A DNA stretch of 64,000 bases from Alphaproteobacteria bacterium (GCA_965227515.1 CBDDFZ010000001.1:2240001-2304000), one strand, 5' to 3'; shown: positions 1 through 64,000, numbered from the stretch's first letter. Notes: generated by a model from the sequence alone, not told the origin. Numbers and translations are program-made.

Positions 1-105
1 GAGTCGCATTTTGCGCGCGCCGATTCGCAATTTGCATCGCAATTTGAGCGAAGTTGTCAGATTGCGTGACGTTTCGGCAGGCAAGACTTTTTCTGAATCA
101 TTTTG

Positions 106-139
106 AATCAAAGGCTTGTGCGCACGGCATGCGGTTTGC
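106..139 (+). promoter_or_regulatory. Sigma54 (-24/-12) promoter with upstream IHF-like site, Flp pilin 1
   Basis: CGGCATGCGGTTTGC at 125-139 fits YGGCAY-N5-TTGC; AATCAAAGGCTTG at 106-118 fits WATCAA-N4-TTR. Confidence 0.7.
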
Positions 140-197
140 TGTTGGGTAAACGAGAACTTGCCAGTGCGGCATGAACCAAGAATCAAGGAACGACGCG

Positions 198-401
198 ATG
201 TTCAAGCTCATCAAGCGCATGTTGCGGGAAGAGGAAGGCGTGACCGCCGTGGAATATGGCCTGATCGCCGCATTGGTGGCCGTGGCAGCCATTGGCGCCC
301 TCAGCACCATGAGCGACAGCCTCTCCGGTCTGTTCGAGGAGGTCAGCCAACAGATCGACGCCCCGGTGGAAGAGGCAAGTGGTAGCGGCACCGGCGGCTG
401 A
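198..401 (+). CDS. Flp/Fap type IVb (Tad) pilin
   Basis: MFKLIKRMLREEEG|VTAVEYGLIAALVAVAAIGAL: G cleavage site, EY motif, hydrophobic helix; AAGGA upstream. Confidence 0.93.
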   Translation: MFKLIKRMLREEEGVTAVEYGLIAALVAVAAIGALSTMSDSLSGLFEEVSQQIDAPVEEASGSGTGG

Positions 402-434
402 TCCGGCTGCCAGCGACATCGACGAAGGTCAACG

Positions 435-463
435 GGCCCGGCGGAAACGCCGGGCCTTTTTTT
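435..463 (+). terminator. Intrinsic terminator after pilin 1
   Basis: GGCCCGGCG-GAAA-CGCCGGGCC followed by T7. Confidence 0.85.
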
Positions 464-631
464 CGCCAACGCCGCAAGCAGGGTGAGGCCGGCGGCCCGG
501 GTTTGGCCAGCCGGGTTTGGCCAGGCGGGTTTCATTCCGCAAACGCGGATTCGCGAAATGCAATGCGAAACATCAAAATTCTCGATGCAAATTGCCCGCA
601 TGCGCATCAATCTTTCTTCGAAATCGTTGTT

Positions 632-665
632 TTTCAATCGGTTGGCGGATTGGCACATGGCTTGC
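632..665 (+). promoter_or_regulatory. Sigma54 promoter with IHF-like site, Flp pilin 2
   Basis: TGGCACATGGCTTGC at 651-665; TTTCAATCGGTTG at 632-644 (one mismatch to IHF consensus). Confidence 0.75.
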
Positions 666-732
666 GACCATCACGGTATCCGGCCGCCGATGCGGTCGAC
701 ATGATTGTTCCCCAACCGAAGGAATTACCTGA

Positions 733-930
733 ATGCTGAAGATCCTGAAGCGCTTTGTCCGCAACGAAGAGGGCGCCACCGCCATTGAGTATGGCCTGAT
801 CGCGGCCCTGGTGGCCGTTGCCGCCATCGGCGCGTTGGAAAGCATGGGCGGCAGCCTGAGCGGCGCGTTCACGGAAGTCGGCGATCAGCTCGATGCCGCC
901 GTCACGGAATCCGAAGACACCAAAGGCTGA
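733..930 (+). CDS. Flp/Fap type IVb pilin
   Basis: MLKILKRFVRNEEG|ATAIEYGLIAALVAVAAIGAL; AAGGA upstream. Confidence 0.95.
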   Translation: MLKILKRFVRNEEGATAIEYGLIAALVAVAAIGALESMGGSLSGAFTEVGDQLDAAVTESEDTKG

Positions 931-1003
931 TCCTGCTGACCGGTCATCGTCGCAACGCCCGGCACGGCGCGCGCCGATAGATCATAGATTCCTCCCCAAC
1001 TGT

Positions 1004-1033
1004 CGGGCCCGGCGGCAAAGCTGGGCCCGTTTT
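1004..1033 (+). terminator. Intrinsic terminator after pilin 2
   Basis: CGGGCCCGGC-GGCAAA-GCTGGGCCCG-TTTT; a related second hairpin lies at 1094-1123. Confidence 0.65.
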
Positions 1034-1288
1034 CTTGATCGCCTGGCGGACGACGGCCTACGTGGGGGTGCCGTTCGTCACGCCAAGGCGTAGGAAGGGC
1101 CCGGCCTCACGGTCGGGCCCTTCATGCTGTGTGGGGCGGTGTGGGTTGGTGCCGACTCAGCGCAAGCAACGAATGATTTGGACGTCACCCAATGGGCCCG
1201 GCCACGTTTGGCAATTTGCGAAGCGATTCGTGACCCGGTTGCGTTTTGCAGTTTTGGCGAGCGGCCCGACATTACCAAAAGTAAATCA

Positions 1289-1321
1289 ATTCAAAAGGTT
1301 AACGCACGGCATGCGGCTTGC
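1289..1321 (+). promoter_or_regulatory. Sigma54 promoter with IHF-like site, Flp pilin 3
   Basis: CGGCATGCGGCTTGC at 1307-1321; ATTCAAAAGGTTA at 1289-1301. Confidence 0.7.
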
Positions 1322-1391
1322 TCCCTACAATTGTACTTAGGGGGAGCAGCCCTGGCGGGCTGCCGTTGACGACCAGGAAGGAACGACGCCG

Positions 1392-1625
1392 ATGCGCAAA
1401 GTGATGCGCCGACTGTTCAAGGAGGAGGGCGGTATCTCCGCCATCGAGTATGGCCTGATCGCGTCGCTGATTGCGGTGGCGGCTATTGGCGCGCTCGCCA
1501 ACATGGGGGGCAGCCTCTCCGACATCTTTTCCGACGTCGACTCGGATCTTGAGGTGGAGGCGCCGGCCGATGACGGCACCAACCGGAATTCGCCCGATGA
1601 GGAATTCACGACCAACGGCGGCTGA
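1392..1625 (+). CDS. Flp/Fap type IVb pilin
   Basis: MRKVMRRLFKEEGG|ISAIEYGLIASLIAVAAIGAL. Confidence 0.92.
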   Translation: MRKVMRRLFKEEGGISAIEYGLIASLIAVAAIGALANMGGSLSDIFSDVDSDLEVEAPADDGTNRNSPDEEFTTNGG

Positions 1626-1665
1626 TTCCAGCGGCTGCTGATCGGCTGGCCTGGACGGCACCCCG

Positions 1666-2610
1666 TCAGGCCAGGCCCAGATCCGGCATTTCGGCGGTTG
1701 GTATGATCGCGCCTGGGTGCTGGATCACCGTGCCGGCCAGGGTGTGGCCAGCACGGGCCGCCACTTCGGCCGATGCACCCAGCAGCCGCGCGGCCAGATA
1801 GCCGGCATTGAAGCTGTCGCCGGCCGCGGTGGTGTCGACCGGCCGCGCGACGGGCTCTGTCGGCACCTCGCTGCGACCCTCGTCGCTCACCAGCAGGCAA
1901 CTCGCGCGGTCGCGTTTCACCACGATCTCGCGCACGCCATGGCCGTGCAGTCGCGCGATGGTCGCCTCGGGGTCGGCGTCGCCATAGAGCGCATGCTCGT
2001 CGTCGAAGGTGGGTAGCGCGATGTCGGTGCGCGTCAGCACCGCCGCGGCCGCCTGCTGCGCCGCTTCGATATCCGGCCAGCCCCGTGGGCGATAGTTGCC
2101 GTCGAACGCCACCTTGCCGCCGCGCGTGCGCACCCTATCCAGCAGGTCGTGCAACCGGTCCCGGCTTTCCTGGTCGTAGATCGAGAGCGTGATGCCGGAG
2201 ACATAGACCAGGTCGCATGCCTCCACCGCCTCCGAGATCCGGTCGATATCGGGTGCGCGCATCAGGTCGCGCGCGGCGGCGGCGTTGCGCCAATAGTGGA
2301 AGCTGCGTTCCCCCGCGTCGTCGGTCCTGATGGTGTAGAGCCCCGGCAGCCGGCCCGGCAGCCGCGCGATCAACGATGTGTCCAGCCCCTCGGCCCGCCA
2401 GCGGGCCAGCATTTCCTCCGAGTACGGATCGTCGCCTAGTGCCGTCACGTAGCTGACGTGGGCGCGCGCGGCCGGCAGGATCCGGCGCAGATAGGTCGCC
2501 GTGTTGAGCGTATCGCCGCCGTAGCCGAGGGCGCAGGTGCCGCCGTCGCGCACGAAGATTTCGACCATGCACTCGCCGATCGAGGCGATGGAGTGGGGCG
2601 TTTCGGGCAA
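1666..2610 (-). CDS. kdgK: PfkB-family sugar kinase, 2-dehydro-3-deoxygluconokinase-like
   Basis: IGECMVE, GGDTLNTA, GERSFHYWR, DGNYRP and DTTAAGDSFNAG motifs. Confidence 0.8.
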   Translation of the reverse strand: MPETPHSIASIGECMVEIFVRDGGTCALGYGGDTLNTATYLRRILPAARAHVSYVTALGDDPYSEEMLARWRAEGLDTSLIARLPGRLPGLYTIRTDDAGERSFHYWRNAAAARDLMRAPDIDRISEAVEACDLVYVSGITLSIYDQESRDRLHDLLDRVRTRGGKVAFDGNYRPRGWPDIEAAQQAAAAVLTRTDIALPTFDDEHALYGDADPEATIARLHGHGVREIVVKRDRASCLLVSDEGRSEVPTEPVARPVDTTAAGDSFNAGYLAARLLGASAEVAARAGHTLAGTVIQHPGAIIPTAEMPDLGLA

Positions 2611-2640
2611 GGCTCGGTCCCTGATGGTGTCGCAGTGATG

Positions 2641-2804
2641 CTAGCGCATGTTTATTTCAGGCGGCACCGGCCCTCTCCCAAATCAATGCGGTCACGCATC
2701 CGCGCTCCCTTTTGGCACCCGGCACCCAGACAGGATACTACCGTTGGGCGGCCGGGTGGGGGAGAGGGCTGGCGCAGATTCAGCGTAAGCTGATTCTGAT
2801 CTAG
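2641..2804. repeat. Palindromic repeat family A (CCCTCTCCC...GGGAGAGGG), CTAG-bounded, left arm interrupted
   Basis: Shares the GCACCGGCCCTCTCCC and GGCCGGGTGGGGGAGAGGG arms and a CAGCGYAAGCTGAT..TCTAG tail with the copy at 54197-54310. Confidence 0.75.
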
Positions 2805-2943
2805 CCTGTCCATGGCGCCGGGGCCATTGCGGCGATGAGCCGCTTGCCGCAATCGCCCGCCATCGTTATCACTCAGCCGCCGCTCAGGCGCGCGCGCGAC
2901 GGCATTGGGGGTCGCCGCGCCAACCAGCAAGGAGAGATGCGAC

Positions 2944-3498
2944 GTGTCGGTGATGCCCGACCACTGGATCCGGCAGATGGCCACCGAGGAGGGCATGATC
3001 GACCCGTTCGTCGACGGCCTGCGTCGCGAGGGCACGATCTCCTATGGCCTGTCGTCGTTCGGATACGACGCGCGGGTGGCCCGCGAATTCAAGATCTTCA
3101 CCAATGTGGACAGCGCCGTCGTCGACCCGAAGGACTTCCGCAACGAGGGCTTTGTGGAGCGCGAGACCGACGTTTGCGTTGTGCCGCCGAATAGCTTCGT
3201 GCTGGCGCGCACGGTGGAGTATTTCCGGGTGCCGCGCGACGTCATCGTCATCTGCCTCGGCAAGTCGACCTATGCGCGTTGCGGCATCATCGTGAACGTC
3301 ACGCCGCTGGAGCCGGAGTGGGAAGGCCACGTGACGCTGGAGTTTTCCAACACCACGCCCCTGCCGGCGAAGATCTACGCCAACGAGGGCGGGGCGCAGT
3401 TCCTGTTCCTGAAGGGCGACAGCCCTTGCGAGGTGTCCTACAAGGAGCGCGGCGGCAAGTACCAGGGACAAACGGGGGTAACGCTGCCGCGCCTGTAA
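2944..3498 (+). CDS. dcd: dCTP deaminase
   Basis: [29 protein letters not shown] and [11 protein letters not shown] motifs; GTG start after GGAG. Confidence 0.95.
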
Positions 3499-3528
3499 GG
3501 GGCTGCGGCTGGCGGGAACTGACACTTC

Positions 3529-4815
3529 ATGGACAAGATTTGCATCGAGGGCGGGCGGCCGCTGAAGGGCCGCATCGAGGTCAGTGGCGCGAAGAACGCG
3601 GCGCTGCCGCTGCTGACGGCAGCACTGCTGAGCGACCAGACGCTGACGCTGAAGAACCTGCCCCACCTGGCCGACATCACCACCCTGGTCGACCTGCTGA
3701 CCCAGCTCGGCGTCTCGTTCGCCATGGACGGCGACCCCGGCAATGGCGGGCATACCGGCCGGGTGATGACGGTGCACGCCAAGGAGATTCGCTCGACCAT
3801 CGCGCCCTATGACCTGGTGCGCAAGATGCGCGCGTCGGTGCTGGTGCTGGGGCCGCTGCTGGCGCGCTGCGGCACGGCGCGGGTCTCGCTGCCCGGCGGC
3901 TGCGCCATCGGCGCGCGCCCGGTCGACCTGCATCTGCAGGCGCTCGAAGCCCTGGGCGCGGAGATCGACCTGCGCGAAGGCTATGTCGAGGCGACGGCGC
4001 CGAAGGGGCTGGTCGGCGCGCCGATCACCTTCCCGCAAGTGTCGGTCGGCGCCACCGAGAACCTGCTGATGGCCGCGACCCTGGCGAAGGGGCAGACCGA
4101 GCTGATGAACGCGGCGCGCGAGCCGGAGGTTGCCGACCTGGCGCGCTGCTTACAGGCCATGGGCGCGAAGATCGAGGGCATCGGCACTGATCACCTGAAG
4201 ATCGAGGGCGTGACCTCGATGCAGCCGGCGGAGCACGCGGTCATCGTCGACCGCATCGAGCTCGGCACCTACATGATGGCCGCGGCGATCACCCGCGGCG
4301 ACGTGGAGCTGGTCGGCGGCCGGCTGGACCTGGTCGACGCTGCCGCAGATGCCCTGATGCGCGGCGGGGTCGGCATCGCGGAGACCGAGGCGGGCTTGCG
4401 CGTCTCGCTGCCCAACGGCACCCTGAACGGGGTCGATGTCATGACCGAGCCGTTTCCCGGCTTCCCCACCGACCTGCAGGCCCAGTTCATGGCGCTGATG
4501 TCCACCGCCTCGGGGGCCGCGATGATCACCGAGACGATTTTCGAGAACCGGTTCATGCACGTGCCCGAACTGACCCGCATGGGTGCCAACATCAACCTGC
4601 ATGGCTCGTCGGCCATGGTGCGCGGGGTCGACCGGCTCAATGCGGCACCGGTGATGGCGACCGATTTGCGCGCGTCGGTATCGCTCGTATTGGCCGGTCT
4701 TGCCGCAAAGGGTGAGACGACGGTCAATCGCGTCTATCATCTGGATCGCGGCTACGAGCACCTGGAACAGAAGCTGGCCGCGTGCGGTGCGCAGATCGCG
4801 CGCGTGCGCGACTGA
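3529..4815 (+). CDS. murA: UDP-N-acetylglucosamine 1-carboxyvinyltransferase
   Basis: [48 protein letters not shown]. Confidence 0.98.
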
Positions 4816-4850
4816 GCCTGCCAACCGGACAAGACGGACCAAAGGCCCAT

Positions 4851-5339
4851 ATGACATCGCCCCTGAAGATGATGGCCAAGGATGCCGAGGACCTGGAAGT
4901 GGTCTCGTCGGTGCTGCAGGACGCCCTGGTGCGGGTGGCCGATATGTCGTGGCGCGCCGACGAGCACCAGTTCATCCTGGTCGCCAACCGTTTCCGCTGG
5001 GAAGCGACCGGCGAGCGCGACGCCAAGGGCCCGATCCACGAGCGCGTGACATGCGGCGTGTGCGTCGGCCAGGTGCAGTCGGTCCAGCGGATGGGCATCG
5101 ACCCGCGCAACACGGGCGTGCTGTTGAACCTGCTGGCGGTCGAATACGAGCCGGCCAACGACGATGCCGCCCACGGCCACGTCACCTTCACCTTTGCCGG
5201 CGGCATGGCGGTGCGCCTGAACGTTTCCGAGATTGCCTGCCAGCTCGACGATTTCGGCCTGCCGTGGCCGACCCGCGCGCGGCCGGAGCACCCGCTGGAG
5301 AGCACGCCCGAGGCAGCACAGGGCGCGGGGGAAGACTGA
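4851..5339 (+). CDS. DUF2948-family protein
   Basis: DAEDLEVVSSVLQDA and NRFRWE motifs; usual position after murA. Confidence 0.8.
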   Translation: MTSPLKMMAKDAEDLEVVSSVLQDALVRVADMSWRADEHQFILVANRFRWEATGERDAKGPIHERVTCGVCVGQVQSVQRMGIDPRNTGVLLNLLAVEYEPANDDAAHGHVTFTFAGGMAVRLNVSEIACQLDDFGLPWPTRARPEHPLESTPEAAQGAGED

Positions 5340-6034
5340 TGGCGATCTCGCGCACGCGCGACGGCATCGTCTTTGCCGTCCCGAAAGGCCGTATCCTGAA
5401 GCAGCTTCGCCCGCTGATGAACCATGCCGGGCTGGTGCCCGAGCCGGCGTTCGACGACCCCGACGAGCGCGCGTTGCAGTTCGCGACCCGCGATGCCGGC
5501 GTCTCGGTGGTGCGGGTGCGCAGCTTCGATGTCGCGACCTTCGTCGCCTTCGGCGCGGCCGATATCGGCGTGGTCGGCAACGACGTGCTGCTGGAGTTCG
5601 CCTACCGCGAGATCTATGCGCCGCTCGACCTCGGCATCGGGCGCTGCCGGCTGGCGGTGGCCTGCCCGCCGGCGGTGCTGGCGCAGGAGAAGCCGGAGGA
5701 GTGGAGCCACGTGCGCGTGGCCACCAAGTACCCGAACGCGACCCGCCGCCACTTTGCCGCCCGTGGTGTGCAGGCGGAATGCATCCATCTGAACGGCGCC
5801 ATGGAGCTGGCCCCGGGGCTCGGCATGTGCCGCCGGATCGTTGACCTGGTCGAGAGCGGGTCGACCCTGCGCGCCAACGGGCTGGTCGAGGTGGAGACGG
5901 TGGCGCAGGTGTCGTCGCGCCTGGTGGTCAACCGCGCGGCGCTGAAGACCCGTCCGGAGGCGATCGGCGGGTGGATCGACCGGTTTCGTGCCGCGGTCGA
6001 CGCCGCCCGGGCGCAGGCTCCGGCGAACGCCTGA
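5339..6034 (+). CDS. hisG: ATP phosphoribosyltransferase, short form
   Basis: AVPKGRIL, RSFDVATFV, VATKYPN, GAMELAP, IVDLVESGSTLRANGL; no C-terminal regulatory domain. Confidence 0.95.
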   Translation: MAISRTRDGIVFAVPKGRILKQLRPLMNHAGLVPEPAFDDPDERALQFATRDAGVSVVRVRSFDVATFVAFGAADIGVVGNDVLLEFAYREIYAPLDLGIGRCRLAVACPPAVLAQEKPEEWSHVRVATKYPNATRRHFAARGVQAECIHLNGAMELAPGLGMCRRIVDLVESGSTLRANGLVEVETVAQVSSRLVVNRAALKTRPEAIGGWIDRFRAAVDAARAQAPANA

Positions 6035-6037
6035 CAC

Positions 6038-6529
6038 ATGGCCGAGGCCGGCGCCGAGGAGAGCACCAGCCGCGTCACCGCCGTGGATGTGGCGGAGGAA
6101 CTGGCGCATGCGCGCGACCCCGATGCCGCCCACGCCATCAAGGTGGCGGCGTTCGACCTGGCCTATGAGAACAGCTTCCAGCCCGCCGATGGTCCGGCCG
6201 GGCCGTATCGGCTGGCGGTCGGCATTACCGACACCCGGCTGCGGCTCGACCTGACGACGGAGGACGGCGCGGCGGCCGGCAATGTCGGGCTGGCGATCGC
6301 GCCGCTCAGGCGGACCATCCGCGACTACGGCATCGTTTGCGACGCCTATGTCGATGCCATCCGCACCAAGACGCCGCAGCAGATCGAGGCCATCGACATG
6401 GGGCGGCGCGCGCTGCACGACGAGGCCGGCGAGATGCTGGTCGACCAGCTCGCACCGGGCGTGGAGATCGACGGCGCCACCGGGCGGCGCCTGTTCACCC
6501 TGGTCTACGCCCTGTTGCGGCGGCGATAG
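6038..6529 (+). CDS. UPF0262-family protein
   Basis: IEAIDMGRRALHDEA and TGRRLFTL motifs. Confidence 0.85.
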   Translation: MAEAGAEESTSRVTAVDVAEELAHARDPDAAHAIKVAAFDLAYENSFQPADGPAGPYRLAVGITDTRLRLDLTTEDGAAAGNVGLAIAPLRRTIRDYGIVCDAYVDAIRTKTPQQIEAIDMGRRALHDEAGEMLVDQLAPGVEIDGATGRRLFTLVYALLRRR

Positions 6530-6533
6530 GGAT

Positions 6534-6965
6534 ATGCCGGCAGTTTCGGTGCTGTTTGCCTGCACGCGCAACACCTTGCGCTCGCCGATGGCGGCCGGCC
6601 TGCTGCGCGCCATGCACCGCGATCTTCATGTCGACAGCGTCGGCGTGGCGGTCGACCCCGACGAGCCCACCGATCCGTTCGTCATTGCCGTGATGGCGGA
6701 ACTGGGCATCGATCTCGCCCGTCACCACGCCAAGACCTTCGATGATATGGTCGACGGGTATTGCGACGTGATCGTGACCTTGTCGCCCGAAGCCCACGAA
6801 CGCGCATTGGAGGTGACCCGCACCGTGGACTGCGCGGTCGAATACTGGGAGACGCCGGACCCGTCCCAGGCGGGCGGCAACCGCGCGCAGCGGCTGGATG
6901 CCTATCGCACCGTGCGCGATGGGCTGGCCGCGCGCATTCGTGCGCGATTTCCTACAGATGGTTGA
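6534..6965 (+). CDS. Low-molecular-weight phosphatase / ArsC-like protein
   Basis: [15 protein letters not shown] (CX5R) and W..PDP motif. Confidence 0.85.
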
Positions 6966-7539
6966 GACGCCGCAGCGCCTGGTGCTGGCCTCGGCCTCGC
7001 CGCGCCGGCTCGACCTGTTGGCGCAGCTTGCCATCGTGCCCGACGCAGTGGTGCCGGCCAATGTCGATGAGACGGTGCTGGCGGGCGAACTGCCACGCCA
7101 GCTCGCTGTGCGTCTCGCCGCCGACAAGGCACAGGCGGTCGCCGAAGCCGGGGCTTTCGTCCTCGGCGCGGACACCGTGGTGGCGTGCGGCCGGCGCATC
7201 CTGCCGAAAGCCGAGGATGAGCACACGGCGGCGGACTGCCTGCGCCTGCTGTCGGGCCGGGCGCACCGGGTCTATGGCGGCGTCTGCCTGGTTTGCCCGG
7301 ACGGCAAGGTGCTGACCCGGCTGGTGGAAACCCGCGTCAGCTTCAAGCGATTATCGGAGACGGAGGCGGCGGACTACATCGCCGCCGGCGAATGGCGCGG
7401 CAAGGCCGGCGGCTACGCGATCCAGGGCCGCGCCGCCGGGTTCGTGCGCCAGCTTGCCGGCTCCTACTCCAACGTCGTCGGCCTGCCGCTCTACGAAACC
7501 CGCGCGCTGCTCATAGGCGCCGGCTACCGCGCCGCCTGA
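6958..7539 (+). CDS. maf: Maf-family nucleoside triphosphate pyrophosphatase
   Basis: [33 protein letters not shown]. Confidence 0.93.
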
Positions 7540-7541
7540 CG

Positions 7542-8468
7542 ATGGCGCGTGCCATCGGCCCCGTCGACGTGCTGGTGGTTCGCGCGGACGCATCAGGCGT
7601 GTGGGCCGGCGCGGTGCGCGGCGGGCGGCTGGATGATCTCTCGATTGTCTATGCCGATGACCGGACGCGGGTCGGCGCGCGTTTCCTGGGCCGCGTGGTC
7701 AAGGTCGACAAGGCCCTGAACGCGGCCTTCGTCGACATCGGCGAGGCGCGCTGGGCGTTCCTGAAAGCCCATGCCGCCGACCCCACCGGCACATTGCCGC
7801 CGAAGATCGACCGGCGGGTGCACGAAGGCCAGTTGCTGGCGGTGCGGGTCGAGCGGCCGCCGTTCGACGACAAGGGCGCGCAAGTCTCGGTGGTGGAGGG
7901 CGCGCCTGCCGAGGGCGATATCGGGGGCCTGGATGCCGGGCCCGATCCCTTGGCTGCTGCAATCGCGCCGTTCCGGGAGGCCGGTATCGGCCGCGCGGTG
8001 GCCGGCGATGCCGCCACCAAGGTGCGGTTGCGCGGCCTGCTCAGTGAGAATGCCGAGGTGGAGGCAGCACCACCCGGCGGCGATCCGTTCGAATTGGCCG
8101 GTGTCGCCGACGATCTGGCTGCGGCCCAAGAGCCAACCATCGAGCTGCCCGGCGGCGGGCGGCTGACCATCGAGCAGACCCGCGCGTTGGTCGCGGTCGA
8201 TGTCGACAGTGGCGATGCAAATGAGCCTGCGCTGTCGGTCAATTGTGCCGCGGTGGAGAAGGTGGCGCGCCAGCTCCGTGTCCGCAATCTCGGCGGCACC
8301 ATCGTGGTCGATGCCATCAGCCTGCGCCGCCGGGGCGACCGCGACGCGGTCATCGACGCGTTCCGCCGCGCCCTCGCCAACGACCGACTGGCGGTCAAGG
8401 TGCTGGGCTGGACCCGGCTCGGCCTGATCGAGGTGCAGCGGGAGCGCACAGGGCAGGGTCTTATTTGA
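7542..8468 (+). CDS. Short ribonuclease E/G-family protein
   Basis: S1-like AAFVDIG; C-terminal LVAVDVDSG, RQLRVRNLGGTIVVD, TRLGLIE. Confidence 0.8.
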   Translation: MARAIGPVDVLVVRADASGVWAGAVRGGRLDDLSIVYADDRTRVGARFLGRVVKVDKALNAAFVDIGEARWAFLKAHAADPTGTLPPKIDRRVHEGQLLAVRVERPPFDDKGAQVSVVEGAPAEGDIGGLDAGPDPLAAAIAPFREAGIGRAVAGDAATKVRLRGLLSENAEVEAAPPGGDPFELAGVADDLAAAQEPTIELPGGGRLTIEQTRALVAVDVDSGDANEPALSVNCAAVEKVARQLRVRNLGGTIVVDAISLRRRGDRDAVIDAFRRALANDRLAVKVLGWTRLGLIEVQRERTGQGLI

Positions 8469-8470
8469 GG

Positions 8471-8558
8471 AAGTCGGCACCGGCCCGCACCCCCACCCAG
8501 CCGCCCCAAGCATACTGTCGTTGGGTGGCTGGGTAGGGGCGCGGGCTGGCCCGGAATT
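8471..8558. repeat. Palindromic repeat family A, diverged copy
   Basis: CATACTGTCGTTGGGTGGCTGGGT is the reverse complement of the core of the 54197 and 26310 copies; long inverted arms. Confidence 0.7.
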
Positions 8559-8580
8559 CGGCGCAAATCACCCGGAAATC

Positions 8581-8609
8581 TTGACACCGCAGGGCGGCAT
8601 CCGTATCTC
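8581..8609 (+). promoter_or_regulatory. Sigma70-type promoter for the tRNA
   Basis: TTGACA-N17-TATCTC about 50 bp upstream of the tRNA. Confidence 0.55.
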
Positions 8610-8660
8610 AGCACATCGAACGCACGGCGGCCCGTTCCGGGGACCGCCCTCGGCGCTCGT

Positions 8661-8736
8661 GGCGGATTAGCTCAGTGGTTAGAGCAGTGGAATCATAATC
8701 CATGTGTCCGGGGTTCAAATCCCTGATCCGCCACCA
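8661..8736 (+). tRNA. tRNA with CAT anticodon, probably elongator tRNA-Met
   Basis: GGCGGAT/ATCCGCC acceptor stem, TAGCTCAGTGGTTAGAGC D arm, GTGGA-ATCATAA-TCCAT anticodon arm, GTTCAAAT T loop, encoded CCA. Confidence 0.95.
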
Positions 8737-8869
8737 TTTTTTGCCCAGGTTCCGCTTTCACACACCAACATCCGCATCCCGCTGCCGCTTGGCGAGCCAT
8801 CGCCAATAGGTCATGGTCGCCTGAAATCGTGCGCCCGAACGCGACACGAAAGAAGGGGGAGGGCCGACC

Positions 8870-10378
8870 GTGGTCGAGGAATGCGATGTCGTCGTGGTGG
8901 GTGCCGGCTCGTCAGGCGGGGTGGCCGCGGCGCGGCTGAGCGAGGACCCGGCGCGCCGGGTGGTGCTGATCGAGGCCGGTCCTGACTTCCCCGATGAGGC
9001 AACGCAATTGCCGCTGTTCGCGGTCAGTGGCGAGAACCACTGGCAGGTCCCGGCCATTCCCGAGTTCGACTGGGGGCTGTTCGACCACGACCCGTCCGGG
9101 CGCCGCGGCGGGCGCAAGGTCTGGCTGCCGCGCGGCCGGCTGGTCGGCGGCACCTCGATGGTCAACTCCACCATCGCGGCGCGGCCGGCGCCGTTCGACC
9201 TCGACCGCTTTGCCGAGCTGGCGGACGAGCGTTGGCGTTGGGAAGCGCGCCTGCCCGACCTGATCCGCATCGAGCGTGACATTGATTTCGCCAACGACCC
9301 AATCCACGGCAGCGACGGGCCGATCGTGATCCAGCGCTACAAGCCGGCGGCGTGGGCGCCGGTCAACCGCGTGTTCGCCGAGGGCTGCGAAGCCATCGGC
9401 ACCGCCGAGGCGGCCGACCTGAACGGGCTGGAGGCGTCGGCCGGCGTGTTCGGGCCGATGCCGCACAATCGCTGGAAGGAGGTGCGCCAGGGCACGCTGG
9501 TGACCTATCTGCGCCAGGCCCGGCCGCGGCCGAACCTCAGCATCGGGGCGGGGCGGACGGTCGACCGCATCGCCATCGAGAATGGCCGCGCGGTCGGCGT
9601 GCACTGGATCGGCGCCGACGGCGTGGCCGGCGAGACCCGCGCCGGCACAGTGCTGGTTTCGGCCGGCGTGTTCGGGACGCCGGCGATCCTGCAGCGCTCC
9701 GGCATCGGGCCGGCCGCGTTGCTCAAGCGCCATGGAATCGCGGTGGTCGCCGATCTGCCGGCCGGCCACAACCTGACCGACCATCCCGGCGTGCCGTTCA
9801 TGTTCAGGATCGAGGGCGCGGCCGGCACCACCGGGCGCTTCTTCGCCGCCAACTGGCGCGGCCCGGCGATGGACGGCCCCGAGCCGTGGTGGCAGACCCA
9901 CCCGTTCCCGGTCGACGAGGAAGAGGGCGTGGCGGGCCTGTGGACCTATCTCTGCCGGCAGGATGCCTTGGGGTCGGTGGAGATCGCCGGCACCGATCCG
10001 AATACGGCCCCGGTGATCGACCTCGGCATGCTGGCGGAGGCGCGCGACATCGCGAAGTTCGCCGACGCGTGGGAGGCCAACCAGGCGTTGCTGGCCTCGG
10101 CCCCGTTCGCCCGGCACAACGCGCGCTGGCTGGAGCCCGATATCGAGATCGCAGCGCATGTGCACGCCACCGTCGGCACCGCGCATCACCAGAGCGGCAG
10201 CTGCCGGATGGGCCGCGACCCGGCCAGCTCCGTGGTCGGGCCGGACCTGCGGGTGCATGGCGTCGACGGGCTGATGGTGGCGGACGCCAGCGCGTTCCCG
10301 GACACCATCATGCACAACCTCAACCTGACCTGCCTGCTGTTCGGCGAGGTCGCCGCGCAGATCATCGAATCGGCTTAG
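8870..10378 (+). CDS. GMC-family FAD oxidoreductase
   Basis: VVVGAGSSG, RGRLVGGTSMVN, HHQSGSCRMG, VADASAFP. Confidence 0.92.
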   Translation: MVEECDVVVVGAGSSGGVAAARLSEDPARRVVLIEAGPDFPDEATQLPLFAVSGENHWQVPAIPEFDWGLFDHDPSGRRGGRKVWLPRGRLVGGTSMVNSTIAARPAPFDLDRFAELADERWRWEARLPDLIRIERDIDFANDPIHGSDGPIVIQRYKPAAWAPVNRVFAEGCEAIGTAEAADLNGLEASAGVFGPMPHNRWKEVRQGTLVTYLRQARPRPNLSIGAGRTVDRIAIENGRAVGVHWIGADGVAGETRAGTVLVSAGVFGTPAILQRSGIGPAALLKRHGIAVVADLPAGHNLTDHPGVPFMFRIEGAAGTTGRFFAANWRGPAMDGPEPWWQTHPFPVDEEEGVAGLWTYLCRQDALGSVEIAGTDPNTAPVIDLGMLAEARDIAKFADAWEANQALLASAPFARHNARWLEPDIEIAAHVHATVGTAHHQSGSCRMGRDPASSVVGPDLRVHGVDGLMVADASAFPDTIMHNLNLTCLLFGEVAAQIIESA

Positions 10379-10409
10379 CGGTCACTCGATCCCCGTGACA
10401 CGAAAGATC

Positions 10410-10584
10410 GTCGTCCTCGCCCTTGTGGCGAGGACCCATTCTTACCCAGTACTCCAGTAGTCTCGGGTGAATCGCGAACCGAGATGGCAGACGACCGTAC
10501 TCAATCAGCCAATACTACGTGTTTCCGCCTGCACTGGCCCGGACCGCCCCACAAATAGGCCCTCGCGACAAGCGCGAGGGCGAC
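10410..10584. repeat. REPIN-like element family B (two inverted 30-bp hairpin arms, 115-bp spacer)
   Basis: GTCGTCCTCGCCCTTGTGGCGAGGACCCAT ... ATAGGCCCTCGCGACAAGCGCGAGGGCGAC; the left arm is the exact reverse complement of 49788-49817. Confidence 0.85.
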
Positions 10585-10604
10585 AATTTATGCTGTCAGG
10601 GCGC

Positions 10605-11519
10605 CTACTCGATCCCCTTGCCGATCTTGGCGCCCGCCATCTCGGCCAGGATGCCGGGCAGCACCGGCATGTAGCGCTCGGCGTGGCCGGCCATGTTGAC
10701 CAGCCGGTAGAGCTGGCTGATCGCCGACGCGATGACGGCGACCGAGGTCGCGCCCTCGGCCAACCGGTTGTAGGTGCGCATATCCTTCCAGGCGATCCGC
10801 ATCGGGCCCTTCAGCAGGCTGTCGTCGCCTTCCAGGATCCACGGCTTCATGGTTTGGAACATCCGTCCGTTGGCGCCGCCGGCCTCGATCACCTCGCACT
10901 GCCGCTCCAGGTCGACGCCCAGTTTGGCGGCGGTGGCGAACGCCTCGGCGATTACCGCGCAGGTGCCGATGGAGATGCAGTTGTTGACCAGTTTTGCCGT
11001 GGTGCCCGCACCGAGCGGTCCGCAGACCACGATGGTGTCGGCGAAGCACTCCAGCAGCGGGCGCACCCGGGCGATGTCGTCCGGCGCCCCGCCGACATAG
11101 GTGCTCAGCGTCCCGGCCTCGGCCTCCTTCGGCGAGCGGCCCAGCGCCGCATCGACCATGGTGCAGCCGCGCGCGGCGAGATCGGCGCCGACGCGCCGGG
11201 TCATGACCGGGTCGTTGGTGGTGGAGTCGACCAGCACCATCCCCTCGTGGCAGCCGGCGAGCAGGCCGTCTGGCCCATAGACCGTCGCCTCGACCTCCAC
11301 GTCGGACGGCAGGCAGAGGAACACCACCCCGCAGTTGCGCGCGACCTCCGCGGCGGTCTTTGCTTCGACCGCGCCGCGCCCGACAAGGTCGTCCACCGGC
11401 GCGCGGTTGCGGTTGCCCATGACAGTTAGCGGCCGGCCGCTCTTGGCCAGGATGTTGGCCGCCGCGCCATGGCCCATCAGACCGACCCCGATGTAGCCCA
11501 ACCCAGTTTGCTCGCTCAT
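10605..11519 (-). CDS. NAD(P)-dependent oxidoreductase, 3-hydroxyisobutyrate dehydrogenase family
   Basis: GYIGVGLMG, VDSTT, GAGTTAKLVNN, KDM motifs. Confidence 0.9.
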   Translation of the reverse strand: MSEQTGLGYIGVGLMGHGAAANILAKSGRPLTVMGNRNRAPVDDLVGRGAVEAKTAAEVARNCGVVFLCLPSDVEVEATVYGPDGLLAGCHEGMVLVDSTTNDPVMTRRVGADLAARGCTMVDAALGRSPKEAEAGTLSTYVGGAPDDIARVRPLLECFADTIVVCGPLGAGTTAKLVNNCISIGTCAVIAEAFATAAKLGVDLERQCEVIEAGGANGRMFQTMKPWILEGDDSLLKGPMRIAWKDMRTYNRLAEGATSVAVIASAISQLYRLVNMAGHAERYMPVLPGILAEMAGAKIGKGIE

Positions 11520-11634
11520 GCGTTACCTCCCCTCGTGTGGTGCCGGATCGCTTTGCCGATCGCCGCATGTGGATTCGCCTGCGCAGGATGACACATTACC
11601 GGCCAAGGCGGTTCCTGCGCCGCGTGCAATATGA

Positions 11635-11663
11635 GAAAGGGCGGGCCTTTCGACCCGCCCCTT
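11635..11663 (-). terminator. Terminator-like hairpin downstream of the secreted protein gene
   Basis: Minus strand GGGCGGG-TCGAAAGG-CCCGCCC-TTTC. Confidence 0.55.
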
Positions 11664-11696
11664 GTGGCGCAGATTCATGCGTAGGCTGATCATGCT

Positions 11697-12365
11697 CTAG
11701 CGGCGCAGGTCCCAGAACAGGCCGTACAGCGCGCCGTTGTAGCTGTGCTCGGTGTAGAAGTCGTACCAGATGCCGTAGTGCTCGTAGTACGGGCGGTCGG
11801 CATAGGCGGCGGCGCGGTCCAGCTCCAGTGTGATATCGGCCACGCCCAGCGGCACGTGATCGGCGCCGACCGCGTTGTGCACGGCGTCGGCGGCATGCTG
11901 GCCGCCGATGGCGATGGCCGCACCGCCCGCCGCGCCCAAGCCACCGGTGCCGACGGCGATCAGCGCGCCGGAGATCGCCGTGGTGCCGGCCACGAAGCCG
12001 CGGAAGAAATCCTGGGCGGAGCTGTCGTAGTTGTAGACGTGGGCCTGCAGCATCGCGGTCTGCGACGGACCCTGCCAAACCAGCGTGTCCAAGGTCAGGA
12101 TGTCGCCGGCGTTCAGGTCGCGCCAGGGCTCGTTCTCGCTCGGAATGAAGACCGGGCGGGTCACCTCGCCATCCTCCTCGACCATGTAGGCGACGATGAA
12201 CGGGTTGTCGGAGTCGGCGAAGCCACGGTGCGGGCCTTCCTGCACCACCTGCACGCCGGTCAGGTACAGCCGGTAGAACTCGTCGGCCTGCGCCGGTGCG
12301 GCCGCGGTCGAGATCGCGGCGGCGGCAAAGGCGGCGCTGGCGATGGCGGTGGTGAGCTTGTGCAT
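11697..12365 (-). CDS. Hypothetical secreted protein
   Basis: Signal peptide ending AQA|DE, GGAG RBS, genome-typical codon bias. Confidence 0.8.
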   Translation of the reverse strand: MHKLTTAIASAAFAAAAISTAAAPAQADEFYRLYLTGVQVVQEGPHRGFADSDNPFIVAYMVEEDGEVTRPVFIPSENEPWRDLNAGDILTLDTLVWQGPSQTAMLQAHVYNYDSSAQDFFRGFVAGTTAISGALIAVGTGGLGAAGGAAIAIGGQHAADAVHNAVGADHVPLGVADITLELDRAAAYADRPYYEHYGIWYDFYTEHSYNGALYGLFWDLRR

Positions 12366-12710
12366 GACTGGTCTCCATCAGGGTGTTTGGTTGTGGCCGG
12401 TTGCGGCCGTCTTGATGGAGATGAATATCGATCCGCGTGGCTGATGGCGCGATGGGGTCGATCCCCCATTTTGGATGGCGTTTCGCAGCGGTCGCAGACC
12501 CGATTCGGTTAACTTAACCATGCCTCAAGACAGAATGCGTATCGTTCCTTGATTCGGCTCGCCATTGGTCGTGCCGTGCGATGTAGACCACTGGTGGTGG
12601 AGGATGCGCCCCAACTCTTTCCGGCGATTTCGACCCGGCCTCGGCCCCTGGCCGTGCCCGGCGGCGTGTGCGTCGGCTACCGCCGGTGCGTCAGTGAATT
12701 CGAGGTATGA

Positions 12711-15700
12711 ATGAGTGCGACGCTACGGCCCGATCCGCCGCTGTCGGAAATCGTTGAGGGTGCCGGCTCCCCGCTGTCCGAGCTAGCCGACCTGAACCCG
12801 GTCTGGCTGTGGGAGACGGACGCGGATCATCGCTTCGTCTGGCTGTCGCCAAATTGCAGCAGGCTGACGGGATCGAACCCGGAAGACTACATTGGGCGGT
12901 CGCGCGTCGAGCTGTTCAAGCGCTCGTCGGACCAGACCGAGTTGGCACGTCGGCACCTGGACGACCTGGCCCACCATCGCCCGTTCAATGATTTCGTGTA
13001 CCGCCACGTACGTGAGGACGGGAAAGCGGTTTGGTTGTGCGTCGGTGGCCGGCCGTGCTTCGACAAGTCCGGGCGGTTCACGGGTTATCAGGGCAGCACC
13101 GCGCACGTCAGCGCCATGCTTGAGTTCGCGGACCAATCGGTTGCCGGCGAGGCCGCCATGTTGCAGCGCAACGCTGAACTTGAGCGACGCGTGGCGGCGC
13201 GGACCAAGGCTGCTGACGAAACGACAGCGTTGCTGAGCGGTGTATTGGAAGGCATGGAGCAGGGTCTGATAGTCTCTAGCCTCGACGACATGGGCGAGCG
13301 TCGCATCGTGCTGGCCAACGAGCGTGCGAGCGAACTCCTGGAGATGCCCCCCGAGGTCTTGGATGTTGGAAAGTCTGCCGACGAGTTCATCGAGTTTTGC
13401 GCGCAGCGGGGCGATTTCGGCGAAGCGGGCAAGGCAGACGCGCGCGACCGGATCAGGCGTGTAACTGAGGGTTCAACCGAGACATTTGTCCGTCACCTGC
13501 CATCGGGCCGGAGCGTTCGGTCGCACATTAAGTCGTGCATTGACGGCAAGCACATCGTGACGCTGACCGATATCACCGACCTGATCGAGCGCAAACAGGC
13601 ACTGGAATCCTCCAACGAGCTTCTCGCTGAAGTTCTGGAGGGTACGGAGCATGGGTTGCTGGTCGTAACGGACGGCGCCCTCGAGCAGCAAAGGATTGTC
13701 CTGTCAAACCGGCGAGCGGCGGAGATATTGGAGTTCCCGCCGGAGATGCTGGCGGCGGGCGCGCCCGGCAAGGCGATTGTACAAACGTCAATCGACCGTG
13801 GCGACTTCGGCACCGACGGCGAAGATGCCCGCCGCCACACGGAGGTGGCCATACAGTCGGGCAAGCCGACGAACAACATTCGCCGGCTGAAGTCCGGCCG
13901 TATCGTGAAGTCCAAGGGATATCCGCGCCAGAATGGCGGGCTGATCATCACCTATTCCGACATCACCGAAATGAAGGTGCAGGAAGAGGAACTGCGCCGC
14001 GCGCTGGCCGTTGCCGAACTCTCCAAGAGCGTGTTCGATCGCCTGAGCACGCCAGTGCTCGTCAAGAACGAAGACCTTGAATTTGTCCTGGTCAATCAGG
14101 CGTTCTGCGACCTGCATGGCGTGACCAAGGAGCATGTCATCGGGCGGTCCGACATGGACCTGGATCTGACCGGCGGGGACCGGGCCGCCACCTACACCAG
14201 CTACGACCTCCACGTGCTGGAAACCGGAGAATTGCTGGATTTCGAAGAGGACGTTACACGGCCCGACGGCTCGATCCTCTCGACATACTCCCTGAAGACC
14301 AGGGTCGTGACCGAGAGCGGCGACAGGTACGTCGTTGCCGTCATTACCGACGTGTCGACGCTGAAGCAGCGCGAGGCGGATCTGGAAGCGGCACGCCGTG
14401 GCGCGGAAGCGGCCGACCGGGCCAAGTCCGAATTCCTCGCCAACATGAGCCACGAGATCCGCACGCCGATGAACGGCATTCTGGGCATGGGCGAGTTGCT
14501 GAAGGGCACCAACCTGGATTCCCGACAGCGCATGTACGCCGATGTCATCGTGCAGTCCGGCAACCTGTTGCTGAACATCATCAACGACATTCTGGACTTC
14601 TCGAAGATCGCCGCCGGCCAGCTGTCGCTGCATGTCGAGCCGTTCCAACTGGCCGATGTGGTGTGGGATGTGGCGACGTTGCTGTCGACGAGTGCCGACG
14701 ACAAAGGCCTGGACATGCCCGTGCGTGTGCAGCCCGACCTGCCCAGGGCCTTTGTTGGCGATCCGGGGCGCATACGCCAAATCCTGACCAATCTGGTCAG
14801 CAACGCCGTCAAGTTCACGGACAACGGCCACGTCCACATCGACGTTTCCGGCCAGGTCCGCGACGACGACACGGCACGGATTCTGGTCAAGGTGACCGAT
14901 ACCGGCATCGGCATTGCCGAGGAGCATGTCGCGACCATCTTCCAGAAGTTCAGCCAGGTCGACGGTACGGCGACGCGTCGTCACGAAGGTACCGGGCTTG
15001 GACTGACGATCTCCAAGCGTCTGGTCGAGATGATGCACGGCGAAATGGGCGTGGAGAGCAAGCCCGGACGGGGCTCCACGTTCTGGTTCGCCCTGCCGCT
15101 GCCGGTGGCGAGCGACTTCGGCCCGGCCGCGCAGGTCATGCAGGACATTTCCGGACGGCGGGTTCTGATCGTCGACGACAATGAGGTCAATTGCGCCATC
15201 CTGACCGAGCAGCTCGAGAGCTGGCAGGTGACGGCCAAGGCCGTGAACTCCGGCGCGAAGGCGCTGGGTGAGCTGAACAGCGCGGCGGCGCGTGGCGCGC
15301 CGTTTGAGCTCGCCATCCTGGACGCGCAAATGCCGGAGATGGATGGCATGTCGGTGGCCGCCGCCATCCGCCACAGCCCGATGATCAACCGAGTACCGAT
15401 CCTGATGCTGGCATCGGTCGATGGGCCGGAGGATCGATCCATCCTCGACCGGCTGCAGATTTCAGCCCACCTCGTCAAGCCGGCGAAGGCGCCGACCCTG
15501 CTTGCCGCCATCGCCAAGGCGATCGACGAGCCGGTCGAACCGCCGGCCGAGATCGCCGCTCCCGCGTCCACAGCAGGGGAGGATGCCGAACCCGTCGAGC
15601 AGCCCAGTGGCGTTGCCGAAGATGACGGGCGCTCGCTGACCGCGCGCGTGCTGATCGCGGAGGACAACCCGGTCAATCAGATGGTGCTGCAGCAGGTTCT

Positions 15701-16049
15701 GGATAACTGGGGCTACGACTATCTGATCGCCAATGACGGCCAACAGGCTGTCGACCTGTTCCGCAAGCATCGACCGGCCGTGGTGTTGATGGACGTTTCG
15801 ATGCCGGTCCTCAATGGACTGGATGCGACCCGCGCCATTCGCGAGATCGAGGGGCAGGACGGCGGCCACACGAAGATCCTTGGGGTCACGGCCCACGCGC
15901 TGAACGGCGACAAGGAGAAGTGCTTTGCGGTCGGCATGGACGACTATGTGCCGAAGCCGATCGATTGGACCCTGCTGCGCGAGAAGCTGGCGGAGGCCCT
16001 GGCTGACGTCGAAGGCGAGGAAGGACAGCCAGGCAAGATGGTCGCCTGA
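12711..16049 (+). CDS. Cytoplasmic hybrid histidine kinase (multiple PAS, HisKA, HATPase, two REC)
   Basis: WLWETD PAS start, [51 protein letters not shown]. Confidence 0.93.
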
Positions 16050-16099
16050 CCTGCGCCACGGCCTAACCTGCGCCACGGCCTTACCGGCGCCACGGCCTG
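16049..16099. repeat. 17-bp tandem repeat, three copies
   Basis: ACCTGCGCCACGGCCTA / ACCTGCGCCACGGCCTT / ACCGGCGCCACGGCCTG. Confidence 0.85.
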
Positions 16100-16112
16100 A
16101 ACGGCGCGCCGG

Positions 16113-17267
16113 CTATGTGCGCCAGCGCTGCAGCCGGTCGATGGCAGCCTCGATATCGGCGGTCGGCCCGGCGAAAGACATCCGCATGAACTTGTGCCCG
16201 CGGTCCGGGTCGAAGTCGATGCCGGGCGCGGTCGCGACGCCGGTCTCGTCCAGCATGCGAGCGCAGAACGCGCGGGCGTCGTCGGTGCGCGCGCTGATAT
16301 CGGCGTAGATGTAGAACGCGCCATCCGCCGGAGCCAGTCGGTCGAACCCGGCGCGCGGCAAACCCTCCAGCAGCAGGGCGCGGTTGCGCGCATAGTTCGC
16401 CACCAGGTCGTCGAGCAGGTCGGTGTGGTCGAACGCGGCCACCGCGGCCAGTTGCGGCAACGTCGGCGGCGAAATGAACAGGTTCTGGGCCAAGCACTCG
16501 ATGGGGCGGACCATGTCCTCTGGCACCACCATCCAGCCGAGCCGCCAGCCGGTCATCGAGAAGTACTTCGAGAAGCTGTTGATCACGATACAGCGGTCGT
16601 CCAGCGACAGGGCGGTGCGCGCCGGTGGGCCATAGGTGATGCCGTGGTAGATCTCGTCGGAGACCAGCCGGATGCCGCGTTCGGCGCACAGGCTGGCGAT
16701 CTCCGCGAAGGTTTGGTCTGCCAGCATGGTGCCGGTCGGGTTCGACGGGCTGGTGACGATCAAACCCTCGACAGGCTGCGCGCGCGCCGCGTCTTCGACC
16801 ATCCCGGCGGTCGGCTGAAAGCGGGTGTCCGCGGTGGTCGCGATCGGCGCCAGGACCAGCCCCAGGGACGTCATGATATGACGATAGGCCGGATAGCTCG
16901 GCAGCGGCAGCATGACGGCGTCGCCCGGTGCGAAGGCGGACAGGAACGCCAGCATGAATGCGCCCGACGCGCCATTGGTGATGACGATGCGGCGCATGTC
17001 GAGGTCGATGTCGTAGCGCTCGCCGTAGTAGCGTGCGATGCGCTGGCGCAGCGGATCGATGCCCAGCGCCAGGGTATAGCCCAGCCGGTCGTCCGCCAGC
17101 GCGCGCGCGGCGGCCGCGCGCACCGGCTCGGGCGCCGGCGTGCCGGGCTGCCCGACTTCCAGGTGGACGACATCCATGCCGGCCGCCTCGCGGTCGGCCG
17201 CGGCCTGCATCACGTCCATGACGATGAACGGCGGCACCGAGCCGCGTTGGGCAACCTTCAGGGCCAT
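16113..17267 (-). CDS. PLP-dependent aminotransferase, class I/II
   Basis: HLEVGQP, SPSNPTG, SDEIYHG, NSFSKYFSMTGWRLGW. Confidence 0.93.
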   Translation of the reverse strand: MALKVAQRGSVPPFIVMDVMQAAADREAAGMDVVHLEVGQPGTPAPEPVRAAAARALADDRLGYTLALGIDPLRQRIARYYGERYDIDLDMRRIVITNGASGAFMLAFLSAFAPGDAVMLPLPSYPAYRHIMTSLGLVLAPIATTADTRFQPTAGMVEDAARAQPVEGLIVTSPSNPTGTMLADQTFAEIASLCAERGIRLVSDEIYHGITYGPPARTALSLDDRCIVINSFSKYFSMTGWRLGWMVVPEDMVRPIECLAQNLFISPPTLPQLAAVAAFDHTDLLDDLVANYARNRALLLEGLPRAGFDRLAPADGAFYIYADISARTDDARAFCARMLDETGVATAPGIDFDPDRGHKFMRMSFAGPTADIEAAIDRLQRWRT

Positions 17268-17358
17268 TCGGATTCTCCAATCGGAAACGCCGCCCTTTTC
17301 TGGCCAAATAGCGGTAGGATTGTCCAGCGGCCTGCTCGCCGCGAACATTGGATAGGCC

Positions 17359-18693
17359 ATGACAAGACGCACCTTGACCGCACTGGGCACCGCGCTGGCC
17401 GTTGGCTTCAGCGCCGCCGGCGATGCTTCCGCCCAGGGCATCTCGCTGATTCGCGACGCCGAGATCGAGGCGACGATCCGGGCCTATACCCAGCCGTTGT
17501 TCCAGATCGCCGGGCTGAATCCGAACGCCATCGACGTCTACCTGGTCGATGACGACCGGCTGAATGCGTTCGTGGCCGGCGGCCAGAACATCTTCGTCAA
17601 CACCGGCCTGCTGTTGGCCTCCAACGATCCGGGCGGCGTGATCGGTGTGCTGGCGCACGAAACCGGCCACATTGCCGGCGGCCACCTGGCCCAGCTCCAT
17701 GCCGAACTCCGCGAGGTCAGCGCACAGACCATCCTGGCCTACCTGCTGGGCGCGGCGGCGGCGGTTGCCGCCGGGCGCGGTGACGTGGGTGCCGCGGTTA
17801 TCAGCGGCAGCACCGGCATGGGGCAGCGCTCCTTGCTGGCCTACAGCCGGGCGCAGGAAGCCGCGGCGGACCAGGCGGCGGTCAACTACCTCGACCGAGT
17901 CGGCTGGTCGGCGGTCGGGCTCGCCGACTTCCTGGAACTGCTGGAAGACCAGGAACTGCTGACCGCGAGCCTGCAGGACCCGTATTTGCGGTCCCACCCG
18001 CTGACCCGCGACCGGGTGGACCAGGTCCAGGGCCATGTCGCGCGCTCACCCTATTCAAATGCGCAATTCCCGCCCGCGTTCTATGAGATGCACGAGCGCA
18101 TGCGCGCCAAGCTCATCGGCTATACCCAAGGGGTCGCGCGCACGTTGCAGGTCTATCCCGAGATCGATGTCAGCCTGCCGGCCCGGTACGCCCGCGCCAT
18201 CGCCTATGCCAACCAGGGCAGCCTGGCCAATGCGCTGCCGCTGATCGACAGCCTGCTGGCGGACCTGCCGAACGACCCGTACTTCCTGGAACTGAAAGGG
18301 CAGGTGTTGTTCGAGCATGGGCGGATCGCGGAATCCATCGCGCCGCTGCGTCAGGCTTCCGCCCTGCTGCCGGACGCCGCGCCGATCCGCCTGCTGTTGG
18401 CCCGCGCCGAGCTGGAGTCCCAGGACCCGGCCAAGCTCGCGGCGGTGATCGACAATCTGAGCCAGGCGGCGCGGCTGGAGCCGGACAATCCGGCGATCTG
18501 GTACTTCCTGTCGATTGCCCATGGCCGGGCCGGCGATCTGGGTATGGCGGCGCTGGCCATGGCGGAGCGCAATTTCCACGCCGGCAGCGACGATGAGGCA
18601 CGGCAACAGGCCATTCGCGCGCAGCAGAACCTGCCCGAAGGGTCGCCGGGCTGGCTCCGCGCGCAGGACATCATCTCCGCCACCGACGATTAG
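17359..18693 (+). CDS. M48 metalloprotease with TPR repeats (BepA/YfgC-like)
   Basis: Signal peptide, LIRDAEIE, NAF, HETGH, YSRAQEAAAD, YLRSHP. Confidence 0.92.
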   Translation: MTRRTLTALGTALAVGFSAAGDASAQGISLIRDAEIEATIRAYTQPLFQIAGLNPNAIDVYLVDDDRLNAFVAGGQNIFVNTGLLLASNDPGGVIGVLAHETGHIAGGHLAQLHAELREVSAQTILAYLLGAAAAVAAGRGDVGAAVISGSTGMGQRSLLAYSRAQEAAADQAAVNYLDRVGWSAVGLADFLELLEDQELLTASLQDPYLRSHPLTRDRVDQVQGHVARSPYSNAQFPPAFYEMHERMRAKLIGYTQGVARTLQVYPEIDVSLPARYARAIAYANQGSLANALPLIDSLLADLPNDPYFLELKGQVLFEHGRIAESIAPLRQASALLPDAAPIRLLLARAELESQDPAKLAAVIDNLSQAARLEPDNPAIWYFLSIAHGRAGDLGMAALAMAERNFHAGSDDEARQQAIRAQQNLPEGSPGWLRAQDIISATDD

Positions 18694-18874
18694 GCGGGCC
18701 AGTCAGCCAGCCGAAGAATCAGCGTTAGCGCCGCGTGCCCTAGTCTGGCACTATCGCGCGTGGCGACGGATGACTGCGGTTGCGGCCGCAGGTCGACAGG
18801 CTAGGCGCGATCCGTCGGGCTGCCACAGTGTTGTGGCTGGGCGTTCATGGGCGTGTGGGGCGGATACGGTAGCC

Positions 18875-20428
18875 ATGATGGATGGTGGGGAGCTTGGCGT
18901 GCGTGCAACGGCGCGCCACGACTCATGGCGGCAGGTCGCCTTGGCCGAACGCCTCGCCGGTATCGGCCACTGGCAGTTCGATCCGAAGACCCGCACGTTT
19001 GACTTGTCGGACGGGGCGTTGCGGATGCTCGGGATGGAGCCGCCTGCCGGACCGCCGACGCTGGATGACCTGCTGGCCAGGGTTGCGCCGGACGACCGTG
19101 GCCGGGTCGGTGCCGGGTTTGACGATGCCATACGCAATGGCGCCGAGCTTTCCGTGGAGTGCTCCGTGGATGTGGAGGTTGGCCCGCGCAGGCTGGTGCA
19201 TTGGCGCGGTCTGACGGCGGACGATGGCGACGGCGCGACTCGGTTGGCGGGCTACGTGCGCGACCTCAGCGCCGAGCGGCGCGCCGAGGCGGAACGCATG
19301 TCCAGCGACCAGCGGTTCTTCACGCTGCTGGACAACATGCGCAACATCATCCTGTTGCGCAGCCGCGTCGATGACGAGGATATGCGCGCCGCGACGGTGT
19401 ATGGCGCCGACGCGGGTGCGATCACCGGCGTGTTCGGCGACGGGCCGGTCCACAAGACCCGCTGGCTGGAGGCGATCCACCCGGAGGATCTGCCCGAGTA
19501 CCTGGAGGCGGAGGCCCTGTGCCGTCGCGAGGGCGTGCCCTTCAATCTGCAATTCAGGTTTCGTCATGGCGAAACGGGCGTCGTGAAATGGGCGCGGCAG
19601 GTGGGCTGGATCGTCCGCGACGGCGGCGAGCAATTCTTCGAGAGCTATCTGCTCGACGTGACCGACCTGATCGCAGCGCAGGAGACCGCCTATGCCGCGA
19701 AACTGCAGGCCGAGCGGGCCAGCCAGGCAAAGTCGGACTTCCTTGCCTCGATGAGCTACGAGCTTCGCACGCCGATGAACGCCATCCTGGGGTTCACCCA
19801 GGTGATTGGCGAAGAACTGTTCGGGCCGCTGGGCAACGACCGTTATGTCGAATACATCGGCCACATCGACGAGAGCTCGCGCCATTTGTTGGGCCTGATC
19901 AACGACTTGCTGGATGTGCGCAAGATCGAGGCCTACGACCTGGACCTGCGGGAGACTGAGCTGGATTTGGCGGAGGCCGTGCATTCCGCGGCCGGCCTGA
20001 TTCGCCCGACCGCCGCCAGCAAGAACATCAGCGTGGCCATCGACCATATGGGCCGGATCGGTCTGATGGCGGACAAGCGCGCATTACGGCAGATCCTGTT
20101 CAACCTGCTGTCCAACGCGATCAAGTTCACCGATCGTGGTGGGCGGATCGACGTCGGGGCGGAACGCCTGGCGGACGGCGCCACCCGCATTTTCGTCACC
20201 GACAATGGGTGCGGCATTCCGCCGGAGGATATCAGCCGGATCATGGAGCCGTTCTCCCAGATCAACGCCACCCATGTCGCCAGCGCCGAGCGGGGTGTTG
20301 GACTTGGGCTGTTCCTGGTGCAGCGTCTGGCGGAATGGCACGAGGCGTCGGTGCAGGTGCAGTCGCGCCCCCATGACGGCACCACGGTCAGCGTTGTCTT
20401 TCCCGCCGCGCGAGCCCTGGGTGCTTGA
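18875..20428 (+). CDS. PAS-PAS histidine kinase-like protein with Tyr at the phospho-His position (start uncertain)
   Basis: H-box FLASMSYELRTPMNAI (TAC at 19757-19759); intact NLLSNAIKFT, DNGCGI, PFSQ, GVGLGL. Confidence 0.9.
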   Translation: MMDGGELGVRATARHDSWRQVALAERLAGIGHWQFDPKTRTFDLSDGALRMLGMEPPAGPPTLDDLLARVAPDDRGRVGAGFDDAIRNGAELSVECSVDVEVGPRRLVHWRGLTADDGDGATRLAGYVRDLSAERRAEAERMSSDQRFFTLLDNMRNIILLRSRVDDEDMRAATVYGADAGAITGVFGDGPVHKTRWLEAIHPEDLPEYLEAEALCRREGVPFNLQFRFRHGETGVVKWARQVGWIVRDGGEQFFESYLLDVTDLIAAQETAYAAKLQAERASQAKSDFLASMSYELRTPMNAILGFTQVIGEELFGPLGNDRYVEYIGHIDESSRHLLGLINDLLDVRKIEAYDLDLRETELDLAEAVHSAAGLIRPTAASKNISVAIDHMGRIGLMADKRALRQILFNLLSNAIKFTDRGGRIDVGAERLADGATRIFVTDNGCGIPPEDISRIMEPFSQINATHVASAERGVGLGLFLVQRLAEWHEASVQVQSRPHDGTTVSVVFPAARALGA

Positions 20429-20615
20429 GTCGTGGTGGGTCGGCTGGGTCGGACCCTCGCGGGGATTTGACACCGACGTCGCGGTTTTCCCGGTCGCCGG
20501 CAATGAGTTGATCGCCGCTGCTGCCCGGTTGATGGCATAGTGGTCCAGAGGGGCACTGACTTGGGGGGCATTCGGCTTCGCCCACGCATGGGTCGAGGCC
20601 GACCGGCAAACACCG

Positions 20616-22277
20616 ATGTCTGCTAGCGATCGCAACCACGTCGATGGGGCGGGCGACGGCGTGAGCCGTGCCGCAGACGATGCGCCGCAGGGCATGGCGG
20701 CATCGATAGCGGCCGGTCCGGACGGCGCGCACTTCGGGCTGGCCGAAATCGAATCGGGCTTCGGCTATTGGGCGATGTCGGAGGGCGGTGCCGGCGTGGC
20801 CATGACGCCCAGCGCCTGCCGCCTCGTCGGGCTGCCGCCCAGCGATGCCCTTGTCGACCTGCAACGCCTGTTCGATCGTTTCACCCCTCCCGAACGGCAG
20901 GCCCTGGATGCCGCGCTGTCGGCGTGCCTGATGCGTGACGAGCCCCTGGCCTTGACGCTGGAAACGGTGCCGATCGACGGTGAGCGCCGGCAGCTCAAGT
21001 TCCATGCGGAGCTGGATGTCTCGGCTGATGGCCGCACACGCCGTGTGTGCGGCGTGTTGCAGGACGTGACCGAAGGGTACGAGGCGGCGCTGGAGCGCCA
21101 GCGCGGCGACCAGCGCCTGTTCTCGTTCCTGGAGAACCTGCGCGACATCGTGTTCTGCCGTGGCAGCAGCACGGTGCGCGTGCAGAAAGGCCTTGCCGGT
21201 ACCGCGCACGTCTATGGCGAGGATGCGTATGCGATTGTCGGCGTGCCGCGGGGGGGCATCTTCGACAACGAGGTCTGGTTGCGCTCGCTGCATCCGGACG
21301 ACCGCGATGGATATCGGTCGGTGCTCGCCAAGAGCTACCGAGCGCGCGAGCCCTACACGGTGCAGTACCGTTTCGGTGGGGCCGACGGCATGCGCTATCG
21401 CTGGGCGCGCGAAACCGGTTGGATCGTGTTCGATCCCGACACTGCCGAGCCGTATCACGATCGCTATATCCTGGATGTCTCGGACCTGGTGACCACGCAA
21501 CAGACGGCGCGGACCGCGCAAATGGCTGCCGAGCGGGCGCTGAAGGCGAAATCAGAGTTCCTCGCCGCGATGAGCCACGAGTTGCGGACGCCGATGAATG
21601 CCATCATCGGGTTCTCTGACATCATCGAGCGCCAACTGTTCGGGCCGGTCGACAACCGGCGTTATCGCGCGTACATCCACGACATTCGCGCCAGCGCCCA
21701 GGCGCTGTTGGGGCTGATCGACGACCTGCTGGACGTGAGCCGTATCGATGCCGGACGCTTCGTGCTTCACGAGGAGGACATCGTGCTTGGCGACCTGGTG
21801 GCCGACGCGGTGCGGGCGGTCCATTCCAGCGCCATGGACGAGAACATCGCCATCGTGTCCAACGTGGCCGACTGCACCGTGCGTGCCGACCGCCGGGGCC
21901 TCTGGCAGATTATCTACAACCTGCTTGCCTATGTGGATCAGTCGGTCTCGTCCTCGGTGCCGCGCTCGTTCGAGGCCGACCTGACCGAGGACGGTGGGAT
22001 CAGGCTGGTGGTGCGCGACGATACCGCCGCGGGTGACGGCCAGAGCGGCGAGCGGTTCATGCAGGGGGATGCCGAAGACGGCGTGGACCGCAGCATGCGT
22101 TCGTTCTGGGTGCTGGACCGTGCGAGCCCGATGCTGGGCATTCCGCTGGTGCGGCGCCTGTTGGATCTGCACGGCGGCACGCTGACCATCCGGCGCGGCG
22201 ATGGCGGCGTGGTCACGGCGGTCGCGACCCTGCCGCCGGGCCGGGTCGTGCAACCGACCGCGGAAGCCGCGGACTGA
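20616..22277 (+). CDS. PAS-PAS histidine kinase-like protein with intact His but degenerate ATP-binding domain
   Basis: H-box FLAAMSHELRTPMNAI; N box reads NLLAYVDQ, G1 reads DDTAAG, G2 reads SPMLGI. Confidence 0.88.
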   Translation: MSASDRNHVDGAGDGVSRAADDAPQGMAASIAAGPDGAHFGLAEIESGFGYWAMSEGGAGVAMTPSACRLVGLPPSDALVDLQRLFDRFTPPERQALDAALSACLMRDEPLALTLETVPIDGERRQLKFHAELDVSADGRTRRVCGVLQDVTEGYEAALERQRGDQRLFSFLENLRDIVFCRGSSTVRVQKGLAGTAHVYGEDAYAIVGVPRGGIFDNEVWLRSLHPDDRDGYRSVLAKSYRAREPYTVQYRFGGADGMRYRWARETGWIVFDPDTAEPYHDRYILDVSDLVTTQQTARTAQMAAERALKAKSEFLAAMSHELRTPMNAIIGFSDIIERQLFGPVDNRRYRAYIHDIRASAQALLGLIDDLLDVSRIDAGRFVLHEEDIVLGDLVADAVRAVHSSAMDENIAIVSNVADCTVRADRRGLWQIIYNLLAYVDQSVSSSVPRSFEADLTEDGGIRLVVRDDTAAGDGQSGERFMQGDAEDGVDRSMRSFWVLDRASPMLGIPLVRRLLDLHGGTLTIRRGDGGVVTAVATLPPGRVVQPTAEAAD

Positions 22278-22323
22278 TCCTGGCCCAGGCCTCTCTCCCG
22301 CCCGGGGTCGCTGCGGTTGGCCG

Positions 22324-23712
22324 CTACTCCAGCGCCTTGACGATGTCCTCGCACATCTTCTTGGCGTCGGCGAACAGCATCATTGTGTTGTCGCGATAGA
22401 ACAGCGGGTTGTCGACACCGGCGTAGCCGGAGCTGAGCGACCGCTTGACGAACAGCACCGTCTTAGACTTCTCCACATCAAGCACCGGCATGCCGTAGAT
22501 CGGGCTTGAGGTGTCGGTCTTGGCGGACGGGTTGGTGACGTCGTTGGCGCCGATGACGAAGGCGACGTCGGTCTGGGCGAAATCGCGGTTGATCTCCTCC
22601 AGCTCCAGCACCTCGTCATAGGGCACGTTGGCCTCGGCCAGCAGCACGTTCATGTGCCCCGGCATGCGGCCCGCGACCGGGTGGATGGCATAGCGCACCT
22701 TCACGCCCTCGCGCTTCAGGATCTCCGCCATCTCGCGCAGCGCATGCTGGGCCTGGGCCACCGCCATGCCGTAGCCGGGCACGATGACCACCGACGATGC
22801 GTTCGACATGATGAAGGCGGCGTCGTCGGCGCTGCCCTGCTTGACCGTGCGGTCCTCGTCGTCGCCCGCCGCCGCGGTGGTCTCGCCACCGAAGCCGCCC
22901 AGGATGACGCTGACGAACGAGCGGTTCATGCCCTTGCACATGATGTAGCTGAGGATCGCGCCCGATGCGCCGACCAGCGCGCCGGTGATGATCAGCAGCG
23001 GGTTGTGCAAGGTGAACCCGATGCCGCAGGCCGCCCAGCCCGAGTAGGAGTTCAGCATCGAGATGACGACCGGCATGTCGGCACCGCCGATGGGGATGAT
23101 CAGCAGCAGGCCCAGCAGCAGCGCCAGCAGCACGATCAGCCACAGCAGGATGCCCGGCTCCCAAATCGAGAACAGGATCACCAGCAGCACCAGCAGGCAG
23201 CCGAGCCCCAGGTTCAGCCAGTGCTGGTACGGGAACACCACCGGCTTGCCGGACACCAGGCCCTGCAGCTTGCCGAAGGCGATGATCGAGCCGGTGAACG
23301 TGATCGCGCCGATGGCGGCACCGATGCTCATCTCGATCAGGCTGAGGCCCTTGATGCCCTCGCCGGTGGCATCCAGCAGCCCGAAGGCGGCCGGGTCGTA
23401 GAACGCGGCCAGCGCGACGAACACGGCCGCCAGGCCGACCAGGCTGTGGAACGCGGCGACCAGTTGCGGCAGCGCCGTCATCTTGATGGTGCGCGCGATG
23501 TAGGTGCCGATCGCACCGCCAATGATGATGGCGATCAGGATCAGGATGTAGCTGTCGACCTGCGGGCCGGTCAGGGTGACGATCACCGCGATCGCCATGC
23601 CGGCCATGCCGTACTGATTGCCCCGTCGCGCGGTCTCCGGCGACGACAACCCGCGCAAGGCCAGGATGAAGCAGATGCCGGAGATCAGGTACATGATCGT
23701 GACGAAGGTCAT
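22324..23712 (-). CDS. pntB: NAD(P) transhydrogenase subunit beta
   Basis: PQLVAAFHS, IGGADMPVV, PGYGMAVAQAQ, HPVAGRMPGHMNVLLAEA. Confidence 0.98.
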   Translation of the reverse strand: MTFVTIMYLISGICFILALRGLSSPETARRGNQYGMAGMAIAVIVTLTGPQVDSYILILIAIIIGGAIGTYIARTIKMTALPQLVAAFHSLVGLAAVFVALAAFYDPAAFGLLDATGEGIKGLSLIEMSIGAAIGAITFTGSIIAFGKLQGLVSGKPVVFPYQHWLNLGLGCLLVLLVILFSIWEPGILLWLIVLLALLLGLLLIIPIGGADMPVVISMLNSYSGWAACGIGFTLHNPLLIITGALVGASGAILSYIMCKGMNRSFVSVILGGFGGETTAAAGDDEDRTVKQGSADDAAFIMSNASSVVIVPGYGMAVAQAQHALREMAEILKREGVKVRYAIHPVAGRMPGHMNVLLAEANVPYDEVLELEEINRDFAQTDVAFVIGANDVTNPSAKTDTSSPIYGMPVLDVEKSKTVLFVKRSLSSGYAGVDNPLFYRDNTMMLFADAKKMCEDIVKALE

Positions 23713-23761
23713 CGGTCATCGCCTCCCGCAGCGGCCGCGAGACTGGTAAGTGCCACGCTGG

Positions 23762-24412
23762 TCATGATTGCTTCTTCCGGAACATGGCCAGCATGCGCTG
23801 GGTGACGATGAAGCCGCCGAATATGTTCACCGAGGCCAGTACGACGGCGACAAAGCCGAACACGCTGGAGGCACCGAATTCATCTAGCCCCGCCGCGATC
23901 AGCGCACCGACGACGATGACGGACGAGATCGCGTTGGTCACCGCCATCAGCGGCGAGTGCAGGGCCGGCGTCACCCGCCAGACCACGTAGTAGCCCACGA
24001 AAACCGCCAGCACGAATATCGCCAGCAGCGACAGGAAATCGCTGCTTGCCGCAGCGGAATGAATGCTTTCCAGCAGATCTTCCGGCGAGGGCCCGGTCGC
24101 AACAGGTGCCTCGTCGATTTGGGTTGCCAGGTCGCGCATCTGGTCGGCGAGGTCGTTGAGCTGATCGCTGACCGGAATTTCAGGCGTGGCCATCGGCTCC
24201 GGCGTCAGGCCGGCGGTGGGATCCGATTCGGGCACCGCCGGTGGCGTCGCATCGGGGGATGCGTCGGGTGCCGCTTCGAGGCCGGCATCCGGGTCCGGTG
24301 CCGCGTCCGGCTCCGTTGTGGTGTCGGGTTCGGGCGTGGTGTCCGGCTCTGGCGTTGGGGCACCATCTTCCGGCGCCAGTTCGCCGCCGTCCGTCGGCTC
24401 GTTTTCGTCCAT
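23762..24412 (-). CDS. pntAB: NAD(P) transhydrogenase alpha part 2 (PntAB) with long acidic Pro-rich N-terminal extension
   Basis: [17 protein letters not shown] and [16 protein letters not shown] in the C-terminal part. Confidence 0.92.
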
Positions 24413-24415
24413 GCG

Positions 24416-25855
<1,440 letters not shown>

Positions 25856-26133
25856 GCAGCCATTGCTCTTAGCCCTGGGATGGATCATCCGGGGCGGGGG
25901 ACGCGTCCGCGTGCGCGGCAGCGCTAGGCATGGGCCAAGCTAACAAAAACACAGGGCGCGACAAAGCCCGTTTCGCGGCCTGCGACGCCGGGTCTGCCCG
26001 TCCATCTGCCTGCCGACATGAACCGCCCGTGATTTGCCCAACCCGGCGCGCCCGGCTATGGTTCCATCAAGGGCAAGAACAACAACGTTCCATCTCAGCT
26101 TGATTGGCCATCTCAACCAGATCGGAGAGATCG

Positions 26134-26313
26134 ATGCGTAAGATGACAACGATTGCTTTGGCTGCTGCGTTCACTGTCGCCTCGACGGCCGCGTTTGCGT
26201 GCCCGGGCATGACCAGTGCGTCCACCGGCGAGCCGCTGGTTGTGGCGACCGGCCCTTCGACCCCGGCGCCGACCACGCCGCAGTCGCCGATCATTCTGCC
26301 GGTCGACGACTAG
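26134..26313 (+). CDS. Small secreted hypothetical protein
   Basis: GGAGAG RBS, signal peptide ending AAFA|CPG, short Pro/Thr-rich mature part. Confidence 0.65.
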   Translation: MRKMTTIALAAAFTVASTAAFACPGMTSASTGEPLVVATGPSTPAPTTPQSPIILPVDD

Positions 26314-26444
26314 GTCGTTTGGCGTTAACGCCAATTCGGCACCAGCCCTCTCCCCCACCCGACCACCCAACGCCAGTATGATCGGGGTGGTCGGGTGGGG
26401 GAGAGGGCTGGCGCAGACTTCGCGCCCCGGGGGCGCTAGACCAG
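26310..26444. repeat. Palindromic repeat family A; its CTAG end supplies the stop codon of the upstream gene
   Basis: CCCTCTCCCCCACCCGACCACCCAACGCCAGTATGATCGGGGTGGTCGGGTGGGGGAGAGGG. Confidence 0.85.
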
Positions 26445-26491
26445 AGACCAGCCGGGCCGCAGCGGGCTCGGCGTCCAACCCGATTGAATGC

Positions 26492-26521
26492 AAAACGGCG
26501 GGTCCGCGTGGCCCGCCGTTT
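26492..26521. terminator. Bidirectional terminator-like hairpin
   Basis: AAAACGGCGGGTC-CGCGT-GGCCCGCCGTTT between convergent genes. Confidence 0.6.
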
Positions 26522-26546
26522 GTCGTGTGCGCTATATGGGAAGCCG

Positions 26547-26834
26547 CTACTCGGTGACGGTGTAGGGCTCGAAGATCTCATGGGGGTTGGCGTTGCCGCC
26601 CGCGCCAGCGGCGGGGGACATCTCGGCGAGCTGTTCGTCGTTCATCGGGCAAAAGCCACCATCCGACGAGGCATCGGTCCACGACACGAAGGTGTCGCAG
26701 TCGGCGCCGGTCTCGCCCGGCTGGCAGATCATGCAACCGTCGCGGTCGCAGCTCTGCAGGCAGTCGGCTGCGGTGCCGACCGTGGCAAATCCGATTGTGG
26801 CAATGCTGAAGGCGGCGGCGAAAGCTATCTTCAT
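26547..26834 (-). CDS. Small secreted six-cysteine protein
   Basis: MKIAFAAAF signal peptide; mature part DCLQSCDRDGCMICQPGETGADC...FCP. Confidence 0.7.
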   Translation of the reverse strand: MKIAFAAAFSIATIGFATVGTAADCLQSCDRDGCMICQPGETGADCDTFVSWTDASSDGGFCPMNDEQLAEMSPAAGAGGNANPHEIFEPYTVTE

Positions 26835-27093
26835 GACAAATCTTCCCTGCTCTTCCCTGGCTGATCCGGCGGGGCGCTGGGCCCAGGCACCGGAAGGCTC
26901 CTCTCCATCTGCCCGTATGTCGCAGCTTAGCCGCGTTCGGTTCACAAGCCGTAAGCAACGACCGAAAGACCGGGAGGCAGATGCCGTCTGGATGACGTGG
27001 GCGTGAGGACGCGTATTCGCAAGGCAGGGAGGGCCGCTGGCGTGTTCGCGGCGTGACGCGGGTCACACGTCAGCAATGCTCACCTAAGTACGT

Positions 27094-27435
27094 CTAGTTG
27101 GAGTCCGACATCACGCCACTGCGCTGCAACTCCGGTTGCAGGCGGCCGACCAGCCACAGGAAGAACATGCGGAAGTCGGAGATCAGCGACCAGAATGGAT
27201 AGGTGAAGGTCGCGGGCCGGTTGCGCTCCACCATCATGTGCGAATACCAGGCGGGGCCGTAGCCAGCCACCAGTGCCACGGCCAGCAGCCACCAGATCTG
27301 GGTGACGATCGCCACCACCACCACCGCAATCGCCAGGGCGGTGCCGAAGAAGTGGATCAGCCGGGTGCCGGGCCTGGCGTGCTCGCGCAGATAGTAGGGC
27401 CAGAACTCGGCATAGGTCTCGCAGCGTTGGGCCAT
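27094..27435 (-). CDS. DUF962/Mpo1-like membrane protein
   Basis: FWPYYLREH, RLIHFFGT, GYGPAWYSH..VERNRPATFTYP. Confidence 0.88.
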   Translation of the reverse strand: MAQRCETYAEFWPYYLREHARPGTRLIHFFGTALAIAVVVVAIVTQIWWLLAVALVAGYGPAWYSHMMVERNRPATFTYPFWSLISDFRMFFLWLVGRLQPELQRSGVMSDSN

Positions 27436-27519
27436 CGTTCACCTCCCTGCGGCAGGTTCACTTTATGCGTTATCCGCAAAATGTGGCGATTGCAGGCAGG
27501 CGGGTCAACTTGAGACGAC

Positions 27520-28653
27520 TCAACGGCACGCGGTCGTCTGCGGCCCCGGCTGGGCGGCGTTCACCCGGTGCTCGAATACCCAGCAATCGTTGCCGGAGCC
27601 GGCGGGGCGATAGCGCACCGCGCTGGTGCCGCCGCCGCTGAGCGCGGAGAACTCCATCACGTACCAGCCGTCAGGCTCCTGCCGGAAGTCGGTCACAAGG
27701 GTGCGCACCGGCTCGCCGAGCTGGCCGACGCCGAACGGGGAGGGTGCCCGTTGCGGGCGGTCACGCAGCGGCCTTGGCTCGATCCTGAGGCTGGGGTCGG
27801 CCACCGCGTGGTGGCAGCCCAGCACATAGGGCGGGGTCGCGGTGGTGTAGTAGACGTACGTCCCGTCGGGCTGGCGGGCGCCGTTGCAGGGGTCGAGCCC
27901 GCCGGGCGGCAGGTTGTTGACGCCGCTGAGCCGGCTGCCGCCGAAGAACGCCGACCCGCCGGTGCCGAAATAGATCGGAATGCCGTCCAGGCCGAAGCCG
28001 ATGGGCTGGTCGAGGTGGGCCGGGTCGACCAGGCAAACCGGCGGGTAGTGATAGTGGTAATCGTCGCCCTGGCCGGCATGGCCGCCGCACTGGTCCAGTT
28101 CGCCCGCCGGCACCGTGTCGTGGCGCGCCTCGTAGCGGGCCGGGTCGGTGTTGGCGTCCGGGCGGCGGTCGTAGTGGAAGATCGGCACCCCGTCGACGGC
28201 GAACGCAATCGGCCCGCGCGGCGAGGCGGCCTGCGGTGCGGCCAGCCATTGCGGCGACAGCGGTACGCGCCAGCGGTAATGGAAGGGCAGGGGCACGCGC
28301 TGAATCCAGGCGGTGATACCGACCATGATGCGCTCGCCGGGGCTGGCGGCGGGGCGCGGCAGGCCGGTGGGGGCGTCGACCAGCAGCCAGCCGCCCTCGC
28401 ACCGTGCCGTCACCATGTCGCCGAAGCGGGCGAACGCGGACAGCGCGCGCTGGCAGGCATCGGCGCCGGCCTGCGCCGGGACGAGCGGTGCGCCTGCATT
28501 GGCATGGTCGTGCGGCAATGACCAACCCGGGCCGAACGGCTGCGGCGCCCACGCCTCCATGTCATGGGCATGCGCCGTCGACATGCTCGCGAGCGCCAGC
28601 CATGCCGCGCCAAGCAGGCCGGAAATCAATGTGTACAGGCGTCGTCGCTGCAT
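27520..28653 (-). CDS. Secreted YHYH-domain protein
   Basis: Signal peptide, GPIAFAVDGVP, LDQCGGH, YHYH, IGFGLDGIPIY. Confidence 0.85.
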   Translation of the reverse strand: MQRRRLYTLISGLLGAAWLALASMSTAHAHDMEAWAPQPFGPGWSLPHDHANAGAPLVPAQAGADACQRALSAFARFGDMVTARCEGGWLLVDAPTGLPRPAASPGERIMVGITAWIQRVPLPFHYRWRVPLSPQWLAAPQAASPRGPIAFAVDGVPIFHYDRRPDANTDPARYEARHDTVPAGELDQCGGHAGQGDDYHYHYPPVCLVDPAHLDQPIGFGLDGIPIYFGTGGSAFFGGSRLSGVNNLPPGGLDPCNGARQPDGTYVYYTTATPPYVLGCHHAVADPSLRIEPRPLRDRPQRAPSPFGVGQLGEPVRTLVTDFRQEPDGWYVMEFSALSGGGTSAVRYRPAGSGNDCWVFEHRVNAAQPGPQTTACR

Positions 28654-28691
28654 CGTTTCCGTCCTCCGTCATTGGTCATTTGAGAGCCAGC

Positions 28692-30536
<1,845 letters not shown>

Positions 30537-30920
30537 TGCTTCTGTCCTGCACGCGGCTACGAGGGTTACGGGAGAGTTCCGTCCTACGCGCGGCAGGCGA
30601 AGCGGGAGCGCACTCCTTCTTCGCGGAAAGACCGGGCGTCGACGATCAGACGCTAGTCATCATCACTTCGAAGGATCTCCATGTTGCGGCTCCGGGGTCG
30701 TTGGCGCGCCAGACCTCTGCGGTCAAGCGAGCGCGGACAGGGCTTATAGACCGATTCGGTGAGTGTGGAAACCTCCAAGGCCCGATTGCCGGTATCTCGT
30801 AAGGTCGAAGACTATTTTCGCGAGAAATGAGTTGTTTGAGGCCGATGCAGGCCCCACGTAATGCGATGGATCGATGTTGATCCATGATCGTGATTAGTAA
30901 TTGATATTGGGAGAATAGTT

Positions 30921-31172
30921 ATGCCCGCACTTGGCGTGGGTTTCACGGAAGCTCAGGAAAAGGTTGCCGCGGGTGAGCCTGGATACGCATGGTACAAGGG
31001 CGATGGCGGAAACAGTTGGGCGGGCCCCGGCACGCTTGGCGGAACCAATGCTTACGGAGTCTTCGAGCGTGAAGAAGCGACTGCTTCCGATGCGATCAAA
31101 CGTCTGATTAGCTCTATCAAGAGCGCGAATGATCCAGAGAAAGGGGCTATGTCGCCAGGTTTTGGCGGCTAG
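30921..31172 (+). CDS. Small hypothetical protein in an AT-richer patch
   Basis: GGGAGA RBS, 83-aa ORF, atypical codon usage; no recognised motif. Confidence 0.45.
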   Translation: MPALGVGFTEAQEKVAAGEPGYAWYKGDGGNSWAGPGTLGGTNAYGVFEREEATASDAIKRLISSIKSANDPEKGAMSPGFGG

Positions 31173-31249
31173 TTACCTAGCCTTGTCCAACGCGTCACAG
31201 GAAGTGACGCGCCTTATTTGACCACTATCATTGTCAGAATTGCCAGCCG

Positions 31250-33130
31250 TCAGTTTGTCGGCATGTCCGGGTCCAGCGCCTCGGCATTGTCGGAGTCCGC
31301 CGGATCCAACTCGGTCAGGCTGCCGTCGGCGTTGACCACGTAGTAGGTCGGGGCCGGGCGAAGACCGCGCTCCACCTCGTCGAAGCCATCGGGGTCCTGG
31401 ATCGCGTCGGCGACGATCAGGCGGCTGTCGTGCTGGTATTGCACGCCATAGCTGCTGGAGATGGCCGAGGTGATCAGGCCGGTTTCCATATCGACGACCA
31501 GGGTCAGCGGTGCGGTCCCGGTATCCAGGGCGAGCCCAATGATGGCGTACTTGCCCGCGAACGCCGGCGGCGGCTCGTACTGCACCAGGAGGTCGAGCGG
31601 GTCGACGCGCGACGCCATCGGGTGACTGGTGGGGTCCAGCTCCGCCGGATCGCCCTTGTAGGGCTCGTCGGCCGGATAGTCCTCGAACTGGTAGGCCCAG
31701 AACTGCACCGCCACCGACATGACGGCGGACTCGTAGGCCGAGACCTGGTCTTCGAGCAGGTTCAGGGTGGCGACCGTCAGCGTGCCGCTGGGGGTCAGCC
31801 CGTTCGATGCCTGGAAACGCGCCAGCGATGTCGCCGTCTGCGGACCCAGCACGCCATCCGCCGGGCCGCTGAAATACGCCAGCTCGCGCAGCATCTGTTG
31901 CGCATGCTGCATGGTCCAGAAATCCAGGATCTCTGAATCCTCGTTGGTCTCGCCGCGCAGCGCGTTCAGGGTTTCCAGGGTCAGCGTGCCGGTCACCCGC
32001 AGGTTCTCGGCGGTCTGGAACTGGCGCAACGCCTCTTCGGTGCGGCCGCCGGTCATGCCATCGATGGGGCCGGGGTCGTAGCCCGCGTCCGCCAGCAGCG
32101 TTTGCGCTTCCTCGATGAACGGGTTCTCGCGCGGGATGTCTGTCACGTCCTGGGCGCGGGCGCGCAGCCGCTCGTATGTTTCCGGCGTCAGCGTGCCGGT
32201 ACGGCGCAAATTCTCGTCGCTCTGGAACCGGCTGATCGCGCGCACGGTTTCCGGCCCCAGAACGCCATCGGCGGTGGAGACGTTGTAGCCCAGCAGGTCG
32301 AGCCATTCCTGGGCATCGCGAATGGTGGGATCGGTGCGTGTCTCCTCGCTCGGCACGCGCATGCGCAGGCGATCCAGGGTGGCCGGTGTCAGCCGCCCAT
32401 TGTGGTTCAGGCCGACGGCGCGCTGGAACTGGGCGATGGCCTGCGAGGTCGCGGGCCCCATCTCCCCATCCACCGAGACCGGGCCATAGCCAAGCTGGTT
32501 GAGCAGGAGTTGCGCCTCGCGCACGTTCGGGTCGCCGCCATCCTCCGACCCTCCGCCGGCGTGCAATTCGGCCAGGCGCTCGCGCAGAACCGACAGCGTC
32601 TCGGCGCCGACGGCGCCGTCGATCTCCAGTCCATTGGCGAGCTGGAACGATTCCAACGCAGCCCGGGTGTCTGGCCCCATCGCCCCGTCGGCCTCGCCGG
32701 GGTTGTAGCCAAGCCACTGCAGGATGCGCTGCGCCTCCTCGATGGGCGTCTCCGCGCGGTCGTTGCTGGCGACCTGATTCGGGCTGCCGCCAGCTTCCCC
32801 GCCCTGGCGTTGCAACGCGACCCACGTCAGCTCGTCGAGTTCGCCCGAAACCACGATGCCGGCGGCCTCCTGGAAGCGGCGGATCGCGTTTGAGGTGCCG
32901 GGTCCGGACACGCCGTCGATGGAGCCCGAATAATGGCCCAGATTGGCCAGATAGCGCTGTGCCTGCGCAATCTGGTCGCTGCTCTGGGCGGCCGCGGTCA
33001 ATGGCAACAGCAGGCCAGCGGCCAGGGCCAACGCGGCGGCACCCAGGCCCAGGCGTGCCCGGCGCCCCACCGTGGGATGCCCCTTGGCGGGCCTGCGCCC
33101 GCGCGGTGCGTCGTGCTCAGCGATGAGCAT
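31250..33130 (-). CDS. Secreted protein with six peptidoglycan-binding (PG_binding_1) domains
   Basis: Six repeats of Q..L..LGY....DG..GP.T..A...FQ....L...G; signal peptide ending AAA|Q; start inferred. Confidence 0.88.
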   Translation of the reverse strand: MLIAEHDAPRGRRPAKGHPTVGRRARLGLGAAALALAAGLLLPLTAAAQSSDQIAQAQRYLANLGHYSGSIDGVSGPGTSNAIRRFQEAAGIVVSGELDELTWVALQRQGGEAGGSPNQVASNDRAETPIEEAQRILQWLGYNPGEADGAMGPDTRAALESFQLANGLEIDGAVGAETLSVLRERLAELHAGGGSEDGGDPNVREAQLLLNQLGYGPVSVDGEMGPATSQAIAQFQRAVGLNHNGRLTPATLDRLRMRVPSEETRTDPTIRDAQEWLDLLGYNVSTADGVLGPETVRAISRFQSDENLRRTGTLTPETYERLRARAQDVTDIPRENPFIEEAQTLLADAGYDPGPIDGMTGGRTEEALRQFQTAENLRVTGTLTLETLNALRGETNEDSEILDFWTMQHAQQMLRELAYFSGPADGVLGPQTATSLARFQASNGLTPSGTLTVATLNLLEDQVSAYESAVMSVAVQFWAYQFEDYPADEPYKGDPAELDPTSHPMASRVDPLDLLVQYEPPPAFAGKYAIIGLALDTGTAPLTLVVDMETGLITSAISSSYGVQYQHDSRLIVADAIQDPDGFDEVERGLRPAPTYYVVNADGSLTELDPADSDNAEALDPDMPTN

Positions 33131-33179
33131 GTCTTGCGATCTGCCTGTCTGGTCTCTAGTCACGCAATTCTCTTCCAAT

Positions 33180-33215
33180 GCCACGTCTTGCATAGCCACG
33201 TCTTGCAAAGCCACG
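33180..33215. repeat. 15-bp tandem repeat, about 2.4 copies
   Basis: GCCACGTCTTGCATA GCCACGTCTTGCAAA GCCACG. Confidence 0.7.
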
Positions 33216-33290
33216 CGTTCGATCGGCCGGAGCCCAAGCACAAACCATGCCTTGCCCGGCACGTACGACGCAGTGATGCCGCGCACCCTC

Positions 33291-33374
33291 GGCGCAACCA
33301 CCCTGGGCGCAACCACCCTGGGCGCAACCACCCTGGGCGCAACCACCTTTGGTGCAACCACCCTGGGCGCAACC
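33291..33374. repeat. 15-bp VNTR, about 5.6 copies
   Basis: GGCGCAACCACCCTG units. Confidence 0.92.
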
Positions 33375-33391
33375 TAGGCGCGGCGCGGCAT

Positions 33392-34915
33392 TCATGCCGC
33401 TTTCGCCTCGCTCTCGGCTTTCCGTGCCGGCGCCTTGTGCTCCTTGAAGCGGCTCAGCGCCATCACCACACGCAGGCCCGGGTTGTTGTCTTCCAGCCGC
33501 AGGTCCGCCTTGTGCAGCCCTGCCACCGCGGACACCATGCTGAGTCCCAGCCCATGCCCCGGTGTCGAGCGGCTGGGATCGAGCCGGATCGACCGGTTCA
33601 GCACGCGTTCGTGCGCATGCTCGGGGATCCCCATGCCGTCGTCGGCCACGATCAATTCAACCGTGTCGCCGGAGCGGCGGGATTCAAGCACGATGGTCCG
33701 GCCGCCGCTAGCATATTTGATGGCGTTATCGATCAAGTTGCTGACCGCTTGCAAGAGTAACTGGCGATGGCCCCGCACCAGCGCACCGGGGCTGCTGTTG
33801 AGCACCAGCTTCATGCCTTCGTCCTCGACAACCGGCTCGAAAAGCTCCGCGACCTCGCTCAGCAGGTCGTTCAGGTCCAGTTGCTGCAACTGGCTGCGGA
33901 TCGTGCCCGACTCGACCTCGGCGATGTCGAGCAGCGCGTTGAAGACGCTGAGCAGGTCGTCGGCCTCCACGATGGTGCGCTCCACCACCTCGGCATAGTC
34001 GACATCGTCGCTGGGGCTGTTGGCCACCGCCTCCAGCCGCGCCTTCATCCGCGTCAGCGGGCTGCGCAGGTCGTGCGCGATGTTGTCGGTGACATCGCGA
34101 ATGCCGTCCATGAGCCGTTCGATCTGGTCCAACATGGCGTTCAGATTTGCCGAGAGCTGGTCGAACTCGTCGCCGCTGCCGTTCAGGGCGATCCGCTGCT
34201 TCAGGTCGCCCTGCATGATTCGCCCACTGGTCTTATTAATCGCCTCGATTCTGGCAATCATGCGGCGGCTGATGAAAACGCCCCCGGCAAGCCCCAGCAC
34301 CAGGGTGATACCCACCGACCAGCCGAGGGATTCCATCAGCAGCGAGCCGACGGCGGCGCGGTCGTACATATCGCGGCCGACCAGCAGGCGGAACTGGCCG
34401 GGTAGCACGAACGGCACCGCTTCGACGGGGTGGACCTCCTGCCGGTCCTCGTATTCGCGCAGAATATCGAACCGCACCCGCCGGTCCGCGTCCTCCGGCA
34501 CGTCGGGCCACGCGTCCAGATTGCCGGCCAGCACATTGTAGCCGGGGTCGGCCAGCACGTAGATGCTGTCGCCGCGGCGCTCCGGCGTGCTGCGCGCGGC
34601 CACCACCTGCACCAGGCCGATCATGCCGGATTTTTCGAAGTGCTCGGCCAGGCTGTCGATTTCGGCGCGCAGGGTCGCCTCTGTCTGGCGGTCGATGAAA
34701 TTGACCGTCGTCCAGTAGATGAACCCCAAAAGGATCAGCACCGAAATGCCGAACACCAGGACATAAAGTACCGCCAGGCGAAAGGCGGTGGTGTGGAAGA
34801 GCCTAGCCTTCGGCGCTAAGCCGGTATCCTGCCCCTCGGACCGTGTGAAGAATCGCCGTCGGGAAGTCCCGGTCGACCTTTTGTCGAAGTCTGCTGATGT
34901 GGACGTCGATGACAT
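33392..34915 (-). CDS. Membrane HAMP sensor histidine kinase (start uncertain)
   Basis: Two TM segments, HAMP (GDEFDQL), IAHDLRSPL, NLIDNAIKY, DDGMGI, GHGLGL. Confidence 0.9.
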   Translation of the reverse strand: MSSTSTSADFDKRSTGTSRRRFFTRSEGQDTGLAPKARLFHTTAFRLAVLYVLVFGISVLILLGFIYWTTVNFIDRQTEATLRAEIDSLAEHFEKSGMIGLVQVVAARSTPERRGDSIYVLADPGYNVLAGNLDAWPDVPEDADRRVRFDILREYEDRQEVHPVEAVPFVLPGQFRLLVGRDMYDRAAVGSLLMESLGWSVGITLVLGLAGGVFISRRMIARIEAINKTSGRIMQGDLKQRIALNGSGDEFDQLSANLNAMLDQIERLMDGIRDVTDNIAHDLRSPLTRMKARLEAVANSPSDDVDYAEVVERTIVEADDLLSVFNALLDIAEVESGTIRSQLQQLDLNDLLSEVAELFEPVVEDEGMKLVLNSSPGALVRGHRQLLLQAVSNLIDNAIKYASGGRTIVLESRRSGDTVELIVADDGMGIPEHAHERVLNRSIRLDPSRSTPGHGLGLSMVSAVAGLHKADLRLEDNNPGLRVVMALSRFKEHKAPARKAESEAKAA

Positions 34916-35483
34916 TCGTCTGTGGGTCGAAATGGTAGTTCCATACGCCTTCCAGCAGCATGGTGCGGGTCACCACCTGTCCGGCGTGGCGCATAAGATA
35001 CTCCAATAACTGGAATTCGCGTGGCTGCAAATGTATCTGCCGGCCGTCGCGCTTGACCGTGCGTGCCAGGAGATCGAGTTCGAGGTCGCCGACCGACAAC
35101 GAGGTGGCTTCAGCGCCGGAAGCCTCGGAGCGGCGGATCAGTGCCTCCAGCCGGGCCAGCAGTTCGGAAATCGCGTAGGGCTTGGGCAAGTAGTCGTCGC
35201 CGCCGGCGCGCAGCCCCGTCACCCGCTCGTCGACTTTGTCGAGCGCGCTGAGGATCAGCACCGGCGTCAGCTTGCCCTGGTCGCGCAGGCTGGAGATCAC
35301 GTCCAACCCGTTCATCTTCGGCAGCATCCGGTCGACGACCATGGCGTCGTAGCGCCGGCTCATCGCCATCTCCAGGCCCTGCTGACCGTCCGCCGCGTGG
35401 TCGACGACATAGCCGCTTTCCTGAAGGGCCTTGACGAGATGGGCTGCCGTTTCGCGGTCATCCTCGATAACTAGCATGCGCAT
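34803..35483 (-). CDS. OmpR-family response regulator
   Basis: MRMLVIEDD, VDRMLP, GGDDYLPKP, winged helix TNVIDVHISRLRQK..TVRGAGY. Confidence 0.95.
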   Translation of the reverse strand: MRMLVIEDDRETAAHLVKALQESGYVVDHAADGQQGLEMAMSRRYDAMVVDRMLPKMNGLDVISSLRDQGKLTPVLILSALDKVDERVTGLRAGGDDYLPKPYAISELLARLEALIRRSEASGAEATSLSVGDLELDLLARTVKRDGRQIHLQPREFQLLEYLMRHAGQVVTRTMLLEGVWNYHFDPQTNVIDVHISRLRQKVDRDFPTAILHTVRGAGYRLSAEG

Positions 35484-35614
35484 ATCTGGTCTTCTCCCTC
35501 TCACTCAGTGCGGCCGATGCGTGCCCCGCCTTCCTGATACCGGGGCCCATCTTGCGCCTTGTTCTACCAGTCCGTCCCCCAACGCACGCGGTCAGGCCTT
35601 CGCGTGAACCGCAT

Positions 35615-35652
35615 AAAAGCGGAGCCGCACCGACCTGTCGATGCGGCCCCGT
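35615..35652 (-). terminator. Terminator-like hairpin after the degP-like gene
   Basis: GCGGAGCCGCA...TGCGGCCCCGT stem with AAAA on the left (T-tract on the minus strand). Confidence 0.5.
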
Positions 35653-35679
35653 TGAAATCTGGCTGAACCGTTCGTCAGC

Positions 35680-37179
35680 CTATCCCTCGAACGGTACCGG
35701 CACGTACTGCGCACCGTCCGCACGCCGGATCAGCAACAGCACCGACGGGCGCCCGTCATCCTGCAGCGCCGAAATGCGGTCGCGCAGGTCGGCCGGAGTC
35801 TCGACCGGGTCCGGGCCGACCGCGGCAACGATATCGCCGATCTGCAGGCCGGCAGCTTCCGCCGTCGAGCCATGGCGGATATCGGTGATCATCACCCCGC
35901 CCAGGTTCGGGTCGTCGCTCGGCGCCATGTCGGCGTCGATCGCGCCAACCGCGATGCCCAGTGCCGGCAGCCGCACGGTCTCCGGATTGCTCGGGCGGCC
36001 GTTGTCGGGGCCGGCCAAGGCCAGGTCGCCCGGCAACGTGCCGATGTCGATGCTGCTGACGACGATCTCGCCATTGCGCCAGATCTCCAACTCGCCTTCG
36101 GAGCCGGGCGCGGTCATCGCCACCATGCGGGGCAGGTCGCGCATCGTATCCACGGTCTCGCCATTGAAGCCGATGATGACGTCGCCGGACTGCACGCCCG
36201 CCATGTCGGCCGGCCCGCCCGGGTTCACTTCGGACACCAGCGCGCCATAGGCCCGGTCCAGGCCCATCGCCTCCGCCACCTCGGGCGAAACATGCTGGAT
36301 GGTGACGCCAATGAAGCCGCGCTCCACGCCGCCGTCTTCCATCAGCGCGGCGATCACAGGCTCGGCCAGGCTTTGCGGCACGGCGAAACCGAGGCCGACA
36401 TTGCCGTTGGACGGCGTGTAGATCGCGGTGCTGACGCCGACGACGTTGCCGTTGATGTCGAACACCGGCCCGCCGGAGTTGCCCGGGTTGATGGAGGCGT
36501 CGAACTGCAGGTAGTCGTCATACGGGCCCGCGCGCAGGTCGCGGCCGGTGGCGGACAGGATGCCCGCGGTCACGGTGCCGGAGAAGCCGAACGGGCTGCC
36601 GACGGCGATGATCCAGTTGCCGATGCGCAGTCCCTCGCTGTCGCCCCACGCGACGGTCGGGAAGGTGCGGTCGGCGTCGATGTGGACCAGCGCCAGGTCG
36701 GTCCGCTCGTCGACACCGACGACGTCGGCCTCGTAGGACATGCCGTCGGGCAAAGTCACCGTCACCGTCTCGGCGCCATTGACCACGTGGTGGTTGGTGA
36801 CGACGTAGCCCTTCTCGTCAATGATGAAGCCGGAGCCGCTGCCGACGATCATGTCGGGCGGGTTGTTGCCATACTGTCCCGGGGCGCCGCCGTGCGGCGG
36901 CACGCCGAACTGATCGAAGAATTCCTGCCATTGCGGATCGTTCGGATAGCGCGGGAAGTTGTCCGGGTTGTTCACGCCAAGCTGGCGCGCCTCGATGGAG
37001 ATGTGCACCACGGCCGGCAGCACCTCCTCCACCACGTCGGCGAAATCGGGACCGATCGCGTCTGCCCAGCTTTCCTGCGGCATCGCGAACACGGAAACGA
37101 GACAAGCCGCCCCGAACAGGGCGGCGCCTGCGCCGGCCGCGAACCGCGGTTCCGACCGGACGCTCACTATGTGGCTCAT
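35680..37179 (-). CDS. degP: Do/DegP-family serine endoprotease with two PDZ domains
   Basis: GSGFII, VTNHHV, TDLAL, INPGNSGGP; AGGAG RBS. Confidence 0.92.
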   Translation of the reverse strand: MSHIVSVRSEPRFAAGAGAALFGAACLVSVFAMPQESWADAIGPDFADVVEEVLPAVVHISIEARQLGVNNPDNFPRYPNDPQWQEFFDQFGVPPHGGAPGQYGNNPPDMIVGSGSGFIIDEKGYVVTNHHVVNGAETVTVTLPDGMSYEADVVGVDERTDLALVHIDADRTFPTVAWGDSEGLRIGNWIIAVGSPFGFSGTVTAGILSATGRDLRAGPYDDYLQFDASINPGNSGGPVFDINGNVVGVSTAIYTPSNGNVGLGFAVPQSLAEPVIAALMEDGGVERGFIGVTIQHVSPEVAEAMGLDRAYGALVSEVNPGGPADMAGVQSGDVIIGFNGETVDTMRDLPRMVAMTAPGSEGELEIWRNGEIVVSSIDIGTLPGDLALAGPDNGRPSNPETVRLPALGIAVGAIDADMAPSDDPNLGGVMITDIRHGSTAEAAGLQIGDIVAAVGPDPVETPADLRDRISALQDDGRPSVLLLIRRADGAQYVPVPFEG

Positions 37180-37384
37180 TCGATACTCCTGCATCTGACT
37201 AGCCTGGTTACCCCTCTCCAGCACTCAAGCTGTGCCCACTTGGTGGCGGAAATGGGGTCGCAAGATGACCAGTTCCTGTCCGGGTCATGAAGGATTGTTC
37301 ATGATTTCTTAGGAATCCAGGCCCGCCGCGGCGCCCGGCTGTCATGAAATTTTGGCAATCTGTCAGGAGCAGGTGAATCTGCTT

Positions 37385-39790
37385 TCAGGCGGCCGAGATT
37401 GCCGGTGCCGAGTCCGCCTGGGTAAGGCATCTGGCGATGGTTTGCAGCAGCTCCGCGCGCCGGTACGGCTTGGCCAGATAGTCATCCATGCCGACCGCGA
37501 GGCAGGCTTCCCTGTCGCCCTTGATGGCATTGGCGGTCAGCCCGACGATCGGCACCATGCCCTTGGTCCCCGGCAATGCCCGGATCTGGCGCGTTGCGGC
37601 CATGCCGTCGACGCCCGGCATGTGCACGTCCATCAGGACCAGCGATATCGCGCCATTCCGCACCGCCTCCACGGCAGCCGCCCCATCCTCGGCGGGCACC
37701 ACAGTGTACCCGGCCTTGCGCAGCATGGCGGTTGCGACCAACCGGTTGGACGGGCTGTCCTCGGCCAGCAGGATCGTCGTGCCTGCGGCCACCGCCGGCG
37801 CCTCGGCCGGGCCGGGCGCGGCCGCGCGGGACACGGCTGCCTGCGGCTGGAATGCATCGATGACGTCCAGCGCCACCAGCGGCCGCGAGATACGGATGGC
37901 GTTGCCGACGTCCAGGTCGGCGGGTTTGCGCATGTGCGGCGTCATCGGCTCGATCAACACCAGGTGGTAGCCATGCGCGGTCGCGTGGCTGCTGAGTTGC
38001 TGCCACTGCTGGCGGTCGGCGATATCGTTGCGGTCGACGATCACGGCCAGCGGCATCGGGTCGCCGGAGCGGCGCCACAGCAGGTTCTCCACCACCGCTT
38101 CCAGGCGATTGGCGACCTGCACCGCGGCACCGTTGTCCGCCAGGGTTCGGCGCACGACGTCCGCGGTGAAGTTGCGGCTGCTGACGACGGAGATGTCGCG
38201 GCCGGCAACCATCGAACCGCGCGCCGGTGCGGGTTCCACCGGGCCGCTGAGTGCGCAGGTGAAGCGGAAGCGGCTGCCTTCGCCTGCTACGCTCCTCAGG
38301 GTGACGTCGCCACCCATGCGCTCGGCAATCTTGCGCGAAATGGCGAGGCCCAGTCCGGTGCCGCCGAACTGCCGCGCCAGCGAGCTGTCGGCCTGGCTGA
38401 ACGCATCGAAGATGCGGGCCTGGTCGGACGGCGCGATGCCGATGCCCGTATCCTCCACCTCGAACGACAGGACCCGGGTGCCGTTGTTGCGCGCGGCAAG
38501 GTCGACATGGACCGCAATGCCGCCCACCTGGGTGAACTTGACCGCATTGTTCACCAGGTTGAGCAGGACCTGGCGGATATGGTCGTGGTCGCCGGTCACC
38601 GTGCCCGCGGCGGCCTGGGAGATGTAGGCGCAGACGTCCAGGTTCTTCTTTTCCGCCGCCAGGGCCTGGGTGGCCAGCACGTCGCGCACCACCACGGCGG
38701 GCTGGAACGGACGCTCTTCCAGGGTCACCTCGCGCGATTCCAGGCGCGACAGGTCCAGGATGTCGTTGACCAGCGCACGCAGGCATTCGCCGCAGCTTTC
38801 GGCAGTGTCGATATAGGTCTTCTGTTCCGCCGTCGGGTTGGTGTCGCGCAGCAAGGTGGTCGCGCCTAGCAGGCCGTTGATCGGGGTGCGGATCTCGTGG
38901 CTGACCGCGGCCAGGAACTCGGACTTGGCCTGGTTCGCCGCCTCGGCGCGGTCGATCGCCTCTTTCAGCTTGCTTTCCGCCTGCTCGGCGGTGGCGAGCG
39001 CTGCGCGGGCGCGGCGGCCCTCGCGCAACAGCATGTTGGCGATCAGTGCACCGGACACGACGATGCCGCCGAAGCTGAGCAGCAGGCGGAAGATCAGCGT
39101 GTCCAGATTGTCGTCCAGGGCTGCCTGGCGCGCGGTGGCGATGGCGCCGACGGTGGCGGTCAGCTCTTCCTGGTTGTCGTCAAGGAAGGTGATCAGGCCG
39201 GTCAGCGCCAGCGGGTCGATGCTAGTCTCGTCGATGACGACGGCATCGACACGGTCCAGCGTGGCTTGCAGCACGCATGCTTCCCCGTTCGCGCCGCAGG
39301 CCGCCGCATTGGGATCGGTCGCGGCGAGGTCGCGGAGATGTGCGCTCAGCTCGCGCAGGATCTCGATGGTCGCCGGTGCGTCGACGGTGCCGTCGGGACC
39401 GGGGGGCGAGGTGCCAACCAGCTCCAACAGTGAAATGTTGACCTGGTACATGGCGCTGTTCGGGTCCTGCGCCACGTCCTGTTCCAGCAGGCGCTCGGTC
39501 AGCAGCACACGGGCCATCGACGTCAGGATGAAGACCGCGAACACCGCGATGGCGACGGTGAGCAGCCACATCGGGTAGCCGCCGGCAATGCCCCGCTTCG
39601 CGCCGTTCGGCTTGCTGGTGGCCGCTGCCTCGGCCGCGACTTTCTCAGCCGCCGCCGCGGCGGCGCCCCGTCCGCCGGGATCGCCGAGCGTCGGCAAGCC
39701 GTCGTGTGCCGCGTCAGCTTGCGCCGCAGCCGTGCGTGACCGGCCATGTCGCGCCCCGCCATTCCGAGACCTGGACAGTATTTGAAGCAT
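37385..39790 (-). CDS. Membrane hybrid histidine kinase (degenerate REC plus REC)
   Basis: Two TM segments, FLAAVSHEIRTPING, NLVNNAVKFT, DTGIGI, GGTGLGL, LMDVHMP. Confidence 0.9.
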   Translation of the reverse strand: MLQILSRSRNGGARHGRSRTAAAQADAAHDGLPTLGDPGGRGAAAAAAEKVAAEAAATSKPNGAKRGIAGGYPMWLLTVAIAVFAVFILTSMARVLLTERLLEQDVAQDPNSAMYQVNISLLELVGTSPPGPDGTVDAPATIEILRELSAHLRDLAATDPNAAACGANGEACVLQATLDRVDAVVIDETSIDPLALTGLITFLDDNQEELTATVGAIATARQAALDDNLDTLIFRLLLSFGGIVVSGALIANMLLREGRRARAALATAEQAESKLKEAIDRAEAANQAKSEFLAAVSHEIRTPINGLLGATTLLRDTNPTAEQKTYIDTAESCGECLRALVNDILDLSRLESREVTLEERPFQPAVVVRDVLATQALAAEKKNLDVCAYISQAAAGTVTGDHDHIRQVLLNLVNNAVKFTQVGGIAVHVDLAARNNGTRVLSFEVEDTGIGIAPSDQARIFDAFSQADSSLARQFGGTGLGLAISRKIAERMGGDVTLRSVAGEGSRFRFTCALSGPVEPAPARGSMVAGRDISVVSSRNFTADVVRRTLADNGAAVQVANRLEAVVENLLWRRSGDPMPLAVIVDRNDIADRQQWQQLSSHATAHGYHLVLIEPMTPHMRKPADLDVGNAIRISRPLVALDVIDAFQPQAAVSRAAAPGPAEAPAVAAGTTILLAEDSPSNRLVATAMLRKAGYTVVPAEDGAAAVEAVRNGAISLVLMDVHMPGVDGMAATRQIRALPGTKGMVPIVGLTANAIKGDREACLAVGMDDYLAKPYRRAELLQTIARCLTQADSAPAISAA

Positions 39791-39908
39791 TGCCGCTACC
39801 CGCCGCCGCGTTAACCTTAACGCAGCCTAAGCAATTATTATCAAATGATTAATTCAATATATGAGGGGGTCGCGCAAAATGCAATGCAAACAAGTATCCG
39901 CGCGGGTT

Positions 39909-40292
39909 TCAGCCAGTGGTTGTGCGGGTGTGCTGACGGAGCCAGCTGTCCAACAAGCCGTGGCTGATGCTCAGATTCTCGTATGCGCGCGAGAGGAACT
40001 GCCAAACTTCTTCGGCGTCCGCAGTGATCTCAATGCCGTTGAGTGCGAGAAATCGAAACATCGATGAGAATGCGGTTCTCTTATTTCCATCGATGAACGG
40101 GTGGTTCTGCGACAAGCTTTCCCAAAGTGCGGCCGCTTCCGCCACCAGGTCCGGATAGTAGCCGGCCTGAGGTCTCGCCACGGCGGCTTCGAGCTGTGCG
40201 AGGTCACGGATACCTTCCGCTCCGCCGTAGCGCTCAATCTGATCCGCGTGGATGTCCAGGACATCGCCTACCGTCAGGTAGTCAGTCGTCAC
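39909..40292 (-). CDS. doc: Doc/Fic-family toxin
   Basis: GGAEGIRD and HPFIDGNKRTA motifs. Confidence 0.9.
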   Translation of the reverse strand: MTTDYLTVGDVLDIHADQIERYGGAEGIRDLAQLEAAVARPQAGYYPDLVAEAAALWESLSQNHPFIDGNKRTAFSSMFRFLALNGIEITADAEEVWQFLSRAYENLSISHGLLDSWLRQHTRTTTG

Positions 40293-40525
40293 CGTGCAAG
40301 TTTCTCATACAGGGATGCGAAGCGTGCGTGATCGGTTTCGGCGATTTTGGCTAGGCGCAGCCTTCTGACCTCCTGATCGGTCAGGCGCTGGTACTCATCG
40401 AAATTCATCACGACGCGCGTGGGTCGGTCACCATCGGTAATGATGACCGGCCCGTCCTCCGCATCGTGCAGATAACGCTCGGTGTCGCTGCTGAACTGCT
40501 TGGACGACACCTTGATCGGATCCAT
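40289..40525 (-). CDS. Phd/YefM-family antitoxin
   Basis: GPVIITDGDRPTRVVMNFDEYQRL; overlaps the toxin start by GTGA; GGAGG RBS. Confidence 0.82.
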   Translation of the reverse strand: MDPIKVSSKQFSSDTERYLHDAEDGPVIITDGDRPTRVVMNFDEYQRLTDQEVRRLRLAKIAETDHARFASLYEKLAR

Positions 40526-40575
40526 GGCCTGTCTCCCTCCAATGGCCCGAATCCTAGGGCGTTTCGATTGCCGCC

Positions 40576-41223
40576 TCAATTGGAGATCGCGACCGCGCGA
40601 CCGTGGTAGCGCGCATCTTCGAGCTGGCGGGTCAGGAACGCGGCCACGTCCGCCCGTGAGATCTTCAGCTTCAGGCCGCGCGCGCTGGGGGGGATATTCT
40701 CCCTGTAGGCGCCAGTGGCCGGGTCGTCGGTGAGCGCGCCAGGGCGCACGATGGTCCAGTCGAGCCCGCTCTCGCGCACCAGCGTCTCTTGCAGCTCGTG
40801 GTCGAGGAACACCGGGCGCAGCAACAGCCCGAACATGATCCGCTTCCAGAAGAAGTTGAGGTTGCTCCAGCTCTCGTGCGCGCCCAGCGTCGTCTGGGCG
40901 ATCAGGCGGCGGATGCCATGGGTCCGCATGGCGGCGATGACGTTGCGGGTGCCTTCCGAGCGAATGCGGCTGCTGCGCGACGCCCCGGCGCCCAGCACGA
41001 TGACCGCCGCATCATGGCCGCGTACGGCCTCGGCCACGGCCTGCGCGTCGTGCGCATCGACACTGATCCGGTCGAGAGCGGGGTGCTGAAGGTCCAGCCG
41101 GTCGGGGTTGCGGGCGGCGGCGGTGACGCGGTGCCCTGCGTTCAGCAGGTCGGCGACGGCGAGGCGGCCGACGCTGCCGGTGGCGCCGAAGACGATGACA
41201 CGCTGGCTGGTTGTTTCGTGCAT
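40576..41223 (-). CDS. NAD(P)-binding oxidoreductase (BVR-B/atypical SDR-like)
   Basis: IVFGATGSVG, LDWTIVRPG, ISRADVA. Confidence 0.9.
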   Translation of the reverse strand: MHETTSQRVIVFGATGSVGRLAVADLLNAGHRVTAAARNPDRLDLQHPALDRISVDAHDAQAVAEAVRGHDAAVIVLGAGASRSSRIRSEGTRNVIAAMRTHGIRRLIAQTTLGAHESWSNLNFFWKRIMFGLLLRPVFLDHELQETLVRESGLDWTIVRPGALTDDPATGAYRENIPPSARGLKLKISRADVAAFLTRQLEDARYHGRAVAISN

Positions 41224-41262
41224 GGCTGGGTCTCCTTCTGTCTGGCTTGGGTTCGAGGTGTG

Positions 41263-41321
41263 CTTGACACCGTGTCAAGTTGACATTGTGTCAAATAGGC
41301 TTAGCTTGACATCATGTCAAG
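41263..41321. promoter_or_regulatory. Three tandem palindromic operators TTGACA-N3-TGTCAA (putative TetR sites)
   Basis: 41264-41278, 41280-41294, 41306-41320; the third spans the TetR ATG. Confidence 0.8.
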
Positions 41322-41901
41322 CGATAAATCCGATACCCGAACCCGAATTCTGGAGGCGGCCTGGAAACTGCTGGAGGCCAACACCGGTGGCGAGCGTATG
41401 GCCGACATCGCCAAGGCGGCCGGAATCAGCCGCCAGGCGCTCTACCTGCATTTTCCAAACCGGGCCGATCTGCTGATCGCGACGACCCGCTACATCGATG
41501 TGGTGAAGGACGTTGATGCCCGGCTGGCGCCCAGCCGCGCCGCGGCAACGGGTGCCGCGCGCCTGGATGCGTACATCGCGGCGTGGGGCAACTACATTCC
41601 CGAGATATTCGGGGTGGCCCGCGCGCTGATGGCGATGCAGGACACGGACGAGGAGGCCAGGCGCGCCTGGGCCGACCGCATGCAGGCGATGCGCCAGGGG
41701 TGCGCTGCGGCGGTGGCCGCCATCGCGCGGGACGGTCGGCTGACGCCAGGACTGGCCGAGGATCGCGCGACTGACCTGCTTTGGACGCTTCTATCGGTCA
41801 CCAACTGGGCGCAGCTCACCCGGGACTGCGGCTGGCCGCAGGAAGACTACATTGCTGAGATGACGTCACTGGCGCGCAGTGCGCTGTTGTCGGGCGGCTA
41901 A
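41314..41901 (+). CDS. TetR/AcrR-family regulator
   Basis: TRTRILEAA..MADIAKAAGISRQALYLHF helix-turn-helix. Confidence 0.95.
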   Translation: MSSDKSDTRTRILEAAWKLLEANTGGERMADIAKAAGISRQALYLHFPNRADLLIATTRYIDVVKDVDARLAPSRAAATGAARLDAYIAAWGNYIPEIFGVARALMAMQDTDEEARRAWADRMQAMRQGCAAAVAAIARDGRLTPGLAEDRATDLLWTLLSVTNWAQLTRDCGWPQEDYIAEMTSLARSALLSGG

Positions 41902-43028
41902 GTTAGCGCCGCGCGCACCACGTTCCGCACCTCGCTGCGCACGTCGCCCTCGTTCGGTGGGTCGGCCAGGGTGTCGAACCAGTGGGCGGGCGGATTGCGG
42001 CCGGCGGCCCGCGCCCAGGTGAGCTGGCGCAGCACGTGCTCGGCGCGGTCCGGCAGTGCGTCGGGGATGTCGAGGTCGTTCAACACGGCCCAAACGCCCG
42101 TCCAGGCCCGCGCCACCGACCAGGGATTGTAGCCGCCGCCGCCCAGCACCAGCAGGCGCGGTGCCATGTGCTTCAGCGCGCGGACCGCCTCCCACAGCGC
42201 ATTGTTGGAGAGCGATAGCTTCGACATCGGGTCGTCGGCCAGGCCATCGGCACCGCACTGGATGACCAGTGCCTCGGGGTTCATGTCGCTGACCAGCGGC
42301 AGGATCGCCTCGTCGACGATGTAGCGCAGTTCGGTATCGTTGAATGCGGGCGGCACCGGCAGGTTGCGCACCTGCGTGCCCGCGCGCTCGTCGGCGTTGC
42401 CGGTGAACGGCCAGCGCCCGCCCTCGTGCACCGAGATCGTCAGCACCCGGTCGTCGCCGGCGAACGCCGCCTCTACGCCGTCGCCATGGTGGGCGTCGAC
42501 GTCGACATAGGCGATGCGGTCGAGCCCCTGGTCCAGCATGCCAAGGATCGCCAGCACCGGGTCGTTGAAGTAGCAGAAGCCGCTTGCCCGGTCGGCGCGG
42601 CCATGGTGGGTGCCGCCGGCGGGGCTGTGGATGACGCCGCCGTCGCGGAGCAGGCCCGCGGCCAGGATCGAGGCACCGGCGGCGGTCGCCGGCCTGCGGA
42701 ACATCTCGCCGAACACCGGGTTGTCGATCTTGCCGAGGTTGTAGCGCTCCTTCCGCTCGGGCGTGACCTGCTGGGTCTCCTCGGCCTCCTGCACCGCCGT
42801 GATGTAGGCGCGGTCGTGGAAGCGGGCGAGCTGATCGACGGTCGCCATCGGGCTGTCGATGTAGCGGTCGTCATCCAGCCAGCCGAGCGCGCGGCACAGG
42901 TCGATGGTGGTCGACACCCGCGGGATCGCCAGCGGATGGCGCTTGCCGTAGGACGACAGCCGGTAGATGTCGCTGCCGATCAAGCGCGGCGGATGGGACG
43001 GGGTCGGTGAGGGCGCGGGCGAGGTCAT
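41898..43028 (-). CDS. acuC: AcuC / histone-deacetylase-family protein
   Basis: GGTHH, ASGFCYFND, VDVDAHHGDG, QCGAD, GGGGY. Confidence 0.88.
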   Translation of the reverse strand: MTSPAPSPTPSHPPRLIGSDIYRLSSYGKRHPLAIPRVSTTIDLCRALGWLDDDRYIDSPMATVDQLARFHDRAYITAVQEAEETQQVTPERKERYNLGKIDNPVFGEMFRRPATAAGASILAAGLLRDGGVIHSPAGGTHHGRADRASGFCYFNDPVLAILGMLDQGLDRIAYVDVDAHHGDGVEAAFAGDDRVLTISVHEGGRWPFTGNADERAGTQVRNLPVPPAFNDTELRYIVDEAILPLVSDMNPEALVIQCGADGLADDPMSKLSLSNNALWEAVRALKHMAPRLLVLGGGGYNPWSVARAWTGVWAVLNDLDIPDALPDRAEHVLRQLTWARAAGRNPPAHWFDTLADPPNEGDVRSEVRNVVRAALT

Positions 43029-43126
43029 TGGGCGGAGGTAGCAGGCCAGCCCGCGCTGTCAATCGTCAACGCCTCTTGCACCATCGCCTCTTGCCAAGTG
43101 CCGCATTCCGCCCCATCCTTGTCTCG

Positions 43127-43217
43127 ACACCTGGGGGAGCCGCTTGGCGGCTGAGAGGTCCACACGGGACGACCCCTTGAACCTGATCCGGCTAGGACCG
43201 GCGTAGGGATGCGTGTG
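43127..43217 (+). ncRNA. TPP riboswitch
   Basis: GGGGAGC..GCTGAGAG..GACCC-TTGAACCTGATCCGG..CCGGCGTAGGGA consensus upstream of ThiXYZ-like genes. Confidence 0.93.
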
Positions 43218-44054
43218 GCCATGAACCACCAGAAAACCCGCGATGATTTGGCGCCGTCACCCGAGGTGATCTTGCGCGACGCCCCAGACGTGACCTTGCG
43301 CGGCGCCCCTGACGTGATCGTGCGTGGCGCAAGCGTCCGCTATGCCGGCGCTCCGCTGTTCGAGAATCTCGACATCACCCTGCAAGGCGGCCAGTGGACG
43401 TGCCTGCTTGGCCCCAGCGGCGTCGGCAAGTCGAGCCTGCTGCGGCTGATTGCGGGGCTGATCCCGCCATCGCCGGGCACGCGGATCGAGGCCGGCGGCC
43501 AGCCGCTGCCCGGGCGCGTGGCCTGGATGGCGCAGCAGGACCTGCTGCTGCCCTGGTGCGACGCCATCGGCAATCTCACGTTAGGCGCGCGGCTGCGCGG
43601 CGAGCGGGCCGACCGCGCCAAGGCAGAGGCGATGCTGGAGGCGGTGGGCATGTCGCATCGGCGCGATGCCCTGCCTGCCGCGCTGTCCGGCGGCGAGCGT
43701 CAGCGGCTGGCCTTGGCGCGCACGCTGATGGAAGACCGCCCGGTGGTGCTGATGGACGAACCGTTCTCCGCGCTCGATGCCATCACCCGCATGGAGATGC
43801 AGGACCTGGCCGTGCGCCTGCTGGCCGGACGCACCGTCATGCTGATCACCCACGATCCCCTGGAGGCGCTCAGGGTGGGCGACACCGTGTACGTGCTGGC
43901 GGGTCACCCGGCGGTGCTGCAGCCGCCGCTCCGTCCCGTCGGACCCGCCCCGCGCGATGTGCAGGACCCCGACCTCCTTGCCTTGCAGGGGCGGTTGCTG
44001 GCGCAGCTTGCCGGCATCGACAGTCACGCCGCACTGCCGGAGGCGGCGGAATGA
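43209..44054 (+). CDS. ABC ATPase, ThiZ-like (hydroxymethylpyrimidine uptake); alternative start at 43221
   Basis: GPSGVGKS, MAQQDLLLPW, LSGGERQR, LMDEPFSALD. Confidence 0.9.
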   Translation: MRVAMNHQKTRDDLAPSPEVILRDAPDVTLRGAPDVIVRGASVRYAGAPLFENLDITLQGGQWTCLLGPSGVGKSSLLRLIAGLIPPSPGTRIEAGGQPLPGRVAWMAQQDLLLPWCDAIGNLTLGARLRGERADRAKAEAMLEAVGMSHRRDALPAALSGGERQRLALARTLMEDRPVVLMDEPFSALDAITRMEMQDLAVRLLAGRTVMLITHDPLEALRVGDTVYVLAGHPAVLQPPLRPVGPAPRDVQDPDLLALQGRLLAQLAGIDSHAALPEAAE

Positions 44055-44818
44055 GCGTGCTGCGCCCCCTGATTGTCGCGGCGGGCATCGTCGCGATGTG
44101 GGCGCTGATCGTCGTTGCCACCGACCAGAAGCCCTTCATCCTGCCGGCGCCATGGCTGGTGGCGGAGACGATCTGGGCCCGTGCCGCCACGCTGGCCGAC
44201 AACGCCTGGGTCACCGGGGTGGAGATCGTGGCCGGGCTTGCCTGCGGGGCCGTACTGGGCGCGGTCAGCGCCCTGATCATCGGCCTGTTCGCGCCGGCGC
44301 GGCGGTGGCTGCTGCCGGTGCTGGTGGTCAGCCAGGCGGTACCGGTGTTCGCGCTGGCGCCGATCCTGACCCTGTGGCTCGGCTACGGCATGCTTTCCAA
44401 GATCGCGATGGCCACCCTGATCATCTATTTCCCGGTCACCGCCGCCTTCTATGACGGCCTGCGCCGCACCGATCCGCAATGGCTGGCGATGGCGCGGGTG
44501 ATGGGCGGCAACCGCTGGCGCACCCTGCGCCACATCTCCATGCCGTCGGCGCTGCCGGCTTGCGCTTCCGGCCTGCGGGTCGCAACCGCGGTGGCGCCGA
44601 TCGGGGCCATCGTCGGCGAATGGGTCGGCGCGTCGTCCGGCCTCGGCCATCTGATGCTGCACGCAAACGGGCGCGGCCAGACCGATCTGGTCTTCGCCGC
44701 CCTGGTGGTGCTCGCGGTGATGTCGGTCGCGCTCTACTTCGCGATGGATCACCTGTTGCGCCGCGCGGTGGCGTGGCAGCCGGACAGGATCGGCCAGCCG
44801 GCGGCGGACGCTGCCTGA
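44051..44818 (+). CDS. ABC permease, ThiX-like
   Basis: FILPAP, SQAVPVFALAP, GAIVGEWVGASSGLG. Confidence 0.9.
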   Translation: MSVLRPLIVAAGIVAMWALIVVATDQKPFILPAPWLVAETIWARAATLADNAWVTGVEIVAGLACGAVLGAVSALIIGLFAPARRWLLPVLVVSQAVPVFALAPILTLWLGYGMLSKIAMATLIIYFPVTAAFYDGLRRTDPQWLAMARVMGGNRWRTLRHISMPSALPACASGLRVATAVAPIGAIVGEWVGASSGLGHLMLHANGRGQTDLVFAALVVLAVMSVALYFAMDHLLRRAVAWQPDRIGQPAADAA

Positions 44819-44842
44819 ATTTCACGTGAGAGAGGACTTCGC

Positions 44843-45802
44843 ATGACACCGTTTGCGCGCGCAGCTTGTGCCGCCGGAACCCTGATTCTGGCAACCGCCG
44901 GGCCGGCGGTCGCCCAGGACGAGATGCCCCTGGACGACATGACCGTGCTGCTGGACTGGTTCGTCAATCCCGACCACGCCGCACTGGTGGTGGCCCAGGA
45001 AGCCGGCATGTTCGAGGCGCAGGGCCTGGAGGTCGAGCTGATCGAGCCGGCCGACCCCAACGATCCGCCCAAGCTGGTGGCCGCCGGTGGGGCCGACCTG
45101 GCGGTGTCCTATCAGCCGCAGCTTCACCTGCTGGTCGATGCCGGCCTGCCGCTGGTGCGCGTCGGCACCCTGGTCGCCACGCCGCTGAACACGCTGGTGG
45201 TGCTGGCGGACTCCGATATCCAGAGCATCGCCGACCTTGAGGGCAAGCGCGTCGGCTATTCGGTCGGTGGCCTGGAGGACGCCCTGCTCGGCGCCATGCT
45301 GGCGGAGCACGGGCTGGGCCTGGACGACATCACCCTCATCAACGTCAACTTCTCGCTGTCGCCGTCCTTGATGGCCGGCGAGACCGACGCGGTGATCGGC
45401 GCCTTCCGCAATTTCGAGCTCAACCAGATGGACATCATGGGCGAGCCGGGCCGCGCGTTCTACGTCGAGGAGGAGGGGGTTCCGCCGTACGACGAGCTTA
45501 TCGTCGTGACCCGCCCGGAACTGGTTGTCGACGACCGCATCGTGCGGTTCATGGACGCGGTGGAGGCCGCCACCCAGTACCTGATCAACCACCCGGACGC
45601 GGCGTGGGAGATGTTCATCGCCGCCTATCCGGACCTTGAAGACGAATTGAATCGGCGCGCCTGGGCCGACACGCTGCCGCGCCTTGCGCTGCGCCCGGCG
45701 GCATTGGACGAACGCCGCTACCAACGCTTCGCCGCGTTCCTGCAGGACCTGGCGCTGATCGGCGCGCCGCCCGAGATTGGGACTTACGCCGTCGCCCCGT
45801 GA
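44843..45802 (+). CDS. NMT1/ThiY-like substrate-binding protein
   Basis: Signal peptide, LDWFVNPDH, SYQPQL, RNFELNQ, GVPPYDEL. Confidence 0.92.
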   Translation: MTPFARAACAAGTLILATAGPAVAQDEMPLDDMTVLLDWFVNPDHAALVVAQEAGMFEAQGLEVELIEPADPNDPPKLVAAGGADLAVSYQPQLHLLVDAGLPLVRVGTLVATPLNTLVVLADSDIQSIADLEGKRVGYSVGGLEDALLGAMLAEHGLGLDDITLINVNFSLSPSLMAGETDAVIGAFRNFELNQMDIMGEPGRAFYVEEEGVPPYDELIVVTRPELVVDDRIVRFMDAVEAATQYLINHPDAAWEMFIAAYPDLEDELNRRAWADTLPRLALRPAALDERRYQRFAAFLQDLALIGAPPEIGTYAVAP

Positions 45803-45935
45803 CGTCCACACCGCCCGTGACATCCAGACCGCTTGACCGCCTCGCCGGAAACCCTTGTATTGGGCCAACAGGGGCCGGCCTGGCCGGGTTTGGCCGGTTC
45901 CGGCAAGAACGGCTGTGGTGGAAGAGCGAGACGAT

Positions 45936-46763
45936 ATGGCGATCAAGACGATCCTGGTTCATCTGGCGAACGACGAGGGCCACCGCGCGCGGCTGGACAT
46001 GGGCCGGATGCTGTCGCGGCGCTTCGGCGCCCACCTGATACTGCTGTACGTCACGCTGCCGGCGAGCCTGCCGGCGGGGGCACACGGCCGTGGTGCGTCG
46101 ATGGCCTTCATCCATGGCGCGCAGCGGCATGCCGAAGAGCGGGCCGCCGAGATCCAGGAAGAGATGGAACAGACCCATATCGGGCCGGAAGTCTCGTGGG
46201 AGTTTCGCATCGACAATGGCGACACCGACGACCTGCTGATCGAGTATTCCTATTTCTGCGATCTTGCCATCGTTGGCCATCCACGCAGCCGCGACAGCGA
46301 CGACTTCCTGCTCGGCCACCGGACCGACGACCTGTTGATCAGGCCGCCTTGCCCCGTGATCGTGGTTCCCGACGGCAAGAAGGTGCCGGATCTGACCGGC
46401 AACATCCTGGTGGCGTGGAAGGCAAGCCATCAGTCGGCACGCGCGCTGCGCGGCGCGCTGCCGTTCCTGATCGAGGCGCCCAAGGTCTATGTGCTGGCCA
46501 GCCGCCGCAAGGGCGGCCTGGAAACACCGGGCCTGATCATCTGCGATTACCTGGCCCGCCACGGCTGCAATATCGAGCTGTTGCCGGAGGACAAAGACCA
46601 CGGCGAACCGGGCGAGCGCATCCTTGGCCATGCACGCGACCTGGACTGTTCGATGATCGTGATGGGCGCCTACAGCCATTCGAAGCTGCGCAACTTCGTG
46701 TTCGGCGGTACGACCGGCTATCTGCTCGACCATCAGGACCGTCCGATCCTGTTCGACCACTGA
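45936..46763 (+). CDS. Tandem universal stress protein
   Basis: KTILVH, CPVIVVP, ILVAWK, IVMGAYSHSKLRNFVFGGTT. Confidence 0.9.
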   Translation: MAIKTILVHLANDEGHRARLDMGRMLSRRFGAHLILLYVTLPASLPAGAHGRGASMAFIHGAQRHAEERAAEIQEEMEQTHIGPEVSWEFRIDNGDTDDLLIEYSYFCDLAIVGHPRSRDSDDFLLGHRTDDLLIRPPCPVIVVPDGKKVPDLTGNILVAWKASHQSARALRGALPFLIEAPKVYVLASRRKGGLETPGLIICDYLARHGCNIELLPEDKDHGEPGERILGHARDLDCSMIVMGAYSHSKLRNFVFGGTTGYLLDHQDRPILFDH

Positions 46764-46810
46764 GTCGGAAACGTTGGATCCTGGCACGCTTGACAGTCGC
46801 CCTCTCCATC

Positions 46811-46912
46811 GTCATTGCGAGGAGCGGAGCGACGCGGCAATCCAGAGCAATCACGGGAACGCTTTGACAAACGACTGGATCGCCGCGCCGGCTGACGCCG
46901 GCTCGCGATGAC
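46811..46912. repeat. Palindromic repeat family C (GTCATTGCGAG...GCAATCCAG...CTGGAT...CTCGCGATGAC)
   Basis: Terminal inverted repeats with internal hairpins; resembles the common alphaproteobacterial RPE-like repeat. Confidence 0.75.
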
Positions 46913-46935
46913 GACGAAATTGGGCTGGGGGAAAT

Positions 46936-49014
46936 ATGCGTACAAGATATCGGCTGGGTGTGGATGCCGGCGGCACGTTCACGGACTTTGTCCTGGCCGA
47001 CCAGGACGGCGGCGTTCGTCTGTTCAAGACACCGTCGACACCGGAGAATCCGACCCGCGCGATCCGCGAGGGCCTGAACCTCATCTCCGCCGATGTCGGC
47101 GAGAGCCCGGCCGCCATCGTTTCCCAGTGCGACCTGTGCATCAACGGCACCACGGTGGGGCTGAATGCGCTGATCCAGCACAAGGGCGCCAAGGTCGGCC
47201 TGATCTGCACCAAGGGCCATGAGGACTCCATCGAGATCCGGCTGGGGCATAAGGAGGACGGTCACCGCTACGACGCCGACTATCCGCCGGCCAAGATGCT
47301 GGTGCCGCGCTACCTCAGATGCGGTGTCGACGAGCGCGTGCTGTCCACCGGCGAGGTGCGCACGCCGCTGAACGAGGACGATGTGCGCGCCGCCTGTGCG
47401 CTGTTCCGCAAGGAGGGCATCGAGGCGGTGGCGATCTCGTTCGTGTGGTCGGTGCTGAACGGCGACCACGAGGCACGCGCGGCCGAGATCGTGCGCGAGG
47501 AGATGCCGGACACATTCCTGGCTGTCGGCTCGGAGATCTACCCGCAGGTGCGTGAGTACACCCGCACGTCGACCACCATCACCAACGCCTATCTCGGCCC
47601 GATCATGAAGGGCTATGTCGACAGCATCGACGCCTTCTTCGCCGATTTGGGCGCGCAGTATCCGGTGCGCTATTTCCAGTCGAATGGCGGGCTGGCCATC
47701 GGCGAGGCGATGAGCGACCGCTCGGTCTACGCCATCAACTCCGGCCCGGCCTCCGCACCCACCGCCGGCCTGCACGTGGCCGCGCCCTTCGACATCGACA
47801 ACGTCATCACCGTCGACATGGGCGGCACCTCGTTCGACATCACCCTGGTGCGCGACGGCAGCGCCAACATCAACAAGAACATCGACTTCCTGCGCTACCG
47901 CATCGGCGTGCCGATGATCCAGGTCGAGACCCTGGGCGCGGGCGGCGGCTCCATCGGCTGGATCGACGATCTGGGCCTGCTGCAGGTGGGGCCGCAGAGC
48001 GCCGGCGCCGATCCGGGCCCGGCCTGTTACGACCAGGGCGGCACCGAGCCGACGGTGACCGACGCCAACATGGTGCTGGGCTACCTGGACCCGGTCGCAA
48101 TGCTGGGCGGCCGCATGGCGCTGGATGCCGCCAAGGCGCGCGAGGCGATCAAGACCAAAATCGCCGATCCGCTGGGCATCTCCGTCGAGCGCGCCGCCTA
48201 TGGCGTGTTCACCATCGTCAACAACAACATGGTCAACGGCATCCGCCGGGTGTCGGTGGAGCGTGGCTACGACCCGCGCGACTTCGTGCTGATTGCCGCC
48301 GGCGGCGCCGGTGCCGCCCACGTTACCGCGCTGGCGCGGGAGATCGGCAGCAAGACGGTGCTGGTGCCGAAGCTTGCCTCGGGCCTGTGCGCGTTCGGCC
48401 AGATCATCTCCGACGTCAAGTACAACTACATGGCGACCAGCCCGCTCCGGATGGAGAACGAGGCGGCCGCCGCCAAGCTCGACGAGCTCTACAACAGCAT
48501 CGAGGCGCAGGGCATCGAGCACCTGGAGGCGGACGGCTTTACCCGCGACCAGATCGATATCAAGCGCAGCCTCGACATGCGCTATGTCGGCCAGGTGCAC
48601 GAGTGCACCGTCGATATCGATATGTTCGAGGTGACGCCCGACAAGCTGGCCGACATCAAGGATGCGTTCCACAAGCGCCATGCTCAGCTCTACACCTATT
48701 CCGAGCCGCAGACGCCGGTGGAAGTGGTCAACATCGAAAGCACGCTATTCGGACGGGTGGAGCGGCCGAAGCCGGTGGCGCTGGCCGCGGGCAGCGAGGT
48801 GGCGGAGGCTGTGAAGGGCACCCGGCCGATGATCTTCTCGGCCGACGGCACCTCGACCGAGAGCCCGGTCTACGACGGCGCCAAGCTCGGCGCGGGTGCG
48901 GTGGTGCAGGGCCCCGCGGTGATCGAGGAAGAGACCACGACCATCGTTGTCGAGCCCGGCTGGACCGCGGAACTGCACGACAGCGCGAGCTATCTGCTGC
49001 GCCGGACGGATTGA
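46936..49014 (+). CDS. Hydantoinase/oxoprolinase-family subunit A (HyuA-like)
   Basis: GVDAGGTFTD, REYTRTSTT, SGPAS, DMGGTSFD, GAGGGSI, SAGADPGPACY. Confidence 0.93.
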   Translation: MRTRYRLGVDAGGTFTDFVLADQDGGVRLFKTPSTPENPTRAIREGLNLISADVGESPAAIVSQCDLCINGTTVGLNALIQHKGAKVGLICTKGHEDSIEIRLGHKEDGHRYDADYPPAKMLVPRYLRCGVDERVLSTGEVRTPLNEDDVRAACALFRKEGIEAVAISFVWSVLNGDHEARAAEIVREEMPDTFLAVGSEIYPQVREYTRTSTTITNAYLGPIMKGYVDSIDAFFADLGAQYPVRYFQSNGGLAIGEAMSDRSVYAINSGPASAPTAGLHVAAPFDIDNVITVDMGGTSFDITLVRDGSANINKNIDFLRYRIGVPMIQVETLGAGGGSIGWIDDLGLLQVGPQSAGADPGPACYDQGGTEPTVTDANMVLGYLDPVAMLGGRMALDAAKAREAIKTKIADPLGISVERAAYGVFTIVNNNMVNGIRRVSVERGYDPRDFVLIAAGGAGAAHVTALAREIGSKTVLVPKLASGLCAFGQIISDVKYNYMATSPLRMENEAAAAKLDELYNSIEAQGIEHLEADGFTRDQIDIKRSLDMRYVGQVHECTVDIDMFEVTPDKLADIKDAFHKRHAQLYTYSEPQTPVEVVNIESTLFGRVERPKPVALAAGSEVAEAVKGTRPMIFSADGTSTESPVYDGAKLGAGAVVQGPAVIEEETTTIVVEPGWTAELHDSASYLLRRTD

Positions 49015-49029
49015 CCATTTCGCCTTGTC

Positions 49030-49118
49030 GTCATGCTCGGGCTTGACCCGAGCATCCACGGGATGGCCGCATAAGCGGCCAATAAGACGTGGATGCCCGC
49101 AACAAGTGCGGGCATGAC
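49030..49118. repeat. REPIN-like element family B (29-bp spacer)
   Basis: GTCATGCTCGGGCTTGACCCGAGCATCCAC ... GTGGATGCCCGCAACAAGTGCGGGCATGAC. Confidence 0.85.
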
Positions 49119-49146
49119 GGAGTGTGGTTAGCGGAGGAGCAACTCG

Positions 49147-49449
49147 ATGACCGCGATAGAAGCCGAAGCCAGTTTGCAGCACGACAACGACCTGGTGCGG
49201 GTGACGCAGTACACGTTCCCCCCGGGGTCGGAGACCGGACACCACGTGCACGAGTACGCGTATGTCGTGGTGCCCACCGTCGGCGGCACGCTGACCATGG
49301 TCAACGAGGATGGATCGACCAACCAGGCCGAGTTGCAGGCAGGCGTGTCCTACCAGCGCCCGGCCGGGGTATCGCACAACGTCCTGAACAAGTCCGACGC
49401 GACGGTCGTCTTCGTCGAGGTCGAGCTGAAGGACCATCCTTTGGCATAG
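49147..49449 (+). CDS. Cupin-domain protein (BauB-like)
   Basis: NDLVRVT, PGSETGHHVH, RPAGVSHNV, VFVEVELK; GGAGGAG RBS. Confidence 0.85.
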   Translation: MTAIEAEASLQHDNDLVRVTQYTFPPGSETGHHVHEYAYVVVPTVGGTLTMVNEDGSTNQAELQAGVSYQRPAGVSHNVLNKSDATVVFVEVELKDHPLA

Positions 49450-49473
49450 AGCCGCCTACCTGCACACCTATGC

Positions 49474-49558
49474 GTAGCCTGGATGGAGTGAAACGAGATC
49501 CAGGAATCGGCGTGGGCGGTGGCTATCCCCGGGTTGCGCTTCGCTGCACCCGGGCTAC
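49474..49558. repeat. GTAG-type REP pair (family D)
   Basis: GTAGCCTGGATGGAGTGAAACGAGATCCAGG ... CCCGGGTTGCGCTTCGCTGCACCCGGGCTAC; inverted GTAG/CTAC ends. Confidence 0.75.
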
Positions 49559-49641
49559 CGCTCCTGGGTGGCCGGGTGCGGGCCGGGGCAGATCGACTCA
49601 AGAAAGCTTTAGGGTTTCCCACTGCTCACCGACACACCATC

Positions 49642-49817
49642 GTCATCCTCGGGCTTGTCCCGAGGATCCATTTATGTCCGATATGTCAATGAGTTATAAG
49701 ATTCGCACCAGTCGGTGGCGGGCGGTAGACCAGACTTGAGCCGCAGGCATCTGGCACAGTCGGTCTAAGGTGAGACCTTGCCCATGAATGGGTCCTCGCC
49801 ACAAGGGCGAGGACGAC
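49642..49817. repeat. REPIN-like element family B (116-bp spacer)
   Basis: GTCATCCTCGGGCTTGTCCCGAGGATCCAT ... ATGGGTCCTCGCCACAAGGGCGAGGACGAC. Confidence 0.85.
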
Positions 49818-49824
49818 ATGGTGG

Positions 49825-52800
49825 CTACTCCGCGGCGCGGGGCAGGGGCACAGGCTCCGCGTCGGGCGCCGGCGCATGTTCGGCGAGTTCTTCGCGAAGG
49901 CGGCGCGTCTCGGTGGCGCGGGCACTACCGAGGCGTGCAAAGATAACATAGGCCACCGGGGTCAGGAACAAGGTGAAGAAGGTGGCGAAGCCGAGCCCGC
50001 CGACGACGATCCAGCCAATGGACTCGCGGGCCTCCGCGCCGGGACCGCTGGAAAGCACCAGCGGCAGGCCACCCAGCACGGTGGAGATCATCGTCATCAT
50101 CACCGGGCGCAGGCGGATGACTGCGGCATCGCGCACCGCGTCGCGCACCGAATATCCGCGGTCGCGCAACTGGTTGGCGAACTCCACGATCAGGATGCCG
50201 TTCTTCGCCAGCAGGCCGATCAGCATGACCAGCCCGATCTGGCTGTAGATGTTGATCGAGGTGCCGGTGGCGTAGAGCGCCAGCACCGCGGCGGCGACGC
50301 CGAACGGCACGGTGGCGATGATCACAATGGCGCTCGCGAAGCTCTCGAATTGTGCCGCCAGCACCAGCAGCACCACCAGCAGCGCAATGCCGAACGTGAG
50401 CCCGACGCCGGATGACGTCTGGTCCAGCGTCGCAGCGTCGCCGGTGAACACGAGGTCGATGTCGTCCGGCAGCACATCGGCCGCCAGCGCCAGGATCGCG
50501 TCCATGCCGGTGCGCAGCGGCAGGTCGCCGGCGAGCGATGCCGAGACGGCCACCGCGCGGCGCTGGTTCTCGCGGTCCAGCTCCGGCGCGATCGCCATCT
50601 CCTGCAGGTCGACGATGGACGACAGCGGCAGGGTGCGGCCGGCATTGGTGCGGATGTAGAGGTTCTCCAGGTCCGCCGGATCGTCGATCACACCCGCCGC
50701 CGACTGCACGATCACGTCGACCGCCTCGCCGTCGATGAAGATCTGGGCAACGTCGTCGCCCTCGATCATCGCGCGCAGGCCGGCGCCGACGTCGCGCAGC
50801 GGGATGCCGAGGTCGGTGACCCGCTCGCGGTCGATCACGATGGCAAGCTGCGGCTGGTTGGTGTCGTAGTCGACCGACAGCCGCTCGAATATCTCCGGCT
50901 GGGCCTCGGCGGCGGCGGCGAGATCGTCGGCGGCTGCCGCAATGCGGTCGTAGTCGCCGCCTGTCAGCGCGAACGACAGGCCCGACCCGCCGCCGCGTAT
51001 GCCCAGGCTGTTGGGCGAGCGCAGGAACACTTGCGCGCCGGGAATGGCGGACAGGGCAGGGCGGATCTGGGCCACGATCTCCTGCTGGCTGCGGCTGCGC
51101 TCGTCCCAGGGCGTCAGGCGCACGATCAGGAAGGCGGAGTTGCTCGACCCGCGGCCGACCAGCGCGAACATATTGGTCGCCTCGCCGCTCTCGATCAGCG
51201 GGGCGACAATGGCCTCGGCCTGCTCGACCTGGGCATCGGTGTAGGCGAGGCCGGCGCCGGGCGGTGCGCTGATGCCGATGAACATGACACCGCGATCCTC
51301 CGGCGGCAGCAGCTCCTCCGACAGCGATCCGAACACGCCCCAGGCCGCCAGTCCGACCAGACCGCCCAACGCCAGCGCCACCAGCGGGGCGCTGAGCGCC
51401 CGGTCCAGGATTGCCGCATAGATGTCGGCGAGCTTGCTACCGATCCGGGCCATGAATCTCGGCTTGTCGGGGTCGGTCGTGCGCTTGGGCAGGCGCGCGG
51501 CCAGCATCGGGCACAGGCTGAGCGCCACGAACGAGGAGATCATCACCGCGAAGGCGAGCACGAAGCCGAACTCGGCGAACAGCCGACCCGCCGTACCCGG
51601 CAGGAAAGAGATCGGCACGAACACCGCCGCCAGGGTGGCGGTGGTGGCGATGACGGCGAAGAACACCTCGCGGGTGCCGACCACGGCCGCCGCGCGGGAC
51701 TTCAGGCCCTTGCCGCGCTGCCGCTCAATGTTCTCCAGCACCACGATGGCGTCGTCGACCACCATGCCGGTGGCCAGCACCATCGCCAGCAGGGTCAGGA
51801 TGTTGATCGAGAAGCCCAGCAGCCAGACCGCCGCGATGGTGCCGATCAGCGCGATCGGCATGCTGACCACCGGGATCAGCGTGGCGCGCACGGAGCCCAC
51901 GAACATGAAGATGACCAGGGTGACGATCAGCACCGAGATGCCCAGCGTCTTGGCGACCTCGGTGATCGACCCCTCGATAAACACCGCATCGTCGGACGAC
52001 TTGTTGACCTGCACGTCCGGCACCGTGACGGCCAGACGCTCGATCACCCGGTCGACCCCGTCGGAGATTGCGATGGTGTTGGATTGCGGCTGGCGAACGA
52101 TGGCCAGACCCATCACCGCCTGCCCGTCGAGGCGCACCGACGAGGAGCGGTCGCGCGGCGCGAAGAACACGCGCGCCACGTCGCCCACCCTGGTCCGCCG
52201 GTCGATGGCGATGGCCTCGACCTCGGCCTCGCTGGTGACGGTGGCGTCCGCGCGCACGATCAGTTCCTGGTCGGCGGTCTCCAGCGTGCCGGCGGGCACG
52301 TCGATCGCGGCGTCGCTCAACGCGTCGGTCAGGTCGGCCAGGCTGAGACCGCGACTGGCGAGCGCAAACGGGTCCAGCACCACGCGGACGGCCTGTTCCG
52401 CCTCGCCGTAGATCTGCACGTCCGCCACGCCCGGCACGGCGGCGATGGCGTCGGCGATGTCGTTCTCGACGATGTCGGTCAGGGCAGCGGGGCCAAGCCG
52501 CTCCGACGTGACCGACAGGCGGATGATGGCTGACGAATCGGCATCGGCCTTCACCACCGTCGGCGCTTCCATGTCGTCGGGCAGGCCGCGCGCGGCGGCG
52601 GAAACGGCATCGCGCACGTCGGCGGCGGCGACATTCAGGTCCACCGACGGATCGAACTCGATGGTCACCCGGCTGCCGCCATAATCGCTATTGGAACTGA
52701 GGGAGACGATGCCGGGTACCCGGGCCACCGCGCCCTCGATCACGCTGGTCACCTGGGTGTCGACGGTTTCCGGCGAGGCGCCGGGGAAATTGGCCCGTAC

Positions 52801-52938
52801 GGTGATGATCGGCCGGTCGACGTTGGGGAGCTCGCGGACCTCCACGCCCATCAGGGCGGCAGCACCGGCCACGATGATCAATAGGTTCAGCACGATCGCC
52901 AGCACCGGGCGGCGCACGCCCAGCGAGCTGATGTCCAT
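49825..52938 (-). CDS. RND efflux permease (AcrB/MdtB-like)
   Basis: RRPV, GMVVDDAIVVLEN, KNGILIVEF, RLRPVMMT; about 1040 aa. Confidence 0.95.
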   Translation of the reverse strand: MDISSLGVRRPVLAIVLNLLIIVAGAAALMGVEVRELPNVDRPIITVRANFPGASPETVDTQVTSVIEGAVARVPGIVSLSSNSDYGGSRVTIEFDPSVDLNVAAADVRDAVSAAARGLPDDMEAPTVVKADADSSAIIRLSVTSERLGPAALTDIVENDIADAIAAVPGVADVQIYGEAEQAVRVVLDPFALASRGLSLADLTDALSDAAIDVPAGTLETADQELIVRADATVTSEAEVEAIAIDRRTRVGDVARVFFAPRDRSSSVRLDGQAVMGLAIVRQPQSNTIAISDGVDRVIERLAVTVPDVQVNKSSDDAVFIEGSITEVAKTLGISVLIVTLVIFMFVGSVRATLIPVVSMPIALIGTIAAVWLLGFSINILTLLAMVLATGMVVDDAIVVLENIERQRGKGLKSRAAAVVGTREVFFAVIATTATLAAVFVPISFLPGTAGRLFAEFGFVLAFAVMISSFVALSLCPMLAARLPKRTTDPDKPRFMARIGSKLADIYAAILDRALSAPLVALALGGLVGLAAWGVFGSLSEELLPPEDRGVMFIGISAPPGAGLAYTDAQVEQAEAIVAPLIESGEATNMFALVGRGSSNSAFLIVRLTPWDERSRSQQEIVAQIRPALSAIPGAQVFLRSPNSLGIRGGGSGLSFALTGGDYDRIAAAADDLAAAAEAQPEIFERLSVDYDTNQPQLAIVIDRERVTDLGIPLRDVGAGLRAMIEGDDVAQIFIDGEAVDVIVQSAAGVIDDPADLENLYIRTNAGRTLPLSSIVDLQEMAIAPELDRENQRRAVAVSASLAGDLPLRTGMDAILALAADVLPDDIDLVFTGDAATLDQTSSGVGLTFGIALLVVLLVLAAQFESFASAIVIIATVPFGVAAAVLALYATGTSINIYSQIGLVMLIGLLAKNGILIVEFANQLRDRGYSVRDAVRDAAVIRLRPVMMTMISTVLGGLPLVLSSGPGAEARESIGWIVVGGLGFATFFTLFLTPVAYVIFARLGSARATETRRLREELAEHAPAPDAEPVPLPRAAE

Positions 52939-52949
52939 GCGGTCGTGGA

Positions 52950-54080
52950 TCACGCGCCCGGCCCCGCGTCGGGCCCGCCGCCGCCTGAGACTTCCTCCAC
53001 CGGCCGGCCGTCGCGCATGCGCTGGGTGCCCTCCACCACGATCCGGTCGCCTTCGGCCAATGGCCCGGTGACCACGACCCGTCCGTCAGTGCGCTCGACC
53101 AGGGTCACCGGCACCTGTTCGGCCCGGCCGTCGACGACGCGCCAGACGAAGGCGCCGTCGCGGCCCCACTGCACTGCCATCTCGGCGACGCTGGGGTGCA
53201 GGGTCTCGGGGAACGACAGCGCGACGGAGAACGAGAGCCCGGCGCGCAGCCGGTCCTCGGTATTGGAAATGGTGGCCTGCACCGGCAGCGTGCGTGTCTC
53301 CTGGTCCAGCCGACTGTCCAGCGCGGAGATGCGGCCCTCGAACACCTCGCCGGGCAGCGCCGGCGTGCTGGCGGCGATCTGCTGGTTCAGGCGTACCTGC
53401 GCGGCGTAGCGCTCGGGCACCTCGAAGTCGATCAGCAGCGACGACCGGTCGTCGATGGTGGCGATTGGCGTCGTGGTGGTGACGCGGTCGCCTTCCTCGA
53501 CCTCGGTCAGGCCCATGTAGCCGGTGAACGGCGCGATGACAGTACGCTGCTCCAGCGCCAGTTCGGCGGCGGCATAGCGGTTGCGGGCCTCGGCCAGGGC
53601 GGCGCGGGCGGTCTGCAAGGCGCTGGCGGACACGGCACCGGAGGGGGCGAGGCGCTCGTTGCGCGCCACCGTACGCTCCTGCTCCTCCATCTGGATGCGG
53701 GCCAGCTCCAGCGCCAGTTCCTCTTCGTCGGCGTCGAGTGCAAGCAGCGGGTCGCCGGCCTGGACCTGTTCTCCGGCCGTGAACAGCACGATGGCGACCT
53801 CGCCCGCCGATGCCGGATAGAGCACCACCGAGCGTGCCGCTTCGGCGGTGCCGATGGCGCGGAGCGTGTTGCCGGTCGCCGCCATGGTCACCGCTTCGGT
53901 CACCACCGGGGCGCCGCCACCGCCAGGACCTCCACCCGGACCTCCACCCGGACTTCCACCGGGCCTGCCGCCGCCGGCACCCTCGGTATCCTGCGCGGCG
54001 TCGGACGACCATAGCCACCAGCCGCCGGCGGCCACCACCGCCAGCGCCAACACCACCAGAACCTGACGCAGCCAGGACAT
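52950..54080 (-). CDS. RND periplasmic adaptor (membrane fusion protein)
   Basis: N-terminal TM, lipoyl-like half motifs, IAPFTG, TRTL, GDRIVVEG. Confidence 0.92.
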   Translation of the reverse strand: MSWLRQVLVVLALAVVAAGGWWLWSSDAAQDTEGAGGGRPGGSPGGGPGGGPGGGGAPVVTEAVTMAATGNTLRAIGTAEAARSVVLYPASAGEVAIVLFTAGEQVQAGDPLLALDADEEELALELARIQMEEQERTVARNERLAPSGAVSASALQTARAALAEARNRYAAAELALEQRTVIAPFTGYMGLTEVEEGDRVTTTTPIATIDDRSSLLIDFEVPERYAAQVRLNQQIAASTPALPGEVFEGRISALDSRLDQETRTLPVQATISNTEDRLRAGLSFSVALSFPETLHPSVAEMAVQWGRDGAFVWRVVDGRAEQVPVTLVERTDGRVVVTGPLAEGDRIVVEGTQRMRDGRPVEEVSGGGGPDAGPGA

Positions 54081-54196
54081 ACCTTGTGATCCTCGCGTTG
54101 ACGATGTCGAGCCGCACCGCCCAGACGCACTTTGACAATAGCGTTGCCGGTCGTGGTGGCGAGACCAATTCTGCGTTACTTAGCGCACGGTCGTCC

Positions 54197-54310
54197 AAGT
54201 CTGCACCGGCCCTCTCCCCCACCCGGCCGCCCAACGACAGTATGATGGCTGGGTGGCCGGGTGGGGGAGAGGGCCGGTGCAGACTTCAGCGCAAGCTGAT
54301 ACTAGTCTAG
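54197..54310. repeat. Palindromic repeat family A, best-preserved copy
   Basis: AAGTCTGCACCGGCCCTCTCCCCCACCCGGCC...GGCCGGGTGGGGGAGAGGGCCGGTGCAGACTT, then CAGCGCAAGCTG hairpin and CTAG. Confidence 0.88.
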
Positions 54311-54462
54311 AATAATTCTATGCCGGATTGAGTCCGAAACACGGCGGCGCGTCCATTGGCGCTCTGGCGCATGGCCGCGTCCCGGCCTATATACCGCACC
54401 CTTGAGCGAACATTCGCGCGCGCCTCTGCGGTGCTGCGCCTGGATATCGACAGGAGAGGCCG

Positions 54463-55576
54463 TTGCGCGCCGAAACCGCCGCCATCGCGGACGAAATCAA
54501 GCAGTCGCTGGAGCTGCTGAGGAGGCATCTTTGACCCGGATGCCGCCGAATCCCGCCTCGCCGAGCTGAACGCCGAGGCCGAAGACCCGGACATCTGGAA
54601 CGACCAGGAACGTGCCCAGCACGTGATGCAGGAACGCACATCGCTGGAAAAGTCGCTTACGGCTTTCCGCGAGGCCGAACAGGCGCTGGCCGACAACCTG
54701 GAACTGATCGAGATGGGCGAGGCCGAGGGCGACGCCGACGTGGTCGCCGAGGCGGAGGTTCAGCTCGGCACGCTGGCCAAGGAAATGGCCAAGCGTCAGC
54801 TCGAAACCCTGCTCTCCGGCGAGGCGGACAAGAACGACTGCTACCTGGAAATCCACGCCGGTGCCGGCGGCACCGAGGCGCAGAACTGGGCCGAGATGCT
54901 GGTCCGTCTCTACAGCCGCTGGGCGGAGGCGAAGGGCTACAAGACCGAGTTCCTGGAAGAGAGCGCCGGCGAAGAGGCCGGCATCAAGTCCTCGACCCTG
55001 AAGGTCTCCGGCCACAATGCGTATGGCTGGCTGAAGACCGAGAGCGGCGTGCACCGGCTGGTCCGCATCTCGCCGTTCGACAGCGCCGCGCGCCGCCACA
55101 CCAGCTTCGCCAGCGTGTGGGTCTATCCGGTGGTCGACGATGCGATCGAGATCGAGATCGAGGACAAGGACCTGCGCATCGACACCTATCGGGCGTCGGG
55201 CGCCGGCGGCCAGCACGTCAACAAGACCGACAGTGCGATCCGCATCACCCACCTGCCGACCAACATCGTGGTGCAGTGCCAGAACGACCGCTCGCAGCAC
55301 CGCAACCGCGCCAATGCGTTCGCCATGCTGCGCGCCCGCCTCTACGAGCGCGAGCTGCAACTGCGCGAGGAAGAGGCGAATGCCGCCAATGCCGCAAAGA
55401 CCGATATCGGCTGGGGCAACCAGATCCGCTCCTACGTCATGCAGCCGTATCAGCTGGTGAAGGACCTGCGGACGGGTGTGGAGATCGGCAACGTGCAGGC
55501 GGTGCTGGACGGCGCCATCGACCCGTTCCTTGAAGCAAGCCTCGCCGGGCATGTGGGTGAGGGCGCGGAGGCGTAG
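54463..55576 (+). CDS. prfB: Peptide chain release factor 2, programmed +1 frameshift
   Basis: TTG start, MRAETAAIADEIKQSLELLRRHL; AGGAGG (54520-54525) then CTT TGA C (54529-54535); SPF and GGQ in the +1 frame. Confidence 0.97.
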
Positions 55577-55582
55577 CACGCC

Positions 55583-56383
55583 TTGCTGGAGGTCGTCGCC
55601 GGCACCTGGATGGCGGTTGAGCGGGTCGCGCGGAATGGCCAGGACCCCACCGTCTGGGATGCGACGCCAGCCTTCGTGACCGAAGTTGCGCCTCTAGGGA
55701 CCGGGCAGGGCATCTTGCGCCTGGGCTTCGTGGCGGCGCTGCACCCGATGGCGCCGGCCCGACAACAACTCGATCTGAAAGTATTCGCGCGCACCCCCGA
55801 TTGCCTGGTTGGCAGTCGTGCGGCCGGCGACGATGCCGGCGCGGTCCACCTGATCGCCCCTGTTTCTTTCGGGTGGATGCGCCACCGTTGCGCCGGGTTA
55901 TGGCGGGCGTTCCCCGCCGACAAGACATCGGGCTGGCGCGCCGAGAACTGGGGTCGGCCGTTCGACACGGTGACCGCCTATCTGGAGGCTCTGTTCGGCG
56001 CCAATGAGGGCGACATCCTCACGCGCACGACCGCGGACAGCTTCGGCTGCGCGAAGCTGGCGATGCCGGACCAACAGTCGCGTATCCGCATCGACCGCAC
56101 ATATGACGCCTTCGAGTCCTACTTGATCCAACGCGGTGCCGTGCCTCGGCAAATGGAAGACAAGTGGTTCATCTATCTCGAGGACGGCCACCTTCTGATC
56201 CGGCGGAGTTGGACCGGCAACCTGATCTACGCCGTCGAAGCGGCGTGGCGCGGCGACCGTCTGCACCTGGCGGCGGCAACCGTCAACCGCGACCCGGAGA
56301 AGTACAAGTCGACCGACGACGCCCATGACCGGAGGATGCTGCTACACCTGATCGATGGCTTGCTGCTTCAGAGGCGCAGTTAG
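55583..56383 (+). CDS. Hypothetical protein with C-terminal MEDKWF...RSWTG domain (start uncertain)
   Basis: Motif PRQMEDKWFIYLEDGHLLIRRSWTG. Confidence 0.6.
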   Translation: MLEVVAGTWMAVERVARNGQDPTVWDATPAFVTEVAPLGTGQGILRLGFVAALHPMAPARQQLDLKVFARTPDCLVGSRAAGDDAGAVHLIAPVSFGWMRHRCAGLWRAFPADKTSGWRAENWGRPFDTVTAYLEALFGANEGDILTRTTADSFGCAKLAMPDQQSRIRIDRTYDAFESYLIQRGAVPRQMEDKWFIYLEDGHLLIRRSWTGNLIYAVEAAWRGDRLHLAAATVNRDPEKYKSTDDAHDRRMLLHLIDGLLLQRRS

Positions 56384-56658
56384 ACGCCCAAAGGCGAAAA
56401 AATTCTCTCATTCGTGCGAAATGCAACCAATAGTCGTGGATAAGGCGTACAAATGCATGTTATGGTCATTTTGAGCCAAGGTTGAAGCAAATTGAAAAAG
56501 GGGTGTGACAGGTGTTTGGCATGATTTCTGCCGGGTTCGCGGCCATGTTCCCGGGAAAGCTGGCAAGAAAGATAAAATTGGACAGTAATTTTACTATTGA
56601 ATGTCGGATCAAAAAGAACATCAAAAATATTTATATGTTTGTTGGTCATGAACGGAAT

Positions 56659-57030
56659 ATGCAGGCATACAGGATTGATAAATCGTCATTGCCGCAACTA
56701 TTGGAACATCTTCGGACGTTGGCGAACATGCAGGCTCTTGATCCCGACAGTGAGTCGGCCGAGCCTGAGGCGTTGCGCATTGAGGGTGCGAGCGTCCACG
56801 TGATGCAGCGGGGCGTCAAGAAGGAGGGCGACCGGGCGCCTCGCAACGTGGTTCAACTGGGCTTGGCATCGGACATTACGGTGTACGCGCTGGTCAGTCC
56901 CGTCGACCGCGTCGCTTTCACCTGGCTCATCAATGGCGTGGATAAGAGCTCGATGATGGAGGTTGCGGACGGCAAGTTCGCGGAATTGCACGACGCTTTT
57001 TCCAGCGCGCTGGAATGGATCAACGCGTAA
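56659..57030 (+). CDS. Hypothetical protein behind an AT-rich leader region (start uncertain)
   Basis: Open frame 56512-57030; protein-like composition from about 56659. Confidence 0.5.
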   Translation: MQAYRIDKSSLPQLLEHLRTLANMQALDPDSESAEPEALRIEGASVHVMQRGVKKEGDRAPRNVVQLGLASDITVYALVSPVDRVAFTWLINGVDKSSMMEVADGKFAELHDAFSSALEWINA

Positions 57031-57126
57031 CCAAGGTTCTTGTCGGCGGCCGTTAGTACTGAGTGCAGCTTGAGGTGCAGCAATTCGCCCCTCCCGCGTT
57101 TGGCCCGCGCGGTGCATATCTGTGCC

Positions 57127-57340
57127 ATGCCCAGCAGCCACGAAATCACCATCACCGGGTCGCCCGACGACATTGACGAGCTCGGCCACGTCAACAACGC
57201 GGTCTGGGTGAAGTGGATCCAGCACGTCGCGGTGGAGCACTGGCGCGCGGCGCGCGTTTCGACCGGCTGACCGAGTTCACCGGAGCCGACGGCAAGGTGA
57301 GGGTGGCCGCACGCACCACCTAGCGCTGATCGACTGCGCC
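57127..57340 (+). pseudogene. Decayed duplicate of the acyl-CoA thioesterase gene
   Basis: Near identical to 58344 onward, with a 127-bp deletion at CGCGCGG microhomology and TGG to TAG change. Confidence 0.9.
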
Positions 57341-57432
57341 GACGGCGTGGTCCAGCCTAAGATCTAGCCGTACTGAGCGACGACGCTTTTGTCCTGCCAT
57401 TGAGAGGCTGATATGTCGGCCGCGCGATTGAT

Positions 57433-58140
57433 TTAGTCGTCCGACCAATTGGGATTAGGCATGTATCCGTATCGAATAACCAGTACAGATGCGTCTTCGG
57501 GCGCACCAAGGACTTTGTGAACATAACTGTGGGCAAATGTTCCGGGCGCCCCCCATTCAACGGTGCCATACACATCGCTTTCAATCATCTCGAGCACGCT
57601 GTCCCTTTCGGGACCTGGCTCGGCCACTCTGTCCTCCAGGTCACCCGGAATCCAAACGACCGTGAACGTTCTCTCGTCCGAATAGCGCCAAACGTAGGCC
57701 GCCAGGGCATCCTGCGCATACATATCTGCCAGCAACGCTTCTTCCAGCTCCGGAATGATCGGCACGAAGTAGTTTGGTCTGGCCTCCGCCCCATAATATC
57801 CGAACAATTCTCGAACGAGTACGCCGTTTGTCACCGAATGCGGGCCACGTATTCCTGCGTCTTCATCGACTGCACTCATAAATATCTCCGGAAAATAGCT
57901 GCCATTTTGTTGTGTTTTTTGTTCTACGTATATGTATTTTTCCTCTGGGTCAAAAAATATTGCAAACAAGGCCGTTGCAGCTAAAAAAATACAGATAACA
58001 AGAAATATTCTTTTGATCGATTTGGCACTGAACTTTCGTTCGAGTTGAGTTCGGGTAGATTGCGCCTCGGAAAATCGGTTGGACAAGATATTTCCTCTCT
58101 CGAATATTGGCTTCCGACAGCCGCGCGACCGTTGCGACAT
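57433..58140 (-). CDS. AT-richer hypothetical membrane-anchored protein (start uncertain)
   Basis: KRIFLVICIFLAATALFAIFF TM segment followed by a soluble domain; atypical codon usage. Confidence 0.65.
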   Translation of the reverse strand: MSQRSRGCRKPIFERGNILSNRFSEAQSTRTQLERKFSAKSIKRIFLVICIFLAATALFAIFFDPEEKYIYVEQKTQQNGSYFPEIFMSAVDEDAGIRGPHSVTNGVLVRELFGYYGAEARPNYFVPIIPELEEALLADMYAQDALAAYVWRYSDERTFTVVWIPGDLEDRVAEPGPERDSVLEMIESDVYGTVEWGAPGTFAHSYVHKVLGAPEDASVLVIRYGYMPNPNWSDD

Positions 58141-58343
58141 TCAATGCCAGGCGGCCATTTGACGGCCATCTTTGCACAATTACCGCAACCTTGCCTACAC
58201 AATCCGAAACCGTGGCCGAGCCTCTTGGAGGCGACGAGGTTTTGGAGGAATTGGCACAAGTGTCGTTGAAGCGTGGGCCACACAAGCCCAGGTGCAACAA
58301 TTCGCCCCTCCCGCGTTTGGCCCGCGCGGTGCATATCTGCGCC

Positions 58344-58766
58344 ATGCCCAGCAGCCACCAGATCACCATCACCGCGTCGCCCGACGACATTGACGAGCTT
58401 GGCCACGTCAATAACGCGGTCTGGGTGAAGTGGATCCAGGATGTCGCGGTGGAGCACTGGCGCGCGGTGGCGGCGCCGGAGCACATCGACGCCTACATCT
58501 GGGTCGTCACCCGGCACGAGATCGACTATCGCGGCAATGTGCGGGAAGGCGAGGCGGTGACGGCGCGGACCTGGGTCGGCGACAAGCCGCGCGGCGCGCG
58601 TTTCGACCGGCTGACCGAGTTTACCGGCGCCGACGGCAAGGTGAAGGTGGCCGCGCGCACCACCTGGGCGATCATCGACTGCGCCACGCGCCGCATCGTG
58701 CGCGTGCCGGAAGCGGTGGCCGCGCCGTTCATCTCGGACCAAGCGGAAGGAGGCGAGGGCGATTAG
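58344..58766 (+). CDS. Acyl-CoA thioesterase (4HBT/YbgC hotdog family)
   Basis: DIDELGHVNNAVW, WVVTRHEIDY. Confidence 0.9.
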   Translation: MPSSHQITITASPDDIDELGHVNNAVWVKWIQDVAVEHWRAVAAPEHIDAYIWVVTRHEIDYRGNVREGEAVTARTWVGDKPRGARFDRLTEFTGADGKVKVAARTTWAIIDCATRRIVRVPEAVAAPFISDQAEGGEGD

Positions 58767-59499
58767 CCTGCAGTCGTTCGGACCCGATCTCAATGTTGCC
58801 GTGGTCGGCGCCTCGGGCGGGATCGGCGCCGCCTTCTGCGAGCACCTGCAGGGTAGCGATGCCGTGGCGCGGCTGTTCCGGCTGTCGCGCGCGCCTGCCG
58901 GCCAGGAGGACGACTGGCTGCCGCTCGACCTCGCCGACGAGGCCGCCATTGCCGCCGCCGCCAAGACCATCCGCGACGAGGTCGGCAGCCTTCATCTGGT
59001 GATCGTCGCGACCGGCATCCTCCACGACCGCGACGCCATACAGCCGGAGAAGACCTGGCGCGCGCTTGACGGCCCGGTCCTGGAAAAAGTGTTCCGCATC
59101 AACGCTATCGGCCCGGCGTTGGTGGCCAAGCACTTCCTGCCGCTGCTGGCCAGGGACCGCAAGTCCGCGTTCGCCGCGCTCTCGGCCCGGGTCGGCAGCA
59201 TCTCGGACAACGGGCTCGGCGGCTGGTACGCCTATCGCTCGTCCAAGGCGGCGCTCAACATGATGGTGAGGACCTTTGCCATCGAGCTTGCGCGCAAGAA
59301 CGGCCATGCGATCTGCGTGGCGCTGCACCCCGGCACCGTGGAGACGGGTCTGTCGGCGCCGTTCCGGAGCAACGTGCCGGGCGACAAGCTGTTCAGCCCT
59401 GAGCGGTCGGCCGGCTACCTGCTGGATGTCCTCGACGGTCTGGACGCGGACGACAGCGGCGGGCTCTTCGCCTGGGACGGTGCCGAGATCCCGTTCTGA
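58762..59499 (+). CDS. Short-chain dehydrogenase, C-factor/CsgA-like; start probably upstream of the GTG at 58801
   Basis: NVAVVGASGGIG, SARVGSISDN.LGGWYAYRSSKAALN, LHPGTVET. Confidence 0.88.
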   Translation: MSLQSFGPDLNVAVVGASGGIGAAFCEHLQGSDAVARLFRLSRAPAGQEDDWLPLDLADEAAIAAAAKTIRDEVGSLHLVIVATGILHDRDAIQPEKTWRALDGPVLEKVFRINAIGPALVAKHFLPLLARDRKSAFAALSARVGSISDNGLGGWYAYRSSKAALNMMVRTFAIELARKNGHAICVALHPGTVETGLSAPFRSNVPGDKLFSPERSAGYLLDVLDGLDADDSGGLFAWDGAEIPF

Positions 59500-59513
59500 T
59501 TGCTCGCGGCGGC

Positions 59514-60725
59514 CTAGATCCACATGATCTGGTCGGCAAACAACAGCCGCTCGACCTCGAGCAGTGTGTCGTAGCCTTCGCCGGTGGCGGTGCTGACGAT
59601 GACGTAGGTGTCGTGCTCGACTACGCTGTAGTAGGCGCGCGGCAGGTAGTAGAGCGCGCTGTCCAGCCCGTCGCCGCCGACCATGAAGTCGTCCCCATCG
59701 CCGCCGACAAGCAAGTCGTCGCCGTCTTCGCCGCGGATATAGTCGAGTTCGTCGCCGCCGTAGAGGTAGTCGTTGCCGCCTTGGCCGACGATCGTGTCCT
59801 GGCCGTCGCCACCGAACATTGAGTCCGTGTGCCGGCCGCCGATGATGAAGTCGCCGCCGCCGTCGCCGTAGAGGGTGTTGAACCCGTCGCCGCCATAGAT
59901 ACTGTCGGCCCCCGCGCCGCCGGAAATCGTGTCCGCGCCAACGCCGCCGAGCAGACGGTCCTCGCCGCCATTACCGTTGATGATGTCGTTGCCGCCATTG
60001 CCTTCCAGCCGGTCCCGGCCGTTGCCGCCGGAGATGAAGTCGTCGCCTGCGTTGCCGAAAATCGAGTCCGTGCCGCCATTGCCGAGCAGGGAATCGGCAC
60101 CGCCGCCGCCGTGAATGGTGTCCCAGCCGTCGCGACCATGGATGGTGTCGGCGCCGGCTTGGCCATAGAGCAGATCGTCGTCGATGCCGCCGTCGATCCG
60201 GTCGTCGCCCGCGTCGCCATAGACTGTGTCGTCGCCGGAGCCGGCATAGACGGTGTCGTGGTGCACGCTGCCATAGACCGTGTCGGCACCGCTGGAGGTG
60301 TTGACCGGCGGCGCGTTCCACGTGATGCCGCCAAACGACGGGCTGTCGATGGTGACCACGTCCTCATAGATGAACAGCACCTCCAGGAAGGTGGGTCCGC
60401 CGTCCAGATAGGCGTTCTGGATGCCGGCTGCGGTATAGCCCTCCCACACGTGCGCCAGAATATTGTCCTCGTCGAGGGGCGAGAAGATGCTGCCCACCCG
60501 GATGATATCGGTCACCACGCCCGAGGCATTGCCGTCCTCGTCGATGGTGATCGGGTCCTCGCCCAGGAACAGGGTGTAGGTGCCGTCGGTGTTCTGGTAG
60601 GCGAAGCCGTTGTAGAACGGTGAGAGGTCGCCGTACGCGATCGCGATCAGGTTCGCGGTCGGGTCGACCATGTCCTGCCACGGCTGGCGGAAGTAGCTTC
60701 CGCCGAAGATGTTGGTGTTGGCCAT
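59514..60725 (-). CDS. RTX-type calcium-binding repeat protein
   Basis: Many GGxGxDxLx nonapeptides; C-terminal DTLLEVERLLFAD typical of type I secretion substrates. Confidence 0.9.
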   Translation of the reverse strand: MANTNIFGGSYFRQPWQDMVDPTANLIAIAYGDLSPFYNGFAYQNTDGTYTLFLGEDPITIDEDGNASGVVTDIIRVGSIFSPLDEDNILAHVWEGYTAAGIQNAYLDGGPTFLEVLFIYEDVVTIDSPSFGGITWNAPPVNTSSGADTVYGSVHHDTVYAGSGDDTVYGDAGDDRIDGGIDDDLLYGQAGADTIHGRDGWDTIHGGGGADSLLGNGGTDSIFGNAGDDFISGGNGRDRLEGNGGNDIINGNGGEDRLLGGVGADTISGGAGADSIYGGDGFNTLYGDGGGDFIIGGRHTDSMFGGDGQDTIVGQGGNDYLYGGDELDYIRGEDGDDLLVGGDGDDFMVGGDGLDSALYYLPRAYYSVVEHDTYVIVSTATGEGYDTLLEVERLLFADQIMWI

Positions 60726-60829
60726 CGTCCGGTCTCCTCCGCTGGAGGGTCCCCCACAACGATGGGTCGCGGCGCGATGGCGCGAGGTTCACGCTTGAGG
60801 CGAAAATTGGGCGGCCGACGCGCCCGCCT

Positions 60830-61729
60830 TTATGCGTGCATCTTGCTGTGGGCCTTGGCCTCGACCAGAAGCCAGTCGCGCACCTGCCGCACCGCGCGGG
60901 ACAGCGACGGCGTGTCCGGCGTCAGCAAATAATATTGGTCGCGCGCGGGCAGGGTGGGGCCGGGCAGGCGTACGAGCGACCCGTCGGCCAGGTGATGGCC
61001 GCTGATGGCGTTGTCGCCCATGGCGATGCCGAGGCCGCGCACGGCAGCGTCCATGCACAGATAGGTCCGGTTGAAGAACAGGTGGTCCGTCGCGGCGTCG
61101 AACGACAGGTCGCTGGCCTCGAAATAGCTGCGCCACCAATAGATGCCGCGGTCATGGATCAGCCGGTGGCTGGTCAACACCTTCGGGTCGTCGGGTCCGG
61201 GGCCGCGTTCCAGCAGCAAAGGTGCCGCAACCGGAAATGCCTCCAGCGGCAAGAACGGCTCGGCGCGATAGCCGATGCAGGCGACCTCGCTCCAGGTCAG
61301 TGCCAGGTCGGCGTCGCCCAGCACGGCGCGCGGCGGCTCCGGCCGCACCCGTACGTCCAGATGCACGTTGAGCGCGCGCAAGGCATCGTCGGTCAGGCGC
61401 GGCATCAGCCACAGCATGGCCAGGTCGGTGTCGACGTCCAGGGTCACCGTGTTGCGCCCGCCGCCGCGTCGCAACCGCCCGGTGCCGATCTCCAGGCTCG
61501 AGAGCGCGTTGGCGGCGGTGCGCGCGAACAGGCTGCCCTCGCCGGTCAGCACGACATGGCGCGCGTGGCGCTCGAACAGCGCGACGCCCAGCTCGGCCTC
61601 CAGATTGCGCATGTGGCGGCTGACGGCGGCGTGGCTGACCCCCAGTTCGTCGGCCGCCCGCGCGAAGCTGCCATGGCGTGCGGCGGCGTCGAAGGCCCGG
61701 ATTGCGTTGAGGTTCGGCAGACTGCGCAT
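60830..61729 (-). CDS. LysR-family regulator (GcvA/AmpR-like)
   Basis: LPNLNAIRAFDAAARHGSFARAADELGVSHAAVSRHMRNLE. Confidence 0.93.
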   Translation of the reverse strand: MRSLPNLNAIRAFDAAARHGSFARAADELGVSHAAVSRHMRNLEAELGVALFERHARHVVLTGEGSLFARTAANALSSLEIGTGRLRRGGGRNTVTLDVDTDLAMLWLMPRLTDDALRALNVHLDVRVRPEPPRAVLGDADLALTWSEVACIGYRAEPFLPLEAFPVAAPLLLERGPGPDDPKVLTSHRLIHDRGIYWWRSYFEASDLSFDAATDHLFFNRTYLCMDAAVRGLGIAMGDNAISGHHLADGSLVRLPGPTLPARDQYYLLTPDTPSLSRAVRQVRDWLLVEAKAHSKMHA

Positions 61730-61850
61730 ATTGTGAGTGTAAGAAAAACTGACCCTTGGGTCAAAAAACGTCGTTTGAGCGACAGGTGAGAGATCGCATA
61801 TCCAGGGGCTCCAACCCTTCCTCCCTAACCGATGCCCCATGGAGTGTTCG

Positions 61851-63020
61851 ATGACGCGCGCGGCGCAGACAGGCAATGGCGTGATCCGGGCCCAGATCGC
61901 CGGCGTGGCGATCTATGGGCTCGCCATGGGCGTGACCTATCCGTTGCTCGGCATAGAGCTGGCGGAGCGGGTTTCCGGCCTGATGAACGGCTTCAACATC
62001 GCCGCCACCGGCATCGGGTTGCTGCTGGGGGTGATGGTAGTACCGCCGGCGGCACGACGCTTCGGCGCCGGACGGGTCGCACTGGCCGGTGTCGTGGTGA
62101 TGGCGCTGTCGCTGGTGTGGCTTGCGTTGGTGCGCGATTTCTGGGCGCTGTTCGCCGCGCGGCTGATGCTCGGCTGCGGCGCCAACCTGTTGTTCGTGGT
62201 CGCCGAGGCGACGCTGAACACGTTCGCCCCGCCGGCGCGCCGTGGCCGGGTGATGGGCTTCTACGCCGCCTCGGTCGCGTTCGGGTTCGTGGTCGGGCCG
62301 TCGGTGGTTGCGGCGATGCCGGGCGCATCGGCCCTGTTGCTGGTGGGGTGCGCCGCGGTGACCGTGCTGGCGCTGCTGCCGATGGCGCGCATCCGGGGCG
62401 TCGTCGATCATGCCATCCGTCCGACCGCCGTCGGCCGCATCCTGCCGGCGATCGCCGCCCATCCATTCGCGTTCGGCTTCATGGTCGTCGGCGCGGCGGT
62501 CGACGCGGTCGCGATCAGCCTGTTGCCGGTGATCGCGGAGAAACAGGCGTTCTCGCTGGAAACCGGCGCCATCTTCGTCACCGTGTTCCACGCCGGCTTG
62601 TTGTGCGGCCAGCCGCTGATCGGCGCGGCTCTGGACCTGTACGGCCGGCGCCGGGTGATCCTGGGCTGCTGCCTGGTTTCAGGAGCGTGCACAGTGGCGC
62701 TGGCGTATGGCGGCAGTGTTGGCGCGGTGCCGACAGGCGCGCTGATGTTCGTCTGGGGTGCTGCCAATTTCGGGCTCTACACCGCCAGCCTGGCCCTGAT
62801 CGGCGACCGGTTCCGCGCCGAGATGCTGACCGCTGCCAGTGCCGCGTTTGCCGCGGTCTATGCGGTGGCGTCGACGCTGGCCCCGGTCATGGTCGGTGGC
62901 ATGCTCGACGGGGTCGGTGCCGAGGGCTTCTACGCCGTCGCCGCCGGGATCTACCTGATCTCCCTGCTGGCGGGTGCGGCACTGTTCCGGCCGATGGAAC
63001 CGACCCTGGTACGGCGCTGA
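61851..63020 (+). CDS. MFS transporter
   Basis: About 12 hydrophobic segments, RRGRVMGFY, DLYGRR; divergent from the LysR gene. Confidence 0.88.
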   Translation: MTRAAQTGNGVIRAQIAGVAIYGLAMGVTYPLLGIELAERVSGLMNGFNIAATGIGLLLGVMVVPPAARRFGAGRVALAGVVVMALSLVWLALVRDFWALFAARLMLGCGANLLFVVAEATLNTFAPPARRGRVMGFYAASVAFGFVVGPSVVAAMPGASALLLVGCAAVTVLALLPMARIRGVVDHAIRPTAVGRILPAIAAHPFAFGFMVVGAAVDAVAISLLPVIAEKQAFSLETGAIFVTVFHAGLLCGQPLIGAALDLYGRRRVILGCCLVSGACTVALAYGGSVGAVPTGALMFVWGAANFGLYTASLALIGDRFRAEMLTAASAAFAAVYAVASTLAPVMVGGMLDGVGAEGFYAVAAGIYLISLLAGAALFRPMEPTLVRR

Positions 63021-63033
63021 TGCCTGCCCAGGC

Positions 63034-63528
63034 TCAGTTGCCGTGTTGTTGGTGGTCCATGCCGGGCGCGCCGGCCGCCATGGCGCGGATGGGTATTTCG
63101 AGCAAGATCTCGCCGGCCTGCTCGAACTGGAGCGTCAGCGGCAGGGTCTCGCCCTCCACCAGGTGTCCCGTCAGGCCGAACAGCATGACGTGAAGGCCGC
63201 CCGGCGCCAGTGTGACGCTGCCGCCGGCCGGAACCACGATGCCACCGTCCAGCGGCCGCATGATCATGGCGTCGCCGTCCATCGCCATCTCGTGCAGTTC
63301 GACCACGGCGGCCATCGGCGTCGCCGCCGCGATGAGCAAGTCGTCGCCGGCGCCGGCATTGGCGACGGACAGGTAGGCGGCCCCGGTGTCGATCACGCTG
63401 GCGCGCGCGAACACCTCGGTGATGGTGAGGTCTCCCAGCCGATAGGCAGCTGGGTCCGCGAATGCGGACGAGCTTGAGGCAAGGGCAAGGCAGGCGCTCG
63501 TGGCGAGCGCAAAGGCATGACGAAGCAT
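63034..63528 (-). CDS. Periplasmic copper chaperone PCu(A)C
   Basis: Signal peptide; ELHEM..IMR..LAPGGLHVML motif. Confidence 0.92.
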   Translation of the reverse strand: MLRHAFALATSACLALASSSSAFADPAAYRLGDLTITEVFARASVIDTGAAYLSVANAGAGDDLLIAAATPMAAVVELHEMAMDGDAMIMRPLDGGIVVPAGGSVTLAPGGLHVMLFGLTGHLVEGETLPLTLQFEQAGEILLEIPIRAMAAGAPGMDHQQHGN

Positions 63529-63598
63529 CGTCGTCTCCATTGGTCGATGTGTCTGGGAAGTCTGTCGCCGTGCGCGTGGTGCGACGGCGTGGCAGGCC

Positions 63599-64000
63599 TC
63601 AGACCAATGGAGGGCTACGTGGCTTGCGGCGAAAACGCGGTTGGGTTTGCCGAAGCAGGCGTGCGGCCGGCCATCTCCGGAACACCCGGCGCGCGGCCGC
63701 CGGCATCGGTTGCGCTGAGGCGGGCAGTACGGCCGCACCGGCGAGGCGCAGGCAACAGGTCAGGCAGTCGTGCGCACTGGCGTCGCCGTGGTCGGCGGGG
63801 GCGCTGTCGGGTAGCGGTACGTCGCCGGGCAGGGGCTGGCCATCGGCGCCGACCACAATGGTCTTGAGCCCCAGTCCGGTGCAGATAACGATGGTCCGCG
63901 CCCCGGCCCCGCCCTCGTCAACGGCCACCGCGTATGCCGGAACGGCATTGATCTGGATGCCGGCCAGCGCCAGCAAGACCAGAAGTGCATGCAGGGGCTT
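63599..64000 (-). CDS. DUF2946-family protein (5' end outside the window)
   Basis: IVICTGLG, HDCLTCC (CXXC), C-terminal PRSPP; frame open to the window edge; upstream of PCuAC. Confidence 0.8.
   Translation of the reverse strand, partial: KPLHALLVLLALAGIQINAVPAYAVAVDEGGAGARTIVICTGLGLKTIVVGADGQPLPGDVPLPDSAPADHGDASAHDCLTCCLRLAGAAVLPASAQPMPAAARRVFRRWPAARLLRQTQPRFRRKPRSPPLV

Follow-up and report, generated by a model that had tools for sequence, protein, structure and literature searches.

Two adjacent genes in an alphaproteobacterial genome encode PAS-PAS sensor kinases, gene 1 with Tyr in place of the phospho-acceptor His and gene 2 with a degenerate ATP-binding (CA) domain. Positions refer to the window, that is, the whole stretch of 64,000 nucleotides that was analyzed. 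As shown in Table 1, both genes lie on the same strand, and every motif quoted for them in the initial annotation was located where claimed. The ATG start of gene 1 is nested in a longer TTG frame beginning at 18515. Neither a consensus terminator nor a sigma-70 promoter was found in the spacer. A promoter and terminator scan of 18400-22500 likewise gave none between the genes, with counts no higher than in shuffled sequence, and there was no sign of translational coupling across the gap. It also holds that no cognate regulator is adjacent: the nearest receivers are in a hybrid kinase at 12711-16049, 2.8 kb upstream of the pair, which has two receivers and no HPt, and the nearest stand-alone regulator frame lies at about window position 35148.

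Table 1. Features of the two kinase genes (window coordinates)
Feature	Position	Strand	Basis or remark
Gene 1, PAS-PAS-HisKA(Tyr)-HATPase_c, 517 aa	18875..20428	+	ORF, translation, Pfam
Gene 1 PAS domain 1, residues about 28-122	18956..19240	+	Weak PAS_PdeA match, E 0.0096; aligns with PAS1 of homologues
Gene 1 PAS domain 2, residues about 141-270	19295..19684	+	PAS_3
Gene 1 HisKA/DHp, residues 285-353	19727..19933	+	Pfam HisKA 56.0 bits; genome scan 60.1 bits
TAC codon, Tyr295 replacing phospho-acceptor His	19757..19759	+	Context atg agc tac gag ctt cgc acg ccg
Tyr354 replacing 95% conserved Gly at DHp-CA junction (EAG to EAY)	19934..19936	+	Conserved-column count
Gene 1 HATPase_c (CA), canonical N, G1, F and G2 boxes	20072..20410	+	Pfam; 0/24 conserved columns deviate
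Intergenic spacer, 187 bp	20429..20615	+	
Gene 2, PAS-PAS-HisKA(His)-degenerate HATPase_c, 553 aa	20616..22277	+	ORF, translation, Pfam
Gene 2 PAS domain 1, residues 66-153	20811..21074	+	PAS_4; AF2 model pLDDT about 90
Gene 2 PAS domain 2, residues 204-275	21225..21440	+	PAS_3
Gene 2 HisKA/DHp, residues 311-380	21546..21755	+	Pfam HisKA 67.7 bits; canonical but for one Leu to Met shared with gene 1
His321 codon, phospho-acceptor kept, then E-x-x-T phosphatase motif (HELRT)	21576..21578	+	Translation, alignment
Gene 2 degenerate CA, residues 425-541	21888..22238	+	Pfam, alignment, AF2, conserved-column count

Defects of the two proteins

The H box of gene 1 reads SYELRTP, with Tyr at the His position as in DivL. 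The TAC codon was confirmed by sequence data of four runs: T at 19757 was seen in orthologous contigs from 4 runs of 4 studies, one contig being 1-2.5% diverged. A sequencing error was rejected because these contigs share TAC, and the change is not private to one isolate. Position 295 was His in 119 of the 119 homologues listed and Tyr in none. The HATPase_c domain of gene 1 scored 98.2 bits (Pfam cut-offs, 26.4 bits for HATPase_c and 26.9 bits for HisKA). Its best match among solved structures was 7z8n with 122.9 bits, DivL (4q20) ranking only 11th with 83.6 bits. Gene 1 was rejected as the DivL orthologue, since the other Tyr kinase of the genome matches 4q20 best (167.3 bits) and has a DivL-type DHp. 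Because the sister gene and the outgroup carry His, the Tyr of gene 1 arose independently of DivL.

The frame of gene 2 stays open through the eroded boxes as a 553-aa ORF. A hidden frameshift behind its CA was rejected, as the other two frames contain stops and lack the motifs, and GC3 stays at 0.88. The losses include Asn to Tyr, Lys to Gln and Phe to Ser in the N box, both Gly of the G1 box, Phe and Gln of the F box, and two Gly of the G2 box, among others. The HATPase_c scores of 21.8 and 24.6 bits were both below the cut-off; PF02518, by our reading of the table, was present in all 119 other gene 2 homologues listed. The lid contains an 8-residue insert, and AF2 still predicts the sandwich fold. 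No match to PF10090 (ChpT/HPTransfase) was obtained at E values up to 0.1. In one X2 contig of low depth, gene 2 is missing a base at 21950.

Both proteins were then compared at 53 columns with at least 90% conservation in 245 homologous kinase cores (29 in DHp and 24 in CA). Gene 1 deviated at 3 of the 29 DHp columns (His295Tyr, Leu301Met and Gly354Tyr) and at no CA column, and gene 2 at one DHp column (the Leu to Met change common to gene 1) and 15 of the 24 CA columns. Among the other homologues, the median was 1 deviation and the 90th percentile 4, so the defect pattern of the pair is far outside ordinary variation. This count bears out the complementary defects first described, in which gene 1 lacks the His but has an intact CA, and gene 2 has the His but eroded N, G1 and G2 boxes. 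Within the genome, 45 of 47 HisKA matches read His and two read Tyr (gene 1 and the DivL orthologue), and HATPase_c was above the cut-off in all but gene 2. These results indicate that the only dead-CA kinase of the genome adjoins one of its two His-less kinases.

Origin, selection and distribution of the pair

The paralogy proposed for the two genes was established by BLASTP (33% identity over 517 aligned columns, E 1e-70) and by the tree, in which they are sisters (support 95/92). A canonical kinase, P0122, branches next to them (84/88), so both defects arose after one duplication. The branches since the duplication, 0.74 and 1.07 changes per column, indicate that the pair has long been retained. 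PAS2 of gene 1 is of a distinctive subtype common to gene 2, P0122, P0123, P0124 and P0004. CA identity was 24-30% for gene 2, compared with 51% for gene 1 against P0122. In the DHp, the two genes are 58% identical to each other, and 58% and 61% identical to P0122; the interface thus carries no sign of co-evolution. The initial annotation had likened the DHp to that of PleC/DivJ-type kinases. The resemblance of the DHp-CA core to DivJ/PdhS/PleC stands, DivJ and PdhS being the best NCBIfam models, but the scores are far below the equivalog cut-offs: 207.2 bits for gene 1 and 104.8 bits for gene 2 with DivJ NF050805 (cut-off 1000), and 189.7 and 111.6 bits with PdhS NF041593 (cut-off 2000). As these matches span the DHp-CA core only, the cores are alike and the proteins are not orthologues.

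Gene 2 is under purifying selection, as seen against its X3 orthologue, which has no indels. In the PAS2-DHp part, synonymous changes numbered 15 and non-synonymous ones 2 (pN/pS 0.04); in the CA part, the respective counts were 4 and 3 (pN/pS 0.28). The coding GC3 of the genes was 0.83-0.88.

An orthologous pair outside the near-identical lineage was not found in the collections searched. In the genomes of 41 relatives there was no match above 40% identity, and inspection of the five best loci showed canonical kinases throughout, none of them beside a defective one. Both proteins were singletons in a collection of 5.8 billion proteins, where the nearest relatives were 40% and 35% identical. 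No relative occurred among 181 pattern matches in JGI metagenome contigs, and the best match in GTDB contigs, queried with the outgroup P0122, had 44% identity. A search with PAS2 only yielded 13 proteins, with His in 6 of the 6 that had a complete H box and none belonging to a pair. P0245, from the same search, ends 11 residues past the H box, which likewise reads His. The Tyr pattern gave 93 matches, of which 33 were inspected. The DivL-type DHp 'YFGxLNxRQxEY', present in the DivL orthologue of this genome, was seen in 29 of 30 loci.

Heterodimer model and alternative readings

The best single reading, to which we give a probability of about 0.35, is a heterodimer in which the ATPase of gene 1 phosphorylates the His of gene 2 in trans. 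In this reading, both genes stem from one tandem duplication of a canonical PleC/DivJ/PdhS-type histidine kinase with two PAS domains, and the copies have since lost complementary functions. The two proteins would pair via their DHp helices, and the CA of gene 1 would phosphorylate His321 of gene 2; neither protein would be expected to autophosphorylate on its own. The DHp of gene 2 would then act on a response regulator encoded elsewhere, either by handing the phosphoryl group on to it or by taking one off it; the initial annotation named a DivK-like receiver as a possible target. Both proteins, with as many as four PAS inputs, would thus set the output. After the loss of the His from gene 1, the CA of gene 2 would have no target in the heterodimer and would be free to decay, and the CA of gene 1 would have to stay; a cis mechanism or independence of the two proteins would predict no such asymmetry of defects. 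A stricter version, in which complementary degeneration of tandem duplicates has made an obligate heterodimeric HisKA kinase with one His-less subunit and one lacking the ATP site, is slightly more doubtful.

The DHp hairpin has a charge of -4 in gene 1 and of +1 in gene 2; in the distribution for 250 homologues (mean -1.84, sd 1.3), the two values fall in opposite tails. This contrast and the Tyr at the DHp-CA hinge of gene 1 weakly hint at a heterodimer. Complex prediction with the two DHp-CA halves gave a score of 0.53, marked as weak support, compared to 0.02 for the best of three controls; a heterodimer cannot be told apart in this way from the dimer fold that kinases have in general. On this scale, only 18 of 157 solved complexes reached the mark at 0.60 or below, as did both of the 2 mismatches out of 215 that passed. 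The runs agreed in at least 79% of contacts with a partner pLDDT of at least 67, and solved kinase homodimers may drive the score. A literature search for cis/trans autophosphorylation of PleC/DivJ found no paper containing that phrase. The pair was chosen from a very large scan for its complementary look, and two independent degenerations could coincide by chance.

The main rival reading, only slightly less probable, is that the two proteins are instead independently specialized non-kinases, mutually dispensable, whose adjacency is a mere trace of the tandem duplication. Gene 1 would then be DivL-like, its DHp-CA surface with Tyr sensing a phosphorylated regulator and regulating another kinase, and gene 2 would be a CckN- or ChpT-like phosphatase or His-phosphotransfer protein that needs the His and E-x-x-T but not ATP. 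DivL itself binds a phosphorylated single-domain regulator and controls CckA. ChpT and Spo0B, kinase-derived phosphotransferases with dead CA-like domains, offer a precedent: gene 2 would resemble them in joining a His-bearing DHp dimer to a degenerate CA-like domain with no use for ATP. However, gene 2 has no PF10090 match, has two PAS domains and is a recent HisKA kinase derivative, and the genome has a separate ChpT-like gene (PF10090, 59.6 bits, at G000:C1:1378310-1378678). At least 13 kinases in this genome have PleC/DivJ-type H boxes and could be the real phosphodonors or targets; the upstream hybrid kinase with its two receivers and no HPt also fits independent roles, as does a second non-DivL Tyr kinase, in G247, which stands with no dead-CA partner alongside. 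DivL of Caulobacter has the same His to Tyr change in a HisKA DHp (SYELRTP) and keeps the CA fold, and it is reported to have neither kinase nor phosphatase activity (PMC4211667); the host of the pair, like Caulobacter, also has a ChpT-like gene. A Tyr-substituted kinase with canonical CA motifs can therefore be a non-catalytic sensor, and the intact CA of gene 1 is no proof of catalysis. Of the 29 DivL-type sequences inspected, 20 keep the 24 CA columns with 1-3 deviations, which again fits independent roles and a canonical CA that need not be catalytic. Gene 1 differs from DivL in being a soluble-looking protein of 517 aa with two PAS domains and a PleC/DivJ-type 'LFGPLG' DHp hairpin, and its structure matches set it apart from DivL as well.

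CckN of Caulobacter, a phosphatase of the PleC/DivJ family, belongs to the same DHp-CA family as gene 2. Its autokinase activity was undetected, His47 was required and a G1-box mutant was active in vivo, so that the His is needed and ATP binding dispensable; phosphorylation was reported when DivJ and ATP were present, for which the authors proposed trans-phosphorylation in a heterodimer (bioRxiv 10.1101/2020.04.29.069633). No catalytic residue is missing from CckN, in contrast to the 15 of 24 conserved CA positions lost from gene 2, and the partner proposed for CckN is not an adjacent His-less paralogue. With two independent non-kinases, each of the sister genes would moreover have undergone a rare event by mere coincidence, given the absence of Tyr and the presence of PF02518 throughout the 119 homologues listed for each gene and a dead CA in only 1 of 47 kinases.

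The remaining readings are less probable. An improbable one is a regulatory pair with no phosphotransfer between the partners, forming RetS-GacS-like hetero-oligomers with each other or with another kinase that inhibit or scaffold a competent kinase. RetS-GacS and RetS-PA1611 heterodimers modulate signaling (PMC12189002), and a CA-frameshifted ChrS pseudokinase is described as altering signaling via its paralogue HrrS (PMC9491836). The contact in RetS-GacS is a heteromeric one between sensor kinases via the DHp, but RetS inhibits and is not half a kinase. The genome has many PleC/DivJ-type paralogues; the full ATP-binding set of gene 1 and the His and phosphatase motif of gene 2 would be left unexplained. 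It is very unlikely that gene 1 is an active kinase that autophosphorylates on Tyr295 or phosphorylates another substrate, with gene 2 unconnected to this activity. The CA of gene 1 is fully canonical, and Wu, Ohta, Zhao and Newton reportedly observed tyrosine autophosphorylation of DivL in vitro in 1999. Against this, we know of no established chemistry for transfer from phospho-Tyr to Asp in HisKA kinases, and later work is reported to have seen no autokinase activity of DivL (PMC4211667). There is also little reason to regard one or both genes as functionless relics heading for loss. Both are confined to one lineage, the CA of gene 2 evolves faster than that of gene 1, as its lower identity shows, and a base is missing from the X2 contig; yet the PAS2-DHp of gene 2 is constrained, the reading frames are unbroken both in the window and in X3, with coding GC3, and after long branches gene 1 keeps 24 of 24 CA columns and gene 2 keeps 28 of 29 DHp columns.

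Known split kinases and significance

The paired defects have a laboratory counterpart, artificial though it is: Yang and Inouye are said to have complemented His-minus and ATP-site mutants of EnvZ in 1991. In the Rv0600c/Rv0601c pair, one protein binds ATP and the other carries the His. These are two adjoining sensor-kinase genes with one regulator, Rv0600c-Rv0601c-tcrA of Mycobacterium tuberculosis (PMC3544749), and they differ from the present pair in being short single-function fragments next to their regulator, in contrast to full-length paralogues whose regulator is not adjacent. CheA3/CheA4 of Rhodobacter sphaeroides is a split kinase with the catalytic function and the phospho-acceptor His on two proteins; each alone is reported not to autophosphorylate while the two together do, the His partner may double as a phosphatase, and HisKA proteins lacking HATPase have been predicted as possible split kinases (PMC3591291). 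At the sequence level, the pair likewise has its ATP-binding domain and phospho-acceptor His on different proteins, as split kinases were defined by Amin, Porter and Soyer (2013). However, CheA3/CheA4 belongs to the CheA and not the HisKA class, and the missing domains are wholly absent there; the genes described here, known from sequence alone, are sister paralogues of full length, in each of which the disabled domain is still present as a pseudo-domain beside two PAS sensors.

Histidine kinases are usually treated as insulated homodimers. Few reports of their heterodimers exist (PMC9491836), and in models split kinases give rise to ultrasensitivity and bistability (PMC3591291). If the independent non-kinase reading is true, the locus would still provide an origin, independent of DivL, for a pseudokinase with the His to Tyr change, along with a ChpT/CckN-like protein of recent formation; both would help in understanding the repurposing of kinases. 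If the heterodimer reading is true, the pair would be a ready-made system for heterodimer specificity, for the cis or trans direction of autophosphorylation and for half-of-sites catalysis, it would show that duplication and complementary loss make paralogues mutually dependent, and it would carry the split kinase idea beyond CheA into the orthodox sensor kinases. An obligate heterodimer would be a natural version of the intermolecular complementation of EnvZ and would prove native trans-autophosphorylation. It would also make four PAS sensors the inputs of a two-protein AND gate and be a clean example, in bacteria, of paralogues locked together by constructive neutral evolution.

Complementary defects in two adjacent kinase genes

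Gene 1 and gene 2 encode PAS-PAS-HisKA-HATPase_c proteins. The initial annotation described a candidate split kinase, in which gene 1 is devoid of the phospho-acceptor His and gene 2 of a working ATP site. Every motif cited for the two genes was found, and the TAC codon of gene 1 was verified in the window sequence at 19757-19759. The proteins share 33% identity over full length (E 1e-70), both appear to be soluble, and the genes are separated by 187 bp. PAS, HisKA, and HATPase_c were detected in both using Pfam, with unequal scores. HisKA scored 56.0 bits in gene 1 and 67.7 bits in gene 2, and HATPase_c scored 98.2 bits in gene 1 and 21.8 bits in gene 2, where the cut-off of 26.4 was not reached. 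The assignment of the gene 1 start codon to 18875 is provisional. A 3-base insertion (CGC) was seen behind 18805 in sequencing runs X2 and X3; this site is 70 bp 5' of the ATG, but within a TTG-started frame from 18515.

Features of the window and of the genomes compared (G000, source genome; G247, another genome of the class)
Feature	Position	Strand	Remarks
Gene 1	18875-20428	+	517 aa, counted from ATG within a longer TTG frame
Gene 2	20616-22277	+	553 aa
Aminotransferase		-	neighbour of the pair
M48/TPR peptidase		+	upstream of the pair
pntB, pntA transhydrogenase genes		-	downstream of the pair
Hybrid kinase	12711-16049	+	1112 aa; several PAS, HisKA, HATPase_c, two receiver domains
Second Tyr kinase, locus L053	G000:C1:589617-592232	-	871-aa frame, NVSYELRTPL
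ChpT-like gene	G000:C1:1378310-1378678	-	PF10090 match
Non-DivL Tyr kinase, locus L084	L084:7025-8224 (G247:C7)	+	PleC-type REC-HisKA(NMSYELRTPL)-HATPase_c, 399 aa

A profile of the core, consisting of the HisKA helix pair (DHp) and the catalytic domain (CA), was built, and 245 database homologues were aligned to it. Fifty-three columns were at least 90% conserved among these homologues, 29 in the DHp and linker and 24 in the CA. Gene 1 deviated at three of them, all outside the CA (His295Tyr, Leu301Met, and Gly354Tyr), and 0/24 of its CA columns were changed. Gene 2 had the Leu to Met change in common with gene 1 and was canonical at the remaining conserved DHp columns, and 15/24 of its CA columns were changed. 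The Asn of its N box was replaced by Tyr, and the Lys and Phe of this box were also altered. Further changes included both Gly of G1, Phe and Gln of the F box, and two Gly of G2. The alignment also placed an 8-residue insert in the lid of gene 2. The remaining homologues had a median of 1 deviation, with a 90th percentile of 4. We thereby confirmed that the defect pattern of the two genes exceeds chance variation.

A frameshift artefact behind the CA degeneracy of gene 2 was ruled out because the alternative frames were stop-ridden and motif-free and GC3 of the stretch was 0.88. The AlphaFold2 model of gene 2 had a mean pLDDT of 81.3, obtained with a 40-row alignment and leaning on canonical homologues. 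In this model, the PAS-PAS-DHp-sandwich architecture is predicted to be retained, and the only parts of low confidence were the tail at the N terminus, a loop of PAS2, and the lid at about residues 469-507.

The tyrosine codon and the origin of the pair

To assess the TAC codon, Logan contigs from four runs of four studies (X1, X2, X3, and X5) were compared with the window over 18700-22400. X1, which may be the source run, contained the full stretch with 0 differences. Around the codon, X2 record 11 (19569-19888) showed 0 differences, X3 record 18 (19544-19860) showed 3, and X5 record 27 (19659-19858) showed 1. In all four runs, C was also tabulated at 19757 at high depth. The contigs bearing it were numerous and short, and they are expected to be the H boxes of other kinases, picked up at 80% likeness. 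The residual depth after C was exactly that of the orthologous contigs (12, 4.2, 2.9, and 3.1), so these contigs carry TAC by a reading of the depth arithmetic rather than of per-contig letters. X3 differed from the window at 20/858, 8/1299, and 31/1234 letters, and the Tyr is therefore common to strains 1-2.5% apart. These results indicate that TAC is real, neither a sequencing error nor a strain-private change.

The differences of X3 within gene 2 were then used to compare selection on its domains, and 25 were classed as synonymous or non-synonymous. X3 record 22, which extends beyond the gene 2 stop, had 31 differences, of which 26 were listed, one of these outside gene 2; the difference list for gene 2 is therefore incomplete. 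Among the listed differences, synonymous changes outnumbered non-synonymous ones by 15 to 2 in PAS2-DHp (pN/pS 0.04) and, with small numbers, by 4 to 3 in the CA (pN/pS 0.28). No indels were seen in gene 2 of X3. In gene 1, six differences were listed, all N-terminal; 3 were synonymous and 3 non-synonymous. One base was missing at 21950, in the degenerate N-box region of gene 2, in an X2 contig of depth 2.3, which may be a low-depth assembly error or a true frameshift of that strain.

Both proteins were singletons at 90% clustering in a collection of 5.8 billion proteins, where the closest relatives showed 40% identity to gene 1 and 35% to gene 2. Among the matches listed, the H-box His was present in 119/119 other gene 1 homologues, and PF02518, as read from the match table, in 119/119 other gene 2 homologues. 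The PAS2-DHp region marks a small subfamily comprising gene 1, gene 2, and the database homologues P0122, P0123, P0124, and P0004. PAS2 (residues 141-270 of gene 1 and 160-290 of gene 2) is a distinctive PAS subtype; that of P0122 showed 52-61% identity to PAS domains in differently built proteins, among them HWE-type kinases and some lacking a kinase core.

In an IQ-TREE phylogeny of 9 rows, genes 1 and 2 were sisters (support 95/92), with branch lengths of 0.74 and 1.07 changes per column, and the canonical kinase P0122 was the next branch (84/88). It follows that a single normal kinase underwent tandem duplication and that both losses came later in this lineage. DHp identity was 58% between the two genes, and 58% and 61% between genes 1 and 2, respectively, and P0122; in the CA, gene 1 was 51% and gene 2 was 30% identical to P0122. 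Neither an orthologue nor a comparable pair was found in 41 related genomes or at the five best loci there, in JGI metagenomes, in GTDB contigs queried with P0122, or by a PAS2-only search. As far as these collections show, the pair is restricted to one lineage. The evolutionary part of the initial interpretation was thus borne out by the tree for sister duplicates, the conserved columns for complementary loss, and the four runs for the TAC codon.

Kinases with Tyr in the H box and signalling genes in the source genome and the class

The source genome consists of two contigs (4.07 and 1.45 Mb) with 47 HisKA matches; the residue is His in 45 of them and Tyr in 2. HATPase_c scored above the cut-off in 46/47 of these kinases, gene 2 being the sole exception. 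The second Tyr kinase is the DivL orthologue of this genome: its top solved match was DivL 4q20 (167.3 bits), its DHp is DivL-type, and its HATPase_c scored 104.2 bits. Gene 1 matched DivL 4q20 with 83.6 bits, at rank 11 among solved matches. Since a ChpT-like PF10090 match accompanies the DivL orthologue, circuitry of the CckA-ChpT-CtrA type is probably present. The PleC/DivJ-type H box (SHELRTPLNAIIGF...) was found in at least 13 kinases, an apparent expansion, and two of these kinases, at C1:3955541 and C1:3956819, adjoin each other. The top NCBIfam models for genes 1 and 2 were DivJ and PdhS, with scores far below the cut-offs of those models. The genes flanking the pair have no signalling role. 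The same strand carries, 2.8 kb upstream, a hybrid kinase in which no HPt domain was detected. A listing of 50 receiver matches in the genome included about 8 in frames shorter than 185 aa.

In a search of 401 genomes of the class, 90 matched a DNA pattern for S-Y-E-[LF]-R-T-P-x-N, and the reversed control had 0 matches; only 3 genomes had two matches. Besides gene 1, we inspected 32 of the 93 matches, and 31 were DivL-type. The other, at L084 in a genome of another family, had 0/24 CA columns changed. It is preceded by a partial receiver ORF and followed after 49 bp by an ordinary PAS hybrid kinase; no dead-CA paralogue was found beside it. Just downstream, this locus has a gene for a phage-type integrase. 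Among the DivL-type sequences inspected for the CA, 20/29 had 1-3 of 24 columns changed, nearly always the F-box Gln, and L073 and L080 had 2 and 4 deviations. Seven loci (L059-L061, L074-L076, and L079) had 7-15/24 columns changed, with some rows gapped or cut and gapped columns counted as deviations in L060 and L079. DivL-type Tyr proteins are thus strongly CA-degenerate in some lineages.

A proposed heterodimer and its alternatives

ATP binding and His are reportedly split between Rv0600c and Rv0601c. Yang and Inouye reportedly performed an EnvZ complementation experiment in 1991, Wu et al. are said to have given an early report of DivL Tyr phosphorylation in 1999, and Ashenberg et al. reportedly worked on DHp specificity and handedness. 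Related systems have been described. CheA3 and CheA4 form a split kinase that autophosphorylates together and not separately, and 1556/42417 HisKA proteins in SMART are without HATPase, 711/1556 retaining the phosphatase motif (PMC3591291). In Rv0600c-Rv0601c-tcrA, a pair of sensor kinases is joined by a single regulator (PMC3544749). RetS and GacS form inhibitory heterodimers (PMC12189002), and the ChrS pseudokinase acts via its paralogue, few kinase heterodimers having been reported (PMC9491836). In the literature outside subscription journals, we found no native HisKA pair described in which full-length paralogues have complementary point defects.

The leading reading is that the two proteins would form a heterodimer autophosphorylating in trans, which we consider plausible, at a probability of about 0.35. 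Such a heterodimer would require retention of the gene 1 CA and the gene 2 His; after His loss in gene 1, the gene 2 CA would be without a target inside it and free to decay. The reading fits because the gene 1 CA and the gene 2 His were kept and the gene 2 CA decayed. Minor hints consistent with it are the DHp hairpin charge (gene 1, -4; gene 2, +1; mean of 250 homologues -1.84, sd 1.3) and the unusual Gly354Tyr of gene 1 at the DHp-CA hinge. Complex prediction for the DHp-CA halves gave 0.53 vs 0.02 for the best of 3 controls, classed as 'weak support', a mark given at scores up to 0.60 to 18/157 solved complexes and to both of the 2/215 mismatches that passed. At least 79% of contacts agreed between runs, and partner pLDDT was at least 67. 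As this score may stem from solved homodimers of kinases, it leaves the odds of the heterodimer unchanged.

A close second, at a slightly lower probability, is that the genes encode two independent non-kinases, DivL-like and CckN/ChpT-like, respectively. DivL (Tyr550), which is without kinase or phosphatase activity, shows weak binding of TNP-ATP (57 µM) and acts as a sensor of DivK~P (PMC4211667). Most of the DivL-type proteins inspected are near-canonical in the CA, so a canonical CA is compatible with a non-catalytic pseudokinase. CckN, of the PleC/DivJ family, is described as having undetectable autokinase activity and requiring His47; its G1-box mutant remains active in vivo, it is phosphorylated if DivJ and ATP are supplied, and its authors proposed heterodimer trans-phosphorylation (bioRxiv 10.1101/2020.04.29.069633). 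With its His-bearing, ATP-dead DHp, gene 2 could in principle also serve as a ChpT-like phosphotransferase for the upstream hybrid kinase. The pair is a fresh variation on the split-kinase and pseudokinase theme, and it is open to direct test by a simple mixing assay.
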